DNA from: Schizochytrium sp. TIO01
Taxonomy: Eukaryota; Protista; Bigyra: Labyrinthulomycetes
DNA length: 64,000 nt
Assembly (NCBI GenBank): GCA_004764695.1
Contig: SMSO01000025.1
Span: 434,001 to 498,000, forward strand
Direction of reading: 5' to 3'
In this document: piece after piece, positions 1 through 64,000 of the stretch
Position numbering within the stretch: the stretch's first letter is position 1
How the letters are laid out: the number at the start of each line of letters is the position of its first letter
Program-made: the position numbers and the translations under genes
Notes under the pieces: model-generated
The model's input: the letters and a program-made list of their open reading frames with translations, nothing else
What the model was told of the DNA's origin: nothing
The model's database searches: none

Positions 1-772
1 AAGTGTATCATCGTGCTATTGTCAGGTTCCTCTCATACTGCTATCCATGTCATCTGATTGAGAAAATGTACGTTAAAGTAGGAACTCTAGGCTGGGTCGC
101 TCCCGCGATATAGTCATCTTGGTATTTTCCTTGTGTCGAACTATGTATAAGAAAACAAGAACTTTAATGCTCCATCTCAGAGAGAGAAATTTCAGATTAT
201 AGTAATGAATAGGTAGCTTCGATTTGGTTATATTCTTTCCAACACTTTCCAGCTTTATCAAGACAAAATCTTAACACAGCGCCGACTCGAGGATAGTGTA
301 GCTTTCAAGTATCTTTGTCAAGTTCAAGTTCAAGTCACAAAACTTTCTTTTATATCTACGTTGAAAAGAAAAGAAAAGAAAAGAAAAGGCAATAGGGCTT
401 CCATTGAATTCATGATTCGCGAAGAACACAAACTCATACACAAGCGCAAGGTAGCTAAGGTACGAATGAGCCAAAGTGGTCGGTCCTGATCCTAATGCCA
501 GCTTACCAGCAGACTCGTTGTTTCATTACTTGTTTATGTCAGTGCTAAATTACGAACTTTGGTCTGGCCAGTTTCCAGGTTAAACTACACAACCTCCACC
601 CAGGTCTTTTATATATATCCCCCCCCCCTAGAATAAAAGTAGAAAAAAGGTTTTTGAAGCAATGACTTCCGCCATTATGTATAAATAGAAAAGAAAAAAA
701 AAGGTTGTCTTATTCTTTTCATTGAATAAAGTTTACTTATATTAAAATAAAATACAAAATGAAAATAATAAT

Positions 773-813
<41 letters not shown>
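773..813. repeat. (AAAG)n microsatellite
   Basis: About 10 consecutive AAAG units inside an A-rich island. Confidence 0.95.
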
Positions 814-815
<2 letters not shown>

Positions 816-1236
816 GAAAGATAGAATAGAAAGAATAATTTCCAATCCCTAGTACCTGATCCCTGTTGCCTAGTACCTGTAATTATACATAGAGAAATGG
901 AAATAAGAATAAAATAATACCACGCACACTTTAGGAAAAGGAGTACAACGTCACAGTAAGAATTATGATAAATTAACCCTCTGAATGAAAGACATTGGGA
1001 ATGAAAGACAAGGTGCGACAAAGTAGTGTGAGGGAGAATTTGAGTGCAAAATTGAGTCAATGATCAACCGCACAGAAACACTCAGGCCAAGATCATCAAG
1101 ACAATTAGAAGGACTGCGAGTGCAAATACAGGAGGGCCCAGTTGAGGAGGAGAGCAATTCAATCCCAAAGTACAAAAACCGACTCACTCATCACGGAGTA
1201 CGGTCAGCCCTACACCTTGCTTTGAGCATTGAAGTG

Positions 1237-1288
1237 CTCTAATCTAATCGTCTCAGATCTTACTCTAATCTAATCGTCTCAGATCTTA
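1237..1288. repeat. Perfect 26-bp tandem duplication
   Basis: CTCTAATCTAATCGTCTCAGATCTTA occurs twice head-to-tail. Confidence 0.95.
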
Positions 1289-1859
1289 AGTCGGTGCGAG
1301 TTCCGCCAATTTCACTACATCGGCACCATCATTTGCGAAGGTTGGCGGCGTCTTTCCGAATACTACTTCCTCTGTGTCCTTGATCGCAGTGGAATAGAAG
1401 ACAGCCGTGTCTAGCTAGCTAGCTATTGAACAAGCGTAAAACTGAAGCATTTTTTCCACGAGCCACCTTGCTTGGCCTGTCAGGCACCACGAGCTTCCGC
1501 TGATTCAGATGAGCCGCAAACATCCTAAACGAAGCTAGTCGAGTCTAGCTTTGAAGAAGATCGCAAAGATCCCGGACTCGTTTGACAATGTAGTTACATA
1601 CAGTCTCTACAATAAATGTGCAGAAGATAAGAAGACAACCAAAGAGGACTTTCGATCTATAGACAAAAAAGTGAGGGGGCGGACCACGCGTGCAATCATG
1701 TATCCATCCGCCGCGATCTTGCACATTGACTGCGCCTTGGACTTACTATCGGCTGGCAACGGGCCAGAAGCCCACGGCCTCGTTGGAAGCTCGCTAGGTG
1801 CGTGGATTGTGCGCCTTGTTTGGACGTCCGGGCCTCAGCTTGCTTTGGGCATACATTTG

Positions 1860-2011
1860 CATTCATTCATTCATTCATTCATTCATTCATTCATTCATTC
1901 ATTCATTCATTCATTCATTCATTCATTCATTCATTCATTCATTCATTCATTCATTCATTCATTCACTCACTCACTCACTCACTCACTCACTCATTCATCG
2001 CTTCATTCATT
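1860..2011. repeat. Compound (ATTC)n-(ACTC)n microsatellite
   Basis: About 26 ATTC units switching to about 7 ACTC units, then degenerate ATTC. Confidence 0.97.
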
Positions 2012-3745
2012 CGTAGAGGAGGAACATCTTTTCTGACTGAAGCGTGTGGCCTCAAGCTTCTCCAAAAGCGTGTGCTCGAGAAGAGCTTTGATTGACGCTG
2101 TATATTCTCGGAGTGCCTCGGAAAGCAGACGAGCTAGCACGCACACGCCAAAATAAAAATGGCTTGAGTTCGCTCTAGCTGTGACGTGAGTCATGGCACT
2201 CCTGAACTTCAGTCAGGATCTTCTTTCCTTGGATTCAACTTGAGGCAAGCCAGCAGATACATCGCAATGTGTCAACGAGCTCCAAGTCTTGCTGTAAGGA
2301 GCGAGCCTCGACGGTATGCGCGTACGAAGTTCACGGGTTTCGTGGTCCTGATCAACCACCCTTTGGGTGCCATCTCACACACTTGATTCCTTGCAAAAAG
2401 AAATGAGTGAGCTGTAATTCGCTTTTTTTTGTTATTGCCTTTTTCTTTGTTGGTCGGGTAGGTAGGTACTCAATCGTTAACTAGCTAGCTTACGTACTTA
2501 CGTACTTATTTATTGACGTACTTACTTAAGGCTTCAATGAAGTTCGACGTCATCTTGTTATCTGAACCTACTACTTCACTTCAAGGTTTCAGTTGTTTGC
2601 TTTTAGACAGCTTTACAAAAACCTGAGATGCGTTTATTTATTTATGTTCGAAGTCTCCTCGAAAATAGCTAATAGCAGCTACAATGTGTGTGGATATTAA
2701 TTAATACTGTCCATAACAAAAATGAAAGAAAAAAGTACTCATTATTTTAAAAACTGTTTAAATATTAAACTGCAAAGTTTTAAAATGAAAAGGGAAAGAA
2801 ATAAAGAGGTCTCTTTGTCTTAGGTAGGAAGTAGTACTATCTTCGTCGTGGGTCTTTCATTATATTGCTGCCCAAGTGCGTTTATGTTGGTTGGTCTGCT
2901 ACTCCAGCGAAGTGACCCGTGGCACACCAGCATGGCAGGCATTCTCCAACGCTGCCGCACCAGCACAGCTTGCCGCACGAGGAGAAGACGAGGCCGACAA
3001 CGTGGAGGACTGGCCACCTTTTAGCCTGCCTTCAAGCGAGCTAGCTAGCCGTCCAAATCTACGCTACTTTCAGGTAATTTATGGTGTTCTGGCAAATTCG
3101 CTTTAGAGAGCTGCATCGTCAGAGATGGCCTTGAAAACCTACTTGCTCAGCAGTTGTCATTTCGTGGTGCGTGCTATTCGGTGAGTAATGGGGCCTTTCT
3201 AAATTCATTCGAGTTTGTGATGAAGTTGTTTTCCTGTTGTGGTGGTGGCATTTGGAGGCATGCTCATCGCTGAGACGGTAAAGCTCTAAGCGCGAAGGCC
3301 CGTCTGCGAATTATCAACCAGCCAGCTTGCCTCTGGACGCAGGGTTCAGGTAGGTGCCACTAGTTTGCAAGATGTTCAGAACGGTTCGATCGAGTAAAGC
3401 AGCATGGCCACGCGCGGGCTAAACAAGTTGAAATCAGTGTCCGAAGGAAGACCGACTACCCCTTTCAGCGCCAGCCCGTTAGAAGCACCATGGCGCTGGC
3501 CTCTGGCACGAGAGGCCTACCCGAACTTCACAATAAAAAATGAAGTAGAGATTCGAGCAGCTTGGGCAGCACTCCTTCTTCATTTCTCTACAGAATTTGG
3601 CCTTTGGCCTTTGAACAATCTATAACCCATCCGGTCAGACCCCTCGTCAAGAGTGCGCCTCTGAAAGAATCGACATCAGTGAACTCACCCACAAAGTATT
3701 TACCAAGGGGCAAGTTTGGTGCTTTGCAAGCGAGTGGACGGCCTT

Positions 3746-3793
3746 ATTTGTTTGTTTGTTTGTTTGTTTGTTTGTTGTTGGTTTGATGTTTGT
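3746..3793. repeat. (TTTG)n microsatellite
   Basis: Seen directly; degenerate at the 3' end. Confidence 0.9.
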
Positions 3794-4629
3794 TGGTAAC
3801 AGGCATCCGTCCATTTAGTCGTTTGAGATGAGTCCCGCTCGCGAAAGGGATTTTGCCGCAGTTTTCACATGCCAGGACAGCAGAAAAGACAAGAGAAGAG
3901 ACCGTGTTTGGTATGTACGAATGAAAGAACTTCACGACAAGATCGGAGAAACAAGCCCGCAACCGACCCTGTCGCGAGTCAATCATTCGCTGCTGCTCCA
4001 CGCGTTATGCGTGGATGGATGGACGCACGGATGGATGGATGGATGGGTGGCGAGACTTCTTCACCACGTGCTGCAGCTCAGAGCTTCTGCACTCAATACG
4101 TGCCAACAAGCTGCACGTCGTTATGGTTATTTCGTCCGCGCTTGCCCCGACCTGGCAGGGTTGTGGAGCTTCGATGTATGAAAGGGCAACAATCAAATCT
4201 AATTATTGCCAAAGAACAAGTAAGAAGCAGAGAGCGCATATTGTTCCTCTATACCGCTGGTTCGAGGCAAAACGAAACAACAATAAATGTAGTGGCCGAA
4301 ACAGAGATAGATAGACTTAGTCTCACGTATTACTGTTAGGTACTCGCTTGCTTGCATTGACTGACCGACTTACTTTTAGTTGGGTTCTTCTTTTTTCCTT
4401 AAAACTAAAAAGTTACAAAAAAGTTATTATTGTAGAGTTATCATTATTATTCTTGGAATAATGTATTTTTTTCCTTCTAAAAATAAATACAATACAGATG
4501 ATGTGACATGGCGGTGAAAAACATAATGATAATAAGATAATTGCATTGGTATTTTATTTATTTGCCAGTAAAGGAAGAAAGCATTTCAATTGAAACTAAA
4601 AAGAAAAGATATTAAGTGAAAAATAAATA

Positions 4630-4656
4630 AATATATATATATATATATATATATAT
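4630..4656. repeat. (AT)n microsatellite in an AT-rich island
   Basis: Seen directly. Confidence 0.95.
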
Positions 4657-5411
4657 TACAGAAAAAGAGAAAGCCAAAAATTGAAACCGAATAAAATACA
4701 AAATAAAATACGCAGCTCTACTTTTTAATTTAATAAATATATTTATTAATTAAAAAATGAAAATGAAAAATGAAAAAGGCCGATGAGAGAGAGGACTTCG
4801 GTAGTAGTAAGTACCACTACTACTACTACTACTACCCGATTGTCTTGGTTCAAAGTAAACTTTATTTTCCCAAGAACAAGCTTGAGTGGATTCAGTTATT
4901 GTTGGCTTGCATCACCAAAAGTAAGTATCTGTGTATCAGTAGGTAGTTCGGTTGCTTGTAGAAAGGAGCAAAAACTAAACAAAAACCTTCCCAGCATTCA
5001 AAGAAAACGACGATAGAGTTGCGATTACAAATAATTCAAGTTGTGAAACCTTAAAAGGTACCTTCGAAAGCAGAAAGGTATGGTCATCATGAGCCACTCA
5101 AAAGCGTGGTGCTTCTAGAAAGAGCGCCGCTTCTATGATCGCCTCGCTTCAGGACCCATTGACCATGCCGTCCGAAAGGTGGAGTCGGGTCTCTCAATAC
5201 TCGGAAGAAGCTTTTTAATAGTCCTTCGAACTACATTTGGACAAAATCTTGCACGTATGAAAGGCTTTAACCCTAAAAGAAAGTATGCAGACAGGTGAGA
5301 TCTTCTCTCGAAAAAAGCAAACCAAAACCATCAAGAAAGTAGTTAGCTAGCTGAGCAAGCTCTCTATTTACTCATTTACGACTTGTTATAAGTACTTAAT
5401 GAATGAATAAC

Positions 5412-5437
5412 CAAGCAAGCAAGCAAGCAAGCAAGCA
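5412..5437. repeat. (AAGC)n microsatellite
   Basis: Seen directly. Confidence 0.9.
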
Positions 5438-7113
5438 AATAAGCAAAACAAAGTAAACAAATGAATGCTCAGGTACCTTGAAAACTGCCATTATTGCAGC
5501 CAGCTGGCTAATAAACTCGACGGACTGATTGAGCTCTTTCAAGATACCTACCTAGCTCGCTATGAGTAGGTAGGTACTTATTGCCTACTCACGTACTTAC
5601 GTACCTACTTGTTTACTTACTTACTTACGTACTTACCTACTTACTTAGTTTCTTGCTTCGCGGAGACGCCGATGATCCCCTCCGAGAAGAACCTAGCCCA
5701 CCAACAGACTGCCCAAGCCGTCAGCCAGGGGACGCATACACACCATTATGCATTCAAGACGACGCCGCTCATTCGAACCAGATGACGCCTGGGAATCCTC
5801 GACAATGTGAATCAACTCCGGTGTTGATGAACATAAACCCTAACGCAATGAAAGCTATATGCAGTAGGTAGGGAGTAAGAGCCTACAAGGGAGAGCTGCT
5901 AGCTGGCTTAGTTTAGCTTAGCTAGCTATAACGCTAGAGCTAGCTAGCTTGGTCATGTTCAAGTTTGATTATTCGGGTAACTGCAACTAATGAAGAACGG
6001 ATAAGAGAGCTTGAGCTAACTTCGAGTAGACGGAGGAAGAGTGCGAATGATGGTCACGATGACGACCCAGAATAACACTTCTAGTCATGAGAGCATTGCT
6101 TTTACGTGAGCTTTTCGCCCGTCCGGGTAAAAGGCGCCTCTGCGTGTGCTGCTTTCATTTCGTTTGCCGCTTTTCTCTATATATACTTTTTTCTTTTTCT
6201 TTTCCTTTCTTTCTTTCTAAATACAAAGCATATGAACGCAGGCATCCATATTTTTTTATTTTTTTATTATTTTTTTTAAATGGTGGATTTTAAAGGTTTA
6301 TATGCCTATTTTAATTATTAGTTGAAATTTTAATGTAAAAAAATATGGTTGAATTTGTTTCCCGTCACTGGAGGAACATAACAGGTAATAAAAATGATGA
6401 GGTGCCTCGAATCCCGCCATGTTCAGTTTCTGAAAACTTCAGCTCGAGCGGGATGGTTTGCAACATAGTTGTGCGAAAGGAGGCGCCAGAGAAGGTATCC
6501 AACTATCCTACGACTGCCTGCCGCCCTGTCGACAGTCCCACCGCCAGCGAGCCCAACCGCGAGCATCTCGAGAGAGAGAAAACTCGAAGCGCGGCGAACG
6601 ATCAGAGGGGACAGAGGCTCTTTGGCAATCGATTATTACAGTGGCCAACTGAGAAGAAGCACAAGAGGAAGAAGAAGATGGTTTATGACTGTTCTCTTTC
6701 GAAATGAGCGCATGAATGAATGAATGAATAAATGAAGGAAGGAAGGAATGAATCCGCGGCGCGGTTCTTTGCAAACAATTGCGGCGTTGAAAAGCTTCAA
6801 GCTTTCGAAGAGAGTTATTCAACTCGAGCGCCTGCTCTCCAATCGATGCCTTCCTATGATCTCAGCCGCAGTCATTCATTGGCATTCGAAGGGTTGCCGC
6901 TTTCTCTAATCAAAGTTCTTCCCAATCGCGTGGGAAAAGCGGCGGTGGACAAGAACCCGAGTGGCCGAACTGTGAAAACTAACTGTCCTCAAAGCTTCTC
7001 TAGAGCAAAAGCGAAAGCGACCAGCACATCTGGCGGTACAAGCGAACAGCACAGCCGGCTTCTGCACCCGAGGTTTAATGGCCTGGCTAGCTAGCTGGCC
7101 TCTGAAAGAAAAT

Positions 7114-7148
<35 letters not shown>
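7114..7148. repeat. (AAGC)n microsatellite
   Basis: Seen directly. Confidence 0.95.
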
Positions 7149-7149
<1 letters not shown>

Positions 7150-8156
7150 GGGATGAACGACTGCAGCGAAGCATGAAAGGGGAGAGACACCCTCACTCGT
7201 ATTCTCATGATGGACTTATTACAGCAATAAAGCAATAACAGAGACACAGCAGGTGCTTGTAGACTTTTTATGAATTTATAGTGCTTAGTTTCCATCCTTG
7301 TTTTGCCTGCTTTGTCCCAGTTTTAGTGCTTCTTGAAACAAACGAACAAATGAGTAAATTCCGCCAATAATTAACCAGGCACATGACATGAAGGTGAAAG
7401 CAGAGTGCCACCGAAGCCCATAATTTCCATGAAAAGCTCGTCCTTGCTGCATGCAAGCTTCAAGAGCGGTGCCTTGCCTTCATTTCGCACCGTATTCTGC
7501 GTTTTGCTCGCAGCCCGTCGATGCTCGCGGCTGGCATCTATATCTAAACTCGAGCCAGCTTGGGACGATCGCTCGCCATTCGTTGCTGTCCTTCTGCTCA
7601 TGGCCTCCAGGCGGGCGGCCCTTGGCTCGCAGCGCACAGCGGTTGTAATGAGTGATCTTGGAAAAGGTTCGCGCCAAATGGTTGAACGAGAACAGCCATA
7701 AAGAGCATCGCAGCAGAGAGGGAAAATCTACAGCGATCACGTAGAGCGAGCTGTCTGTCCTGAGAAGAGGCGGGCCGACAGAATCGCTGTGCAGCGAAAA
7801 CGGTATCAGTGAGTGGGCGGCATCCGTAGTTCTTGCTTCTGCTTCTGCTGCCGCTGCTGCTGTTGCTGTCGTTGACGGTGGCGGAGGACGGAGACTGAGG
7901 CTGCCAAGGCACCTAATGCGAGAAAGTCTGATTGGGCTCGGACTCGGCTTGAAAGACGGCGGAACTCGAAGAAATCAATTGAAGCCTCTGGCTTGCCTGG
8001 CCGGCCCACAGTGAAAGGTCCGACGTGTCTATTCCCACCTTCCCTGGCTTGTATATAGAGAGCTGTGGGCTGTGGGCTGTGGGAGGAATCCCCCTCCCTC
8101 CAGATATAGCAGCACACAGGTTGCGAAGAGAGAGGCCCATATTTTGATTGCTAGAG

Positions 8157-8165
8157 TTCTTTCTT

Positions 8166-8196
<31 letters not shown>

Positions 8197-8239
8197 CTTC
8201 TTTTTTTCTTTTTTTTTTTTCTTTCTTTCTTTCTTTCTT
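8157..8239. repeat. Polypyrimidine / poly(T) tract
   Basis: About 80 nt of only T and C, including a T run longer than 25 nt. Confidence 0.95.
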
Positions 8240-9698
8240 GTGATGAATTGATTGAAATTAATGATTTCAAAGAGATTGCCACTCGGAGCTGCGAGTGCCT
8301 TGGCCTAGCGTCATGGGCGTATAAACGACTAGAATTTTCAATGACGGGACAACTGCTGCGTTTGCCTTCGCGTGCGATTTAAGAGTTTTTCAATGGAGGC
8401 AGAAATGAACACGACTGTCGGCCAATCATGTGAATTTAGAAGTTATCTCACACCTGGCAGGACAGAAGATGCCGACGTTGAAGTTTGGAAAGTACCCTAC
8501 ATTCGATGTTCGATCCCGAACCTGTTCGAGAGCAAAAGATTTGCTATTGCGGGCGATCATGCCTGGCTGTTGATAATAAATTCCATCCATGCTGAGTTTT
8601 GAAACTTTTCTGAATTGGGCCTAACGGCAGCATTTGTTAACATTCACCGACTTTACATTTTCCGATTTAGCCGGCAGTAAGTCATTCGGCCCAATGTAAC
8701 CTTGGGCAATTGCTCGGAGCTATCTTAACATGATAGTCTTGCTCCAATGGTGCCTTTGCTGTTCCATTAGCAGCATCACCAGAACTTCAGAATTTGTACG
8801 GGGCGAAACGTTGCATAATCAATTTAAATTACAAAAAGGGAATTAACCACACTACTTTCATCAATCGCATCGGAGTTCAAACGCTCCGACCAGTGGAACG
8901 TCGCAAAGAACGCACTGATTCTCTTGAGCAGGTTGCGTCTACTACTATCTGGTAACTTCAATGTTCCTCGTCCAAGAATGAGCTTTCAGGACATCCATCA
9001 GTTGATGCGTTTCTCTAAAAAAAGGAATTCTTTCATATTCGTCATTCTGTGAGCAGGAGAATCTTTCGTGGCAGCGTCTTCATAGAAAAAGCATCCACCA
9101 ACCAATTCAATTCACACGTCGGTGCCCATATTGTGCATGTCGTAGCTCGGCGCCGAGGCCCTCACAGCGCTTGGAAAGACAGCCATGCTGTGCTGTGTGC
9201 TCCAGGACAATCCTTAGCTCCTAGCACAGCCGCTTAGCCGGTCTTAGGCATTGTGGGGTTTTGTAATTCTCACGACTGAACCTTGATCACCACAGCAGCA
9301 CACTACTAAACTACTGCTACCACCACCCTTCCCTACTTCTCACTATTTTTTAAAATAACAAATAATTATATTTCTTACAATACAAATACTAAAAAAAAAA
9401 TAATAACAACCTTTGGCTAACTGAAGGACTCTGACTGATAGAAGGACTGATTGTCCCTTCCAGTTTGTCTCTAGAGATAGATGAGCTCTCCATACCACGC
9501 CCGTATACCGCAGCACTTCTTTGTTCCATTTCGTCCAACTTCCATCGTGACCATGGATGGCGCCAAGAGCTCCAAGCCCGATCGAATTCGCGAAGCTTGG
9601 CAGACGATTGAAGAGTGAGAGTGAAATGAGTGAGAGCCGCTATCACTCAAGCAGCGCCCTGTGCTTATGGGCGCTTTACTTATTCGTGAACAGCTTTC

Positions 9699-9699
9699 T

Positions 9700-9752
<53 letters not shown>

Positions 9753-9760
9753 CGCTCGCT
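9699..9760. repeat. (TTGC)n-(TCGC)n microsatellite
   Basis: About 13 TTGC units followed by CTCG variants. Confidence 0.95.
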
Positions 9761-10651
9761 TACTTAGTTGTTCGCGAGCGATCGACTCGGTCCAGCTGTG
9801 CTGACTAAAGAAAGCTAAAAGCTGTTTCGAGGTAACAGTTAATATGGAGAAGCACTGTAGCTAGAACAGAAACCATATCGATTTCGGGATAGAACAAACC
9901 CCCGGGTAGGCTCTGAGAGAGACAGAGACAGAAAGGGTTGATAGGTGCCTACGTAGCAGTTTTCAAACAACGCCTGCAAGATTCCAAATGCTTGACTGAC
10001 CTACTACTAGATGACTGGCTACAGACTATCGATTACATGAATTAAAACCCAAGATCAAATTTCATGCCTTTCTGCACGCCGCTCTCTCTCTCTCTCTCTC
10101 ATACACACACGCACAGGCGTGAATTTACTGACACCACAATTAGTGTCTCCGAGTCGAAGCTTAAGCTAGCTTGCTTCCTTGTTACGATATGCTTCCACGG
10201 CAGCTGTAGTTTAAACATTTAACATCATTCTGCAGCGGTGGACATCACGAGTGCCTGCTTGAATTTATAAAACCTTTGGTAGCGAGCGAGCGAGCGAGCG
10301 AGCACATCATGATGGTGATGATGATGATGATCATCATCATTATATGCTGGCAGTAGCTTCCCCCATTCGAGGCTCGCAATAAGTCCTCGACATCTCGGTT
10401 TCTGAATTCTCGCATTTCTGAGGCCTCAGCTGCTTACGAGGTACCACCCACCCACCTCCTTACGTTTCCAAAATCCATTTCCAATTCCATCTCCACTTCC
10501 ACTTCTGATCCTAGCTAGCTAGCTAGCTAGCTCCAGTTCTAATCTCAACCCCGACTCCTCCATTTTCCACTACGGCTTCCACGAGAGCTTAGGATCTACG
10601 CGGCAGCGCGCCTGATCCTCCCTCTGCTCCCCCTCTTGGACTTCGATCGAC

Positions 10652-10720
10652 CCATCGCAAGCTCAATCCATCGCGAGCTCAATCCATCGCGAGCTCAAGC
10701 TCAATCCATCGCAAGCTCAA
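10652..10720. repeat. 16-bp minisatellite GCTCAATCCATCGC(G/A)A, about 4 copies
   Basis: Repeated GCTCAATCCATCGCGA units with one internal GCTCAA insertion. Confidence 0.85.
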
Positions 10721-12056
10721 ACAATCGCTCACTCAGTTGCGGAGTCTGTCTGTTTGTCCGCCAAGCTGTATAGCACGCAGTAGGTACCTACTGTGGAGAA
10801 GTGGCCTGCTGCCTTCCACCTTGTTTCGAGGTTCGCAGTCTGTTCGTTTAGCGCCCTTAATGTACTCCTACGCTCTTCGATTGTCTCTCCTCTCCCAAGA
10901 GCGCCTTCCAACTCGGTCCCCGTGAACTGCATTCCCGAGGTTCGCCACGAGCCTCGAACAGGAAGCGTCCGCGGGAGCTCCTCGCTACTCACTCACTTAG
11001 TTAGTTGGTCCTCGCACAAGCGTCCCTGGCTCCGTCCGGACGCACGGCTGCGAACCAACCTCGAGTCCAACTTCTTAACTTCTTCTCTCTCCCCCCCCCC
11101 CCCCCTCGCTCTTTTATATCTAGCTTGCTCGCACATTTATGTGTGGCTGCGGAGAGACTTCTTTCTTTCTCTCTGCTCCTTTCGCCTGCGATCTCAAACT
11201 GCACTTTAGTACTACGATCCCATGAATGGCGCTTTACTTGAACAAGAAAAGAGCGGCAGCCGAGACATGAGTGAATGAATGAGTGAATGAATGAGTGAAC
11301 GATTGAGTGCGATGCTGTGGATGTTTGACTTTATTTTCATAGAATATCAAATCATGAAGATAAATTAATTGACGATAAATAATAAAGAATGGCCGATTGC
11401 TCAAGCAAGCAAGCGGTGTCTTGAGAAATAACCTGATGCAATGCAGCGCATCGCGTGGAACGAGCGACTCGAACGGATGTGCGAACGAGCGAACGAGCGG
11501 TGACTGATTTATTCCTCGCAGCGCAGCGTTACGCTAGACTGTCTCACCTTATCTTGCTTGTCTTACCTTGTTCTCAGCCCTGCACAACAAACCGCAGAGA
11601 CGCCAACAACGACACGCTTGCTGTAAAGATCTCGGTCGGCCGAATCTCGCGGTATCCGCAAGCAAGAGCACCACAAGCAAGCAGTCAGCCAGCCAGGCAA
11701 GCAAGCAGGCCAACGAATAATCCAAGGCAAGCTATCTTGAGACCTCCTCGAGTCCTTCCAGTCGAGGGAGCGAGCCTTAACTCTGTGGTGGCCGCCGAGG
11801 AAGGCGGTGGTCGTGGTCTCGAAACAGATCCCGAGTTCCCGCCTCTCCGACTCGCGAATCGGTAGCGGCGAGGAGGGCGAGGAGGCTTCCTTGCTCTTGC
11901 TTGCTCTTGCTTGCTTGCTTGCTTGGTCTGCTTTGTGGGCTCTTTGTGGACTCTTTGTGCCACGGGATGCCTGCCTCAGCTCACGAAGCAAACATCGCCT
12001 TGGCTCCAAGAGAGATTGCTTTGGCGCCGTGCCACGTACAGATGGGGTTTCAGGAC

Positions 12057-12093
12057 AGAAGAAGAAGAAGAAGAAGAAGAAGCAGAAGAAGAA
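12057..12093. repeat. (GAA)n trinucleotide repeat
   Basis: Seen directly; one GCA interruption. Confidence 0.9.
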
Positions 12094-12156
12094 GGACAGA
12101 AGCCCAACCCTGGGTTGCGGCTCGTTGGTCTGGGTTTTGTCTGCCTGCCGGCATTT

Positions 12157-12204
12157 CATGCATGCATGTATGTATGTATGTATGTATGCATGCATGCATG
12201 CATG
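12157..12204. repeat. Compound (ATGC)n-(ATGT)n-(ATGC)n microsatellite
   Basis: Seen directly. Confidence 0.9.
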
Positions 12205-12903
12205 CTTCTGTTTGCTCGTCTATGGACGCCATCTGGAGATAGTTCAAGTGCGAATGCTCGATTGACGAATCGATGGATCGATCGTTCGATCCACGAGGCT
12301 GCATATGCTAAGCTGCAGGCCAAGCTGCCGAAGACCGTGGCGGCGACCGAATGTGAATGCATGTCGTGGACCTGGAACAGCGGCGAAGAACGAAGTTTAT
12401 GTACGAATGCAGCTATTATGCCACTCCATCGCATTGCATTCGGCGGTTGCAGCGCATCGCAGCGCATCTTTTCAGGAGCGAATCCACATTGCGTTATCTT
12501 ATATCTTATTTATTGCATTCAACGTATTCATTCATTCATTCATTCATTCATTCTTTTTAGCACAGCCGGAAGCGCTTCTGCAGACAGCGTGTGTCGCGAC
12601 GAGGATGGAGTTGCGTCGCAATTGCTGCAGACCAGACGCAGCTCCAAGCTTGCTCGCTGCACTCGCTCGGGTGGCTTGAGAGCGGACGGCCTTGATCGAT
12701 CGATGGATTGATTGATCGATCGATCGATGGAGACTTCGCTGCCTTTGGTTTCTTTGTCCTCCTTAGCTTTTTGAAAGTAACAAGTGCCAGCAGGAAGAGA
12801 GCGCACTTTCGCCACAGAAGTTCAACGTGCCGAGTCTTCGGTCGAACCAGGGTTCCAAAGGCGACGATTAACGCGGCATCCTTCTTCCTACGCTCGCTTC
12901 CTG

Positions 12904-12904
<1 letters not shown>

Positions 12905-12938
<34 letters not shown>
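12905..12938. repeat. (GCTT)n microsatellite
   Basis: Seen directly. Confidence 0.93.
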
Positions 12939-12939
<1 letters not shown>

Positions 12940-15900
12940 AAGTTAACCCTCTCGATGGCTGTCGACCACAGAGCATTTGGGGCGCGCAATCTTATTGCAC
13001 TCCGATTAGTCTGCGTTCTGATGCAAGAGCATTCATTCATTCATTCATTCATTCGTCTATTCATTCGTCTATTCATTCATTCACAGGTGAAACTGTTTCT
13101 CAACTGTATTATGTATGTATGACCTGCCGTCTTATTTTCTGCTCGCTTTTTTCGCCGATGTATTTATTTTGTGAAATAAGATGAAAAAACTTTTTATCTG
13201 CAAGCTACTAGAAACCAGGCGTGGTAATTGAATTTAAAAAAGAAATGCCTTAAATTTAAACAGTTCTGAAAATTGAGTTTTAAAAAATTCCTTTTTACGT
13301 CGGAAGTTGTATTTTATTGACATAAAAAATATGAATTTGCGATAAATAAAATACGCGACAGAAATTATATTATTTTAAAATAAAAAATTAAAACGAAGCA
13401 CACACACCAAACTATTTTAAAACAAAATTTTCAAAGTTAATATACAAAATAAAATTAAATACGTTTCTGTATTTTTTAACTTTTAGTACTAAAAGGTTAA
13501 TTTAAAAAATGTTTGTTTAAAAATGTTTGTTTAAAATTAATAATTATTAATGGATTGTATTTTATTCAAACCAACAACAAAAAATACATAAAGAAGAGAA
13601 AGAAGTTTGTAAAATACAACCTGAAAAGGAAAAGCGTCTTGAGAACAAGTCAATGCCAAAAACTAAGATGGATTGAGTCCTACATTACCAACCTATTATG
13701 TATTTACGCGCGGAGAAGAGGGAGATTGATCACTGCTTTCCCTGATCAGATCTATTCTCTCTCCGAAAGAGGTGGGAACTATCAAAAAGGGAGTGATCAG
13801 GTGTACCGAGTTGCTACATCGATGAGGATTTTAAGAAACCCTGGGACATGAAAACTGCGAGCGAGCAAACAAACTAACGCTGGCACTCGAGGCGTCCGCC
13901 GCCAGCAACACGTCGTGGCGACCATGGGCTATCTGCCTCGTCAGCCGGCTGGCGGCCCGATCTTTCGCAATCAGCAAGGCCACGCACGAATGACTTTACT
14001 ACTTCGAGCATGTCTTGCAGGACACACATCGGTTCTCTGAAGAACACAACTTTCAGAAAAGAAAAAGAAAAATTGCCTTTCAATGCAATTCATTCATTCA
14101 TTCATTCATTCATTAGAGGGAACAAACCGTGTGGAAGAAAGCGTGAGAAAAGGACAAAACGACACTGTTGTGAATGCCAAACTTGTGTGGCCCACCCATT
14201 TACACCGCAAACCACCAAAAAAATAAATCCGCTGCCCAGGGATCGGGATGCTTGCATGGATACTTTTACACCTTTTGTGCACAGGGCCTTTCGAGCGAGG
14301 ATGGCTGTGTATCTGCTCTCCTGTCGGATGAGCTATGATTATATATTCATACAAACATACAGACATACGTACGTATACGTTCACGTATCCTTTCTTTCTA
14401 TCTTTCTTTTATTGTGCGACGCTCCCTCCTTGCAAAGTGAGAAAAGAGAAAGAGAGTATCGGCACTTGCAAAATCTCTCGTTTTCATTCGTGGCTTTTTG
14501 GTTTCCTGATTTTTTGTTTTGTTTTTCTTTTCTTTTTTTAAAGTTTACGATAGTTTTAATTTATTAAATATTTAAAATAATTAGACGGTTTAATTTTAAT
14601 ACAGAGAAGGAGAAAAGGAGAAGAAGAGGAGAGACTATCTTCTTTCCCCCCCCTCTTTCTCTTCTTTCTAAGGCGTAAGTAACTAAATAAATTAATAAAT
14701 TAATAAATTAATTAAGACATTATTGGTGCAGGCCGTGAGTTCCTTCGAGTTTGAGTATGCCGCGCTGACGACAACGAAAACATAGCTCAGGCCGCTCGCT
14801 GCGCTGTCTGCAATCCACAGGCAATAGATCGCAGGAACCGGAGACCAGTTCGCTCGCCACCGCCACCAACCAACCCAGAGGCTTCAAGAGAGACAAGCAA
14901 CTTCCTGTCCCTCACTAGCGTCCTTGCTGCTAGAGCCGCAGTGTTGGGGTACGTACAACAGGTGAGTAGCATGCAGGCAAGCACAAGGATGCCTCCGCCG
15001 ACCCCGTCTCCAAGTCCAAGGCGGTGGGAGGCCCGGCAAGGCTCAGGAAACCAGGCCACCCTCGGTGGAAGAGCTTGCCATCAATTGCCTGTGCGTGGGC
15101 CTGGCGGCGACCAGGCCTGAGAGGCCACCGCCGCCTGGCGAGGAACCTCGTCATGAGCATTACCAACAACTCGTCGCGGCGATTCTGCCCTGCTGAAGCG
15201 ACCCTGCGCGACGAGCACCATCGGGCGGCTTGAAACAGCCGCGACGAGCTTGCCTGCTTGCCTGCTTGTTTGCTTGCCTGCATAAACAACTTTGACCAGC
15301 TGCAGGCGATCGTACTGGGGACGCTCACGAGCAGACTCGGCTGAGGATGTTGATGTTGACGGTGATGATGATGAGGAGGAGGAGGAGCACCTCCATCATC
15401 AACAGCAATGGGTCCGCTCGGCGGTCTGGGTTCTTCTAGCTAGAGCTAGGCGAAAGCCGAGTTTGTGAAAGGAAGTATGACGGAAATATAGCGAGTTCAC
15501 GAGGGACCCGAGCCTCGACCCAGGCTTGCTTGCCCAAGCCGGCACAGCAGGACATAAGCCACTGCGCTGAAGACTTGGAGGCCAGTTCATTCAGAGCGCG
15601 AGCCTTAGGAAGCCTGCAATACTCTCATGAATCGCAAGCTGCTGGAAGAATAAACTCGAAGGACCACGCCCAATGGTGCCGAGTTCGACCACGCCGCGGA
15701 GACGGATGGACAGATCCGCGTCGCCTTCCGATAAGGTCAGTGAGCTCGGCCGCCGACCCGAAGTCTTTCAATCAAAGATATTACGGCAATCTCCATCGAT
15801 CGACACGGCGGTGGAGGATACGAGGTTCGCCAAAATGTTGAAACGCAGTCGGCAGTCTTCAAGGAGTTCTTGGTGCGGCTTATTGCTTCACTCGTGCGTG

Positions 15901-18067
15901 GGTGAAAGCGGCTAGGCCATCGCTGCTCAGTCGAGGCCTACCCGCCAGCTGTGCGTAGACACAGTGAGCTCTACGAACTAGAGGCCAGGTAGAAGGACCT
16001 TCGTTTCTGTACCCAGGCAGTCAATTGAGTGAGATAATTGTTCAACTCTGAACCTTGGGTTTGCTTGTTCTTGCAAAAGAGATTGAGGGGTTTATGAAAG
16101 TTTCAGTGTTTGACACGGATGGCTTTGTAGATCAGCGCACTCGCATCCACATCCAACTTGCTCTAAGAAACTACCTGCTCGGCAGGCCAACTCAGATCGA
16201 ACTTGAGCTCTTGCTCACAAGGTCTTTAGGCTATCTTCAAGTCCTCGGACATCCCTTTCACGAAATGTGAATCTTGCTCCACGCTGACGTGCTACCCCCA
16301 AATCACACGAGACCTGCGGCACGTTCTTATTTATCATCATCGTCATCATCATTATTTATTTATTTATTTATTTTTGATTTATTTATTCTTTATTGCCTTC
16401 TTATTGTTATTATGAAATATCTTACTTTCTTTCTTAGTGAAAAGTGCTCCATCAAGGCGTGCTAGCACTCGAATTCTTGCTTGCGAAGTTGTGATCGAAT
16501 AAACTCCGCTCCTGATTCCAAACCGAGGAGAGCTTCGCAAGCGATTCATTCATGAATTCGACCACTTGTGAGTCGAAACTGGCAGAGGCACAAGCTCGCG
16601 AAACTCTGTAACTTTCCTTCCTCGGTTGTCTTGCGAATTACACCAGCGGACCCTCCATTCCTTTGTGCATCATCCAAGTTTCATTCAGGACAAAAAGGGT
16701 CCGCGGCCGCCTCGTTTTGCACCTCTTTAGGCACTTGGTCGCACCGCCGCAGTTTGGGAGACATCTTGGAAAGGAAGTCAGCGACTGAGCTCTCCGAGTC
16801 AAAGGATACCCATCCATACTTTCACCTCGAGACGCGAGCCAAAGCCCTCGGCCAAAGGCAGAGCCTCCTCTTCAAGAGCGAGACACCTGGCCAGCATGTT
16901 ATGTCATCCAGTCGATGCGATGCTTATGCCTGTGCGGAATTCAACTTGCTTGCTTGCTTGCTTGCATTCATGTATAAATGCAAGCAAAGCATACATACCC
17001 TTTGAGGAAGGATGATTCTTCCGGGCCGACCTTAGTGCCGAACGATGTGCCGGATACCTCCAAGAATCAAAATACTGACTCAGGCTCGGGACACGCCGGA
17101 GCTTTGGCAGCAGTTTGCAGTGCTCCAAGCAGCTATATTGGGTCTTGGTTATAGCCATGCAAGTGCAGATCCCCAAATTTGGAGAGCACGTCCTTCGCAG
17201 ATGAAGATGAAGAAATGCATATTTAATTTGTTTTTCCAAGTTTATAAATTAAATTTGTAAAAAAAAAGAAGAAAAAGAAAAAGAAAAAGAAAAGTTCAAA
17301 AAATCATTCTAAAAAGGAATGAGAGTATTCAGCCAGCCCTACAAAAGAGAGAGAGAGAGAGAGAGAAAAGAAAAACTCACGTTTTGGTGAAAGCGGGGAA
17401 GCCTCAGAGAATCGCCATAGCGAAACGGCGCTGTCACGCACAGGCAGCCAAACTAAGTTCTGACGCGCCTTGCCAGCCTTCGCCTGCCCGCAGCCCAAGT
17501 TGTACTACAATTTTAATCTTCTTTCACCCCCACTTTTCAAGAACAACAACAAGAAGAAGCTTATGCAGCTAGCTAGGGAAAAAGACTGCAGTGAGCTTAT
17601 TTAGCACAGCAGTGCAACGGGTGTGTACTCACTCAGTTTAGGACCATTACTCTCACAGGATGCAGTGACATTGCAATCAATCGGAAATTCGCTCTCGAGC
17701 TTCGTCGGGATTTTGATTTTGACTGCGTATGAAGACGAAGACGAAGAAGAAGTTAGCGAGGGTGGTGGTGGAGGTGGAGTTGCGTGCGAGGACACCGGCC
17801 AGGCCAGCTTTCTCACGGAGCGGATCTCCCTCCACCGCCCGAACTGTTGAGCAAACGACGCTCCCGCGACCACGGCAGGAACCGGCGAATCCCGATCGAT
17901 CCAAGCTTCTGCGTTAGAAGTCACGCGCGATGCTTCATATCAGACCATGGATGGAGGCAGACGTTTGCGATGACGCAACCTTGGCGAGCAGGCAAGCAGG
18001 CGAGCAGTTGGCCGTGCGATCGTCAAGCCCCTTCCCTCTTCAGGGCGACAGCCGTGGCGCACGATGG

Positions 18068-18166
18068 CAAATGCAAATACAAATACAAATGCAAATACAA
18101 ATGCAAATATAAATGCAAATATAAATGCAAATGCAAATACAAATACAAATGCAAATGCAGATGCAA
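18068..18166. repeat. Variant hexamer array AAAT(GC/AC/AT), about 16 units
   Basis: Strict 6-bp register with three interleaved variants. Confidence 0.93.
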
Positions 18167-20421
18167 AAGCGCGACGGACAGCAGACACCCGAAATCCTCG
18201 AGTCGTTCCCGTGTCCTTTCGCTGCCAGTTGCCAACAATTGGTCCCCACCTGACCAGAGGACGGCAGCGCTCAGGTCCTGCCGCTGTGATCCCAGGGCGG
18301 TGCTCAGGAACCGGCCGCGAGGACATATTGGCAACTCTGCGATTCCGGAGCTACCAAGAACAGCGCTTCTTGTGCCTCGATGGCCACCATGTTGGAATTT
18401 TAGACAAGAGAGAGAGCTATGTCTGTAACTCTGTCTGTAGTAAAGGCCAACAGAGAGAAACCGATTGGCTGTGTATGCATATGCGTGTGTATGCAAATGC
18501 GTGTGTATTTATGTATGTATGTATGTATATCTGTTTATAGAACTCTATCGCTCGAAGTGTGATCAATATGTGCACAGGATTGGGTGAGAATTGGGAGCCA
18601 AGAGGGTGGCTTGGGTCCTCCCCCCCCCCCCCCGTGGAGCAAGGTTTGTGATGGAAACGCGTCAGGATTCTCGGAGCTTGCGGCAGCTGGCTCGCGTGAG
18701 AAGGCTGGGCACGTTTCCGTGGTTGGCAGAGTGGAGTGTTGAAAGAAAGTTTGCAGCGCAGTTTCCAAACTTGGGGGCTAAAAAATGCGAAATACATTTT
18801 CTGCGTTTTTCTTTCAAAGATTTTTTGGTTTTTGTTTTATAATAAATCTTGAAATTATAATCGATAATTTATATTTTAAAAAAATAAATTTAATACATAT
18901 AACTTGAACAAGATAATAAACTATCACAGGAACACAATTGAGGGTTGCACAAAAAAAACAAAAAACAAAAACAAAAAAACTCAGTTTGGGATGATGATCG
19001 TAGTTTATAGCGTTGCTTTTTTAAATTAGGGCACCGCCCGTTTTTCATCTAAATATAACGCACTGGGTCTGTGAACCAGAAAAAGACACGATATCGGATC
19101 TCCTTTGGAGTAAAACCACTTTAATAATTTCCCTATTTTAGAAAAGAAGAAAGAAGAAAGAAACGCTTTGGTCGCTCAACCTGTATTATTGATAATATTA
19201 TTATTATTAATTTAAAACACACAAGAAAAAACTCTTGCGTGGGAAGAAAAAAACACTCACCAGCTCGCCACGAGATTTTCCTTTCCCCAAGGAGCTTCTT
19301 CGAATAACTTCTTTTGGCGGAGAGCTCAGCGAATACTCGAAAGCAACAACTCAGCTGCCGTCATGTAGTACAAGATGGTGAGCCATGCTCGCAGGCAAAG
19401 CGCCCAAGGAAGTCATCATCCAACACGTTGGTGGTAGCTACAGCGACGCAAACTGTTCAATTATCTATCACAAGCTCACACAGGGTGGCTCTCGTTACGG
19501 CTGAGAATCCGACAGTCTAACTTCAGAGAAGCGGCCATTTTGCTGATCAAAGTCAAAGAGCATTCGGCCTAGGGCGAAAGATAAGATCTTTTGGGTGATC
19601 TGCACTGGAGAGCAATTCGTTTGGTATGCCTGGTCCGAGTACTTCATAGCGAACCTGTCGGATCAGCTCAAGACATGGAGGACGCCAAGACGGACGATTG
19701 GTACTCGATCGACAGTGATTGGTTCATCACTGCTCATGTAGTCTTGGCTACCTGCTCAGTAACGGGGGGGAAGCTGGCCTTCCTAAACTCGCAGAATCCT
19801 AGGCATGTGTCAGTTTGCGTCCACGGCTCCTTCATCCCGCAAGCGAGATCAAATTTGCCTTCGCAGGTTCTCCAGTAGGAATCCGAGCACGCCTGGAAGT
19901 AGGTTGCATGCGTAGAATCAAGGCAAGCGACAAGCAAGGGAAACAAGATCCGAGAACACCGGCACAATGCTTTTTCATATGAACACCGTTGTCCACAACT
20001 CATCCCAAATCTAACTTCGAAGCTACTTACTCGGCTTACTCAGTTGCTCCGCTACTTCCTTGCTTCCTTGCTGTCCTAACGAAATTGTTTGTGAGCTGAT
20101 TTCGCGCTTTTGTCACGTCTGCCACAGCTCCATCGTAAACAAGTAAGTACCCGACCCTATTCCAAATCCAAATGTGCTGCGCCCATAAACTTCAGGTCTT
20201 GCCCAAACACAGCTACGCGACCAAGATCCTCGCGCAATCGACTTTTGTAAGCCTTTTCCTCCGACGAATCAAACCTTGGGCCCCACTTTCATCTAGAGTG
20301 GCCACAACAACTACAAACGGCTTCCGGCGTCCCTTAATTCCAACCAATAATTGTTCCATCCTCGCCTCGATTGGTAGTTCCTCTTCTTCTTCTTCTCTCC
20401 AAGCAGAAATTAATAACGTGC

Positions 20422-20479
20422 TTGCTTTGCTTTGCTTTGCTTTGGCTTTGCTTTGCTTTGCTTTGCTTTGCTTTGCTTT
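20422..20479. repeat. (GCTTT)n pentanucleotide repeat
   Basis: About 11 units seen directly. Confidence 0.93.
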
Positions 20480-23274
20480 CGGCTGTGCTTTCCTGATTTC
20501 TGTAAGCAAGGCGACCGCTGTAAAGTGTCCCGTCCTCGTTCCTGTGCGACGACCTTCTGACAAAATAGAGCGTCGTTGCACATTTGCCATTCTTGAACGA
20601 GGCCCGTTCGAGCTCGGGATGCGAGTTGGGCGCAGCACGGTCGCACCGCCAAAGCTTGCCGCAATCAGCAAATCGTGCCGCCATCGCTCTCTTATGGTTG
20701 GCCGCTGGGCGAGTCGGGAATGTGCGATGGATGCCAGCAACGATGATGACGCGTGAGCTGTGATTTCGAGGGTTGAAAGAAGTACCGATACCTCTGTTAT
20801 GAATGAAAGGATGGATGGATGGATGGATGAGACGCCTGAAATCAGGATCCGACTTGGTCCTGGAAACGTGCGGGAATTTCATCTGCACGTGTGACGTAGT
20901 TGCAAGCAGTCACTCATTCCTGCGAAATCTTGGCGTGGAAGGTCGTCAGGCTCGATGTGGCTGGCATCTCCGTCGGCGCTTCCGAGTGATCGATGTTCCT
21001 CCTCAACTTCGGCAAAGCGTCCGCGGAAGAGATTTTATTCCCCTCGCGGCGATGGTTTGTGAGACCAAGTGAAGTTGTTAGTTCGCAGGTCGAGGTTTCT
21101 CGTAAGATTGTGATTGAGGCCAGAGTCGATTCAATGTCGCGAGGGTCGCAAGGCGCTCGGACTGCGCTACCGATGGACTACATTGTTTAGGTTAGTTCAA
21201 GTTCAAGTCCACCCTTGGTAGAAAAATCGAAGCCACCCATCCAATTCGAGATGCTTTTTTATTTTTATTTAGGCCTACATTCGTTGTTTTTTTTTGTTTT
21301 GTTTTGTTTTTCGCACCACGTAACGACAAGTTTCCTACACGAACTTTTTGGTATTATTTTTACTTAAAAAAAAAAAAAAAAAAAAAAGACAAGCAAAACG
21401 TTTATTTGAGAAAATTTGCAATGTATGTTTCATTAAATCGGTTCTTATCTCTATTTTCAGGACAGCTGTGTCATGCATGATCTTCTCTGGGCTTTCACAG
21501 AAGCGCTTACCTAAATAAACAAAACTCAAACCTCTGTTAAGATGTGATTTTTTTTTTGTCTTGTTTGTTTTAAAAGGCATCTTGATCTATTAATATTTTC
21601 TTTTCTTTTTTTTCCTACAAAAAAAAATAAAATCTGAGACTGTTTTTTATTTTATTAAACAGTTATTTTTTTAAAAAAAAAATAGATTAATGTCTCGTTT
21701 TAATTTTAATTTTAAAAAAATACAACTTGGAGGAAATGTGTTCTACATTACTTCGAACTTTTCCAAATTTGACCTTGCCTCAATAGCTTTATCCTATCAC
21801 TCCTCAGAATCAGAGATCCACAAGGACAGCCTCCTTTGGGTGAGCCCCCCCCGAAGGTCCGATGACATCTTCCTAATGAATGCTAGAATCATCTCAGTGT
21901 ATATTTTAAGACTTCAAAAGAATTTGAGCGAGAGAGCGAGAGATGAAAATGGTGTGGTTTACCACAACGTTTTAGGGTATGATACCCTACAATTTTCCTG
22001 GAAGATACTTCGATCACAACTCGACGAAACGACCAAAGCCCATGCCAGCCAGAAAATCAAATACAACAATACCTAAACCTAAGCTTGTGTTCTTGATTTA
22101 GTTTCCCAAGCCTTCCGAAGCACAGCCAAGATGCTTGCTTACGTATACCGGACAAAACCATTTGGTAGAACAATCTCGCAGACTGCAGAAAATGCATCGC
22201 CTGTTAGATGAGACAGGCCTTAGTTTCACATTAGCGATTTCTGTCCCAAGGATTTGGACAAAACGAGAAAAAGTCATGTGCACGATCTCTCATTTGTCTG
22301 TCGACCACGCCCTAAGGATCGAGTGCAGTCCGTCTTGGATCAACAGATCTCAGGCCTTTTGAATACCCTGATGTATCGTACATAGGCGACATTTAGTAGT
22401 CCAATCAAATTTACCATTCGATTCATAAGGAAACATTAATTCAAACACTTGAAAATTTGATACCAAATGCTTTAGTGAATCTTAAGGTATGAGCGTCCTC
22501 ATGAAACCATCGGAGGTAGTCCAAATCGAGCCACATTTCCCACCATCTCCCGCAAATCCATACTAAAATGCTACGAGCCATCCCAGGTATCCCTACAAAG
22601 AGCTAGATTACTCTTCTCGTAACTTCTCCTTTACATTTACATCATCCGGGAGAATGAGCACAGTTCTGAGGTCCTCAACAAGGTCTGCCACTTTTTTGAT
22701 TTCCCTGTTGCTGTTTTTTCATGCCAGGTTCTTGGCATTCTACTTTCAGCTTCAATGGTCATCAATATATCGAATCAGCAAACTACGCCTTCATGATGAA
22801 GAACGGTGTGTACTAAAAACTCTATGCCAGACTCATACACCTCTTACTACCTATTGATATGGTTCTGAAAGTTCTCCCCTTTCTTTTGTTTACTATGTAC
22901 TAACGAGGTACTAGTGAGTTGTAGTACCTTCATGATATACTAATTTCGTCATCTTGTCTTCTTCATACCATTGTTCATGTCGAATAGGTATTCTTCATCT
23001 ACGTTTCTACAAAGTTCGTGGATAGCTTGACGGAGATTGATGCAGTGTCGAGCAGCATCATTATGTGATGTGATCTACCCTATCGATTTCTTCGCCGCAT
23101 TAACTGCATTACGTACCTTGCATTAGAAATTATTGAATTGTAATAAAATAGAAAATGATTTCCATTCTTCAACTAAGCTGCGGAGCACACAGTCGTGCCG
23201 AGGCCTTGCGGCAGAAGACGTGCCTCGCGACATCCTCCTTGCGTTGAGTATATTTCACAATCTTGCAAGGCATC

Positions 23275-24129
23275 ATGTCAGACGCAGAAGCCGGGGCTGT
23301 CGCGGATACCTGGGTGGTCGTGAGGTCGCATGACCCGCTGCCTGGTGGCCTGGGACGTGTATGCGCCTGGGCCAAGCAGCTAGAGGGCCTCGTGGCTGGC
23401 ATGACTGTGAGCGTGGACACGAGCGGGCACGACAAGGGCGTCGTTCTTTCTAAATTTCGTGAAAATGGACTTCCCGACTGGGTCCAGGTTCACGAGTACT
23501 CGGAAGCAGATATGATCGCCAAGTACCCGGTACTTGATGAGGAAATGAAAGCCCACCCAACGTTTGCGTTGACCAAAGAGCTCAGCACCGGCAAGTACTC
23601 CTTCGCATGGGGCTTTCATTGCTGTGCGCTCAACCTTTGGTTTCAAGAGTTTCAGCAGGAGAAGAAACCAGCATTCGTTTGGGTGCTTGAGGACGATGTA
23701 GGCTTCACAGGCAACCTTGCCGATTTCTTGCGTGCCACGGCCTCTGAGACTGCAGACCTACTTGCTGATACCTACAAGCCGGTCACAGAGACGTGGTGGT
23801 GGTGGGACTTTGGTTCTAAGGCTTACCTCTCCGCAGTGAGCCTTGAAGAGCGATGCGAGGCCCGCGAGCACGTTCAACGCTTCTCGTGTAAACTCCTCGA
23901 TGACCTCCACCACCTTGCAGAAACACAGCGTTGTATTGCATGGTCAGAACAGGGAACACCTTCACTATGTAGACACCTTGGCCTCGAATCCAAGCAGATC
24001 GACTTGGACTTCATCTCATCGGCTAATTTTTCTTGGGACACACGAATCGAGGAAGACAAATGGGCCGAGTTTATGAGTGCAGATACGCCAGAGTCTCGCA
24101 ACAGATTTTACCACGCCCTTAAGTTTTAG
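23275..24129 (+). CDS. Putative GT-A fold glycosyltransferase-like protein (DUF3405-like)
   Basis: Stop-free ~284 aa ORF with natural composition; first ATG at 23275 (ORF track starts at TTG 23263). Contains FVWVLEDDVGFTG (DxD-like), ADLL, RFS, SE..PSLC and a terminal FYHALK, which resemble the DUF3405/GT-A pattern. No signal anchor visible. Confidence 0.6.
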   Translation: MSDAEAGAVADTWVVVRSHDPLPGGLGRVCAWAKQLEGLVAGMTVSVDTSGHDKGVVLSKFRENGLPDWVQVHEYSEADMIAKYPVLDEEMKAHPTFALTKELSTGKYSFAWGFHCCALNLWFQEFQQEKKPAFVWVLEDDVGFTGNLADFLRATASETADLLADTYKPVTETWWWWDFGSKAYLSAVSLEERCEAREHVQRFSCKLLDDLHHLAETQRCIAWSEQGTPSLCRHLGLESKQIDLDFISSANFSWDTRIEEDKWAEFMSADTPESRNRFYHALKF

Positions 24130-26025
24130 TGTCCTCTCTTCTTCACTGCATTGTACAGGGCTAGTGGTCTTTCCTGTGTTAGTTCTCAAACTGCTGCCAA
24201 ATGCAGGGCGCTGCTTTGTTTATGTTGAGTTTAACCTGTTGTCTTTTTCAGGGATGATTCAGCTTCTTGTTGCTTAATTCACAATTAAACAATTGTCGAA
24301 TCATACAATTGTCTTTAAATATCCGAACAGGTCTTGTTCGTTTTGATAAATCTGTTTAATCCTTAGGTGATTCCATCTTGATCATTTTCTATAATAATAA
24401 TAATTTAAAAAATCATCAAGACACTTTTTATAAATGGAAATAAGTTTATGCTTTTAATTTTTTGTATCCTGACTTCAAGCACAAAAAATTTCCATAACCT
24501 ACTTCTCATGCTAGTACTCAGTTGTATTGCCTTCGAAAAATCATTTAACGCAACTGAGTTAGGTTCGGCCTCGACTAATTTTGTTGGTTTTGTGGTGAAT
24601 CGCGGAGCAAACTACTGTTCCTCTCGGTTTAACTCAACGAGTCGCGATTAGTCGACTACAAGTCAAACTCGGCCGACAACCTTTGCTTTCAAACAACAAA
24701 GTTTATTGCCATGATACCACAGTCAACCAGCAGACCCAATGATATCTCACCGCCGGTTGTCTTTAAAAGCTCTATTAGATATATTTGCAGTCGTATCAGC
24801 TTCTTCAAATTGGTAGCCGCCATAAACGTCAGCTTATAATCAGTCACAACAGAAAATATATGTGGAGAGTTTGCGACCATGTAGGTTTTGTCGCACTGAA
24901 TATAGAATCCCTTTATATATGTCACAGAACGCAGTGATACCACAGTTGGCAGATGAGACTGGTTCGTCTTTCCAAATGTTGACCAGAAAAGGAACCTTGA
25001 GGTTTCTCTCTTCTTTTTAGCCTCTTTCAGCTAAGAGGCAGTAGGAGAACGTCGAAATGCTTTCGCTCGCTTTGATCGACGTACGTTTGAGCAAACGGCC
25101 CGCAGCGGAACTTTTGCTGAGTTTTTACAGAACTGAGCTAACCACTCAAGATGTAAAAGGTACAACATTCTATTTCTGCTTGACAAAACCCGAACAAGCC
25201 TAAGAGTATCGATGTTGTTGTATTGGCTCAAATTGCGAATAGGTTAAGCTGCTCGACTTTTTTTTATATGTGGTCCCATTGATATACTTTTGAAAGTAAG
25301 AGTGTGATAATCTGAAGCAGGGCTGAGACTCGAAGAAGCAGGCACTTTTATGCGATGCCATGGCGATATAGGATTGATGCCTTTTGTTTTTGTTCTATTA
25401 TAAAATCTCAGCGAAATTGAAGGCAATGTGGCACTATCATGACATTAAGAGTGAAGCCCCAAAAGTTACTTGCTTCGTCCAAAGAAAAATAAAAGATACA
25501 CATAGAATGGTAGCGAGTTCATGTAGCTCTCACTTTTTGAAGCCAAACTTGCATCAGAACAAAACGATCTATAGAATAAAAAAGCAGTACTATTATTATG
25601 CATCCTTAATTATGCCCGATAAATTTAGGAGACGATGGTCGAAGTAGAAGCCAAAGAAGTCTTTTTTAAAATAAATAAAGACAAGTACAAGGATTTCTTT
25701 TCAGCTGTCCTGGGAAAACGTGAAAGAAATTGGCATTGCAGCTATCGTTTGGTACACTTGGGAGCTATTTTCTCCTTTTCCTGCAGATTTGGCTAGATTG
25801 ACTAAGATAATTATAGCACCACGTGAATGTTTCAAAAAAGATTCAGAGAAAGCATTACAGTCCGTAACTATAGTTAACTTTTAGTTACAGGCGTATTCGG
25901 TCATATCTAGTTAGCCTTCGATAAAGCAAACCTTACATGGATAATTGAGGACAAATTCCTTGTAATGACTCCTCGAAGAGAACTCAAGACTAAAACATGG
26001 GTCAAACCAAGGTTTATGTTATGTC

Positions 26026-26125
26026 ACATCAAGCAAAGGTAACGTGGTGTTGAGATCTAGCCACAGGCAGGTCCGTTACATCAAGTAAAGGTAGCGTGGC
26101 GTTGAGACCTAGCCACAGGCAGGTC
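26026..26125. repeat. Diverged 52-bp tandem duplication
   Basis: ACATCAAG(C/T)AAAGGTA(A/G)CGTGG(T/C)GTTGAGA(T/C)CTAGCCACAGGCAGGTC occurs twice with a period of 52 bp. Confidence 0.9.
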
Positions 26126-28549
26126 TGCTGCGTTAAGAAAGATGGAGTTACTCTGGGAAGTAATTCCCTTCCCCAGCAGCATTATTAAGGATATAGTTGA
26201 CTATGCAGGCAACTTATTAAACGTCACGCTCTCAGCGAATTGCTTCTTTATTATTAAAAGTATACTTTTTTTTAATGGAAACAATGAGAATATTTATTTG
26301 CTTTACCGTACATGGCGGTGGGGAAGGTTGACCTCACAGTTCCATGATCAATAAAGGATACAACTCTCTGCATTCACCTTCATTCACGATGTGGAAACTC
26401 ACGTCCGCATACACATGAACTACACCACGATCACTCCCCTATTATCTTTGGAGGTCCATTGTCGTTGTAAATCTCACAGCCATCTCCTTGTTTCTAGGCT
26501 TTGCTTCTCCAGAGCAATTCACAGCCTTTGCCAAAACACTTCCTGCATTGCTATCCAAGTTATATATGCATACCTTTGCGTATGGCCTTGTATTAGCCTT
26601 GTACTGGCCTTGCGTGTGGCCTTGCGATGGCATGTCACTTTTACTCTATAAGTCTAAATGAGTCGATGTCTTCTCGGAGGCATCACTCAAGGCCTAGGTA
26701 AACTTGGTGTATACCCATCTTACAATAGATCTTACAAGTGTGGAGAAAGTTTTATTTACAGAGTTTGCCCGTGGATTCCACAAAGCATCATCTTACAGGA
26801 TGAGATTATCACTTCCTTGTCAGATCTCTTGAGTTAAAATGCTTTAGCTTGGGTAAGGTAAAAACCTCAGCTCACAAGAATCACTGTTCGTTTGAGGATA
26901 CGTTCTCCGTCATTCATTCACAGGGGCTAAATTGTCACTTTCCGTGGCGGAATGGATGCTCTCGCTTTTCTTACTTCATACCACTACTGGACAATTATCT
27001 CATCAGTTCAGCATACCAATGAAGGACGTTCAGGCACAAGAGTAGCCGCACTGTTTCGTGTCAAAGAAATACCCAGCATCGAAGAAAGCTAGTACCTACC
27101 TAGTCGGGTACCTACCTACCTACCGATCCCCACAAATTTATCACTCGCACGACCGTGCATCTGAGCTCGACACATTTCTCTGCCAAAGACCATGAACGTT
27201 CCGCTCATCCAAGAACCAAAATCCTGGATGAACAATCATGGTGATGATTTAGCTTGGCTAGCACCCGTCCTTTCCTTAAGGTCGCTACACCAGTTCTGCT
27301 CCATGAGTCATCACGCACTTGGTTTCTGCACTGGGCAGTTTAAGCCCTTCTTCTAACCCGACCCTTCTTGAGTCTCGGTGGGCAGCTCTGCACAGAGCAA
27401 GAGCAAGAGCAATTCAAGCAGGGATGAAGTAACGCTCGCCGGCAGCAGGAGTTGGAGCCGACTGCGACATCAGTCCTCCTTCAAGTTGGCCATCGACCTC
27501 GCCCCCTGCTACACAAGAAGCCTTCAGAAAGCCACGAGTGGCCGGCCATTCCTTCCTTGCACGATACCCCCAGCTCTCCATTCGCTCCTTCGCTCCTTCG
27601 CAGGAAGCAGCCGTCACGCTCGTCTCTCACGCAGCGATCATACCCAAGAACTCCAAGCAAGCGCATCGATGTAATTAATGATCAGTCATCCAAGCAAGCG
27701 AATCAACGCGTGATCGTCTCAGAAGTAGGTAGTGCAGGTGGGTGGGCACCTGCCGCAGGTATTCATCCCTTCATTCATTCATGCACTCATGCACTCATTC
27801 ATTCACCTGCAAGGTCCGCCGGCGCTCTTTGAGGGGTGCCATTCGACGCGTGGCTGACCTTGGAAACACCTCCATCGACGGGGGTATTTGCACGATGTCG
27901 ATCGCCCTGCGCGAGTGGGGATGCGGGACTTGGAAACGCCCGGTGTGGATGAATAACGATTCGCCAAAGTCAAAGCACACATACATCCATGCATACATCC
28001 ATACATACATACATCGATACACATCGAAGTTCATTGCAACAGACATTCCACTCGCACAAACAAGCAAGCTCTCGCATCAAGTTCCTGTGCACCTCTGCTC
28101 TTGCCAAGGCAGCGCCAATCATGCGTGCGTGCATATATACATGCGTGCATGCATGCATGCGTGTAGTGCCTGAGTGAATTAAATTACACTACACTCCTCG
28201 AAGCATCGAAGTGGCAAAGTTTAGCAGGCACTGTCCACCTGCAAGTTCTTGCCGATCGATCTCGCAGGATTGTGGACTTCGCGACGCGTGCGGATTGCTT
28301 GCGTTGTGCTGGTTATTGTAATCAATCCAAGAAAGCAATCAATCCAAGAAAGCAGCCAACCAACGAAGCAAGCAACCAGGGAAATCGAGGCTCTGATCCC
28401 CTTCCACAGCGCTCGAGATAGCGCTGATTTCCACGCCAAACTACTTATCAAACTTACAATGAGCGAGTCCGATTCGCTTTGGCATTAGTGCCAATTAGTG
28501 AATGAGGGCCTAATCGACGAATGGAACTCACGAATGAGTGAAAGAACTC

Positions 28550-28577
28550 ATGAATGAATGAATGAATGAATGAATGA
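28550..28577. repeat. (GAAT)n microsatellite
   Basis: Seen directly. Confidence 0.9.
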
Positions 28578-28958
28578 CTTTTTATTTATATTTAGATTTA
28601 TATTTTTATTTTTATTCTCATTTTGCTGTTTTTGGTGTTGTTTTTATGATTGTTTTTGTTTCTTTCACTTCTCTGTACCTAGCGGTACATAGGTAAGTCC
28701 TAACTAGGGTCCAGCTAGTAGCCACATAGCTAGTTGGCTACCCTGGATGTATTATGATGTATAATAGAAATGGAAATAATAATAAAGAGTTTCGGAGTGT
28801 GAGTGAACAAAAAATTGAGCATCACGATCGACGATCGAATTGCATTCGATTCGCATGCATGCATCGTGCGTGAGGGTGCAGAGCTCGATCATAAGGGATT
28901 TCGCGCAGGCCGTGGGTGCGTTTGGCAGGGTCGGGTTGCGTGGGCCCCGAGAAGCGGC

Positions 28959-30776
28959 ATGCGCGCTCGGTCCGGAGGCCGCGGCCCGCAGGAGGCCGGC
29001 GCCAGTGGTCATGGTGACCTAGAGAACGGCAAAGTCGGCGTCATGGCAAGCACAGCTAGCGCTGCTGCCGGCGTTGCGTGGCTCAAGGAGCAACCGAAGT
29101 TTGCGGCTTTGGTTTCGGCGGTCGTTGTGGCTTGCCTGCTGGTGCTTGCAGTGCACAGAGCTCCGGCAACGAAAATTGAGGACCCTTCACAGCAGCTCCA
29201 GGGCATGATGTTCATCGACAAAAACCTTGACCCTGCGGCTGGAATTAGCGCAGAAGGCAACAACTACAACGTAGACAATTATAACGTTATTAGTGATGAC
29301 AGCTACGAAATTGGTCATGTGAGCTCGTCTTTAGGTTTGAAAGACGACTCTGGTTCTTCCGAGGAAGATTCTGGTCAAGAATCCAAGAGCTCAGGATTGA
29401 GCTTTGCGTCACCCTCTTCACTTCTAGGTTCGTCCATATTGAAATTTAGGGCGTCAATGATCAGTCGGATAGAGAGCAATAAAGAATCCCAAGATGCTGA
29501 TGCCGATGACCTTGGAGAAGATTCAATGTCCGATGAAGATCAAGGTGAAATTGAAGAAGGGTCTGAAGAAGGCAGGCTCTTTACTGATGATGGACTTTTA
29601 CGAGGGGCAGATGATGGATACACGGGACCCAAAGCGGACTCCATTACAATCGTTCATCTTGGAGACGGCATGTTGAGCCAAAATATCAACCTCCACATCT
29701 ATGCAAAGGGATTCGATGCCAAGAGCTCGTACAAACATCTGTGGAGCGAAGTCGCACCCTTATGGCGCGGTGAATCGGATCTCACCATTGCCAACTTTGA
29801 GGGCACTTGCACGCCCATCACGGGCCAGATTCCACGCAAGTCGCTCAGCAAGATCACCAAAGCAAATTATCGCAGCGTATACACAAGCAGTGTATCCGCG
29901 GGTGGATTTAACTACCCGCCAGCGCTTGCAGAGGGAATGTATGATGACGCCAAGATTGATGTCATTACTCTCGGTCACAATCATATTTTCGATCGCGGCA
30001 TTCCTGGTGTAGGCGTTACTAAGCGCACGCTCGAAGACATTGGACTGGTGACGGTTGGCGTGATGGATCCCTCTGAAGCCTCTTCCGATGAAGTTGACAC
30101 AAGGAACGTACCAGAGCGCTGGTACCAAATTGTGCGACGAAAGGGCTGGAAATTGGCTCTCCTATCATGCTGTAATTTTGACTTCGGACAGAATTGGGCG
30201 CCATATATTCTTCACTGCAAGGATATTCTGCGCATTGTGAAAGGCCATATTCGTCCGAACCACCCAGATCTCGATGCCATCATTGTGCTTCCTCATTGGG
30301 GTACTGAGTTTGTAGCACAGACCACACCAAGACAAGCGCAACTTGCAGATCAATGGGCTAAGGCAGGCATTAGTCTCGTTCTTGGTAACCACCCGCATCT
30401 TGCGCAACGTGCTACTGCGGTATATAACGAAAACAAAGAGATGACCACGTTTACTGTGTTTTCCTTAGGAGGTCTCTTTGGCGGCCTTGGTCAGCGGAGC
30501 AAAGAAGTGATACGACCGCGTGCCTCGGCAGTCATATATACCAAGCTAAGCAAGAATGAGAGCGATGAAACCATTGTTGATGCTAGCTTCGCACCTATTT
30601 GCGAAGAGTTTGAAACCAACATGCCAGCTCGTGCCCTCAAAGTGCGCCCCATTCCGACGTACACCACCAAAAGGTGTAATGACGAAGAGCGCATAATTAA
30701 GGGCCTTTTCCAGCCTGCTGCAAGACAGCGAAGCCCGGAAGAAGTCATGGCTGCGATTGAAGCTAGCAAGTTGTAA
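28959..30776 (+). CDS. Type II membrane CapA/PGA_cap-family metallophosphoesterase
   Basis: N-terminal TM (AALVSAVVVACLLVLAV), acidic Ser/Asp-rich stem, then CapA-type motifs in order: HLGDGM, ANFEG, LGHNHIFD, HWGTE, GNHPH, FSLGG. First in-frame ATG is 28959; 29043 is an alternative. The track's GTG start at 28803 is unlikely. Confidence 0.8.
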   Translation: MRARSGGRGPQEAGASGHGDLENGKVGVMASTASAAAGVAWLKEQPKFAALVSAVVVACLLVLAVHRAPATKIEDPSQQLQGMMFIDKNLDPAAGISAEGNNYNVDNYNVISDDSYEIGHVSSSLGLKDDSGSSEEDSGQESKSSGLSFASPSSLLGSSILKFRASMISRIESNKESQDADADDLGEDSMSDEDQGEIEEGSEEGRLFTDDGLLRGADDGYTGPKADSITIVHLGDGMLSQNINLHIYAKGFDAKSSYKHLWSEVAPLWRGESDLTIANFEGTCTPITGQIPRKSLSKITKANYRSVYTSSVSAGGFNYPPALAEGMYDDAKIDVITLGHNHIFDRGIPGVGVTKRTLEDIGLVTVGVMDPSEASSDEVDTRNVPERWYQIVRRKGWKLALLSCCNFDFGQNWAPYILHCKDILRIVKGHIRPNHPDLDAIIVLPHWGTEFVAQTTPRQAQLADQWAKAGISLVLGNHPHLAQRATAVYNENKEMTTFTVFSLGGLFGGLGQRSKEVIRPRASAVIYTKLSKNESDETIVDASFAPICEEFETNMPARALKVRPIPTYTTKRCNDEERIIKGLFQPAARQRSPEEVMAAIEASKL

Positions 30777-31944
30777 TCTTTATCTTAATACTGCAACGGG
30801 CTTTTTCTTTTAAATAGGTGAACTTGTTGGGGGCTGGGGATACCTCAACATTGATGCTGCAAAACTCATTGTCTTGGTCCGTTCACTTCGTATCCAAAAA
30901 ACATGCTTCTTCTTGGCTGCGTAAATTGTGAACGAATATGCATGCGAAGAAACGCGTATCGAACGTGCAATCAGCTTGTCCTTAAGCAAAGGCTAGCTGC
31001 TTCAGTCTATCAGGTTTATCAGGTTAGCGAGCCGGCTGTTGCAATGATACCACCTCGGTATGTCCTTCGGCCCTTCAGTTTGACATCAAATTCAAAGCAT
31101 CGTTTCGTAATCTTGCTCTTTCTTTGCACATTCCCGATAGAGAAAGTCGTAGTGATAGATTTGATAGAAAGGAATGCGAGGGGTATGGATAATTAGATGC
31201 TCATTTCATCACCTCATACAATTTTTAAGGCCTTCCTTATTGAATCACACTTTATACCGTGCCAGAATACAAGTCCTGTCACTTTGCGTAAAATCTTTTT
31301 CAAAAAAATCTTCTTCTCTTTAATAAAGTTTCTATTTGGGGGGTTCTGATTGGTCAAGACAAACTTGTTGCGTGAAAACTCAATTTGTTTCCGTTTTTCT
31401 CTTCTAAAGTACCTAGGCACATTCTACACAAGGAAAGTTTTCAAGATTATTTGTATAAATCGATGAAGTTCCTGAGAAGCGTTAATGCCTATCCATCCTT
31501 ACGAAATATTAAAATTTTACCTCGCTGTAAAAAGAGAGGCTTACAATGATAACATTGCAGGAAGAATAAGCTATTGATGGTAGAGAACAGTACATCACCA
31601 GTACTATGCACCATAGAGTTTTAAAACACTTTCTAGGCCACCAAACAGTGCTATGCTGTGATGGACGGACGAAGTTTCGCTTCTTGGTGGCTTGGCATGA
31701 GCGATCCTACAGACAGACATGTTACTTGGGTAATGGCTTTTAGGGTCAAAGAGTTTATTGCAAAAGCTTGCGTACGCGCACTTGTACTGGTCAAATGATC
31801 AAGAACGCAGCATTATTTATATGATCGTATGGAAGTCGTGAGTGTATCTGGTTTTCATAGCACAATGGCAATAACAGCAATAACAGCATCAGCATCCGGA
31901 GTGATAACAAGGGGGTGGTAGCGAAGCAAATTCAGAGCGAACAT

Positions 31945-33438
31945 TTATACAGTCTGCATCTGGTCACCCCGAGTAGCCTGAGAAGCACCCCGTGCCTGGT
32001 TTTTGTTCGTCTCACCCATTTCCAGACCAAACTCTTCACGGTGTTCATCGTCGTTGAAAAAGTGGTCCTCGTCAAGTGGGTCGTCCGTGTCATAATTCGC
32101 CACACGGCGGTTTGAAGTGTACTCATCGTCTTCCTCAATACCATACTCGCCATCATCCTGAGGAATTTTGAGGTATGCACTGCCTTCAACAGGTTGGAAT
32201 AGATAACCAATGAAGCCGTAAAAGAGTACCGCAGCGGCTTCGCGAAGAATATGAGCAACATACAAGTGGCGAAAGTTCATTGCATTCCCTGCAAGAAAGA
32301 CAATGATGCGAGTAAAGTAAATGTAAGCGAAAACAAGCAAATAAAATCTGCGAAACTGCTTGAGCTTGGCAAGGTTGATCTGACCCTTGCCATCGATCTG
32401 AGCCTGGCTCTCCAAGAACTGAATGTGGGAGTAAATGGGGACTGTTACAGCCAAACAACAAACAAGGTCCACCAACTGGAAGACATTCTCCCACTTCATT
32501 TCGGCAGATGATCCACGAGTGAGCTCATCAGACACGACAAGCGCAATGTTGGCTACAACCTGCATAGAGAACACGGCCATGAGGAACTTGCGCTCGCGCT
32601 GGCTTAGCGCTGGCTTGAGCAAGGACCAACCCGTACCAATCATAATGATAACGACGAAGAACATGATTGTACGAAGAGCACGGAGAACGTGAAATAGGAA
32701 ATTCCATGTGATTGAGTAGCCGTACACCTTGACATAGTGCTTATCAAGCGCCTCGGCAAATACGGCAAGCGCTTTAAGCAGGATGATCACAGTCATCATG
32801 TGATGTACCTTGTGCACACTCAGTTTGCGCTTACGCAGTACTGACGCCCACGCGACCATCATGCCAAAGAAGATGATTCCGAAAAAGAAGAGGATCATCG
32901 GCGTCGGCATTTCTCCGGCTGTTAGGTAGTTCGGGCCCTTGTTATACATATTCGTTCGCAGACTGTATGAGGCGCCCACATCAGGGCCACAACGCACAAA
33001 AGAGATATCATAGATTCCCTCATCCTTGACGGTCACCTGGTGAGAGATTCGCTTGGATGCTGGCAGAGATTCGGCACTGTTAAACTCAATGATACCAATT
33101 AATTGTAGCTCTCGAGTCTTGTCGATTGGACACTCACGCTTTGACCCAGAGGCGTACTCTTCTTTAATTTCCTCATGGAATGCGTCCAAAACCATGTTTT
33201 CTGATTCTGCGAGATGCACAAGGAATGCTGCACGTGCGTTTGCCACATTGTCAGTGAACTTGAAGTTGTCAACCTCGATCTGAACAGTACCGCCTTCCAC
33301 AAGTCCAAATTGTTCTACGGCATACCACCGCTGCTTATCATCATTCGCATCGAGAGAGACTTTGAGTGCCTCGCTCGCCACCAGAACGCTGCACGCGACG
33401 CCGATAGACGTTGTTAGTGATTGCCAGAACCGCACCAT
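31945..33438 (-). CDS. GPR107: GPR107/GPR108-like (lung seven-transmembrane/GOST family) protein
   Basis: 497 aa: signal peptide, lumenal domain ending NYLTAGEMPTP, seven hydrophobic segments, family motifs HKVHHMM, IGTGWSLLKP.LS.RERK, DGKG..NLAKLKQFRRFY and YIYFTRIIV, and an acidic tail. Confidence 0.9.
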   Translation of the reverse strand: MVRFWQSLTTSIGVACSVLVASEALKVSLDANDDKQRWYAVEQFGLVEGGTVQIEVDNFKFTDNVANARAAFLVHLAESENMVLDAFHEEIKEEYASGSKRECPIDKTRELQLIGIIEFNSAESLPASKRISHQVTVKDEGIYDISFVRCGPDVGASYSLRTNMYNKGPNYLTAGEMPTPMILFFFGIIFFGMMVAWASVLRKRKLSVHKVHHMMTVIILLKALAVFAEALDKHYVKVYGYSITWNFLFHVLRALRTIMFFVVIIMIGTGWSLLKPALSQRERKFLMAVFSMQVVANIALVVSDELTRGSSAEMKWENVFQLVDLVCCLAVTVPIYSHIQFLESQAQIDGKGQINLAKLKQFRRFYLLVFAYIYFTRIIVFLAGNAMNFRHLYVAHILREAAAVLFYGFIGYLFQPVEGSAYLKIPQDDGEYGIEEDDEYTSNRRVANYDTDDPLDEDHFFNDDEHREEFGLEMGETNKNQARGASQATRGDQMQTV

Positions 33439-33513
33439 ATCGGTTGCTGTTGTGAAGCTTCACGTCTCTATCCAACCAAGCAACGCTCGTGGATCCCAAA
33501 GTACCCACGCGCC

Positions 33514-33522
33514 TCTATATAC
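33514..33522 (-). promoter_or_regulatory. Candidate TATA element of the GPR107-like gene
   Basis: TATATA about 80 bp upstream of the ATG at 33438, downstream of an AT-rich island. Positional inference only. Confidence 0.25.
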
Positions 33523-35750
33523 CAACGCGGCCACCAGCAACAGCACCAGCACCAGCAACAGCAGCAACAGCAGTGTCGGCCGTCCGACAAGAGCTGTAGC
33601 GATCGGTAACTGCAAGCTTTCAGCATCTTCTCTGACGTGGCGAAATTCGTTTTTCAATTTATACGTCCTTATATTTTTACTCCACTTGTTCTAAATATAC
33701 TTCACTTGTTCTATTATAAATACGACTTGTTCCAACATTATGTTCCATTATATCACGCCACAACATGCTATCCCACATTTCCGAAATATCTATTATAGGT
33801 AATAAATAGGCTTCATAGTACGATACGTACTAAGAGAATCAGACTCTCTTACCGCCGCGTGAAAACTTTTATTGTTTACATTATTGTTATCTTTTCGATG
33901 AGGTTTACTGTGAGAGGTTGTAATGGCGTTGAAGGCAGCGACTTCAGATTAGAAAACAAGGGGACAGCAACAGAAAAAGCCGCCAGGAACCACCACATGG
34001 GCTGCAGATTAGTAATCGTAAAGAGGACGCCTTGAGATTTGAGTGATAAATTGAGGGATTTTTCTTAAGTAAGGGTTTAGGTTGCGACTCAACAATGTGA
34101 CCAACGAGGGATACAGAAATTTACACCAAATTTGTTTCGAAACTTATAACTGGTCCAAACCCAGTCCATCCCACGCTGGGTCCAAGAGACGTGTGTTGCA
34201 ATAGTGATGTTTATTGCATTACGACCCGGTCATAGACTGTCTATGCAGTGCTCTGGGTTGGTGTGATTCCAACACAAAAGCGGAAAAGCTGCTTTTGACA
34301 CTGCAGTGCCAAAAAAGTTCAAAGCTGTACGTTGCTGTCAATTTCTCACAGTTTGTTGAGAATTTGGTAGCATAAGCTATCTGTAACAATAGACGTAAAG
34401 AGCTGCTGTATAGGTATTCAAAAGCAGCTCCTCGTCAATCATCTTCAAATTGTTGGTCATTATCGTTGTGTAGATCCTGTCTAACAGAGCAGGTTCTCAT
34501 ATATCAACCCTGAGGCTATGCTGCTCACAATGGTTCACCTCCTCAACTTGAGATGTTGGCCACCGCCTTGTATCACACAAATGAAGCAAACTTTGACCGA
34601 CTAAAATCCTTCCATCTCTTTACTTCTAATCTCATGAGCAATGTAGGATGGTTTTTGTATATCACTGTAGAGCACATTTGCGATCAATCGCCTCACTTCC
34701 ATAGCCGCAGCCATCTCTATTTTACTGTGCCTTTGCCTAGCCCTTTATATTGCATTTCTCCAACCCGGACGCCCCTCTTTCGAAGGTTTTAAGTAGGTGC
34801 CCAGGTAGTAATGTAAACTGCAAGTTCTTGCAATCTCGTGGTTCTTATTGTACACTCGATCATCATGAAAGCACCTCAAAGTTCTTGACATGCCTTCCTT
34901 GCGCACCATAATCGTCGCTGTGAACTTCACTATCTTCACACTCCGTTATGCGCACCCAATCGTCGTCAGCCGTTGTGCATTGCAATCGCCTCTTCCCAAG
35001 AACTCTTCAGTAACGAGGCGTCCTTTCCAGGGAGGTTTTCGCTATCGTTACTGTTGGCTGTCTTGCATCGGTACCCTCGCCAGCCTGACGCAGAGACGTT
35101 CGAGGACAGCAAACTGCACGACACATGGAGTGGCATGTGAGGCGTTGAACGGCACTCGAAGTATTGGCAATTACTCCATTGCTCGCCAAACCTGAGTCTG
35201 TGCGATGAACTTTTCAATGACTGACGAACTGACTTAAGTTTGAGCTTGACTCGGACTGTTCATAATACCTGACTGTGGAATGGAGAATAAACCCATAAAT
35301 TCTCCAAGAAATAGTCAACTATAATCAATTCTCTACTGTAGAGGATAACTAAAATTAAAACTGAGAGGAAATTGCGAATTACATGTAAGAAGGTAATAGA
35401 AAATCAAGCAAGCGGCCGCGCTCTGTCAATCCTCGATCCCCGGCCGGTGATCGGACCGCGGGCGCGCGGGCGCAGCTCGCCGTCCGCAGGCAGTAAGTCA
35501 AAGAGGCCTTTACGAGGTCACCTCTCACCTCTCCTCCCCCTCTTCGTGCTCTCCGCAGCTCCTTCGTCCTTTTCATCTGCCATTCGTCGCGATCGATTTG
35601 CCGACGACCACGCCTCCCTCTCTATCTCGTGCCCTTACGAAGCCTCAGCAGGAGGTCCGAGGTCCAGCTCTCCCCGCGCAGAACTTGCTCCAAACTCGAT
35701 CTTCCCTCGGGGGGCTGTTTGCGAGAGGTCTTGTTGAAGAGTAGGGCACC

Positions 35751-37517
35751 ATGGAGGACACAGAGGCACTTTGGGATCCATCGAAGGAGGGCTTCTTGCC
35801 CGCAACGCCCAATATCATATTCTTCTGCGAGGCGCTGCGACCCCATACTGAAGCCTACTCTGAGCTTCCATCGTTGGCCCGAGAGCGTTCAATCGCTCCT
35901 CGCCTCGAGGCACTCCCTGTCGTGGACGTAGTCTTCTCGTATGAGGCCTATTATGACCCGCTCTCGTGCGTACTGCTCACCAAAGCCGAAGAGTGCGAGT
36001 CGGTATTCTCTCTTTTTGCAATCCTTGCCAGTGCCTACGTTCACCAATCCAGGGTTGAGTTTGAGCGTGAGGATGAGCCAAGTCAAGATGGTGCGGAAAA
36101 GCAGAACTCGAACCAGAATCAGGATCAAAAGCAAAATGCGGCCCCGATCATCCTTCCAGCATGCATCAGTGTGCCCTTGAAGCAACTTGCAGAGCGTATT
36201 GGGCGTAAACCAATTTGGGACTATGCGGGATGTGTCCTGGCAAATTGGGTGCTGATTGATGAGTCAAAAGACGTGAGTTTGGAGAATATTCGTATTTTGC
36301 GAACCTTCACACGGACTCGTGCTGAAGAGTGGTTTTACATGGTGCATGGAGTGATTGAGTACCATGGAGGACTGGCCATCCGATCTGCAATTGCTATCAA
36401 TAATCTTATAACCACACCGCTCCGCCAGGATGAAGAGGTTGACGCAAAGCTTATTGCACGGATTGTCATGAACTTGAGGTATATTGGAGAGGCACTCAGC
36501 AACATGAACACAAATCTCGGCAGGATGCGCGAAAACTGTCGCGAGGCAGACTTCTTCAACATTGTGCGCCCATGGTTGAGTGCGTGGCCCGCGCCTGGTG
36601 TTGTGTACAGCACAAAGGATTCCCACGATCTATCACCCGAAATGTACACTGGTGGATCTGGTGCACAGAGTTCAATCATGCCTTGCATTGACGCGCTTAT
36701 GGGCGTCGGCCATGGTGCCGAAAAAGCCGGAAAGCTTTCAGAGGCTGCCGCCCAGCACCTTGCTGGCCGTGCCGAGTTTATGGCTGCGCTGAAAAGGTAT
36801 AGGGCCTATATGCCACCGCCTCACCGTGATCTAATTTCCAAACTTGAGTCCTCGCCCAGCTTGCGTGACTACATTGCCGACTTGGAAAGTTTCCAGGCTG
36901 CTCTTTCTGAGAAGTCCCGCACTCCAAACCTACCATTGGCCGAGAGCGAGCAGCTTATTCGCCAATCCATTAATTTCGGGCAGAACGCTATGCACCTTAA
37001 GCGTGCATATAATGAGGCCATGGAGCAAGTTGTAAGTTTCCGCCTTAAACATGTTGGTGTAACTATTTCTTACATCACCAGCCAGGCAAAGCGTCGAGCG
37101 GAACGATTCAAGTCCTCAGGCAAGGCTGCAACGGGCGAAGCACTACTGAAAAAATCTTCTGAGGGAACTGGCGGTAGTAACTTCAAGTTTCACCTAACGC
37201 AGCATCTTAGAGATAGCCGAAGCTGCCTCTACGACTTGCCACGCTCTGTAGAACCTCCACCCGAGCCGCCTTCGTCGCACGTCCTTCCTGGGCTTGGCGC
37301 CTGGTTGCCTCGTGCGAGTCCTTTTGGTCGCTCCCCGAATCCTAGTATGTTCTCTCCGCTCCCATCTCCGGCTGTGGGTCGCCCAGCCGTGCAGCGATCT
37401 GTTGTTATGACCCCAGGGGGCGCCCTGCACACAACTACGACCACGACCACAACTACGACCACAACCACAACTACAACAACTAAAACCACCTCTCCATCAT
37501 CATCATCACTTCACTGA
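35751..37517 (+). CDS. IDO: Indoleamine 2,3-dioxygenase family heme enzyme
   Basis: Motifs GFLP, YAGCVLANW, EEWFYMVH..IE, FF..VRPWL, YTGGSGAQSS, YMPPPHR, FRLKH (proximal His), YI and GTGGS. The Pro/Thr-rich tail may be frameshifted (see findings). Confidence 0.92.
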   Translation: MEDTEALWDPSKEGFLPATPNIIFFCEALRPHTEAYSELPSLARERSIAPRLEALPVVDVVFSYEAYYDPLSCVLLTKAEECESVFSLFAILASAYVHQSRVEFEREDEPSQDGAEKQNSNQNQDQKQNAAPIILPACISVPLKQLAERIGRKPIWDYAGCVLANWVLIDESKDVSLENIRILRTFTRTRAEEWFYMVHGVIEYHGGLAIRSAIAINNLITTPLRQDEEVDAKLIARIVMNLRYIGEALSNMNTNLGRMRENCREADFFNIVRPWLSAWPAPGVVYSTKDSHDLSPEMYTGGSGAQSSIMPCIDALMGVGHGAEKAGKLSEAAAQHLAGRAEFMAALKRYRAYMPPPHRDLISKLESSPSLRDYIADLESFQAALSEKSRTPNLPLAESEQLIRQSINFGQNAMHLKRAYNEAMEQVVSFRLKHVGVTISYITSQAKRRAERFKSSGKAATGEALLKKSSEGTGGSNFKFHLTQHLRDSRSCLYDLPRSVEPPPEPPSSHVLPGLGAWLPRASPFGRSPNPSMFSPLPSPAVGRPAVQRSVVMTPGGALHTTTTTTTTTTTTTTTTTKTTSPSSSSLH

Positions 37518-38673
37518 TAATTTGTGCCTTTGCCATTTAAATTGGGGAAGGCGGGCGCTAAGCGCTCTTGATTCTATGCACACATGCACATGCATAAGCA
37601 CCACCACTAGCGGGTGGATGTATGCATTGATTGACCCAGAACGTCGCTGCGAGATTAGTGATGCCCGTGCACGAGTTGCGTGCCTAGTATTGTTTGGATT
37701 TATTACATTCATGGTATTCTTTGTCGCTTTGTTATTTGTTGTTATTAAACTCCTTTCCACATCTATTATGTGTCTTGCCTTTTTTTCTCCTCGCACCTGA
37801 AATAATCATTACTTTGCACTGGGATCCAGAATAGCTTGTACTTAACTATCTAAATCAGCAAGTAATTGCTTACTAACTTCGCCAAGGCGTGTATTAATAT
37901 TCCAAGAAAAAGACAAAAATGAAGTTGGTATCTTCGAGTGAAATAAAAAGGAAGTTCACGGTGGCGAGGGAGACAATATTGTCCTTTTTAATACCACGAA
38001 ATCAGATCCTATTGTCTCCACCTCCCAAGATTATTTTGACATGCTTTGCTTCATTCTAAATCATGGTAACGGAAATCTCAATCTAGGTAGTCATATACTG
38101 CAGCTCATTCCCAACCGAGTCAAGCGTATCAAAAACAAACTTGCATTCTTGAAACTTTGAACCCAGGTTCTTTTCTTATGGCCCCAATCTCATGCAAAAA
38201 GGGAAACAGCTTGGCGTGAAACCAGGTACTAGGTGATACTCCTACTGGCATGCACTTAGTGGCAGTAGACAAGTGGGAATCTGCGTAACAGAGCTTAATT
38301 GCTTCAATTCGGCAGTCCCATGAGGTGTTCTTGTGAGTCCCAACCCCATGCTTGCACACAGAAATCAATGTTGAATCCTGTCACCAACGGCGCTGCCAAC
38401 TAACCTCCCCCGAACAGCAGATTACAGTTGTTAGTATGATCGGTATTCAATCTCAAGAACGATATCTTTCCCTTCTATTTTCACAGCTTCCGATATTCTG
38501 TCAATGCAAAATCTCTCCATACACTTCAGGAGGCACTGCACTGCCTACATCGCATTGCATTACAGTACATTATAATGTATATTACTTAGGTACCCAGGTA
38601 GTACGACGTACGTTCTCTAGCTAGATGACTACCACTAAATTCAATGCATTTACTCTATGAAAACCGGTCACCA

Positions 38674-38714
38674 CTGATCAATCATCGCTGATCAATCATC
38701 GCTGATCAATCATC
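38674..38714. repeat. 14-bp tandem repeat CTGATCAATCATCG x3
   Basis: Seen directly. Confidence 0.92.
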
Positions 38715-39204
38715 AGCTAAGCGAGTCGGCTACGAGATCTGTACCCCCTAAAACAAGACCATCCACTGGTTATAAGCCACTGCAAGCCGTCAATTGTCCA
38801 AACAAATACCCTCGAAGCTTTCAGGACCTCCCAACCGCCCTGGAACACCTAACAGATAGCTCTCTCTATGTATTTGCTCATTCAAGTAAGCTCGCTCATA
38901 GCGATTTTCATGCACCCTTTTGATTGTTGTTTGTTGTTTTGCTTTTATTCATGGACAGCTAGGTAAAAGGTAGGTAGGCTCCTAGCACAGTTAACAGCAG
39001 AAATTAGGTGTGTTTATTCTAATGAGGTGCTACGATGACTAAAAATGAAAGAAAACTGATTACAAAAAGCTTTGTTTCATTGTTAGTTCTATAAGTAATC
39101 TCTTCGTTCGATTGGGCGCCAATCTCAAAAACGGTGCGCCGTCGAGGCGTCGATCTTGGCCCAGGTGCGGCCCAGTCGCGCTCTGACTTGCGCAGAATCT
39201 CAAC

Positions 39205-41601
39205 ATGCGGCGCATTGGCACTCACAGGGGCTCAGAAGAGCAGGCGGTCGCGCCAAAGTTGTCGCTTGCTGCAAATGGCGCGGCATCGCGGCATGGCAGT
39301 GCCAGATGGGGCTCGCAAAGGAGGCTCGTGACCGCTGCTGCGATTGTCTTTTGCTGCTTCGTGGCAGTACTGCTTCTCGTGTCTAGGGACGTCGGGACTA
39401 TGCAGCGAAAACAAGAGTTAGCTCTGCTAGATGTTGTCGAAACCTCCGTTGAAAGCGTGGAGCGTGAACTCAGCAGGGACCAGAACTCGAACTTGTTGGA
39501 TTCCAAGACTGACTCGAAAGTAGATACAACGAGCTCTGATGATTTGTCAAGTTTAAAGAATTCTGCGGTGCCTGCTAACGTTGATACTTGGAAAGGTGAG
39601 TCCGAGCTTACCCGTACAATGACCTTGCCGCTGAAGACACCACCTGAAAGTGGAACACGGAGTGCCAGTCACGAAGAAATCTCTGAAGGTGACACCACAA
39701 GCGAAAATGACATTACAAGTGGGGACTCTGCGAGTGATAATTTCTCTAATCGAGATGATGGCCGAAATGATGATCGTGAGGAGAGAAAAGAGGTAACACT
39801 CAGAGGTGGCGCTGAAAATGGAAAATCTGTCAGTCGTGGAGGCCAAGCGTACAGCAACAAGAGTGGCCGCCATCATCCGCAACAACAGCATCTACAGAAA
39901 CGTGACAAGTTTGAGCTACGTAAATACGGTAGTGATGATAAGCTAAGCTCCGGGAACGCAGTGGCAAAACGTGGCCAAAAGGGCTCAGTGCATCCCAGAA
40001 AGTCTTATATCGAGCTGCTAAAACGCGTATTTGCGGCTTCAGTGTGCTATGCAGACGCATTGGAGGGATCCCAACGCTTAGATCTTAAACAGATTTGTTG
40101 CGATGTGTCAGTGAAGCCCCCTTTTGATGATTCCAAGGAAACGGAGGAGGAGAAAGTCTCTATGTGCCTACCAGGACTTGTCGTCATGGGTGCGCAAAAG
40201 GGCGGAACCACCGCGCTGCACTCGTATCTTATGCTGCATCCACAACTCATCCCGCCACGAAAGAAGGAGCTCCATATTTTTGATATTGACCGAAATTTTC
40301 AGGCTTGGCCTGCCCAGCTAAAAACAGCCTTCATACGTTCCGCACCGTCAAAATCCTTACTTGGTAAACTAGCTACCAAGTCGACGTCATCCGTCACCCC
40401 GGGTATTGCCTTTGAATCAACCCCTTCATATATAGCTTCCACCTTAGCTTGTGAGCGTATGTCGACCTTCCTTTCCCCTTGGACAGTTTATGTTGTTATT
40501 TTGCGAGATCCTGTAAAACGATTGTGGTCTGAGTTCAACATGAAAGCTCGTCGTATGCAAAATCAAGACATGACATTGAGGAGTATCGTGGATAATGTTG
40601 ATCAACTTGATTCGTGTTTTATCAACAAACTAGAAGAAGGAGATGATAAGAGCGCATGGATCAACGCCTGTCGCGGAGATCTTCGTCGCGTACTCAAGGG
40701 TAGCTCCTCCAAAATCTCTCAGGTCATTCGCATCCTCTCCAAGCCAGATTATGCTCCCAAATTCTATGAACGCTGCCTCAAGGATGTGGAAGATATGACC
40801 TTTGAAGATTTGCGTGATTGCGCTCGTATAGAAGGTGTACTGCGCGAGAAGCTTCCGGATATCCGTGAAGATATCATAAATGAGCAAAAATTTCTCCAGC
40901 CCTGCATGCAAATCGCTGCAAATAACAAATTTGATGAGTCTCGGAATACAGTGAGCACAGATCTATGGAGCAACGCTGATGACTTATGCGATAAACGCTT
41001 GGAAGAGCAGTTTTGTGCTCACTGTAGCAAGAACCCTAAACCAGCAAAGTGCTGGCAAAGTTGTTGGGACAGCCGCTTCGAAGAAATATCCGCTGCTGCC
41101 TCAGAAATGGGCTGCCAACGCTTGACACGGAATAGTACCTACCCACCACGGAAAATTCGCACTAATTCTGCTTGCGCTGGAAAGCTTTGTTCTTGTTATC
41201 CTGCAGCTGCGAACATGGCTGATATCTCGAAGAACTTTTTATGGCGCGGTCTTTACTATCCGCAAGTTGAGCAATGTCTGCGCTATATTCCTCGTTCTCA
41301 AATTATCTTCCTCGACAACGATGACTTGCGCCGCAACCCACAAGATGCTCTCCACCAGATTACACATAAGCTAGGCGTCTCTTCCCTACCTTATGGAGAC
41401 ACTGGTTATACTTATAAAGATGCAGAGGAGGAATTTAACCGCAAATACCCAGAATTCGGAACGACAACAGGCTGGTCTGCTGAAGGTCTATCCTCTTTGC
41501 CGATGCCCGGAGATATTGAACTCATGCTTAGACAGTTCTATAGCAAACCAAACAAGTTGCTCTTCAAACTCATTGGACGGAACTTCGACCATTGGCTGTA
41601 A
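39205..41601 (+). CDS. Type II membrane (Golgi-type) PAPS-dependent sulfotransferase, heparan sulfate 3-O/N-sulfotransferase-like fold
   Basis: N-terminal TM (AAAIVFCCFVAVLLLV), long stem, 5'-PSB loop GAQKGGTTAL, KELHIFD, ESTPSY, 3'-PB motif ILRDPVKRLWS, GLYYPQV, and C-terminal LRQFYSKPN..L..LIG. Confidence 0.88.
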   Translation: MRRIGTHRGSEEQAVAPKLSLAANGAASRHGSARWGSQRRLVTAAAIVFCCFVAVLLLVSRDVGTMQRKQELALLDVVETSVESVERELSRDQNSNLLDSKTDSKVDTTSSDDLSSLKNSAVPANVDTWKGESELTRTMTLPLKTPPESGTRSASHEEISEGDTTSENDITSGDSASDNFSNRDDGRNDDREERKEVTLRGGAENGKSVSRGGQAYSNKSGRHHPQQQHLQKRDKFELRKYGSDDKLSSGNAVAKRGQKGSVHPRKSYIELLKRVFAASVCYADALEGSQRLDLKQICCDVSVKPPFDDSKETEEEKVSMCLPGLVVMGAQKGGTTALHSYLMLHPQLIPPRKKELHIFDIDRNFQAWPAQLKTAFIRSAPSKSLLGKLATKSTSSVTPGIAFESTPSYIASTLACERMSTFLSPWTVYVVILRDPVKRLWSEFNMKARRMQNQDMTLRSIVDNVDQLDSCFINKLEEGDDKSAWINACRGDLRRVLKGSSSKISQVIRILSKPDYAPKFYERCLKDVEDMTFEDLRDCARIEGVLREKLPDIREDIINEQKFLQPCMQIAANNKFDESRNTVSTDLWSNADDLCDKRLEEQFCAHCSKNPKPAKCWQSCWDSRFEEISAAASEMGCQRLTRNSTYPPRKIRTNSACAGKLCSCYPAAANMADISKNFLWRGLYYPQVEQCLRYIPRSQIIFLDNDDLRRNPQDALHQITHKLGVSSLPYGDTGYTYKDAEEEFNRKYPEFGTTTGWSAEGLSSLPMPGDIELMLRQFYSKPNKLLFKLIGRNFDHWL

Positions 41602-42570
41602 ATTGATATCAGCCTTTGAAAACCCTGCCTACTTCCTTCCCCGTCATAAATGCAAGTGGGCCCTGTGTTTTTCCCCTGTTGGCTTTTTCTTTCTCTGTGT
41701 CTGCCTATTGTCGAGACTGAAAACTAATCTAGCGAATCGCTAGTTACTCTAAGAGACATTTGTTTTGCACCGACACGAGCACTAGTTGCTGTCTCTAGAA
41801 ACACATGATACACATTACGTGATTCACCTGACGCTAGTATAAGCGCGTCTGCTAACACATGAGGTCAGCGTAGTAGAATGTTTTGCTGTGTCTAGCCACA
41901 ACAAGTAATGACTTTTTTTATTTGTGTGTTTTAATTAGTAAGAAAACAAACAAACTTCTAATCGCATGCCCTTTTCCTCCTGTACATTTTATGGCTCCCG
42001 ATCCTGCATAGAGCCTCTTATTAACTTACAATGTGAATAACATACTGGTTGGTCCTGATCTGAGAAAATAAGCACCAAGTGAAGCGTCTGTGCATTCATG
42101 TTGAGAGACTCCTCGAAGCGAACCAACAACAAAAATTTAGGATACACATTTTTTTTTCAAATATACATTCCTACCATTTCTCAAATCTTTTAATACTGTA
42201 AGATTCACTAAGAAAGGAACTCCTCCTCCAAATTCGTTTACTTTGTTTTTTCTTCTGAAGCAAATGAACGGGAGAACAGAGTGAGTGAAATGGTAAATAG
42301 ATTCAAAGTGTTCAGCAAGTTTTGTAAAAAAGGTGATGCCTAGTACCCTAACAAGTGCAAAAATTCATGCATAGCACACAAGGATATGTAGCTGAAATTA
42401 AGAACAATCAAGGGAGATACACGACGTGAGAAACAGGATTTACCTTCTTTAAGCTAAAGAGCATGCACAAAGACAGGGTCTGTAGATACGAAAGTGATTA
42501 GCAGTTTGGCAGATTTTACGGGCATGCACAAAGGACACAATGTTGAAGCTCTTGTGAACGTTTGATTGCT

Positions 42571-44469
42571 TTACTTGGCAAGGTTGCCGATGTGGTAACG
42601 TTGCAAGAGAGTAGGGACAGTGGACGGGTGTTGGGGTCCGGCGATAGCCTCAGTGGCGTCCTTGCCACCCCAGTTAATGATAGCGTTGTCACCACCCTGG
42701 TGAAGGTCCAAATAAGTGGTCACATCGTAAACCTTGTTCTTGACAATGATCCAAAGAGAATCCTTGGTGTTGTGCTTGGCAACCTGCTCGGCAGTGTACA
42801 CATTTTTAGCCTCCTCGGCAACATTGCTGGGCTCCTCGATGGCATCATCAGCTGCGGAGGACACAGGCTTGGACAGAACCTTGCGCTCCACCTTGCGCTC
42901 AAGCGAGAGCGGGGTTGCGCGGCGCTTGAAGCGGACCATGTTAGGTCCCTTAGGGGGCACGACCATGGCTTCATAGTCCGGCTCCGGGAATGGAGTTACA
43001 AGCTCGAGCTCATAGGTAGCCAAAATAACTGAAAGGATCGTGCGGACCTGCATGAAAGCAAAGGTCTCACCCATGCAAGTGTGCAATCCAGCACCGAACC
43101 CAATAAAGCTGTACGGCTTGAGCTTAGCGATGTTGAAGTCATCCCAGCGAGAGGGATCAAACTCATCCGGGTTCTCAAAGACCTCCGGGAGTCTCTGTGC
43201 AATGGCGTTAGAGACCATAGCACGGTGGCCCGCAGGAATGTAAGTGCCGTCCGGCATGGTGATGGGCTTCATGACCTGGCGCATGAGCATGATGAGAGGG
43301 GGGTGCATGCGAATTGCCTCCTTGACAACCTTGTACATTTCAACCTCCTCCTTTACGACATCGTGCGATACCTTGCCGTCCGCAAAGTCACCAGGGGTCT
43401 CCTCGAGCGAGCACATCTCATCAAGCACCTTGTCCATAACCTTGCTACCCTTGCTGCGTTGGTCCTCAAGCAGGAACAGGAGCGACCAGGTGCTCACAAT
43501 GGAGGAAGTGTGCTGGCCAGCGAAGAGCGCAGCAAGAATCATTCCTGCGATCTCATCATCAGTGAACTTAGTACCATCAGAGTATGTGAACTCCATAAGA
43601 GTTTTGATCATGTCGTTGCGAGAGGCAGCTGCTTCGGGGTCAGATCTGCGCTTGGCAAGAATACGTCCAAAGAGGGCAGAGATCTCAATACGAGCGTGGT
43701 CGCGGATCTTGTGGGCTTCAATGGGGGCGTTGGGGAAGAACACAGAGAGCGGGGTGAGGCCGTTATCGAGGTGGGCGTAGAGTGTAGACATCTCCTTGAA
43801 CATCTCGCCACGAATCTCAGGACCCAAAAGCGTAGCACTGGCAGTGTTGATAATGAGTTCAGCGAAGCACTTGTGAAGGTCAATTGTTCCACTCTCACCC
43901 CAGTGGGAGTTCAGGTAGTCCTTCGTCTCCTTGGCAATCATAGGCGGGTAGTTCTTGAGCACGGAAGGCCGCAGAGAACGGCCCAGAGCACGCATCTGTT
44001 GGCGACGCTTCTTGAGCGGGGAGTCATACACGACGCCCTTGCCGAAGATGGGCTTCATGAAACGGTAAGGGCGAGCCTGATCCATCTCCTCGTCGGTGGC
44101 CTCGAAGAAGACCTTGTGGGCGTCGGCACCAATCAGAAAGGTACATTTCTCGGCAACCATGTCGATCGTAAACACGTTTCCGCATTCCTTGTGACCTTTA
44201 CGGACAAATCCAAGAGGATCTGCGGCAAACCCAATAAAGTTGCCGACCACAGGGATGTTTGAGCTGAAGGTTGGGGGCAAGTGGTAGCCGGCAGGAGCCT
44301 TGTCCTTGGTGGCCAGGCGGTAGAGAGTAATGAATGCGGCAGCAGCGACAATAATCACAGCCACAAGGGTTCCAACCCAGCCTCCGACAGTCCAGGCGAA
44401 TCCAAGGGCTCCCGAGGACTCAATCTGAGCGCCAACATCTGCAGCAGAGCAGATCACAGCAGACACCAT
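42571..44469 (-). CDS. CYP51: Sterol 14-alpha-demethylase (CYP51) fused to a C-terminal cytochrome b5 domain
   Basis: 632 aa: N-terminal TM anchor; CYP51 signatures YRFMKPIFGKGVVYD and AALFAGQHTSS, ExxR (EAIRMHPP), heme motif FGAGLHTCMG; ~38 aa linker; b5 domain YTAEQVAKHN..DSLWIIVKNKVYDVT.YLDLHQGG...GGKDAT....PQHP...YHIG. Confidence 0.95.
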   Translation of the reverse strand: MVSAVICSAADVGAQIESSGALGFAWTVGGWVGTLVAVIIVAAAAFITLYRLATKDKAPAGYHLPPTFSSNIPVVGNFIGFAADPLGFVRKGHKECGNVFTIDMVAEKCTFLIGADAHKVFFEATDEEMDQARPYRFMKPIFGKGVVYDSPLKKRRQQMRALGRSLRPSVLKNYPPMIAKETKDYLNSHWGESGTIDLHKCFAELIINTASATLLGPEIRGEMFKEMSTLYAHLDNGLTPLSVFFPNAPIEAHKIRDHARIEISALFGRILAKRRSDPEAAASRNDMIKTLMEFTYSDGTKFTDDEIAGMILAALFAGQHTSSIVSTWSLLFLLEDQRSKGSKVMDKVLDEMCSLEETPGDFADGKVSHDVVKEEVEMYKVVKEAIRMHPPLIMLMRQVMKPITMPDGTYIPAGHRAMVSNAIAQRLPEVFENPDEFDPSRWDDFNIAKLKPYSFIGFGAGLHTCMGETFAFMQVRTILSVILATYELELVTPFPEPDYEAMVVPPKGPNMVRFKRRATPLSLERKVERKVLSKPVSSAADDAIEEPSNVAEEAKNVYTAEQVAKHNTKDSLWIIVKNKVYDVTTYLDLHQGGDNAIINWGGKDATEAIAGPQHPSTVPTLLQRYHIGNLAK

Positions 44470-46644
44470 TTTCTTGACGATCTAGTACGTGGTTTCTGAT
44501 AAACTTGAATTAAGGTTTGGCTTTAGATACGTCGCTATCGTTACCAATCCTGAGATACGATAGCACAGTCAAGCAGCACAAAGGATGTGTACGTTTGTTT
44601 GTTTCTTGGTGATTATGTATAGAGTAGAACAAGCAAGAGAGATCCTGAATCCCTCCCACACAAGTTAAAACAACAACCTTCAAGGATTCTGCGACCCCTG
44701 CGTTGTCTACGCAAGAGGCAAATTAAAAACGCACGTATGCACGCGCGCAGACTAGCCAGTAAGTTTGCAAGCAAGCAAGCGAGCGAGCGAGCGATCGAGC
44801 GATCGATCTGCCCCGGCCGCTGCTGATTCAGGTCTGCCACCTGGGCTTAAGCGGCCGCTACTTTTTGCAGTCTATAGCCTACTTACACCCTCCATTCTCT
44901 ACTGTGCCTCCCCCTATACTCTACTTCGAGCCCTTCTTTACCTCACTTTACGTTCCACTATAACCCACTTGTGCCTCAGTCAGTTATCATTCATTCATTT
45001 GTTCTCTAATTATCGTATCATCGTCACTTTTTTTCACAGCTTTTTATTATGACGCCAACTAACAAAAGTCCTTTTTATGCTTTCCACCTTATCTCCCATA
45101 ATAATTGCCCACACAATAACCTTTCTACTTAAGGTGCTCTTCTCCGCCATGATCGCGCAAGCGTGAAAACCCCTTCCGCAAACAGGGGGTATATTGCAAG
45201 TATTATCGGTATCTGTGAACGTACACCCATAAAGTCTTATATTACCGGGATGCGCATGTGTGGGGGATGACGTGCGGAGTGCCCCCCGAATGCCGTCGCG
45301 CGCTTGCGATTATCGGTTTGATACGGGTTTAAGGAGGGCTCAAGGGACGCCAGCTCGACGCAGCTGCTTGCGCACTCCCCTTTCGGCCGTCTTTGACGAT
45401 GAAGTCGAGGGCAATCTCCGCCCCGAAGAAACCAAGGACGCCCAAGGACGCTTTCCCGGCGGCACCTGCTCCTCACCACGACCTTGTCAGCCCTCGCTGA
45501 CCAGCTAGCTGCCGGCCTTGACGGGCTTCGAGGCTGCTTGATCGTCATACATACACGAATTCCGTCATCGCTGTATTACACTAAATGAGCGATTTAGGGA
45601 TACATTTTTCTATTTTATTGCTAAATTTATTTAGAACTATAAACTTTGAGGTTCATTCGATCATTCGTTCACTCCTTTATACACATTTACAATGATAAGA
45701 AATAGAAATAGAAGAATTGGCGTTGAAAGGTGCAGTCTTAGGCAAACAAAAGCATGAGCGGAGATGGCCAAGAGGCAACTAGGGAGGTACCTCGGTGCTT
45801 GCCTAGTTTGGAAAGTAATGGAGTAGTATTCTGGGGAAATGGGCCAAAAGTAGTGTCTAACAGCATGCACGAGTGGACCTTTATTTCTATTGCATTTATG
45901 CCCGAGTTCGTCAATGTGTTTGATTCTGTTTATATTTATTGGTTATGAATATATGAAGTGGAAAACTGATGAAATAGTAGGACTACCTATGTAGTTCAGG
46001 TAATAGCAACTTGGCACTTGGGCATGTCAGGTACTACTGCGCAGGTACTACTGTAACTGCTAAGTGGATTGCACACAGGGTGGTGTGCAAAGGATACCAT
46101 CATGAGCTCAGAACTTGAGCCTCGAAGGGTGGCGCAGAAAAGGCCGCCGCTCACTGAGATGACGAGGAGAAGAATTGTATCCAAGCTCTGTTATGAAATC
46201 TGCCTTGCAGTGCTGCCATGAAATAATGTTGAGTCTCGAAGGGATCATATTCGGTTTACAATTTTCAACATTAATATTCTTAGAAAAAAAATTTTTAAAT
46301 GAAATGAATTTTTTTTGTGATGTGAGAGGAAAAACTCGAAGGAAAAACTTTTAATTAAAAAAAGGTGCGCGATGACGCAACGTGAAATAAACGAGGGTCG
46401 TTAAGCCATTAATTTAGACCCTTTTAACTAAAGTGGTATCAATATAGACCCTTTTAAAATGGCAGAGTTGCATATAGGCCTTTTTGTGGATGCGAAATTT
46501 AGTCGATGAAAATCCAACGAAACGTATAAATACGTTCGATTAAATCAAACGAAATGAGTTCTCACATGGACAGCCTCGGCGACGACTCCACAGACTTGGT
46601 CTGCGAGGAATCGGAGTGGCCTTGCGAAGATTGCGAGGCCGGCC

Positions 46645-48774
46645 ATGCGCGGCTTCGGGCTTGGTGGGGAGGACTTAAGCCATGCAAAACCAAGATTTGT
46701 TGGCCCTATGGACGCTAGCGACGATGTGCTGACGAAATCGCGGGTCGCTAAGGTGCTCCTGGCGAGGAAATCTGGCACGAGCCCAGAGGCCTTTGGGCTT
46801 TCCCAAGAGCCAAGTTTGCTGGTGAGCAATAAACATGATGCATTCGATGATGGAGAACCTGCAACCCAGGTTGTAGAAGACGAGACCAGGCTTGAGGAAG
46901 ATCACCATTCTGAGGGCTCCACTTACTTAGGCCTCACCAACAGTGGGAATGGGGTCCGTTTGCGGAGCACAAAAATCGAAGATGCCCGACTTTCATCATC
47001 TAAATCAGGCACGAGGCTTGTTGATGCAGCATCAAAGATGAAAAAACCTAGACCTCATGTCGTGGAACGACTCAGACGGGCAGAACAGGCAAACATTACT
47101 AGCACTGCCCCTACCATGAAAGTGTACTTTTCAGACAGCGAAGATGAGGACGATGATTTTACACATTTCCGCCGGAGCCCGCATGGAGTCACAAGAGTCC
47201 CCTCATCTAGCGAGTTCCTGCGAACAGAAAGTGAAGAGTTTGTTTACCACACACGAAAGCGGGCAGGTTCGCGAGGTACCTTTCTTGATAGGCGAGACAT
47301 TGTCGATGAAGCAGCCGAATTTATACTACGCGAAAACCGATCCCGAGCAATGCACGATTCAAGTTTTAGAAGTGGGGAGTCAAACTCACGAGGTAGCGAT
47401 GCAGTAAATGCTATTTATAAAGTTCTGTCGGAGCAGGAACAACGCCACAAGATTGTAGCAACACAACACCAGCAACCAGAACAACATCTACCTCAGCAAC
47501 AAAAAGATATATCTCAATTACAACAAATTCAGCAAAGGTATGCATTTGCCCCACAAGTGTCACAGGCTCAACAGCAACGTAATCAGCGAACTGATCGGCA
47601 GGGCATGCATAATTTAAAGCGCCAAGGTATCCCCCTTGCTTCCCCTACTTTACTTGAGTCTGTGGCAGCTTCCCAGGAGCACCTGAATAGATCATTTCGT
47701 GGATTCTGTGTTGATGACAATGCAGATACCCAACGGCTTACCTTTACCCCGTTCTGCCAAGCTTGTGTTGAGGGTAAGTCTGATCTCGTCTCTAGCATTT
47801 TAGACGCGAGTGCAATGTTTCCTGATCGTCTAATTGATGCTAAAAATCATCTTGGACGAACTGCATTACATTGTGTCACTGCTCTACACCGCGGCTCTTT
47901 CCATGCAGCGCACGAAAGTGTCTTGCGAATTCTTCTTCAAGCTGGGGCAAATACCGATGATCGAGATAAAACAGGCTGGACACCCCTTTTCTACGCAGTC
48001 CAAAATGAGCACCGCGCAGCTATTCGGCTCTTGTGTGAGTATGGCGCCAATTTGTACTTGCGTGATCACCCAACGTGGGTCATTGATGCAATGTCTTCAC
48101 AAGCGGCCATTACTTTATTGGAGGAGGTTGCAGCTGATGATTGCGATATGACTGACCTTGAATCGTCACGTAATTTATTCACATTGTGCCGGGACCTAGG
48201 GCATACAGCTCTGCTTGAGTACCTTGTGACTTACACTACCATTCGGATCGAATCTCCTACTCGACTTTCATGGGGCTTTCAAGCATTAATGCCAGAAGTA
48301 GACGACATAGAGGAGAACGTTGTATTGATTCGCTGGAGTGCAATGACAGAGACACAAGACTTTGATGTTTATCTTCACGTGGTGGACACGATAGCTTCCG
48401 CAGCGCAGAACAAATTATCTATCCCACCCTCGTTTAGTATTGATAGAGTCGAAAGTGAGTCTCTGCAGTCTCTCCTCCAACATGCCACGTGCACAATTCA
48501 ACAACGTATCCGTTCTTTGCATCGTTTTCAATTGCAACACGGCGACCAGAATGATGTCAAACGGGATTTGCTCAGTGCATTGCTTGGGATAGCTGATGAG
48601 GGGGGTCCACTGCATCAGCAAGAGACTCGTAGTCGTCGCAATTCTGTGCATTCACAAGGCCAAGGAATGAACTCATCAACAACAACCGCCGGCCCGATGA
48701 TCTCAAAGCCACCCAAACGTATGACCTTGGAGCATATTGGGCCGGGCTATGTCCAACCGAACAAATGCTTCTGA
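46645..48774 (+). CDS. Ankyrin-repeat protein with disordered Ser/Gln-rich N-terminus
   Basis: 709 aa ORF with ankyrin repeats TPFCQAC..G, GRTALHCV....LLQAGAN, GWTPLFYAV....LLCEYGAN (~47740-48060). Start codon uncertain. Confidence 0.8.
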   Translation: MRGFGLGGEDLSHAKPRFVGPMDASDDVLTKSRVAKVLLARKSGTSPEAFGLSQEPSLLVSNKHDAFDDGEPATQVVEDETRLEEDHHSEGSTYLGLTNSGNGVRLRSTKIEDARLSSSKSGTRLVDAASKMKKPRPHVVERLRRAEQANITSTAPTMKVYFSDSEDEDDDFTHFRRSPHGVTRVPSSSEFLRTESEEFVYHTRKRAGSRGTFLDRRDIVDEAAEFILRENRSRAMHDSSFRSGESNSRGSDAVNAIYKVLSEQEQRHKIVATQHQQPEQHLPQQQKDISQLQQIQQRYAFAPQVSQAQQQRNQRTDRQGMHNLKRQGIPLASPTLLESVAASQEHLNRSFRGFCVDDNADTQRLTFTPFCQACVEGKSDLVSSILDASAMFPDRLIDAKNHLGRTALHCVTALHRGSFHAAHESVLRILLQAGANTDDRDKTGWTPLFYAVQNEHRAAIRLLCEYGANLYLRDHPTWVIDAMSSQAAITLLEEVAADDCDMTDLESSRNLFTLCRDLGHTALLEYLVTYTTIRIESPTRLSWGFQALMPEVDDIEENVVLIRWSAMTETQDFDVYLHVVDTIASAAQNKLSIPPSFSIDRVESESLQSLLQHATCTIQQRIRSLHRFQLQHGDQNDVKRDLLSALLGIADEGGPLHQQETRSRRNSVHSQGQGMNSSTTTAGPMISKPPKRMTLEHIGPGYVQPNKCF

Positions 48775-49949
48775 ACGTGCGGCAGCTATGAACGTGCCTT
48801 CATTACTTTCACTTCACCTTGCCCATATTGAAAATGCCTCCCAATTTTGTTGGACACTATCTTCTGAAGTGCGTGAACTTATTCCTCCAGATGCACTATG
48901 TCTCTTTGAAGTAACTCATGCAAGAAATGAAGGAATTTGCGGATATTCCTCAGTATTTCCAGTTTTTCAATCTGCAGTCAATAACTGCGAGGAAATCAAT
49001 TGAAACTTTTATTTTGTAACTATACTAAATTATTGAGAAAAAAAAAATCAATATTCAACAGTTGGAGCAAAACTGTGCGGCAGATTGACCGGAGAGTACA
49101 GTTCGCCTTGTCGCCTCATTAAATCTATTTCATTATGTTTTGTTTTGAAAAATAACTTCTTGTCTCATAGATTGTTTGTTTTACTTGAAAATATGCACAA
49201 AAATCATTCCGCCTATGTGTTTCCTCCGAAGACTGTTTTTTGATAGAGAATCTGAGGTCCGTGGTATGCACGGTCGACTATGCTACGACAAACTACTGTA
49301 CATTGAATTCATCTTCCAAGTTGTTGTTTCTGTTAGGCTCAGGCAAAAAAGATTTTTTGGGAAAAACAAAACAAATATCACAACTCGATACGAGAAGGGA
49401 AATAGTTGATTTTAATAATTGTTGGCAAAACAAAGAGTGTTAGTGATGTTTTCTTTTGTTTTCTTTTGATTTTTTAATTTTAATTATTATATCCGTTTTT
49501 GTGGCTTTGTTTTGTTTTATTTTATTTTATTTTGTTGAGCAACGGAAAGCTCCTCAGAAAGTCTTCACAAACGTATTGCAGGATCTGTTCTACAAAAGAT
49601 TTTAGGTAATGACATTACTATACCCATATGAAATAGACATTTATGTAAATTTATGAATACAATATATTGTGTTTCGTACATAAGTATCAAAGGGTTAGTG
49701 ATTCTAGCTAGAGAACGTTCGTAGCCCGGATCTGTTTTTACTACCTGGTGTTCTCGTGCACACTTATTAGAACGTTGAAAAGTGAAAAGGTTACAGAGTA
49801 TATCCAAGTCAGATTTAAACCGGGGACCATATCCTCTCCCCTCTCAACTGCGAAATTTCTGTACCTATCTTCATTGAATAAGGTGTCTCTTCGAACCTTG
49901 TGTCACATGGATAAAATCACGTAAGATAAAAAAGAAAGCGGCTGCAACG

Positions 49950-52103
49950 ATGAGGTGGAGAGGGGTCTTCATCTTATTCCTTGCTCTACTCGGCGGGCTC
50001 TGCCCAACAAGTGCAAACCCGACACCACATCGCATATTTATTAGCTTAGTTCACGACTATGGTTCTGTGACACTGGCTGGCAAGGACCCCACGCAAATGA
50101 CTTGGAGGCACCAAAGTTCGGAGGATATTATCCAACAGGCAGAGACGAAATTCAACAGTTTAACTAAACAGTCATCTACTGTGTTTGCAAAAGCAGATAC
50201 CATGAGTCTTCGTACCCCAGCCCCATGGGAGGATGGGGTACAACTGAGCGCCGACAAGATTTTAGATGCGTTCAAGGCCTGGTCCAAAAACACAGTATAT
50301 GACAGAATACAAGATGGAGTCTTTCATGTGCTGCTAACTACGCAATTGCCCCAAGAGGAAAGTTCAGTGAGTAAATTTGGCTCTTTTTCTCCAGGTGAAC
50401 CAGCATTTGGCATCATAAATGCTTCCACATTTTCGTACAAGGTTCTAGGGTCACGAATTGCGACCTCGCTTGCAATTAGTATGGGTATCCAAATTAGTTA
50501 TAATTCAACGACAGTCCAAGAATGCGAAGAATCAACGGAATCAGTTTTTCATAATGCAGAGCTAGTTGCTTTGAACGAGACGTATGATGACGTAGCTACG
50601 TGGTCATTTTGTGCATCATATGATCTAGAAGCATGGCTAGAGAACGATAGTTCAGCTATTGAAATTTTACAGATTGCATCATGTGGAAACGGAATCGTAG
50701 ACGCAGGAGAAGATTGTGATTGCATAGGTTCTGAATGTGATCATTGTTGCGATCTATCTACTTGTACCTTTTACAAGGATGCCTACTGTAGTTCGCTCGA
50801 TTCTTGTTGTAATGGCACTTGTCAGATAAAGACAGCAGGGGAAATCTGCCGGCCATCCGGTTCATCATTTGTGTGTGACCCTGTAGAGCGCTGCGATGGT
50901 GCTAATTCGGTATGCCCAAGTGATATTCAATTGCCGATTGGCTCAGCCTGTGTGGATCTAAATGGGCTGGAAGGCACTTGTTATGGTGTCCAGTGCATTG
51001 CATCTGCCGATGCGCACTGCATTGCACTAGGCTTCCTTGGCAGTTGTATCAAGCCTGGTAATTGTGAGTCAATTACATGCTACCTGGAGGAAGAACAATC
51101 TGCTTCCGGTTTTCAATACTGTTACCCGATCCATAAGGACATGCCAGACGGCATAGAATGCGATAGTAATTCGATATGCCTCGAAAACACGTGCGTTCCC
51201 GAATATGCTGCCAAAATAGAGCCACCTTACTGCATGGATGAAATAAAAGAGTATGAGGAAACTGATGTAGATTGCGGAGGAAGTGAGTGTCGCCCATGTG
51301 ATATGCTTCAAAGCTGTTCATCAAACTATGACTGTTTCGCACTCGAGTCAGATGAAGCACTTATATGTAAGAGTGACCAATGTCAAATAGAGGCACAAAG
51401 TAAAGCTTCAAATGGAGTCGACTGGAAAAGCAAGTATACCGCTATTCTCACAATAGCTGGCGTTTTTGCATCACTTATAGTTATAGCATTATTTCTGGTG
51501 ACGCGCGCAGAGGCTTGTCATCTGCTACAGCCAAATTTCGTTGAATGTAACTCTGCGCCGGACCGGCGTCGTAGAGTCTCCCTCGGGCAAAGGGCTCCAG
51601 CACTTGTGTTCCCTTTAGCCATTCAAAGGCATTATATTGAGCGACGAAAGATGAAACAAAAGCATACCGAGGAGATGGTGGAAAATGAGCAACCTGAGCT
51701 TGTTGAGAATTGGACATGCCCGCAATGCCTTTCATTAAACCTTAGTGAAAGCCTAGTCTGCAAAAATTGCAATCAGGATTCGTTACCAAGCCCAATCTTT
51801 GTTACGCATGTAGATATTACACCTCGATCAAGTCCTCCTAGATCACCTGTGCTACTAGAAGAATATCAAGAACGAGCCTCGCCCAGGTCTCCACTCGGTC
51901 TTCATATACCATTTTCTGTCTCAATTGGAGGAAAACCTCTGCAGGGCGACTCAGAAAGTCCATCAGAAAGAGTTCAGGAAGCTTCAGTTATTGTAACTGA
52001 ATGTCAAGATGGTAGATCTTCCACCACAAGAGTCTTTCTTGAAGATTCAGATGACGATGCATTTGGCGATGACATTAACGATGTTCATCCGATGACCTCG
52101 TAA
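49950..52103 (+). CDS. ADAM-like type I membrane protein: degenerate metalloprotease domain, disintegrin, Cys-rich region, TM and RanBP2-type zinc finger
   Basis: Signal peptide; CGNGIVDAGEDCDC followed by a disintegrin Cys pattern (CC...C...CC..C....GEICR....CD..ERCDG....CPSD); ETDVDCGG module; TM AILTIAGVFASLIVIALFLV; WTCPQCLSLNLSESLVCKNC. Confidence 0.85.
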   Translation: MRWRGVFILFLALLGGLCPTSANPTPHRIFISLVHDYGSVTLAGKDPTQMTWRHQSSEDIIQQAETKFNSLTKQSSTVFAKADTMSLRTPAPWEDGVQLSADKILDAFKAWSKNTVYDRIQDGVFHVLLTTQLPQEESSVSKFGSFSPGEPAFGIINASTFSYKVLGSRIATSLAISMGIQISYNSTTVQECEESTESVFHNAELVALNETYDDVATWSFCASYDLEAWLENDSSAIEILQIASCGNGIVDAGEDCDCIGSECDHCCDLSTCTFYKDAYCSSLDSCCNGTCQIKTAGEICRPSGSSFVCDPVERCDGANSVCPSDIQLPIGSACVDLNGLEGTCYGVQCIASADAHCIALGFLGSCIKPGNCESITCYLEEEQSASGFQYCYPIHKDMPDGIECDSNSICLENTCVPEYAAKIEPPYCMDEIKEYEETDVDCGGSECRPCDMLQSCSSNYDCFALESDEALICKSDQCQIEAQSKASNGVDWKSKYTAILTIAGVFASLIVIALFLVTRAEACHLLQPNFVECNSAPDRRRRVSLGQRAPALVFPLAIQRHYIERRKMKQKHTEEMVENEQPELVENWTCPQCLSLNLSESLVCKNCNQDSLPSPIFVTHVDITPRSSPPRSPVLLEEYQERASPRSPLGLHIPFSVSIGGKPLQGDSESPSERVQEASVIVTECQDGRSSTTRVFLEDSDDDAFGDDINDVHPMTS

Positions 52104-52459
52104 ATATGTCAGAGGCAGGAGTAGATTTTGGAAAAGCTGAATTATCTATTCTAAACATCCTATGCACTCGTGGAGGATCAACGTCTCCCCCTTTTTTATT
52201 TCAATTTATTTTCGATTTATTTTCAGTTTTGGTTTTTGTCTTTTCGGAGAAAAAAAATGAAAAAACGAACAAGAGGGTATTATTGAATTAAATTCGAATA
52301 ATTCAAATTTGCAAATAATCATCACAGACAGAACACTAAACCAGGAAATCACAGGCCTTGCCTTGGCAAAACCTACAACGCCCGCATCAATTCGAATTCA
52401 AGGAAAAACGAGATATTGTTTCTACGTTAAAAAATGTTTCTTTCTTACAAGACAAAAAC

Positions 52460-54460
52460 TTAGCTTGAGTCAGCACCAACCCAAAGAGCGTTTTGTGTGT
52501 CACAGCGCTCGCCAGAGTAACCCTTGAAACACGTGCAAAGGCCAGTGCTGGAATCGCAAAGACCCCGACCAGAGCATTCATCGGCCTCCATAGTCCCTGT
52601 TGCTTGAATTTCAAGTTCAACATCTGCGGTGTCGTCAAAAGCAGGTGAAGTAATGACGTCTGTCAACAGCATGTATCCAATCTTGTTGGTAGTATCGTAT
52701 GCAGACAAAGTCGCAGCGGTGGAATCAATGTCATTGCCATTAAATGCAAAGCCGTAGGTCATCAACAGCGGATCATAGAGGGTAGTAAGATCAGCGGTAG
52801 TTGACACATATGCCGTTACAAGCTTTAGGACACCACCATTGGTAGTAGAGCAGCGAGTCTTAGGGTCGTTAATCGAAGATTCAAAGGCAACAGAAGTACC
52901 GGTAGACCCTACGATCGTAGAAGCGAGGACGTATTTACCCATGTTGTAAATAGTTGTGCCATCAGAACATAAAAGCTCCACAGTAGCCCCAATAGGAAAA
53001 TCTACATCAGGGGAAGTGCCAATTGTAATTGTACCAGCGCTAATGTCAAGTGCAGAGAAAGTATTAACAGTGCCAACAGTGCCAGCATAAGTAGATGGTG
53101 CGTACTCTGAATTGCTAGGTACGAAGACGTTGTCAGCCTCAAACGTGATGTCCCATGACTTAACAACCTCAGCGGCAATATAGGTGGCGTCATACTGATC
53201 ATTGGTCTTGCCATCGTCAGTGACACTTGAAACGTCGACTGTGAGCAAGTTGAGAGCACCAGTGTTTGCCTTGTCGGAGAAGGTAATTTGAAGTTCAATG
53301 CAGAAAGGGTACTCAATTCGAGTGCAGCCACTTTGGGTACTTCCTAGAGTGCTAGGGGTGGCACCGACAGTATCACCTGAACCTCCTGCAAAGTAGGTGA
53401 CCTGATTAGACGAACCATCCAGTCCAATTACTTGGTTAGGATATGTGTAACCTGGGCAACGAAGACCATAGGTGAGGTCGTTTCCTGCCGGATCACTGGT
53501 ACCCCAAGCTGTAAGAATGCCTCCGTAAACTTCTTCACAGTACCCAGCAGTCACATCAACACTAGGAATGTGGGAGTTGGGAAGAGCTTCAAGTGCAGCC
53601 TCGACGTCATCGGCTACAGCTTGTGCAGCAGTGCTTCCATCGTAGTGAACAACGTCGATGGGATCCGTGGTAAACGATTGCCCGAAGAGGTTCTTGTACG
53701 TAAGGGTAAAAGTTCCAGCGAGACCAGAGCTCGAAGAATCACGAGCATCAGTTGAAGAGTAGTCACGATTTGAGTAGATACGGACACGCTGAGTCTCTGG
53801 AATCTGATGAGTTTTGGTCATGGGGTCATCACCAAGAGGGCAGCGCATCTCATCACAGCCAATACCAGTGAAACCAGGGTCACACTGGCAAGCACGCATA
53901 TGATCTGCGTCCCAGAATGTATAGGTGGTGGTCGAGCCCGTCTCGCGGTTGTTCTCTGTAACAAGCTGTGAGATAGTCATACAGCGACCATTGCCATTAC
54001 AGTAGTTACCACCGGGGCAAGTGGAACGGTCACAAGCAGATCCTTCGAAACCGTCGAAGCAAGTGCATTGACCAAGCTCACGGTCACATAAACCGGCGTT
54101 GGAGCACTCCATGTCAAAGTGCGCCTCTTCACTGGTAGCATAGGAAGGCCAGAACTCCCATGCACCACCCATGTTTTCGATCGTAAGAACATGAGCGCGA
54201 GACGTAAACGCAGTGTTTGGCTGGTAAACAGCAGCATCATAACGATCACCGTCACCGTTGATATCTCCTACCGGGGTGGTTGCCCAAGAGCGCCCATACG
54301 GGCAGACGCGTTGCTCACACCCGTTACCGCGAAAGCCCTGGTAGCAAGTGCACTGATCATTCGTACCACAAGTTCCGTGGCCTCCGCAGCTGTTTGGGCA
54401 CGCAGCCTCGGACTGGAGGACAGCAAGCGCCACAATGGCGCAAGCAAGAATGCGCTGCAT
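52460..54460 (-). CDS. Tubular mastigoneme (flagellar hair) protein, Ocm1/Sig1-like EGF-repeat family
   Basis: Signal peptide; CPNSCGGHGTC...RVCPYG..W; AH..MECSNAGLCDR..GQC.CFDGFEGSAC.R..CP; WDA....C.CDPGFTG..C....CP.GDDP; C-terminal ECSGRGLCDSSTGLCTCFKGYSG..C..QNAL. This layout is characteristic of stramenopile mastigoneme proteins. Confidence 0.88.
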   Translation of the reverse strand: MQRILACAIVALAVLQSEAACPNSCGGHGTCGTNDQCTCYQGFRGNGCEQRVCPYGRSWATTPVGDINGDGDRYDAAVYQPNTAFTSRAHVLTIENMGGAWEFWPSYATSEEAHFDMECSNAGLCDRELGQCTCFDGFEGSACDRSTCPGGNYCNGNGRCMTISQLVTENNRETGSTTTYTFWDADHMRACQCDPGFTGIGCDEMRCPLGDDPMTKTHQIPETQRVRIYSNRDYSSTDARDSSSSGLAGTFTLTYKNLFGQSFTTDPIDVVHYDGSTAAQAVADDVEAALEALPNSHIPSVDVTAGYCEEVYGGILTAWGTSDPAGNDLTYGLRCPGYTYPNQVIGLDGSSNQVTYFAGGSGDTVGATPSTLGSTQSGCTRIEYPFCIELQITFSDKANTGALNLLTVDVSSVTDDGKTNDQYDATYIAAEVVKSWDITFEADNVFVPSNSEYAPSTYAGTVGTVNTFSALDISAGTITIGTSPDVDFPIGATVELLCSDGTTIYNMGKYVLASTIVGSTGTSVAFESSINDPKTRCSTTNGGVLKLVTAYVSTTADLTTLYDPLLMTYGFAFNGNDIDSTAATLSAYDTTNKIGYMLLTDVITSPAFDDTADVELEIQATGTMEADECSGRGLCDSSTGLCTCFKGYSGERCDTQNALWVGADSS

Positions 54461-56186
54461 CAGTCAGATGTGGTTTGAACACTAAATAGTCGAGAGATCG
54501 AGAAATCCAACTAAGCTTTCTTCTACCCACGTCGCCCTTGTCAGTGCTTGCTCGGAGCACGCAAGTTCGAAGTTGCAGGTTTGTTGCTGCACGATGATGT
54601 TTTGATATCGTTTGTAAAGGCAGTACCAGGGAAATTTGACGCAATATAGGAAACAATATGTAAGTTGACCGTTGACTTTTGTTTTTTTTCTTGCTCTATA
54701 GTCTGGCAACGAACTTAGAGAAAAGAACTAAACTATCTTCTCTGAATTGCGAGCGAAGAGCGTGAGTAGGCTATTTTCACTCTTCAGTCTACCTTCAGAG
54801 CTTGCTAGTTTGTCTCTACCGTACGTCCTTCAAGGTTACCGTTAAAGTTGTGGTGCTGATATTATACGCATCTAGGTTAGATTTTTACTTTAAATTTCTT
54901 TCTTTCAAGGTCTTGTAATAATAATTATGTATTCACGCTGAGAATATTTATCTTTTAAAAAATGTTTTAGAAACCAACGTAAGTTTTTATGAGAGAGCCC
55001 ACAAAGAAGTTTCAAAGCGAACGCTAACCTGGCGATGGCCGTTTGTTTTCATGAGTGCAGGTATGCGAAGTAGCTTCATCGCAATGAAACTGATTTTTAC
55101 ATTTTAAATGCGTCCATGCCAACGGCTTCTTAAACGGTTACAATGTAGGTGCAAGTGGAATGGCAACAAGTCCCCACTTTCAAATCATTTTTATTATTAC
55201 TGATAAGCATGTGAAAAAAAATCAGTTTTTCATTGGAAGGTGCAACAGTGATTAAACAGTGTCGAAAGACAAACAAAAGTCCTTCCGATTCTTTCATGAA
55301 TTCAAAAGCTTATTTAAGTATATCTCGGTTTGTCACGAAAATTGAAAAGTAAATTTTTGAAAATGATTCGTTTAACCAGAGATGCTAGCGTTAGACTGGT
55401 TTGGTTTTAGCGATAAAGAGTGCACGCCAACGAGCAAAAAATTACGTCTCATTTTGACATGCCATCTGAAAGATGTCAACGGCTTGTTTTCCCATCTGAT
55501 GATAGTCATGCGTATCCCTCTGTAGGATATAGTTTGCAGAAAATGTGTCTAGACTGGAATCGTTGAATGGAACTGTTATTTCCAAATTTGTGAATTACTT
55601 GTAGCTTTCCCACCACCCTTTTTCACCTCCTCTCTTTCTTTGGATGGTTGTTCTTTTTCCTTAATGAGAATAGAGTAACTTTCGAAACAGTTTCATCGTA
55701 TGTATTCATGTCTTCTTATATGCGCAGGAATTTTTTGATGAGTGATATACAACTCAACGAGTTTTTCTGAGGACAAGATAACCAGTTCGACGGGCTGTTT
55801 CCCACGCTATTTGAAGCGACTTTTGTTGAGCCTAATTTCTTAGTATAATTATTGCAGTTTAGCTTGTGTAGTAGTCTGACAAGAGAGTAAATTCTGGTAA
55901 GTGGTAAAGAAAGGCTTGTCGAAGAAGGTGAAAGTGCAAAGGGCGATAGTAAGGTCATCCAGGTACTATGAGTGAATAGTGTCAGACCGATAGGTTTAGT
56001 TGGGTAAGGCTTGGGTAAGGCATCTAGCTGGGTATTACTTCAAGCATCATATAAAGGTAAAATTGAATAAAGGCTTCAGGAAACAAAATCGTGGATACAT
56101 ACAAACTTGAGAGTAACGTTATTATCCTAACCAGGTTTGAAAGAATGTGGTACATGTTGACATAAAAAAGTATGCAGTAGAAGGGC

Positions 56187-58853
56187 CTAGCCCAAAGTAG
56201 GGGGGAGCAGAGCCAACATATCTTGAGGAAAGACTATATCAGCGTGTTGAATCATGCACTTGACTGCTTTGACAGAACTGGGTAGGTCAGCGAGAGTCTG
56301 AAGCATGTCCCCATTAATTTCTCCCGAGCCAATGGGCTTGTGAACAAAATTCGTGGATGATCGCTTTGCACGAGAAAGAATATTGGGGGCCCAAACAATC
56401 GTTAAATTGTCGAGCGTCATCTTGCTTGTTGAACTCCATGCAATAGAAATATGACACAGGAAGTGCATAAGATAGCCCAAGGCTTCAAAATTGGCTTGTG
56501 GCATAGAGATCATGCGGTCACCAATTTGGTATGCCAGGGTTGTCATGTCAGAGATACTTTCAGAAAGCAAGAGAACCTGGCTGTAGACATTTTGCGGAAC
56601 GATTGGCTCGGGTAGCTCTCGAAAGAACGCCTTGAGCAAAGAGGCCACGGCATGCACTGAAGGAGTGATTGAAGAGAGCGTTGATTTGAGCTCTCCATTC
56701 CCTCCTCGACCACGCCTGATACCAGCTGTTGTTGTTGTTGTTGTTGCCGGAGAAACTGCAACTGGGCGATAACCCTGGTTGTATTGAACTTTGAGAAAAT
56801 CAACTACCATTTCATCGCCAGGGATCCTAAATATACCTTCAGTGGTGGGTCCATGGCGAAGAATCGCCTCTACGCAGTCTTGCACCACCTCGGGTACCCC
56901 GGATGAGGAACGCTGTGCGAGATAAAACAGTGGGACTCCAAACACAGCGCTCCCCAAGTAATCTGTTGATGAAGATGATGTTTCAACAAAACCACGTGTT
57001 AAGGTAGAATCACTATGATTGCACGACAAGTGTGGACGCAATGTGCTAGGGAAAGTTGGTGATTCGAAGGACGGCACAGACTCAAGCATCTCGACACCCA
57101 CCATTGTTCGTGTTGATTTGGGACTGGAAGATGCACAAAGCTCTAGTGTCTCGGCCAGTGGATTGGTATGATCCTGCGTAGAAGGGCAAGGATATCCGTG
57201 TTGCCGTTGCTGTTGCTGTTGTTGTTTCTGCTGCTGCTGCTGCTGCTGCTGCTGCGACGAGGTGGAGGCAGACGACGCAGATGCAGAGGAGGGTGAAGAC
57301 AAGGACGAGCTCGAGAGAGCCGAATTTGATTGGAACAGTGGTATCCCATCACGGCGGAACTTGGCATCAAGAGTCAAACGACCTGAGTGACCGCCATCGC
57401 TGTGGTCGGCGAGACTGATTCGCTCCACTGCGATGCTACGCCGGGTGCCATGCTTATCAAAGTTGCGTTGCAATTCATCCTCGTCCTCAAGAGCAGCCCG
57501 ACGGAAGAGGTCTCGCACGCACGCCTCGTCTGTAGAAGTAAGAATATTGGAGTGTCCAGATAGCGAGTGCGGTGAGCCAGGTGGAGAAACTTCTGCGTCG
57601 GCTTCTGCTGGAGCATCAGGTACATTAACCACGCAGCCGAGGCGGTCAACGAGTTTGCTTGTGGAATGTACATATTCAAGTTTCTTCCAAAGCCGACTGC
57701 TGGTGAATGGTCTCGCAAGCCACATGCGGGAGCGCAGGCTCCTCGAAGAGGTCAGTACTAAGACTTTAACCACACTCTGCAGGTGTGCTGTTGGAATGAG
57801 CTTATAGAACTTGTGCAGCCAATTCAGATACCGCGAGCTGACCTCGCGCATACCATCGTGGACATGGACAATAATAAAGGGTTCGTGTGCTAGTGCCTGA
57901 ACTAAGTACAGGGCGTACATAAGGGTATGGTCAAACGTGCTACATGGGGTATCTGACACCTTTTCCCGGCCTGATGTATTCCTCTTTGCCTTCGTTTTGT
58001 GCACCTTCTGTTGCTCCTGCTGTTGCTCCTGTGCTGAAAGCCCTTGCATCAAGTTTAGACCAAAAAGTGCCAAAATGCGTCTATTTTTGCGGTCTCGTTT
58101 CGGGTGAACCACTGCAAATCTCATTTTCTCTACAAAAGCAAACGCAGCTGACGACGACACCGAATTTGGAGCTCCCAAACCTACCCTTGCCACTTTTGTT
58201 TCCGTCAATGTGTTAAACGTCGATATATTGGTTTTGGTATTCCTTGCTGACGCTAATTTACTCGTCGATGCAGTAACGTGAGTATCAGGAGCTGAGGACC
58301 CTGAAATTCCAAACTCCGCATTCTCACGAGTCTCTTCGCAGTTCCTCCTGCGGCCGGACCTGGTTTTAGCCATTGAGAATGAACTCGAGGCAGTCTTTTT
58401 CTCTAAGGACCTTGTCCATGACGCCCTCCACGAAGAAGACCCAACGCGATTACCTTCATCGACGACCTTTTTGATGCCTTCCAAGGCCGCCTCTCCGTTC
58501 GGACTCTTCGCTTTCGGCTGTGATAAATATGGCGACGAGGACGTGGAGGCTACCGTCAAATATTCTGTGCTTGATGAATTCGCTGTTTGGGTCTGCCTCG
58601 TAGAATTACCAGTCGCCGGCGACGCTGCTGCAGTAGTAGTGGCGGCGGCGGCAGCGGCGGCGAGGAATGCAGAGCCAGAGGTCGACGATGGCGATGTTGC
58701 TGCGATGGTCGGTCTGCGTTGGCCTAGGATTCTTTGCTGCTCGTCAACCAGGCGTTGTTGTTCCCGGAGGAGGTGAGTTTGCAGGCTCCCTCGTCCGGAC
58801 ACGATGCGCGCACCGAGCTCTAGCCGCACGGGCTCTTCCTCGGGCGTCATCAT
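56187..58853 (-). CDS. Rho GTPase-activating protein with BCH (BNIP-2/CRAL-TRIO-like) domain, ARHGAP1/8-like architecture
   Basis: BCH-like segment (DRKNRRI...EPFIIVHVH...WLHKFYKLIP....VVKVLVL...RPFTSSRLWKKLEYV), poly-Ser/Gln linker and RhoGAP domain (VFGVPL, VP.VV.DCV, EGIFRIPG arginine finger, ASLLKAFFRELPEP, KMT.DNL.IVWAPNIL). First ATG is 58853; an upstream exon is possible. Confidence 0.9.
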   Translation of the reverse strand: MMTPEEEPVRLELGARIVSGRGSLQTHLLREQQRLVDEQQRILGQRRPTIAATSPSSTSGSAFLAAAAAAATTTAAASPATGNSTRQTQTANSSSTEYLTVASTSSSPYLSQPKAKSPNGEAALEGIKKVVDEGNRVGSSSWRASWTRSLEKKTASSSFSMAKTRSGRRRNCEETRENAEFGISGSSAPDTHVTASTSKLASARNTKTNISTFNTLTETKVARVGLGAPNSVSSSAAFAFVEKMRFAVVHPKRDRKNRRILALFGLNLMQGLSAQEQQQEQQKVHKTKAKRNTSGREKVSDTPCSTFDHTLMYALYLVQALAHEPFIIVHVHDGMREVSSRYLNWLHKFYKLIPTAHLQSVVKVLVLTSSRSLRSRMWLARPFTSSRLWKKLEYVHSTSKLVDRLGCVVNVPDAPAEADAEVSPPGSPHSLSGHSNILTSTDEACVRDLFRRAALEDEDELQRNFDKHGTRRSIAVERISLADHSDGGHSGRLTLDAKFRRDGIPLFQSNSALSSSSLSSPSSASASSASTSSQQQQQQQQQKQQQQQQRQHGYPCPSTQDHTNPLAETLELCASSSPKSTRTMVGVEMLESVPSFESPTFPSTLRPHLSCNHSDSTLTRGFVETSSSSTDYLGSAVFGVPLFYLAQRSSSGVPEVVQDCVEAILRHGPTTEGIFRIPGDEMVVDFLKVQYNQGYRPVAVSPATTTTTTAGIRRGRGGNGELKSTLSSITPSVHAVASLLKAFFRELPEPIVPQNVYSQVLLLSESISDMTTLAYQIGDRMISMPQANFEALGYLMHFLCHISIAWSSTSKMTLDNLTIVWAPNILSRAKRSSTNFVHKPIGSGEINGDMLQTLADLPSSVKAVKCMIQHADIVFPQDMLALLPPTLG

Positions 58854-58898
58854 CGCGGTCTCCCGCTCCAAAAAAGCAAGGTACCTAGGTAACCAAAC

Positions 58899-58920
58899 CT
58901 GCCAAAAGAAAGAGAAACAC
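58899..58920 (-). promoter_or_regulatory. Candidate 3' splice acceptor upstream of the RhoGAP ATG
   Basis: Minus strand reads GTGTTTCTCTTTCTTTTGGCAG|G, a polypyrimidine tract plus CAG, 45 nt before the first ATG. Confidence 0.4.
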
Positions 58921-59042
58921 CGGTACAATACAGAATAGAACCACTACAAGTGAAACAAACCCTCTTAAACTGGCCTAAACGCGCCTTCAAGTGAACTATA
59001 CGGCGTCTCAAAGTGAAGCAAATTCTCTCTTTCTCCTTTTTC

Positions 59043-59092
59043 CTCTCTCTCTCTCTGACTGACTGACTGACTGACTCTGACTGACTGACTGA
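59043..59092. repeat. (CT)n-(CTGA)n compound microsatellite
   Basis: Seen directly. Confidence 0.9.
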
Positions 59093-59424
59093 CTTACTTT
59101 TCGATCGAGCCAATCGAGAGTCAAAACGTACGAATGTGGGAAACCAGGCGCCTTGCCAATGAATGGGCCAGGAGCCGACTCCCTCTGGGCGCCCCTGTCT
59201 GCCTGCCTGGCTGTCTGCCTGCAGACCAGCCCCGCGGGCATGAACGAGAAGGCACGGGCGGCCGTCCGTCTGTCTTGCTTCGCAGCAGAATTGATTTCGA
59301 GAGCCCTCTTCGTCTCTCTTTCCTGTTCTTTTCTCAGTTCCAATATTTAGCTATTTTTCAAATCCCATTCAAAATGATCAATTCCAATGCTCAAATCAAA
59401 ACGAATCAAAAAGTAATCGAAAGT

Positions 59425-59598
59425 AAATTCGAATTCGAATCCAAATTCAAATTCGAACTCAAACTCAAACTCAAACTCAAATTCAAATTCGAATTCAAAT
59501 TCGAATTCAAATTCAAATTCAAACTCAAATTCAAATTCGAATTCAAATTCAAATTCAAATTCAAATTCAAATTCAAATTCAAATTCAAATTCAAATTT
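59425..59598. repeat. Variant hexamer array (A/G)AA(T/C)TC, about 29 units
   Basis: AAATTC, GAATTC and AAACTC units in strict 6-bp register. Confidence 0.95.
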
Positions 59599-62177
59599 CA
59601 AATTATTAAGAGTACCCTAGCCCAGCCTAGTCGCCAGCGCTATCAATTCCTTTCTTTAAAACAATCCGATCGCCTCTTATAAACTACTATACTTTACGTT
59701 AAGAGGACCTCCCTCAATGATACGAATGAAAAGGCTTTGATCTCTGTCTCTCCGGGTTCTTGGCTGTCCGCCTCCCGCCGCCGCCCCGGGACTTGCGCGG
59801 CGGACCTGCCTGGCGATAGGCGAAGGCTTAGGCAGCCTCCTGGCTGTCTTTCGTCTGTCCTGCCGTCTGCCTCGCGGCTTCCTCGCCTCGCAGCGGACCT
59901 TGGGCAAGAGGAGTGAGGATCGCTCTGTTATACTTCGCGGCTTCCTTGTTTGGACAGAGAGAGAACGCAGCAGACGATGCTCTTTTCGCCTTTTCCGCTT
60001 CCTCAGCGGAGGCCAAGCGGGCGGTGAGAAGGTAGTAGGTGTATGCACGAGCCTATGCAGACGCCGGCAAAGCCTGGTCCAGGGCGGCTTGGGCTGTCCG
60101 GTCGCCTCGCTCGCTTCGCCAAGACCGAAGGCTATTTGCTCCCCTAGTTCTGCCATTCCGAAGAAAAGGGTATTGGCCTATTCTATCTTTCGCAGAACAG
60201 AGCCTTTGCCTATTTTGGTAACCCTCGAGTTCATAGCACCCACTTATACCTGGCACCGCTTTTCTTCCCCTTTTCTTTTACTTTTCTTTTCCTTGTCTTT
60301 CTTTCTTTCTTTCTCTCTCTCTCTCTCTCCTTTGAAGCCCCTTGGGAGCGCAAATTTTGGAACGGAACTTGCTTCGGAACGCGCTCTTCCGTTCACACTG
60401 CCGACCGCACTTTCAATTGTGTATGTATGCAGGGTCGGAGACAGAACGCGATAACTTGTATGTACCCCGAACGGACTCTCGAGGAATTCTGTGGGCTCCC
60501 GCCTTAAAGTTCGCAGGCAAAGCAAAGGTCGAAGAGATCGGCGGCGTCCATCGGCCTTCGCAGCTTCGTTCGCGACGCCGCCTGCCTGGAGGCCGTGCTT
60601 GCAGGCTAGCTCCGTCCTCGTCGGCAGCCAGCTCCTGGCGGCGGCCCGTCTCTGGAGATCGTTGAGGTGCGCGGCTACATCTTGTGTTTTGCAGGACCAG
60701 TGAGTGAACCGGCTGCACACGGTTCTGCTCTGGAGAGTTTCGCAGTAACAGTGTCGCGTCGGGTGCGCGAAACCGACTCTACCGGGATGGACTCGCGCTG
60801 AGACGAGCTACGATCCCCCTCGCGCTGAAGTCGCCACTCGTGGCAGCCAAAAGTCCACCACGCAGCTGCTGACCCGTCGTTTTCGATGGACTTCTTCGTC
60901 CACTTTCTCGCTCAGCTGGAGAACCCAGTCGACCAAACTGTCCATCGCCGCAGAGACATACATCTTCTTCAGCATCACTGCCGCCGCCGCAATTGTCGTC
61001 ACGACTCGTGAAGCATTCGTGCTGTATCATACATAGTTCACGGCTCGTGGAACTGTGGACAGACAGATATGATGGATACAGCGAACACCAAATACTCATC
61101 AGATTGGTGCACACCTTGTGCCGAGATTGGATGGCGGCGGTCGTTGGCCGGAGCCGCGGACCGCTTCTGATGATGTGAAGGCCGGCTTCGAGAGAGCGAT
61201 GCTGGTGCGAATGACGCAGTCCGAGCCTGGCTGCACGCAGTTGATTCCTTTCAGCCTCTGCTCTGCGCCTGGATGCCAAGAGGGGTACGAGATGAAGATA
61301 TCGCGTGACCCCGGGACTACCTTGAGGGCTCTGCGGCACTGCGATTCGATGAAGTAGTTCTACCATTACCTCTAGCTAGGCAGTAGCACCCTTTGATAGA
61401 CTGACTGAGTTTGGCCGAAGAGCTCGTTTGAGAAGCATCTGTGCGCTTATTCGCAGACAACCTCTGCCTTTCGTAGTACCTACGTTGAGGCCGCGGCTCG
61501 CGGCAGAAATTGATTCGAGTTGATGAGGTCTTGAGCCCGCGTGGCAGAAACCACGCTACAAGCAGGGGCTGATTTCCTCAAGACATGGAGATGGCGTGCA
61601 CGTACCTACACACTAGCGGCGCAAGAGCTTGTTTCTGCCAACTTGGCGCTCTCGCCATGCGTTGACCTGGATGACCGCTCCTGGTAATTCTCGCAGAGAA
61701 AGCGTGCGAGCTTGGGTCTGACACACGCTTGCCATGTTTTCCTGGCGCTGGGTGTACATTGACCGAGCGGCAAATGCGGAGAAAGGGCGATCAGATTTAG
61801 GGGAATTAAACATGAAGTTTATGTCGTGGACTATCGACCAGCCTTGCTTGACAGAGCTAGTCGGTTTCAAGAGAGCAGAGGCCCTGAGAGGATAAGCACG
61901 AGGCGTTGCAGCACGATCTGATTGTGCTCTGTCCATGAGAATGTAAAGGGCAGGCATAATTTCAGAATGACCATTGCTGGCTCCACGGACCTTACTGTGA
62001 AGAGAGGGTTTGCAGGTGCTGCTACCAACTGGAAAAGGCCAGCACAGCCCCAAGAAAAGCGAACCAACAAAAAAGAAGAAAGAAAGAAAGAAAAAAAGAA
62101 AAAAAAAGGAAAATGTAATTGAAAAGTATGATCCCTAGCCAGGTCCTGACGGAGAGGGTTCCGTCTCTCACTCAACC

Positions 62178-64000
62178 TTAAGCAGTGACTCGAGAGCGCG
62201 CCATCAACATAAAGGCAGCTGCGACAGCTCCGAGTGTGGCCGAGGCCAGCGCTACAAGCGTAGTGTTACGGGAATTAAAAGACTTCGCTTTACTCACATA
62301 AGCCGAGCCAAGCGCAAAGGGGCACTTAGGAGCAGAGGCACTGTTCTCAACAGAAGAATGTTCATCTTGTTGTCCCGTTGCCGAAGAAAGCGCAGGCTCA
62401 GTACCGGCAAGGCCAAACTTGGCATCCAGTTCGCGGAAAAGGCCAATGTTCAAGCGGAAGGCGAGAATTGATTCTGCAGAAATAGCCTCTGCCTCAGCCT
62501 CAGAGAGAACCATGGAATCGAGCTGTGCGCGGTACATGTTCTTGAAATCCTTGGCGCTTGAGATCTCGGGAAACTCGTAAAAGGCCGTGCCTTCGTCGGA
62601 CTCCAACTTAAGTGACTTGCGAGCGACACGGCGCAACGTTTGGCCGCCGCTAAGATCACCCATGTAGCGAGTGTAGGCATGGGCGACGAGCAAAAGGGGG
62701 TCACTGGCTGCGATTTGTCTCAAGCGTCCAGCATAACAGTGGGCAGCGCGAGAGAGAGTAGTTACATCCTCATGGTTGCGCCAATCTTGGCCATAAAAAT
62801 ACAAGAGGTCTTGTTCGATGCGTTCCTTGCGATCAAGTTCCTTCGGAAACCAGATGGCACGTAACGCTTCGCGATGCGCAGGCTTAGTCTTCTCAGAGGT
62901 GCAAACCTCTTCGTAGACCTCTTCAAGCGCGATATAAACATGGTAGAGGCGTACTGTAAAGGCAGCAAATTCATCTTTGCCAAGCTTGCACTTGATGAAT
63001 GCACGAATGAAAGAAACATTTTCAGCTTCACGGTGGACTTGGCGAGTATCCTCTTTGAGTCTTGAAGAAAGACTCATTGATGCTGTCTCTGAAGATTTCG
63101 ATTCAAGAGAGTCTTCCTTGGGGCTTGCAGGAATGCTGCCAGCAGCAAATGGGCAGGTTTTCTTCGCTATGGAATTCCCACCTGCAGGCGCAGCGATGGT
63201 CTCAATCTTGGGCTTCTCCGACAAAGAGCGAGCCTTCATAGACATTGCAGATGATGTGTCACCACCAGCGGCAAAAGGGCAGACTGCCTTCTTTGCAGGA
63301 GTTGCTGCAGATGCCTCCGTTGCAGTGGAAACAGAAGCAGAGGGCATCTCAAGCCCAAAGACAGAGTCCAGTTCACGAAAGAGTCCAATGTTCAAGCGGA
63401 AGGCAAGCACTGCTTCCTGCGCAATGGCACGAGATTCGGCGTCGGTCACATTCAAGGAATCAAGCTGGGCGCGGTACATAATCTTGAACTTCTTTGCGCT
63501 CGTGATCTCGGGGAAAAACGTAAAAGGCAGTGCCCTCTTCGCCCTGGAGTCCAAGGGACTTGCGGGCCACGCGGCAAAGCGTTTGACCACCACTAAGATC
63601 ACCAAGGTAGCGTGTGTAAGCATGGCCAATGAGAAGAAGAGGGTTTTGCTCCACAAGTTGCTTGATACGGCCGACATAGCAGTGCACGGCGCGTGAGGGC
63701 TGAGTGACTGCAGGTGCTTCGCGCCACTCACTGCCAAAAAAGAATTCGAGGTCCTTTTCGATGCGGGCTTGGCGATCAAGAGCCTCAGGAAACCAGATTG
63801 CGCGGAGAGCTTCTTGGTGGCCTTCGGGGATCTCAGTCGACGTGCAAACCTGCTTGTATGACTCCTCAAGCGCAACGTAGACATGGTAAAGGCGCACAAG
63901 GTATGCCTTGTACTCCTCATTGCCAAGCTTGCACTTGACAAATGCACGAATAAAAGCAACATTTTCGGCATCGCGGTGAACCTCGCGAGTCTCCTCCTTG
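62178..64000 (-). CDS. HMOX: Tandem multi-domain heme oxygenase with CPF motifs and C-terminal TM anchor (5'-partial; 1-nt frameshift at ~63510-63518)
   Basis: Domain A reads KEETREVHRDAEN...LLIGHAYTRYLGDLSGGQ...GTAFYVFP in one frame, then EITSAKKFK.MYR..LD...AFRLNI.LF.EL in the next. Domain B (~62415-63075) reads RLKEDTRQVHREAEN...LLVAHAYTRYMGDLSGGQ...FRLNIGLFREL. The C-terminus is hydrophobic. The track's N-terminus MPKMLLL... is out-of-frame sequence. Confidence 0.9.
   Translation of the reverse strand, partial: RRRLARFTAMPKMLLLFVHLSSASLAMRSTRHTLCAFTMSTLRLRSHTSRFARRLRSPKATKKLSAQSGFLRLLIAKPASKRTSNSFLAVSGAKHLQSLSPHAPCTAMSAVSSNLWSKTLFFSLAMLTHATLVILVVVKRFAAWPASPLDSRAKRALPFTFFPEITSAKKFKIMYRAQLDSLNVTDAESRAIAQEAVLAFRLNIGLFRELDSVFGLEMPSASVSTATEASAATPAKKAVCPFAAGGDTSSAMSMKARSLSEKPKIETIAAPAGGNSIAKKTCPFAAGSIPASPKEDSLESKSSETASMSLSSRLKEDTRQVHREAENVSFIRAFIKCKLGKDEFAAFTVRLYHVYIALEEVYEEVCTSEKTKPAHREALRAIWFPKELDRKERIEQDLLYFYGQDWRNHEDVTTLSRAAHCYAGRLRQIAASDPLLLVAHAYTRYMGDLSGGQTLRRVARKSLKLESDEGTAFYEFPEISSAKDFKNMYRAQLDSMVLSEAEAEAISAESILAFRLNIGLFRELDAKFGLAGTEPALSSATGQQDEHSSVENSASAPKCPFALGSAYVSKAKSFNSRNTTLVALASATLGAVAAAFMLMARSRVTA

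Follow-up and report, generated by a model that had tools for sequence, protein, structure and literature searches.

CYP51 (sterol 14α-demethylase), which azole drugs and fungicides target, is the most widely conserved cytochrome P450. Electron supply to the eukaryotic enzyme is taken to be the task of NADPH-P450 reductase (CPR), with cytochrome b5 as an optional participant. The textbook arrangement places b5 on the proximal face of the P450, and the potential of a classical b5 is too high for giving the first electron to a P450. In Arabidopsis, the electron carrier of CYP51A2 is CB5LP (At1g60660; Sci Adv 2025), an N-terminally anchored b5 that binds heme via two His, is reducible by CBR1 and ATR1/2, stimulates obtusifoliol 14α-demethylation, and has been described as exclusive to plants and essential for plant CYP51 (PMC13155568). 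In Methylococcus capsulatus, CYP51fx is a C-terminal CYP51-ferredoxin fusion with a linker of 20-30 residues, an arrangement present in more than 50 bacteria, and it needs a separate reductase (PMC7947880).

The gene analysed here, from Schizochytrium sp. TIO01, encodes a CYP51 domain and a b5 domain in one chain. It resembles the plant and algal pair of CYP51A2 and CB5LP in the plant-like signature of its CYP51, the GPQH(P) motif of its b5, the N-terminal anchor and the lack of a tail anchor, but differs from this pair in being a single polypeptide whose CYP51 domain separates anchor and b5, in belonging to a heterotrophic stramenopile, in bearing HQGG rather than HPGG in the main fusion clade, and in having no biochemistry to its name. 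Like CYP51fx (PDB identifier 6mcw), which is the second-best PDB match of its P450 domain, the protein carries a small electron-carrier domain C-terminal of CYP51 via a linker, here of 41 residues, and occurs in many species; CYP51fx, however, is bacterial and soluble with an iron-sulfur ferredoxin, whereas the protist fusion is eukaryotic, membrane-anchored and joined to a heme b5, which would make two hemes. A b5 covalently joined to the ER oxidase that it supplies is also seen in lipid oxidases such as the front-end desaturases and the sphingolipid α-hydroxylase Scs7p (PDB identifier 4zr0, among the PDB matches of the fused b5), and the genome encodes many b5 fusions (b5 matches in frames of 500-650 residues), but the acceptors in these lipid oxidases are di-iron enzymes and not P450s, and their b5 is of the canonical HPGG...GHS/xH type.

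Two further systems share part of this design. As in P450 BM3 (CYP102A1), a P450 is joined to a redox partner that docks on its proximal face (by prediction in the present case), but BM3 carries a whole diflavin reductase and is self-sufficient, whereas the CYP51-b5 fusion still needs a separate flavoprotein reductase; a self-sufficient P450 of the BM3 or CYP116B type was rejected, as the chain contains only p450 and Cyt-b5 domains and no flavin reductase domain. The MAPR proteins (Dap1/PGRMC1), which bind and activate CYP51, are likewise b5-fold heme proteins partnering CYP51 but are without the bis-His ligation of the fused b5. A MAPR identity was rejected because the fused domain keeps both His and can be aligned with classical b5s over its full length, and the MAPR-like domains encoded by the same genome (L033-L036), which are without the His pair, are clearly distinct from it. 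No description of a CYP51-b5 fusion was found in the open-access full-text literature, subscription papers and P450 nomenclature pages being outside the scope of the search, and within these limits the tentative statement of the first-pass annotation that no characterised eukaryotic CYP51-b5 fusion is known still stands. What is new here is that the fused b5 carries GPQHP, the hallmark motif of CB5LP.

Domain architecture and expression of the gene

The features of the gene are collected in Table 1, with positions counted in the window, i.e., the whole stretch of 64,000 nucleotides that was analysed (GenBank assembly GCA_004764695.1, contig SMSO01000025.1, positions 434,001 to 498,000). The best PDB match of the P450 domain is a CYP51 (PDB identifier 6q2c) with an E-value of 8.4e-118 over residues 62-517, the top 55 matches are all CYP51s, and non-CYP51 P450s begin at an E-value of 1e-23. 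The motifs that mark CYP51 are YxxF/LxxPxFGxxVxYD in the B'-helix, GQHTS in helix I, FGxGxHxCxGE in the heme loop and ExxR. All of these signatures are present in the fusion protein, where ExxR reads EAIR at residues 384-387 of the translation, and they are invariant or nearly so among 32 aligned fusions. The segment PYRFMKPIFGKGVVYDS represents the CYP51 signature of the B'-helix and B'-C loop, with Phe137 at the substrate-preference position. Judged by its sequence, the P450 domain belongs to the CYP51 family, and sterol 14α-demethylation itself is inferred with indirect support only. In a related Schizochytrium, the orthologous 14α-demethylation step is azole-sensitive (PMC10174431).

Table 1. 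Positions in the window of the features of the CYP51-b5 fusion gene and its product
Feature	Position	Strand	Evidence
CYP51-b5 fusion CDS, complete, intronless; 632 residues plus stop at 42571-42573	42571..44469	-	Open reading frame list; Pfam p450 and Cyt-b5; coordinates checked by translation
Fusion mRNA, approximate extent; 5' UTR ~325-358 nt, 3' UTR ~150-400 nt	42174..44827	-	Transcript-like contigs
N-terminal transmembrane anchor, residues 32-53 (VGTLVAVIIVAAAAFITLYRLA)	44311..44376	-	Helix 32-53 in AF2 model; translation
CYP51 (sterol 14α-demethylase) P450 domain, residues 66-509	42943..44274	-	Pfam PF00067, E 5e-58; best solved relatives all CYP51s
CYP51 B'-helix/B'-C-loop signature PYRFMKPIFGKGVVYDS, residues 134-150	44020..44070	-	Translation; Y135, F137, M138, P140, F142 and G143 invariant in 32-fusion alignment
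Helix I CYP51 signature ALFAGQHTSSI, residues 314-324	43498..43530	-	Translation; Q319, H320, T321 and S322 nearly invariant
Heme-thiolate loop FGAGLHTCMGE, residues 458-468, Cys465	43066..43098	-	Translation; invariant in fusion alignment; centre of predicted b5 docking site (interface 458-469)
Flexible linker, residues 518-558, 41 residues, 14 charged	42796..42918	-	pLDDT <50 at residues 536-553; unconserved, length varies across family; translation
Cytochrome b5 domain assigned to the CB5LP type, residues 559-630	42580..42795	-	Pfam PF00173, E 1.4e-21; PDB b5 matches; HMM bits
HQGG, residues 590-593, first axial His590	42691..42702	-	Pro->Gln variant of HPGG, specific to main fusion clade
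GPQHP, residues 611-615, second axial His614, CB5LP hallmark motif	42625..42639	-	Translation; motif comparison

The first-pass annotation had described a single uninterrupted frame that leads from a CYP51 domain ending near VRFKRR, through a charged linker of about 38 residues, into a complete b5 with both axial His and no tail anchor of its own. The reading frame is indeed open throughout, without an internal stop and with an in-frame TAG five codons upstream of the ATG, and the domain search that had been proposed finds both p450 (66-509) and Cyt-b5 (559-630) in one chain. The P450 ends with NMVRFKRR at residues 510-517 (nucleotides 42919-42942), the linker that follows is charged as described and somewhat longer than estimated, and, since the protein ends two residues past the b5 domain, a tail anchor is lacking. 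In alignments with solved b5s (PDB identifiers 2ibj, 3ner and 3mus), His590 and His614 match the axial His, and neither they nor the P450 Cys and ExxR vary among the 32 aligned fusion orthologues; the b5 fold is modelled confidently at residues 556-630. Pfam and PDB alignments thus agree on a bis-His cytochrome b5, for which heme binding and redox activity are inferred from these residues.

Reads across the P450-b5 junction had also been suggested as a check, and transcript-like contigs bear the fusion out. Contigs X1 (2620 nt, window 42174-44794) and X10 (2412 nt, window 42422-44827) each span the entire open reading frame, which shows no joints and no indels in such contigs; the flanking intergenic DNA is uncovered, the depth at the fusion gene is ~20-fold that of the neighbouring gene, and the junction is present in contigs from four runs belonging to four studies. 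The fusion is expressed as a single unspliced transcript, with the proviso that the runs behind these contigs are only guessed, not recorded, as RNA. A spliced leader at the 5' end of the fusion was rejected, as the very deep 30-nt contigs at 44767-44796 represent a (GCTC)n(GCTT)n simple repeat.

The fused b5 and the spread of the fusion

The second-His motif of canonical b5 domains is (V/I/A)GHS. At this site, every fused b5 module has G[PDE]QHP, and a GPQHP-type motif was not found in any of the 32 other b5 domains of the same genome. The published CB5LP sequences, which were compared by eye only, have GPQH in Arabidopsis (AtCB5LP), rice, Chlamydomonas and Porphyridium, and this motif is absent in the canonical CB5s listed alongside. 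The first-pass annotation had listed both HQGG and PQHP, and both are present, but it did not recognise the significance of GPQHP as the CB5LP hallmark; this is the diagnostic feature, whereas HQGG is a derived trait of the main fusion clade. The topology is also that of CB5LP: a transmembrane helix lies N-terminal of the b5 and there is no C-terminal anchor, although the CYP51 domain sits between them, and the free-standing GPQHP b5 proteins comprise 54 with an N-terminal and none with a C-terminal transmembrane helix. An HMM of the CB5LP type was built from 31 free N-anchored GPQHP b5 domains of database proteins (streptophyte and green algal ones included), which stand in for the published CB5LPs, and a canonical HMM from 38 domains. 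The fused b5 scores 107.7 bits on the former compared with 88.5 on the latter, canonical b5 domains reach a maximum of 93.6 bits on the CB5LP-type HMM, and 28 of 31 fused b5 domains score 11 to 40 bits higher on the CB5LP-type than on the canonical HMM. The fused domains also fall outside the canonical group in a b5 tree (SH-aLRT 92), though with 80 columns this tree is weakly resolved and a careful search was left unfinished. By motif, HMM and topology, and without a direct alignment to AtCB5LP, the fused b5 is assigned to the CB5LP type.

An architecture survey across labyrinthulomycetes and other protists, likewise suggested at the outset, shows that the fusion is shared by ~40 close relatives down to 46% identity, with Hondaea fermentalgiana at 83%, in keeping with a labyrinthulomycete origin, and that more distant fusions exist, including a Bigelowiella natans cluster at 41% (orthologues drawn from NCBI, JGI, ENA, Logan, EukProt and MMETSP). 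The named carriers are Hondaea, B. natans and an entry with the doubtful label 'Batrachochytrium salamandrivorans BASA81', and some members of the family bear two tandem b5 domains. In a tree of the P450 domain only, 31 of 32 fusions group in one clade (SH-aLRT 100), and the tree requires five changes of the fusion label, at least three of which are forced by starred branches. The poorly resolved b5-domain tree is compatible both with a single ancient fusion followed by losses and with several fusions that arose independently. Several CYP51 lineages show the same pairing with a CB5LP-type b5, and both domains of the fusion are under purifying selection in the 32-protein alignment. The fusion family is old and widespread, also outside stramenopiles, and is not peculiar to this organism. 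A search with the b5 domain alone returned only fusion-gene fragments in which P450 C-terminal tails are retained, with no free-standing HQGG-type b5 among the results, and the ESM Atlas yielded generic CYP51 and b5 clusters only, with no architecture information.

A probable electron relay and competing explanations

Beyond what is observed here, namely the architecture, its expression as a single transcript, its conservation, the CB5LP-type b5 and the presence of reductases, we think it likely that the protein is an ER-anchored two-heme CYP51 whose tethered CB5LP-type b5 passes electrons, although there are no biochemical data for any CYP51-b5 fusion. The N-terminal transmembrane helix would anchor the protein in the ER, followed by the CYP51 domain, a flexible tether of ~40 residues and the C-terminal b5. 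NADPH-P450 reductase, NADH-b5 reductase or both would reduce the b5, and the genome encodes these two (a canonical CPR with a 692-residue open reading frame as a separate gene on another contig, and b5-reductase-like genes). The b5 would then swing against the proximal face of a CYP51 domain in the same or a neighbouring molecule, right over the Cys465 loop, to hand on electrons for the three consecutive monooxygenation steps by which the 14α-methyl group is lost. In every cycle it would contribute the second electron at a minimum, though the direction of transfer and the electron count are inferred, and in evolutionary terms the protein would be a fused form of the two-protein CYP51 and CB5LP system of plants and algae. 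Such a relay, which the first-pass annotation had inferred, is much better grounded given the CB5LP type of the b5, the proximal-face complex model and the CPR and b5-reductase-like genes, though these are no biochemical proof.

In the complex model, the heme edge of the b5 sits against the proximal face of the P450 above the Cys465 loop with a score of 0.81, the best control scoring 0.01; among solved complexes 51 of 78 attain this mark, among mismatched pairs two of 108. The docking runs share at least 96% of contacts with a partner pLDDT of at least 90, and the predicted interface brings b5 residues 588-593 and 611-618 against P450 residues 458-469 and the C-helix, with 156-172 among the predicted P450 contacts. 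The score is the predictor's own confidence and the proximal-face pose may merely echo what the predictor has learned, and the docking geometry is an inference. Clade-fixed substitutions are enriched at interface positions (7 of 28 versus 54 of 458, p=0.035), but the signal is weak and the clade's long stem is a confounder. A b5 docked in this manner would occupy the site needed by CPR.

A stronger variant of the relay makes the b5 the obligatory conduit for both electrons, received from NADH-b5 reductase (or from CPR acting on the b5) in a dedicated chain, with direct CPR-P450 contact dispensable. This would suit the predicted position of the b5 on the same face that would receive CPR, the replacement by Ile/Leu of the P450-typical Arg of the heme loop (FGxGRHxC), with several proximal residues re-fixed in the fusion clade, and the content of the 64-Mb genome, where the fusion is the only CYP51 and the only P450 joined to a b5 and where neither a free CB5LP-type b5 nor an unfused CYP51 was found. 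Yet the potential of a b5 is as a rule too positive for it to deliver the first electron, and a canonical CPR is encoded here. The plant system points both ways: cb5lp knockout is lethal and 14α-methyl sterols accumulate, but activity is better with NADPH than with NADH and atr mutants accumulate obtusifoliol, which suggests that CPR is still involved, and the midpoint potential of the CB5LP-type b5 is not given in that study (PMC13155568). We regard this stronger variant as unlikely.

It appears very unlikely that the b5 acts on CYP51 mainly by allostery or as a structural element and transfers no net electrons, as has been debated for the stimulation of CYP17A1 lyase activity by b5 or for the binding of MAPR/Dap1 to CYP51. 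For some mammalian P450s, b5 effects that involve no electron transfer have been discussed, and the predicted interface is extensive (56-58 contacts), but both axial His are invariant in all fusion lineages, the domain is a classical bis-His b5 and not a MAPR, unlike L033-L036, and a heme-less double-His mutant of CB5LP neither complemented nor stimulated CYP51A2 (PMC13155568). We give hardly any credence to a third function, in which the b5 chiefly serves other sterol enzymes in trans (C4-methyl oxidase, C5-desaturase) and CYP51 is a mere anchor in a sterol metabolon. These two enzymes are classically b5-dependent, the long flexible linker permits reach to neighbours and tandem b5 domains occur in some family members; against this, more than 30 other b5 domains are available in the genome, the pairing of CB5LP-type b5 with CYP51 recurs across lineages, docking to the protein's own P450 domain is confidently predicted, and the free plant form acts on CYP51 (PMC13155568). 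Finally, nothing was found to support an artefact, in which faulty assembly or sequencing would have joined neighbouring genes or a read-through would not yield a single protein; such an artefact is effectively refuted by the continuous frame, by the identical, indel-free junction in contigs of the four runs, by the ~40 orthologues of the same architecture from six sources and by purifying selection on both domains, and, with single contigs spanning the whole frame, the fusion is no chance read-through, the guessed RNA status of the runs being the sole caveat.

Evolutionary and practical implications

An electron-relaying CYP51 with a tethered CB5LP-type b5 remains our preferred reading. Since the fused b5 is of the CB5LP type, the fusion provides natural, independent 'Rosetta-stone' evidence for the pairing of CYP51 with CB5LP well beyond plants, and its occurrence in protists, together with free N-anchored GPQHP b5s in a brown alga and a heterolobosean, argues for a partnership more ancient and more widely distributed than has been reported. 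We tentatively raise the possibility, without holding it to be probable, that this is an ancient eukaryotic partnership dating back at least to the common ancestor of Archaeplastida and SAR, which persists in plants, green, red and brown algae and some excavates as a pair of separate proteins and in labyrinthulomycetes, chlorarachniophytes and several uncultured marine lineages as one chain, with the b5 of these latter organisms as an obligatory electron gate of sterol 14-demethylation. If the partnership is that ancient, fungi and animals would have secondarily lost a dedicated CYP51 partner, and if the gate is obligatory, the fusion would offer a minimal natural system in which to measure the passage of electrons from b5 to P450.

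The tethered pair makes electron transfer versus allostery measurable at a fixed 1:1 stoichiometry, and the fusion is a template for engineering plant and algal sterol and triterpenoid P450s. The protists that bear it include industrial DHA-producing thraustochytrids, in which redox supply is worth considering when sterol and squalene flux is altered.

The CYP51 and cytochrome b5 domains in one gene

The CYP51 and b5 domains are encoded by a single unbroken reading frame with an in-frame stop five codons 5' of its ATG, and Pfam matches to both domains fall within its 632 aa. The landmarks on which the first-pass annotation had based a CYP51 carrying its own b5, namely the VRFKRR end of the P450 domain, the charged linker, the HQGG and PQHP motifs and the absence of a tail anchor, were all recovered at their claimed positions upon translation. 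The AlphaFold2 model of the protein (mean pLDDT 84, pTM 0.81) has confident P450 and b5 folds. All of the best PDB matches to the P450 part are CYP51s, the first being an obtusifoliol 14alpha-demethylase (6q2c, E 8.4e-118, residues 62-517) and the second the Methylococcus CYP51-ferredoxin fusion (6mcw), and the fused b5 matches classical b5 structures over its full length, with both axial His present.

Coordinates of the fusion gene, its product and the features discussed with it
Feature	Position	Strand	Size	Basis or remark
Fusion reading frame	window 42571-44469	minus	632 aa	ORF listing of the window
TM helix	residues 32-53			AlphaFold2 model
P450 domain	residues 66-509			Pfam, E 5e-58
Disordered stretch	residues 536-553			AlphaFold2 model
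Cyt-b5 domain	residues 559-630			Pfam, E 1.4e-21
Spanning contig, one run	window 42174-44794		2620 nt	entire ORF and UTRs
Spanning contig, another run	window 42422-44827		2412 nt	entire ORF and UTRs
Neighbouring reading frame	window 39205-41601	plus	798 aa	upstream of the CYP51 3' end
(GCTC)n(GCTT)n simple repeat	window 44767-44800			at the CYP51 transcript 5' end
Multi-b5 array	contig C13, 1643025-1646925	minus	frames of 196, 802 and 419 aa	at least nine consecutive canonical b5 domains

Contigs of four public runs, each from a different study and presumed by guess to be RNA, were mapped onto window positions 41000-46000. Single contigs from two of these runs cross the whole fusion ORF with no joints and no indels within it. 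The intergenic DNA on either side has zero contig coverage and the neighbouring reading frame has a contig depth about 20-fold lower than the fusion gene, a pattern that transcriptome assemblies give; although the RNA nature of the runs is a guess, we take the locus to be one genuine, expressed gene. The simple repeat at the 5' end of the transcript draws very deep 30-nt contigs in these runs.

The TIO01 genome (64 Mb in 37 contigs, with the window on contig C24) has about 25 P450 genes and 37 b5-domain matches, and the two domains share a frame only in the fusion gene. No unfused CYP51 paralogue was found in this genome, the fusion gene being its sole CYP51. Elsewhere the genome encodes a canonical NADPH-P450 reductase (692 aa; Flavodoxin_1, FAD_binding_1 and NAD_binding_1), together with several b5-reductase-like genes. 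The multi-b5 array on contig C13 has comparable database proteins in P0166 (11 matched stretches, 1252 aa), P0208, P0239, P0247, P0259, P0265 and P0272.

Distribution and phylogeny of the fusion

The nearest named relative of the fusion protein is that of Hondaea fermentalgiana (83% identity), which identifies the source organism as a thraustochytrid. Among the best 120 database relatives, both Pfam domains are present in the top 38 (46-83% identity) and in two more, and those below about 45% identity are plain CYP51s from diatoms, Nannochloropsis, green algae, plants and Dictyostelia. With about 40 relatives carrying P450 and b5, the architecture survey that the first-pass annotation had suggested establishes that the fusion is not a one-off, and the spanning contigs together with this conserved architecture rule out, for practical purposes, an artefact of merged genes. 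The P450 Cys, the ExxR motif, the CYP51 signatures and both b5 His are invariant in 32 aligned fusions, the linker is unconserved and variable in length, and three family members have a tandem second b5. Taxon labels are known for only a few members.

A tree of the P450 domain alone groups 31 of the 32 fusions in one clade (SH-aLRT 100, stem 0.48). An exhaustive HMMER search identified further, more distant fusions at 37-42% identity, one cluster of which includes a Bigelowiella natans protein (chlorarachniophyte, Rhizaria) and MMETSP transcripts. In the extended tree, this cluster is the weakly supported sister of the main fusion clade and four other fusion lineages are interspersed among unfused CYP51s, so that the fusion label requires five changes; this would follow from a single ancient fusion that was later lost in places, or from fusion having occurred more than once. 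Judged from these comparisons, the CYP51-b5 architecture is that of an old family.

The database protein P0037 (KAH9250934.1, 'Batrachochytrium salamandrivorans BASA81_011322'), which carries a chytrid label, nests deep in the protist CYP51-b5 clade beside an environmental sequence and shows a gap inside helix I; contamination of the BASA81 assembly or a mis-assigned contig within it is the probable explanation. In three others, P0206 (999 aa), P0226 and P0170, CYP51 is preceded by an N-terminal 3beta-hydroxysteroid dehydrogenase/NSDHL-like domain, and these sterol-pathway fusions could be merged gene models.

Relationship of the fused b5 to CB5LP

The main new finding of this analysis, made from sequence, is that the fused b5 is of the CB5LP type. 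Arabidopsis CB5LP, recently shown to be required for plant CYP51A2 (2025, PMC13155568), has a reversed topology with an N-terminal anchor and a C-terminal b5 domain, binds heme via two His, accepts electrons from both CBR1 and ATR1/2 and raises obtusifoliol demethylation 4.6-fold; its double-His mutant gives neither stimulation nor complementation (PMC13155568). In CYP51-fused b5s of every lineage except the database protein P0143, the second axial His lies in G-[PDE]-Q-H-P, a motif absent from 32 other canonical b5 domains translated from the TIO01 genome, which read GHS, IHS, LHK etc. at this position. GPQH is likewise present in the CB5LPs of Arabidopsis, rice, Chlamydomonas (GPQHP) and Porphyridium, and the canonical CB5s listed beside them all read D[VA]GHS or similar (PMC13155568), though these sequences were compared by eye and via database stand-ins without direct alignment. 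HPGG is retained in the Bigelowiella, P0141, P0148 and P0055 fusions, and HQGG is a later change restricted to the main fusion clade.

A profile search with short b5 fragments found many free-standing b5s (100-230 aa, 50-60% identity to the fused domain). Among those with the QHP motif, a TM helix is predicted at the N-terminus in 54 and at the C-terminus in none; the GHS-type matches are tail-anchored. Two HMMs were used for scoring, from 31 free N-anchored QHP domains and 38 canonical domains, respectively. The window b5 domain scores 107.7 bits on the CB5LP-type HMM against 88.5 on the canonical one, and 28 of 31 fused domains prefer the former by 11-40 bits, the exceptions being both P0143 domains, which are canonical, and the second domain of the database fusion P0007. 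On the CB5LP-type HMM no canonical domain exceeds 93.6 bits, and in a b5 tree of weak resolution 37 of the 38 are separated from the QHP domains, both fused and free. No free CB5LP-type b5 was found in the TIO01 genome, where the only copy is fused to the only CYP51.

Named free GPQHP proteins come from Mesotaenium and Spirogloea (streptophyte algae), Auxenochlorella (green), Laminaria (brown) and Willaertia (heterolobosean); the CB5LP type is therefore not confined to plants. Outside Archaeplastida, N-anchored free b5s with GPQHP or GIQHP include P0312 (Willaertia magna), P0358 (Laminaria digitata) and many unnamed proteins of the P03xx series, in conflict with the published plant-exclusivity of CB5LP (PMC13155568). 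P0143 (601 aa) is a CYP51 with two C-terminal b5 domains (HMM differences of -9.7 and -21.1 bits) from a separate region of the CYP51 tree, and its canonical b5 type and position mark it as a fusion that arose independently, with another kind of b5.

Probable electron supply to the fused CYP51

For the complex model, residues 60-520 (P450) and 555-632 (b5) were entered as separate chains together with two hemes. The complex test was passed with a score of 0.81 (best of three controls 0.01), contacts agreeing by at least 96% between runs and partner pLDDT being at least 90. The calibration, which contained no ligands, had 51 of 78 solved complexes and 2 of 108 mismatched pairs at or above this mark. 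The pass may reflect memory of like complexes. In the model, the b5 axial-His loops (588-593, 611-618) lie on the P450 proximal face, contacting the Cys465 loop (458-469), the C-helix (156-172) and residues 452-453, where redox partners classically bind. Q591 and P615, both specific to the family, make some of the tightest contacts in this prediction. Clade-fixed substitutions occur at 7 of 28 P450 contact positions versus 54 of 458 overall (one-sided Fisher p = 0.035), including the invariant R156, P168 and T464, and position 462 has Ile/Leu instead of the usual Arg of FGxGRHxC. This enrichment is suggestive only, because the fusion clade has a long stem. The 41-residue disordered tether is long enough for b5 to reach its own or a neighbour's proximal face.

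We interpret the protein as a probable covalent form of the CYP51 and CB5LP system, although biochemical data are lacking for every CYP51-b5 fusion. In this scheme the tethered b5 would receive electrons from a flavoprotein (CPR using NADPH, b5 reductase using NADH, or both), then dock on the P450 and pass electrons to its heme for the three oxidative steps of CYP51. Classical b5 potentials favour second-electron delivery only, and whether b5 gives the second electron alone or both remains open. In the plant system, NADPH- and NADH-linked chains both contribute (PMC13155568).

It cannot be excluded that the tethered b5 chiefly serves other sterol oxidases in trans, against which stand the recurrent, specific pairing of CB5LP-type b5 with CYP51 and the plentiful other b5 domains of the genome. 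A purely allosteric b5 is unlikely, since the histidines are invariant and a CB5LP mutant that lacks heme does not function in plants (PMC13155568).

As regards substrate, Phe137 at the B'-helix position suggests that the fusion CYP51 prefers C4-monomethyl sterols, obtusifoliol for example. This is consistent with the obtusifoliol 14alpha-demethylase as best PDB match of its P450 part. The mixed cycloartenol/lanosterol pathway described in Schizochytrium is also in line with it (PMC10174431).

The first-pass annotation knew of no characterised eukaryotic CYP51-b5 fusion, and our literature search, which did not cover subscription journals and P450 nomenclature resources, likewise found no description of one. 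A paper on the Schizochytrium sterol pathway names the orthologue CYP51G1 without mention of b5 (PMC10174431), and the CB5LP paper names no fusion other than that of Methylococcus and calls CB5LP plant-exclusive (PMC13155568). However, fusion proteins with both Pfam domains precomputed are already public, including a Hondaea entry titled 'Sterol 14-demethylase, partial' and a JGI entry titled 'cytochrome P450/cytochrome b involved in lipid metabolism'; thus the recognition and interpretation are new, not the sequence. Of the closest systems known, the plant CYP51A2/CB5LP pair has the same parts unfused, bacterial CYP51-ferredoxin fusions embody the same idea with a different carrier, and b5-fused desaturases and hydroxylases share the carrier fold but differ in acceptor and b5 subtype. 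We class CYP51-b5 as a P450 fused to a redox partner, in which the partner is new; the added value of the fusion is the evolutionary evidence it provides on CYP51 electron supply.
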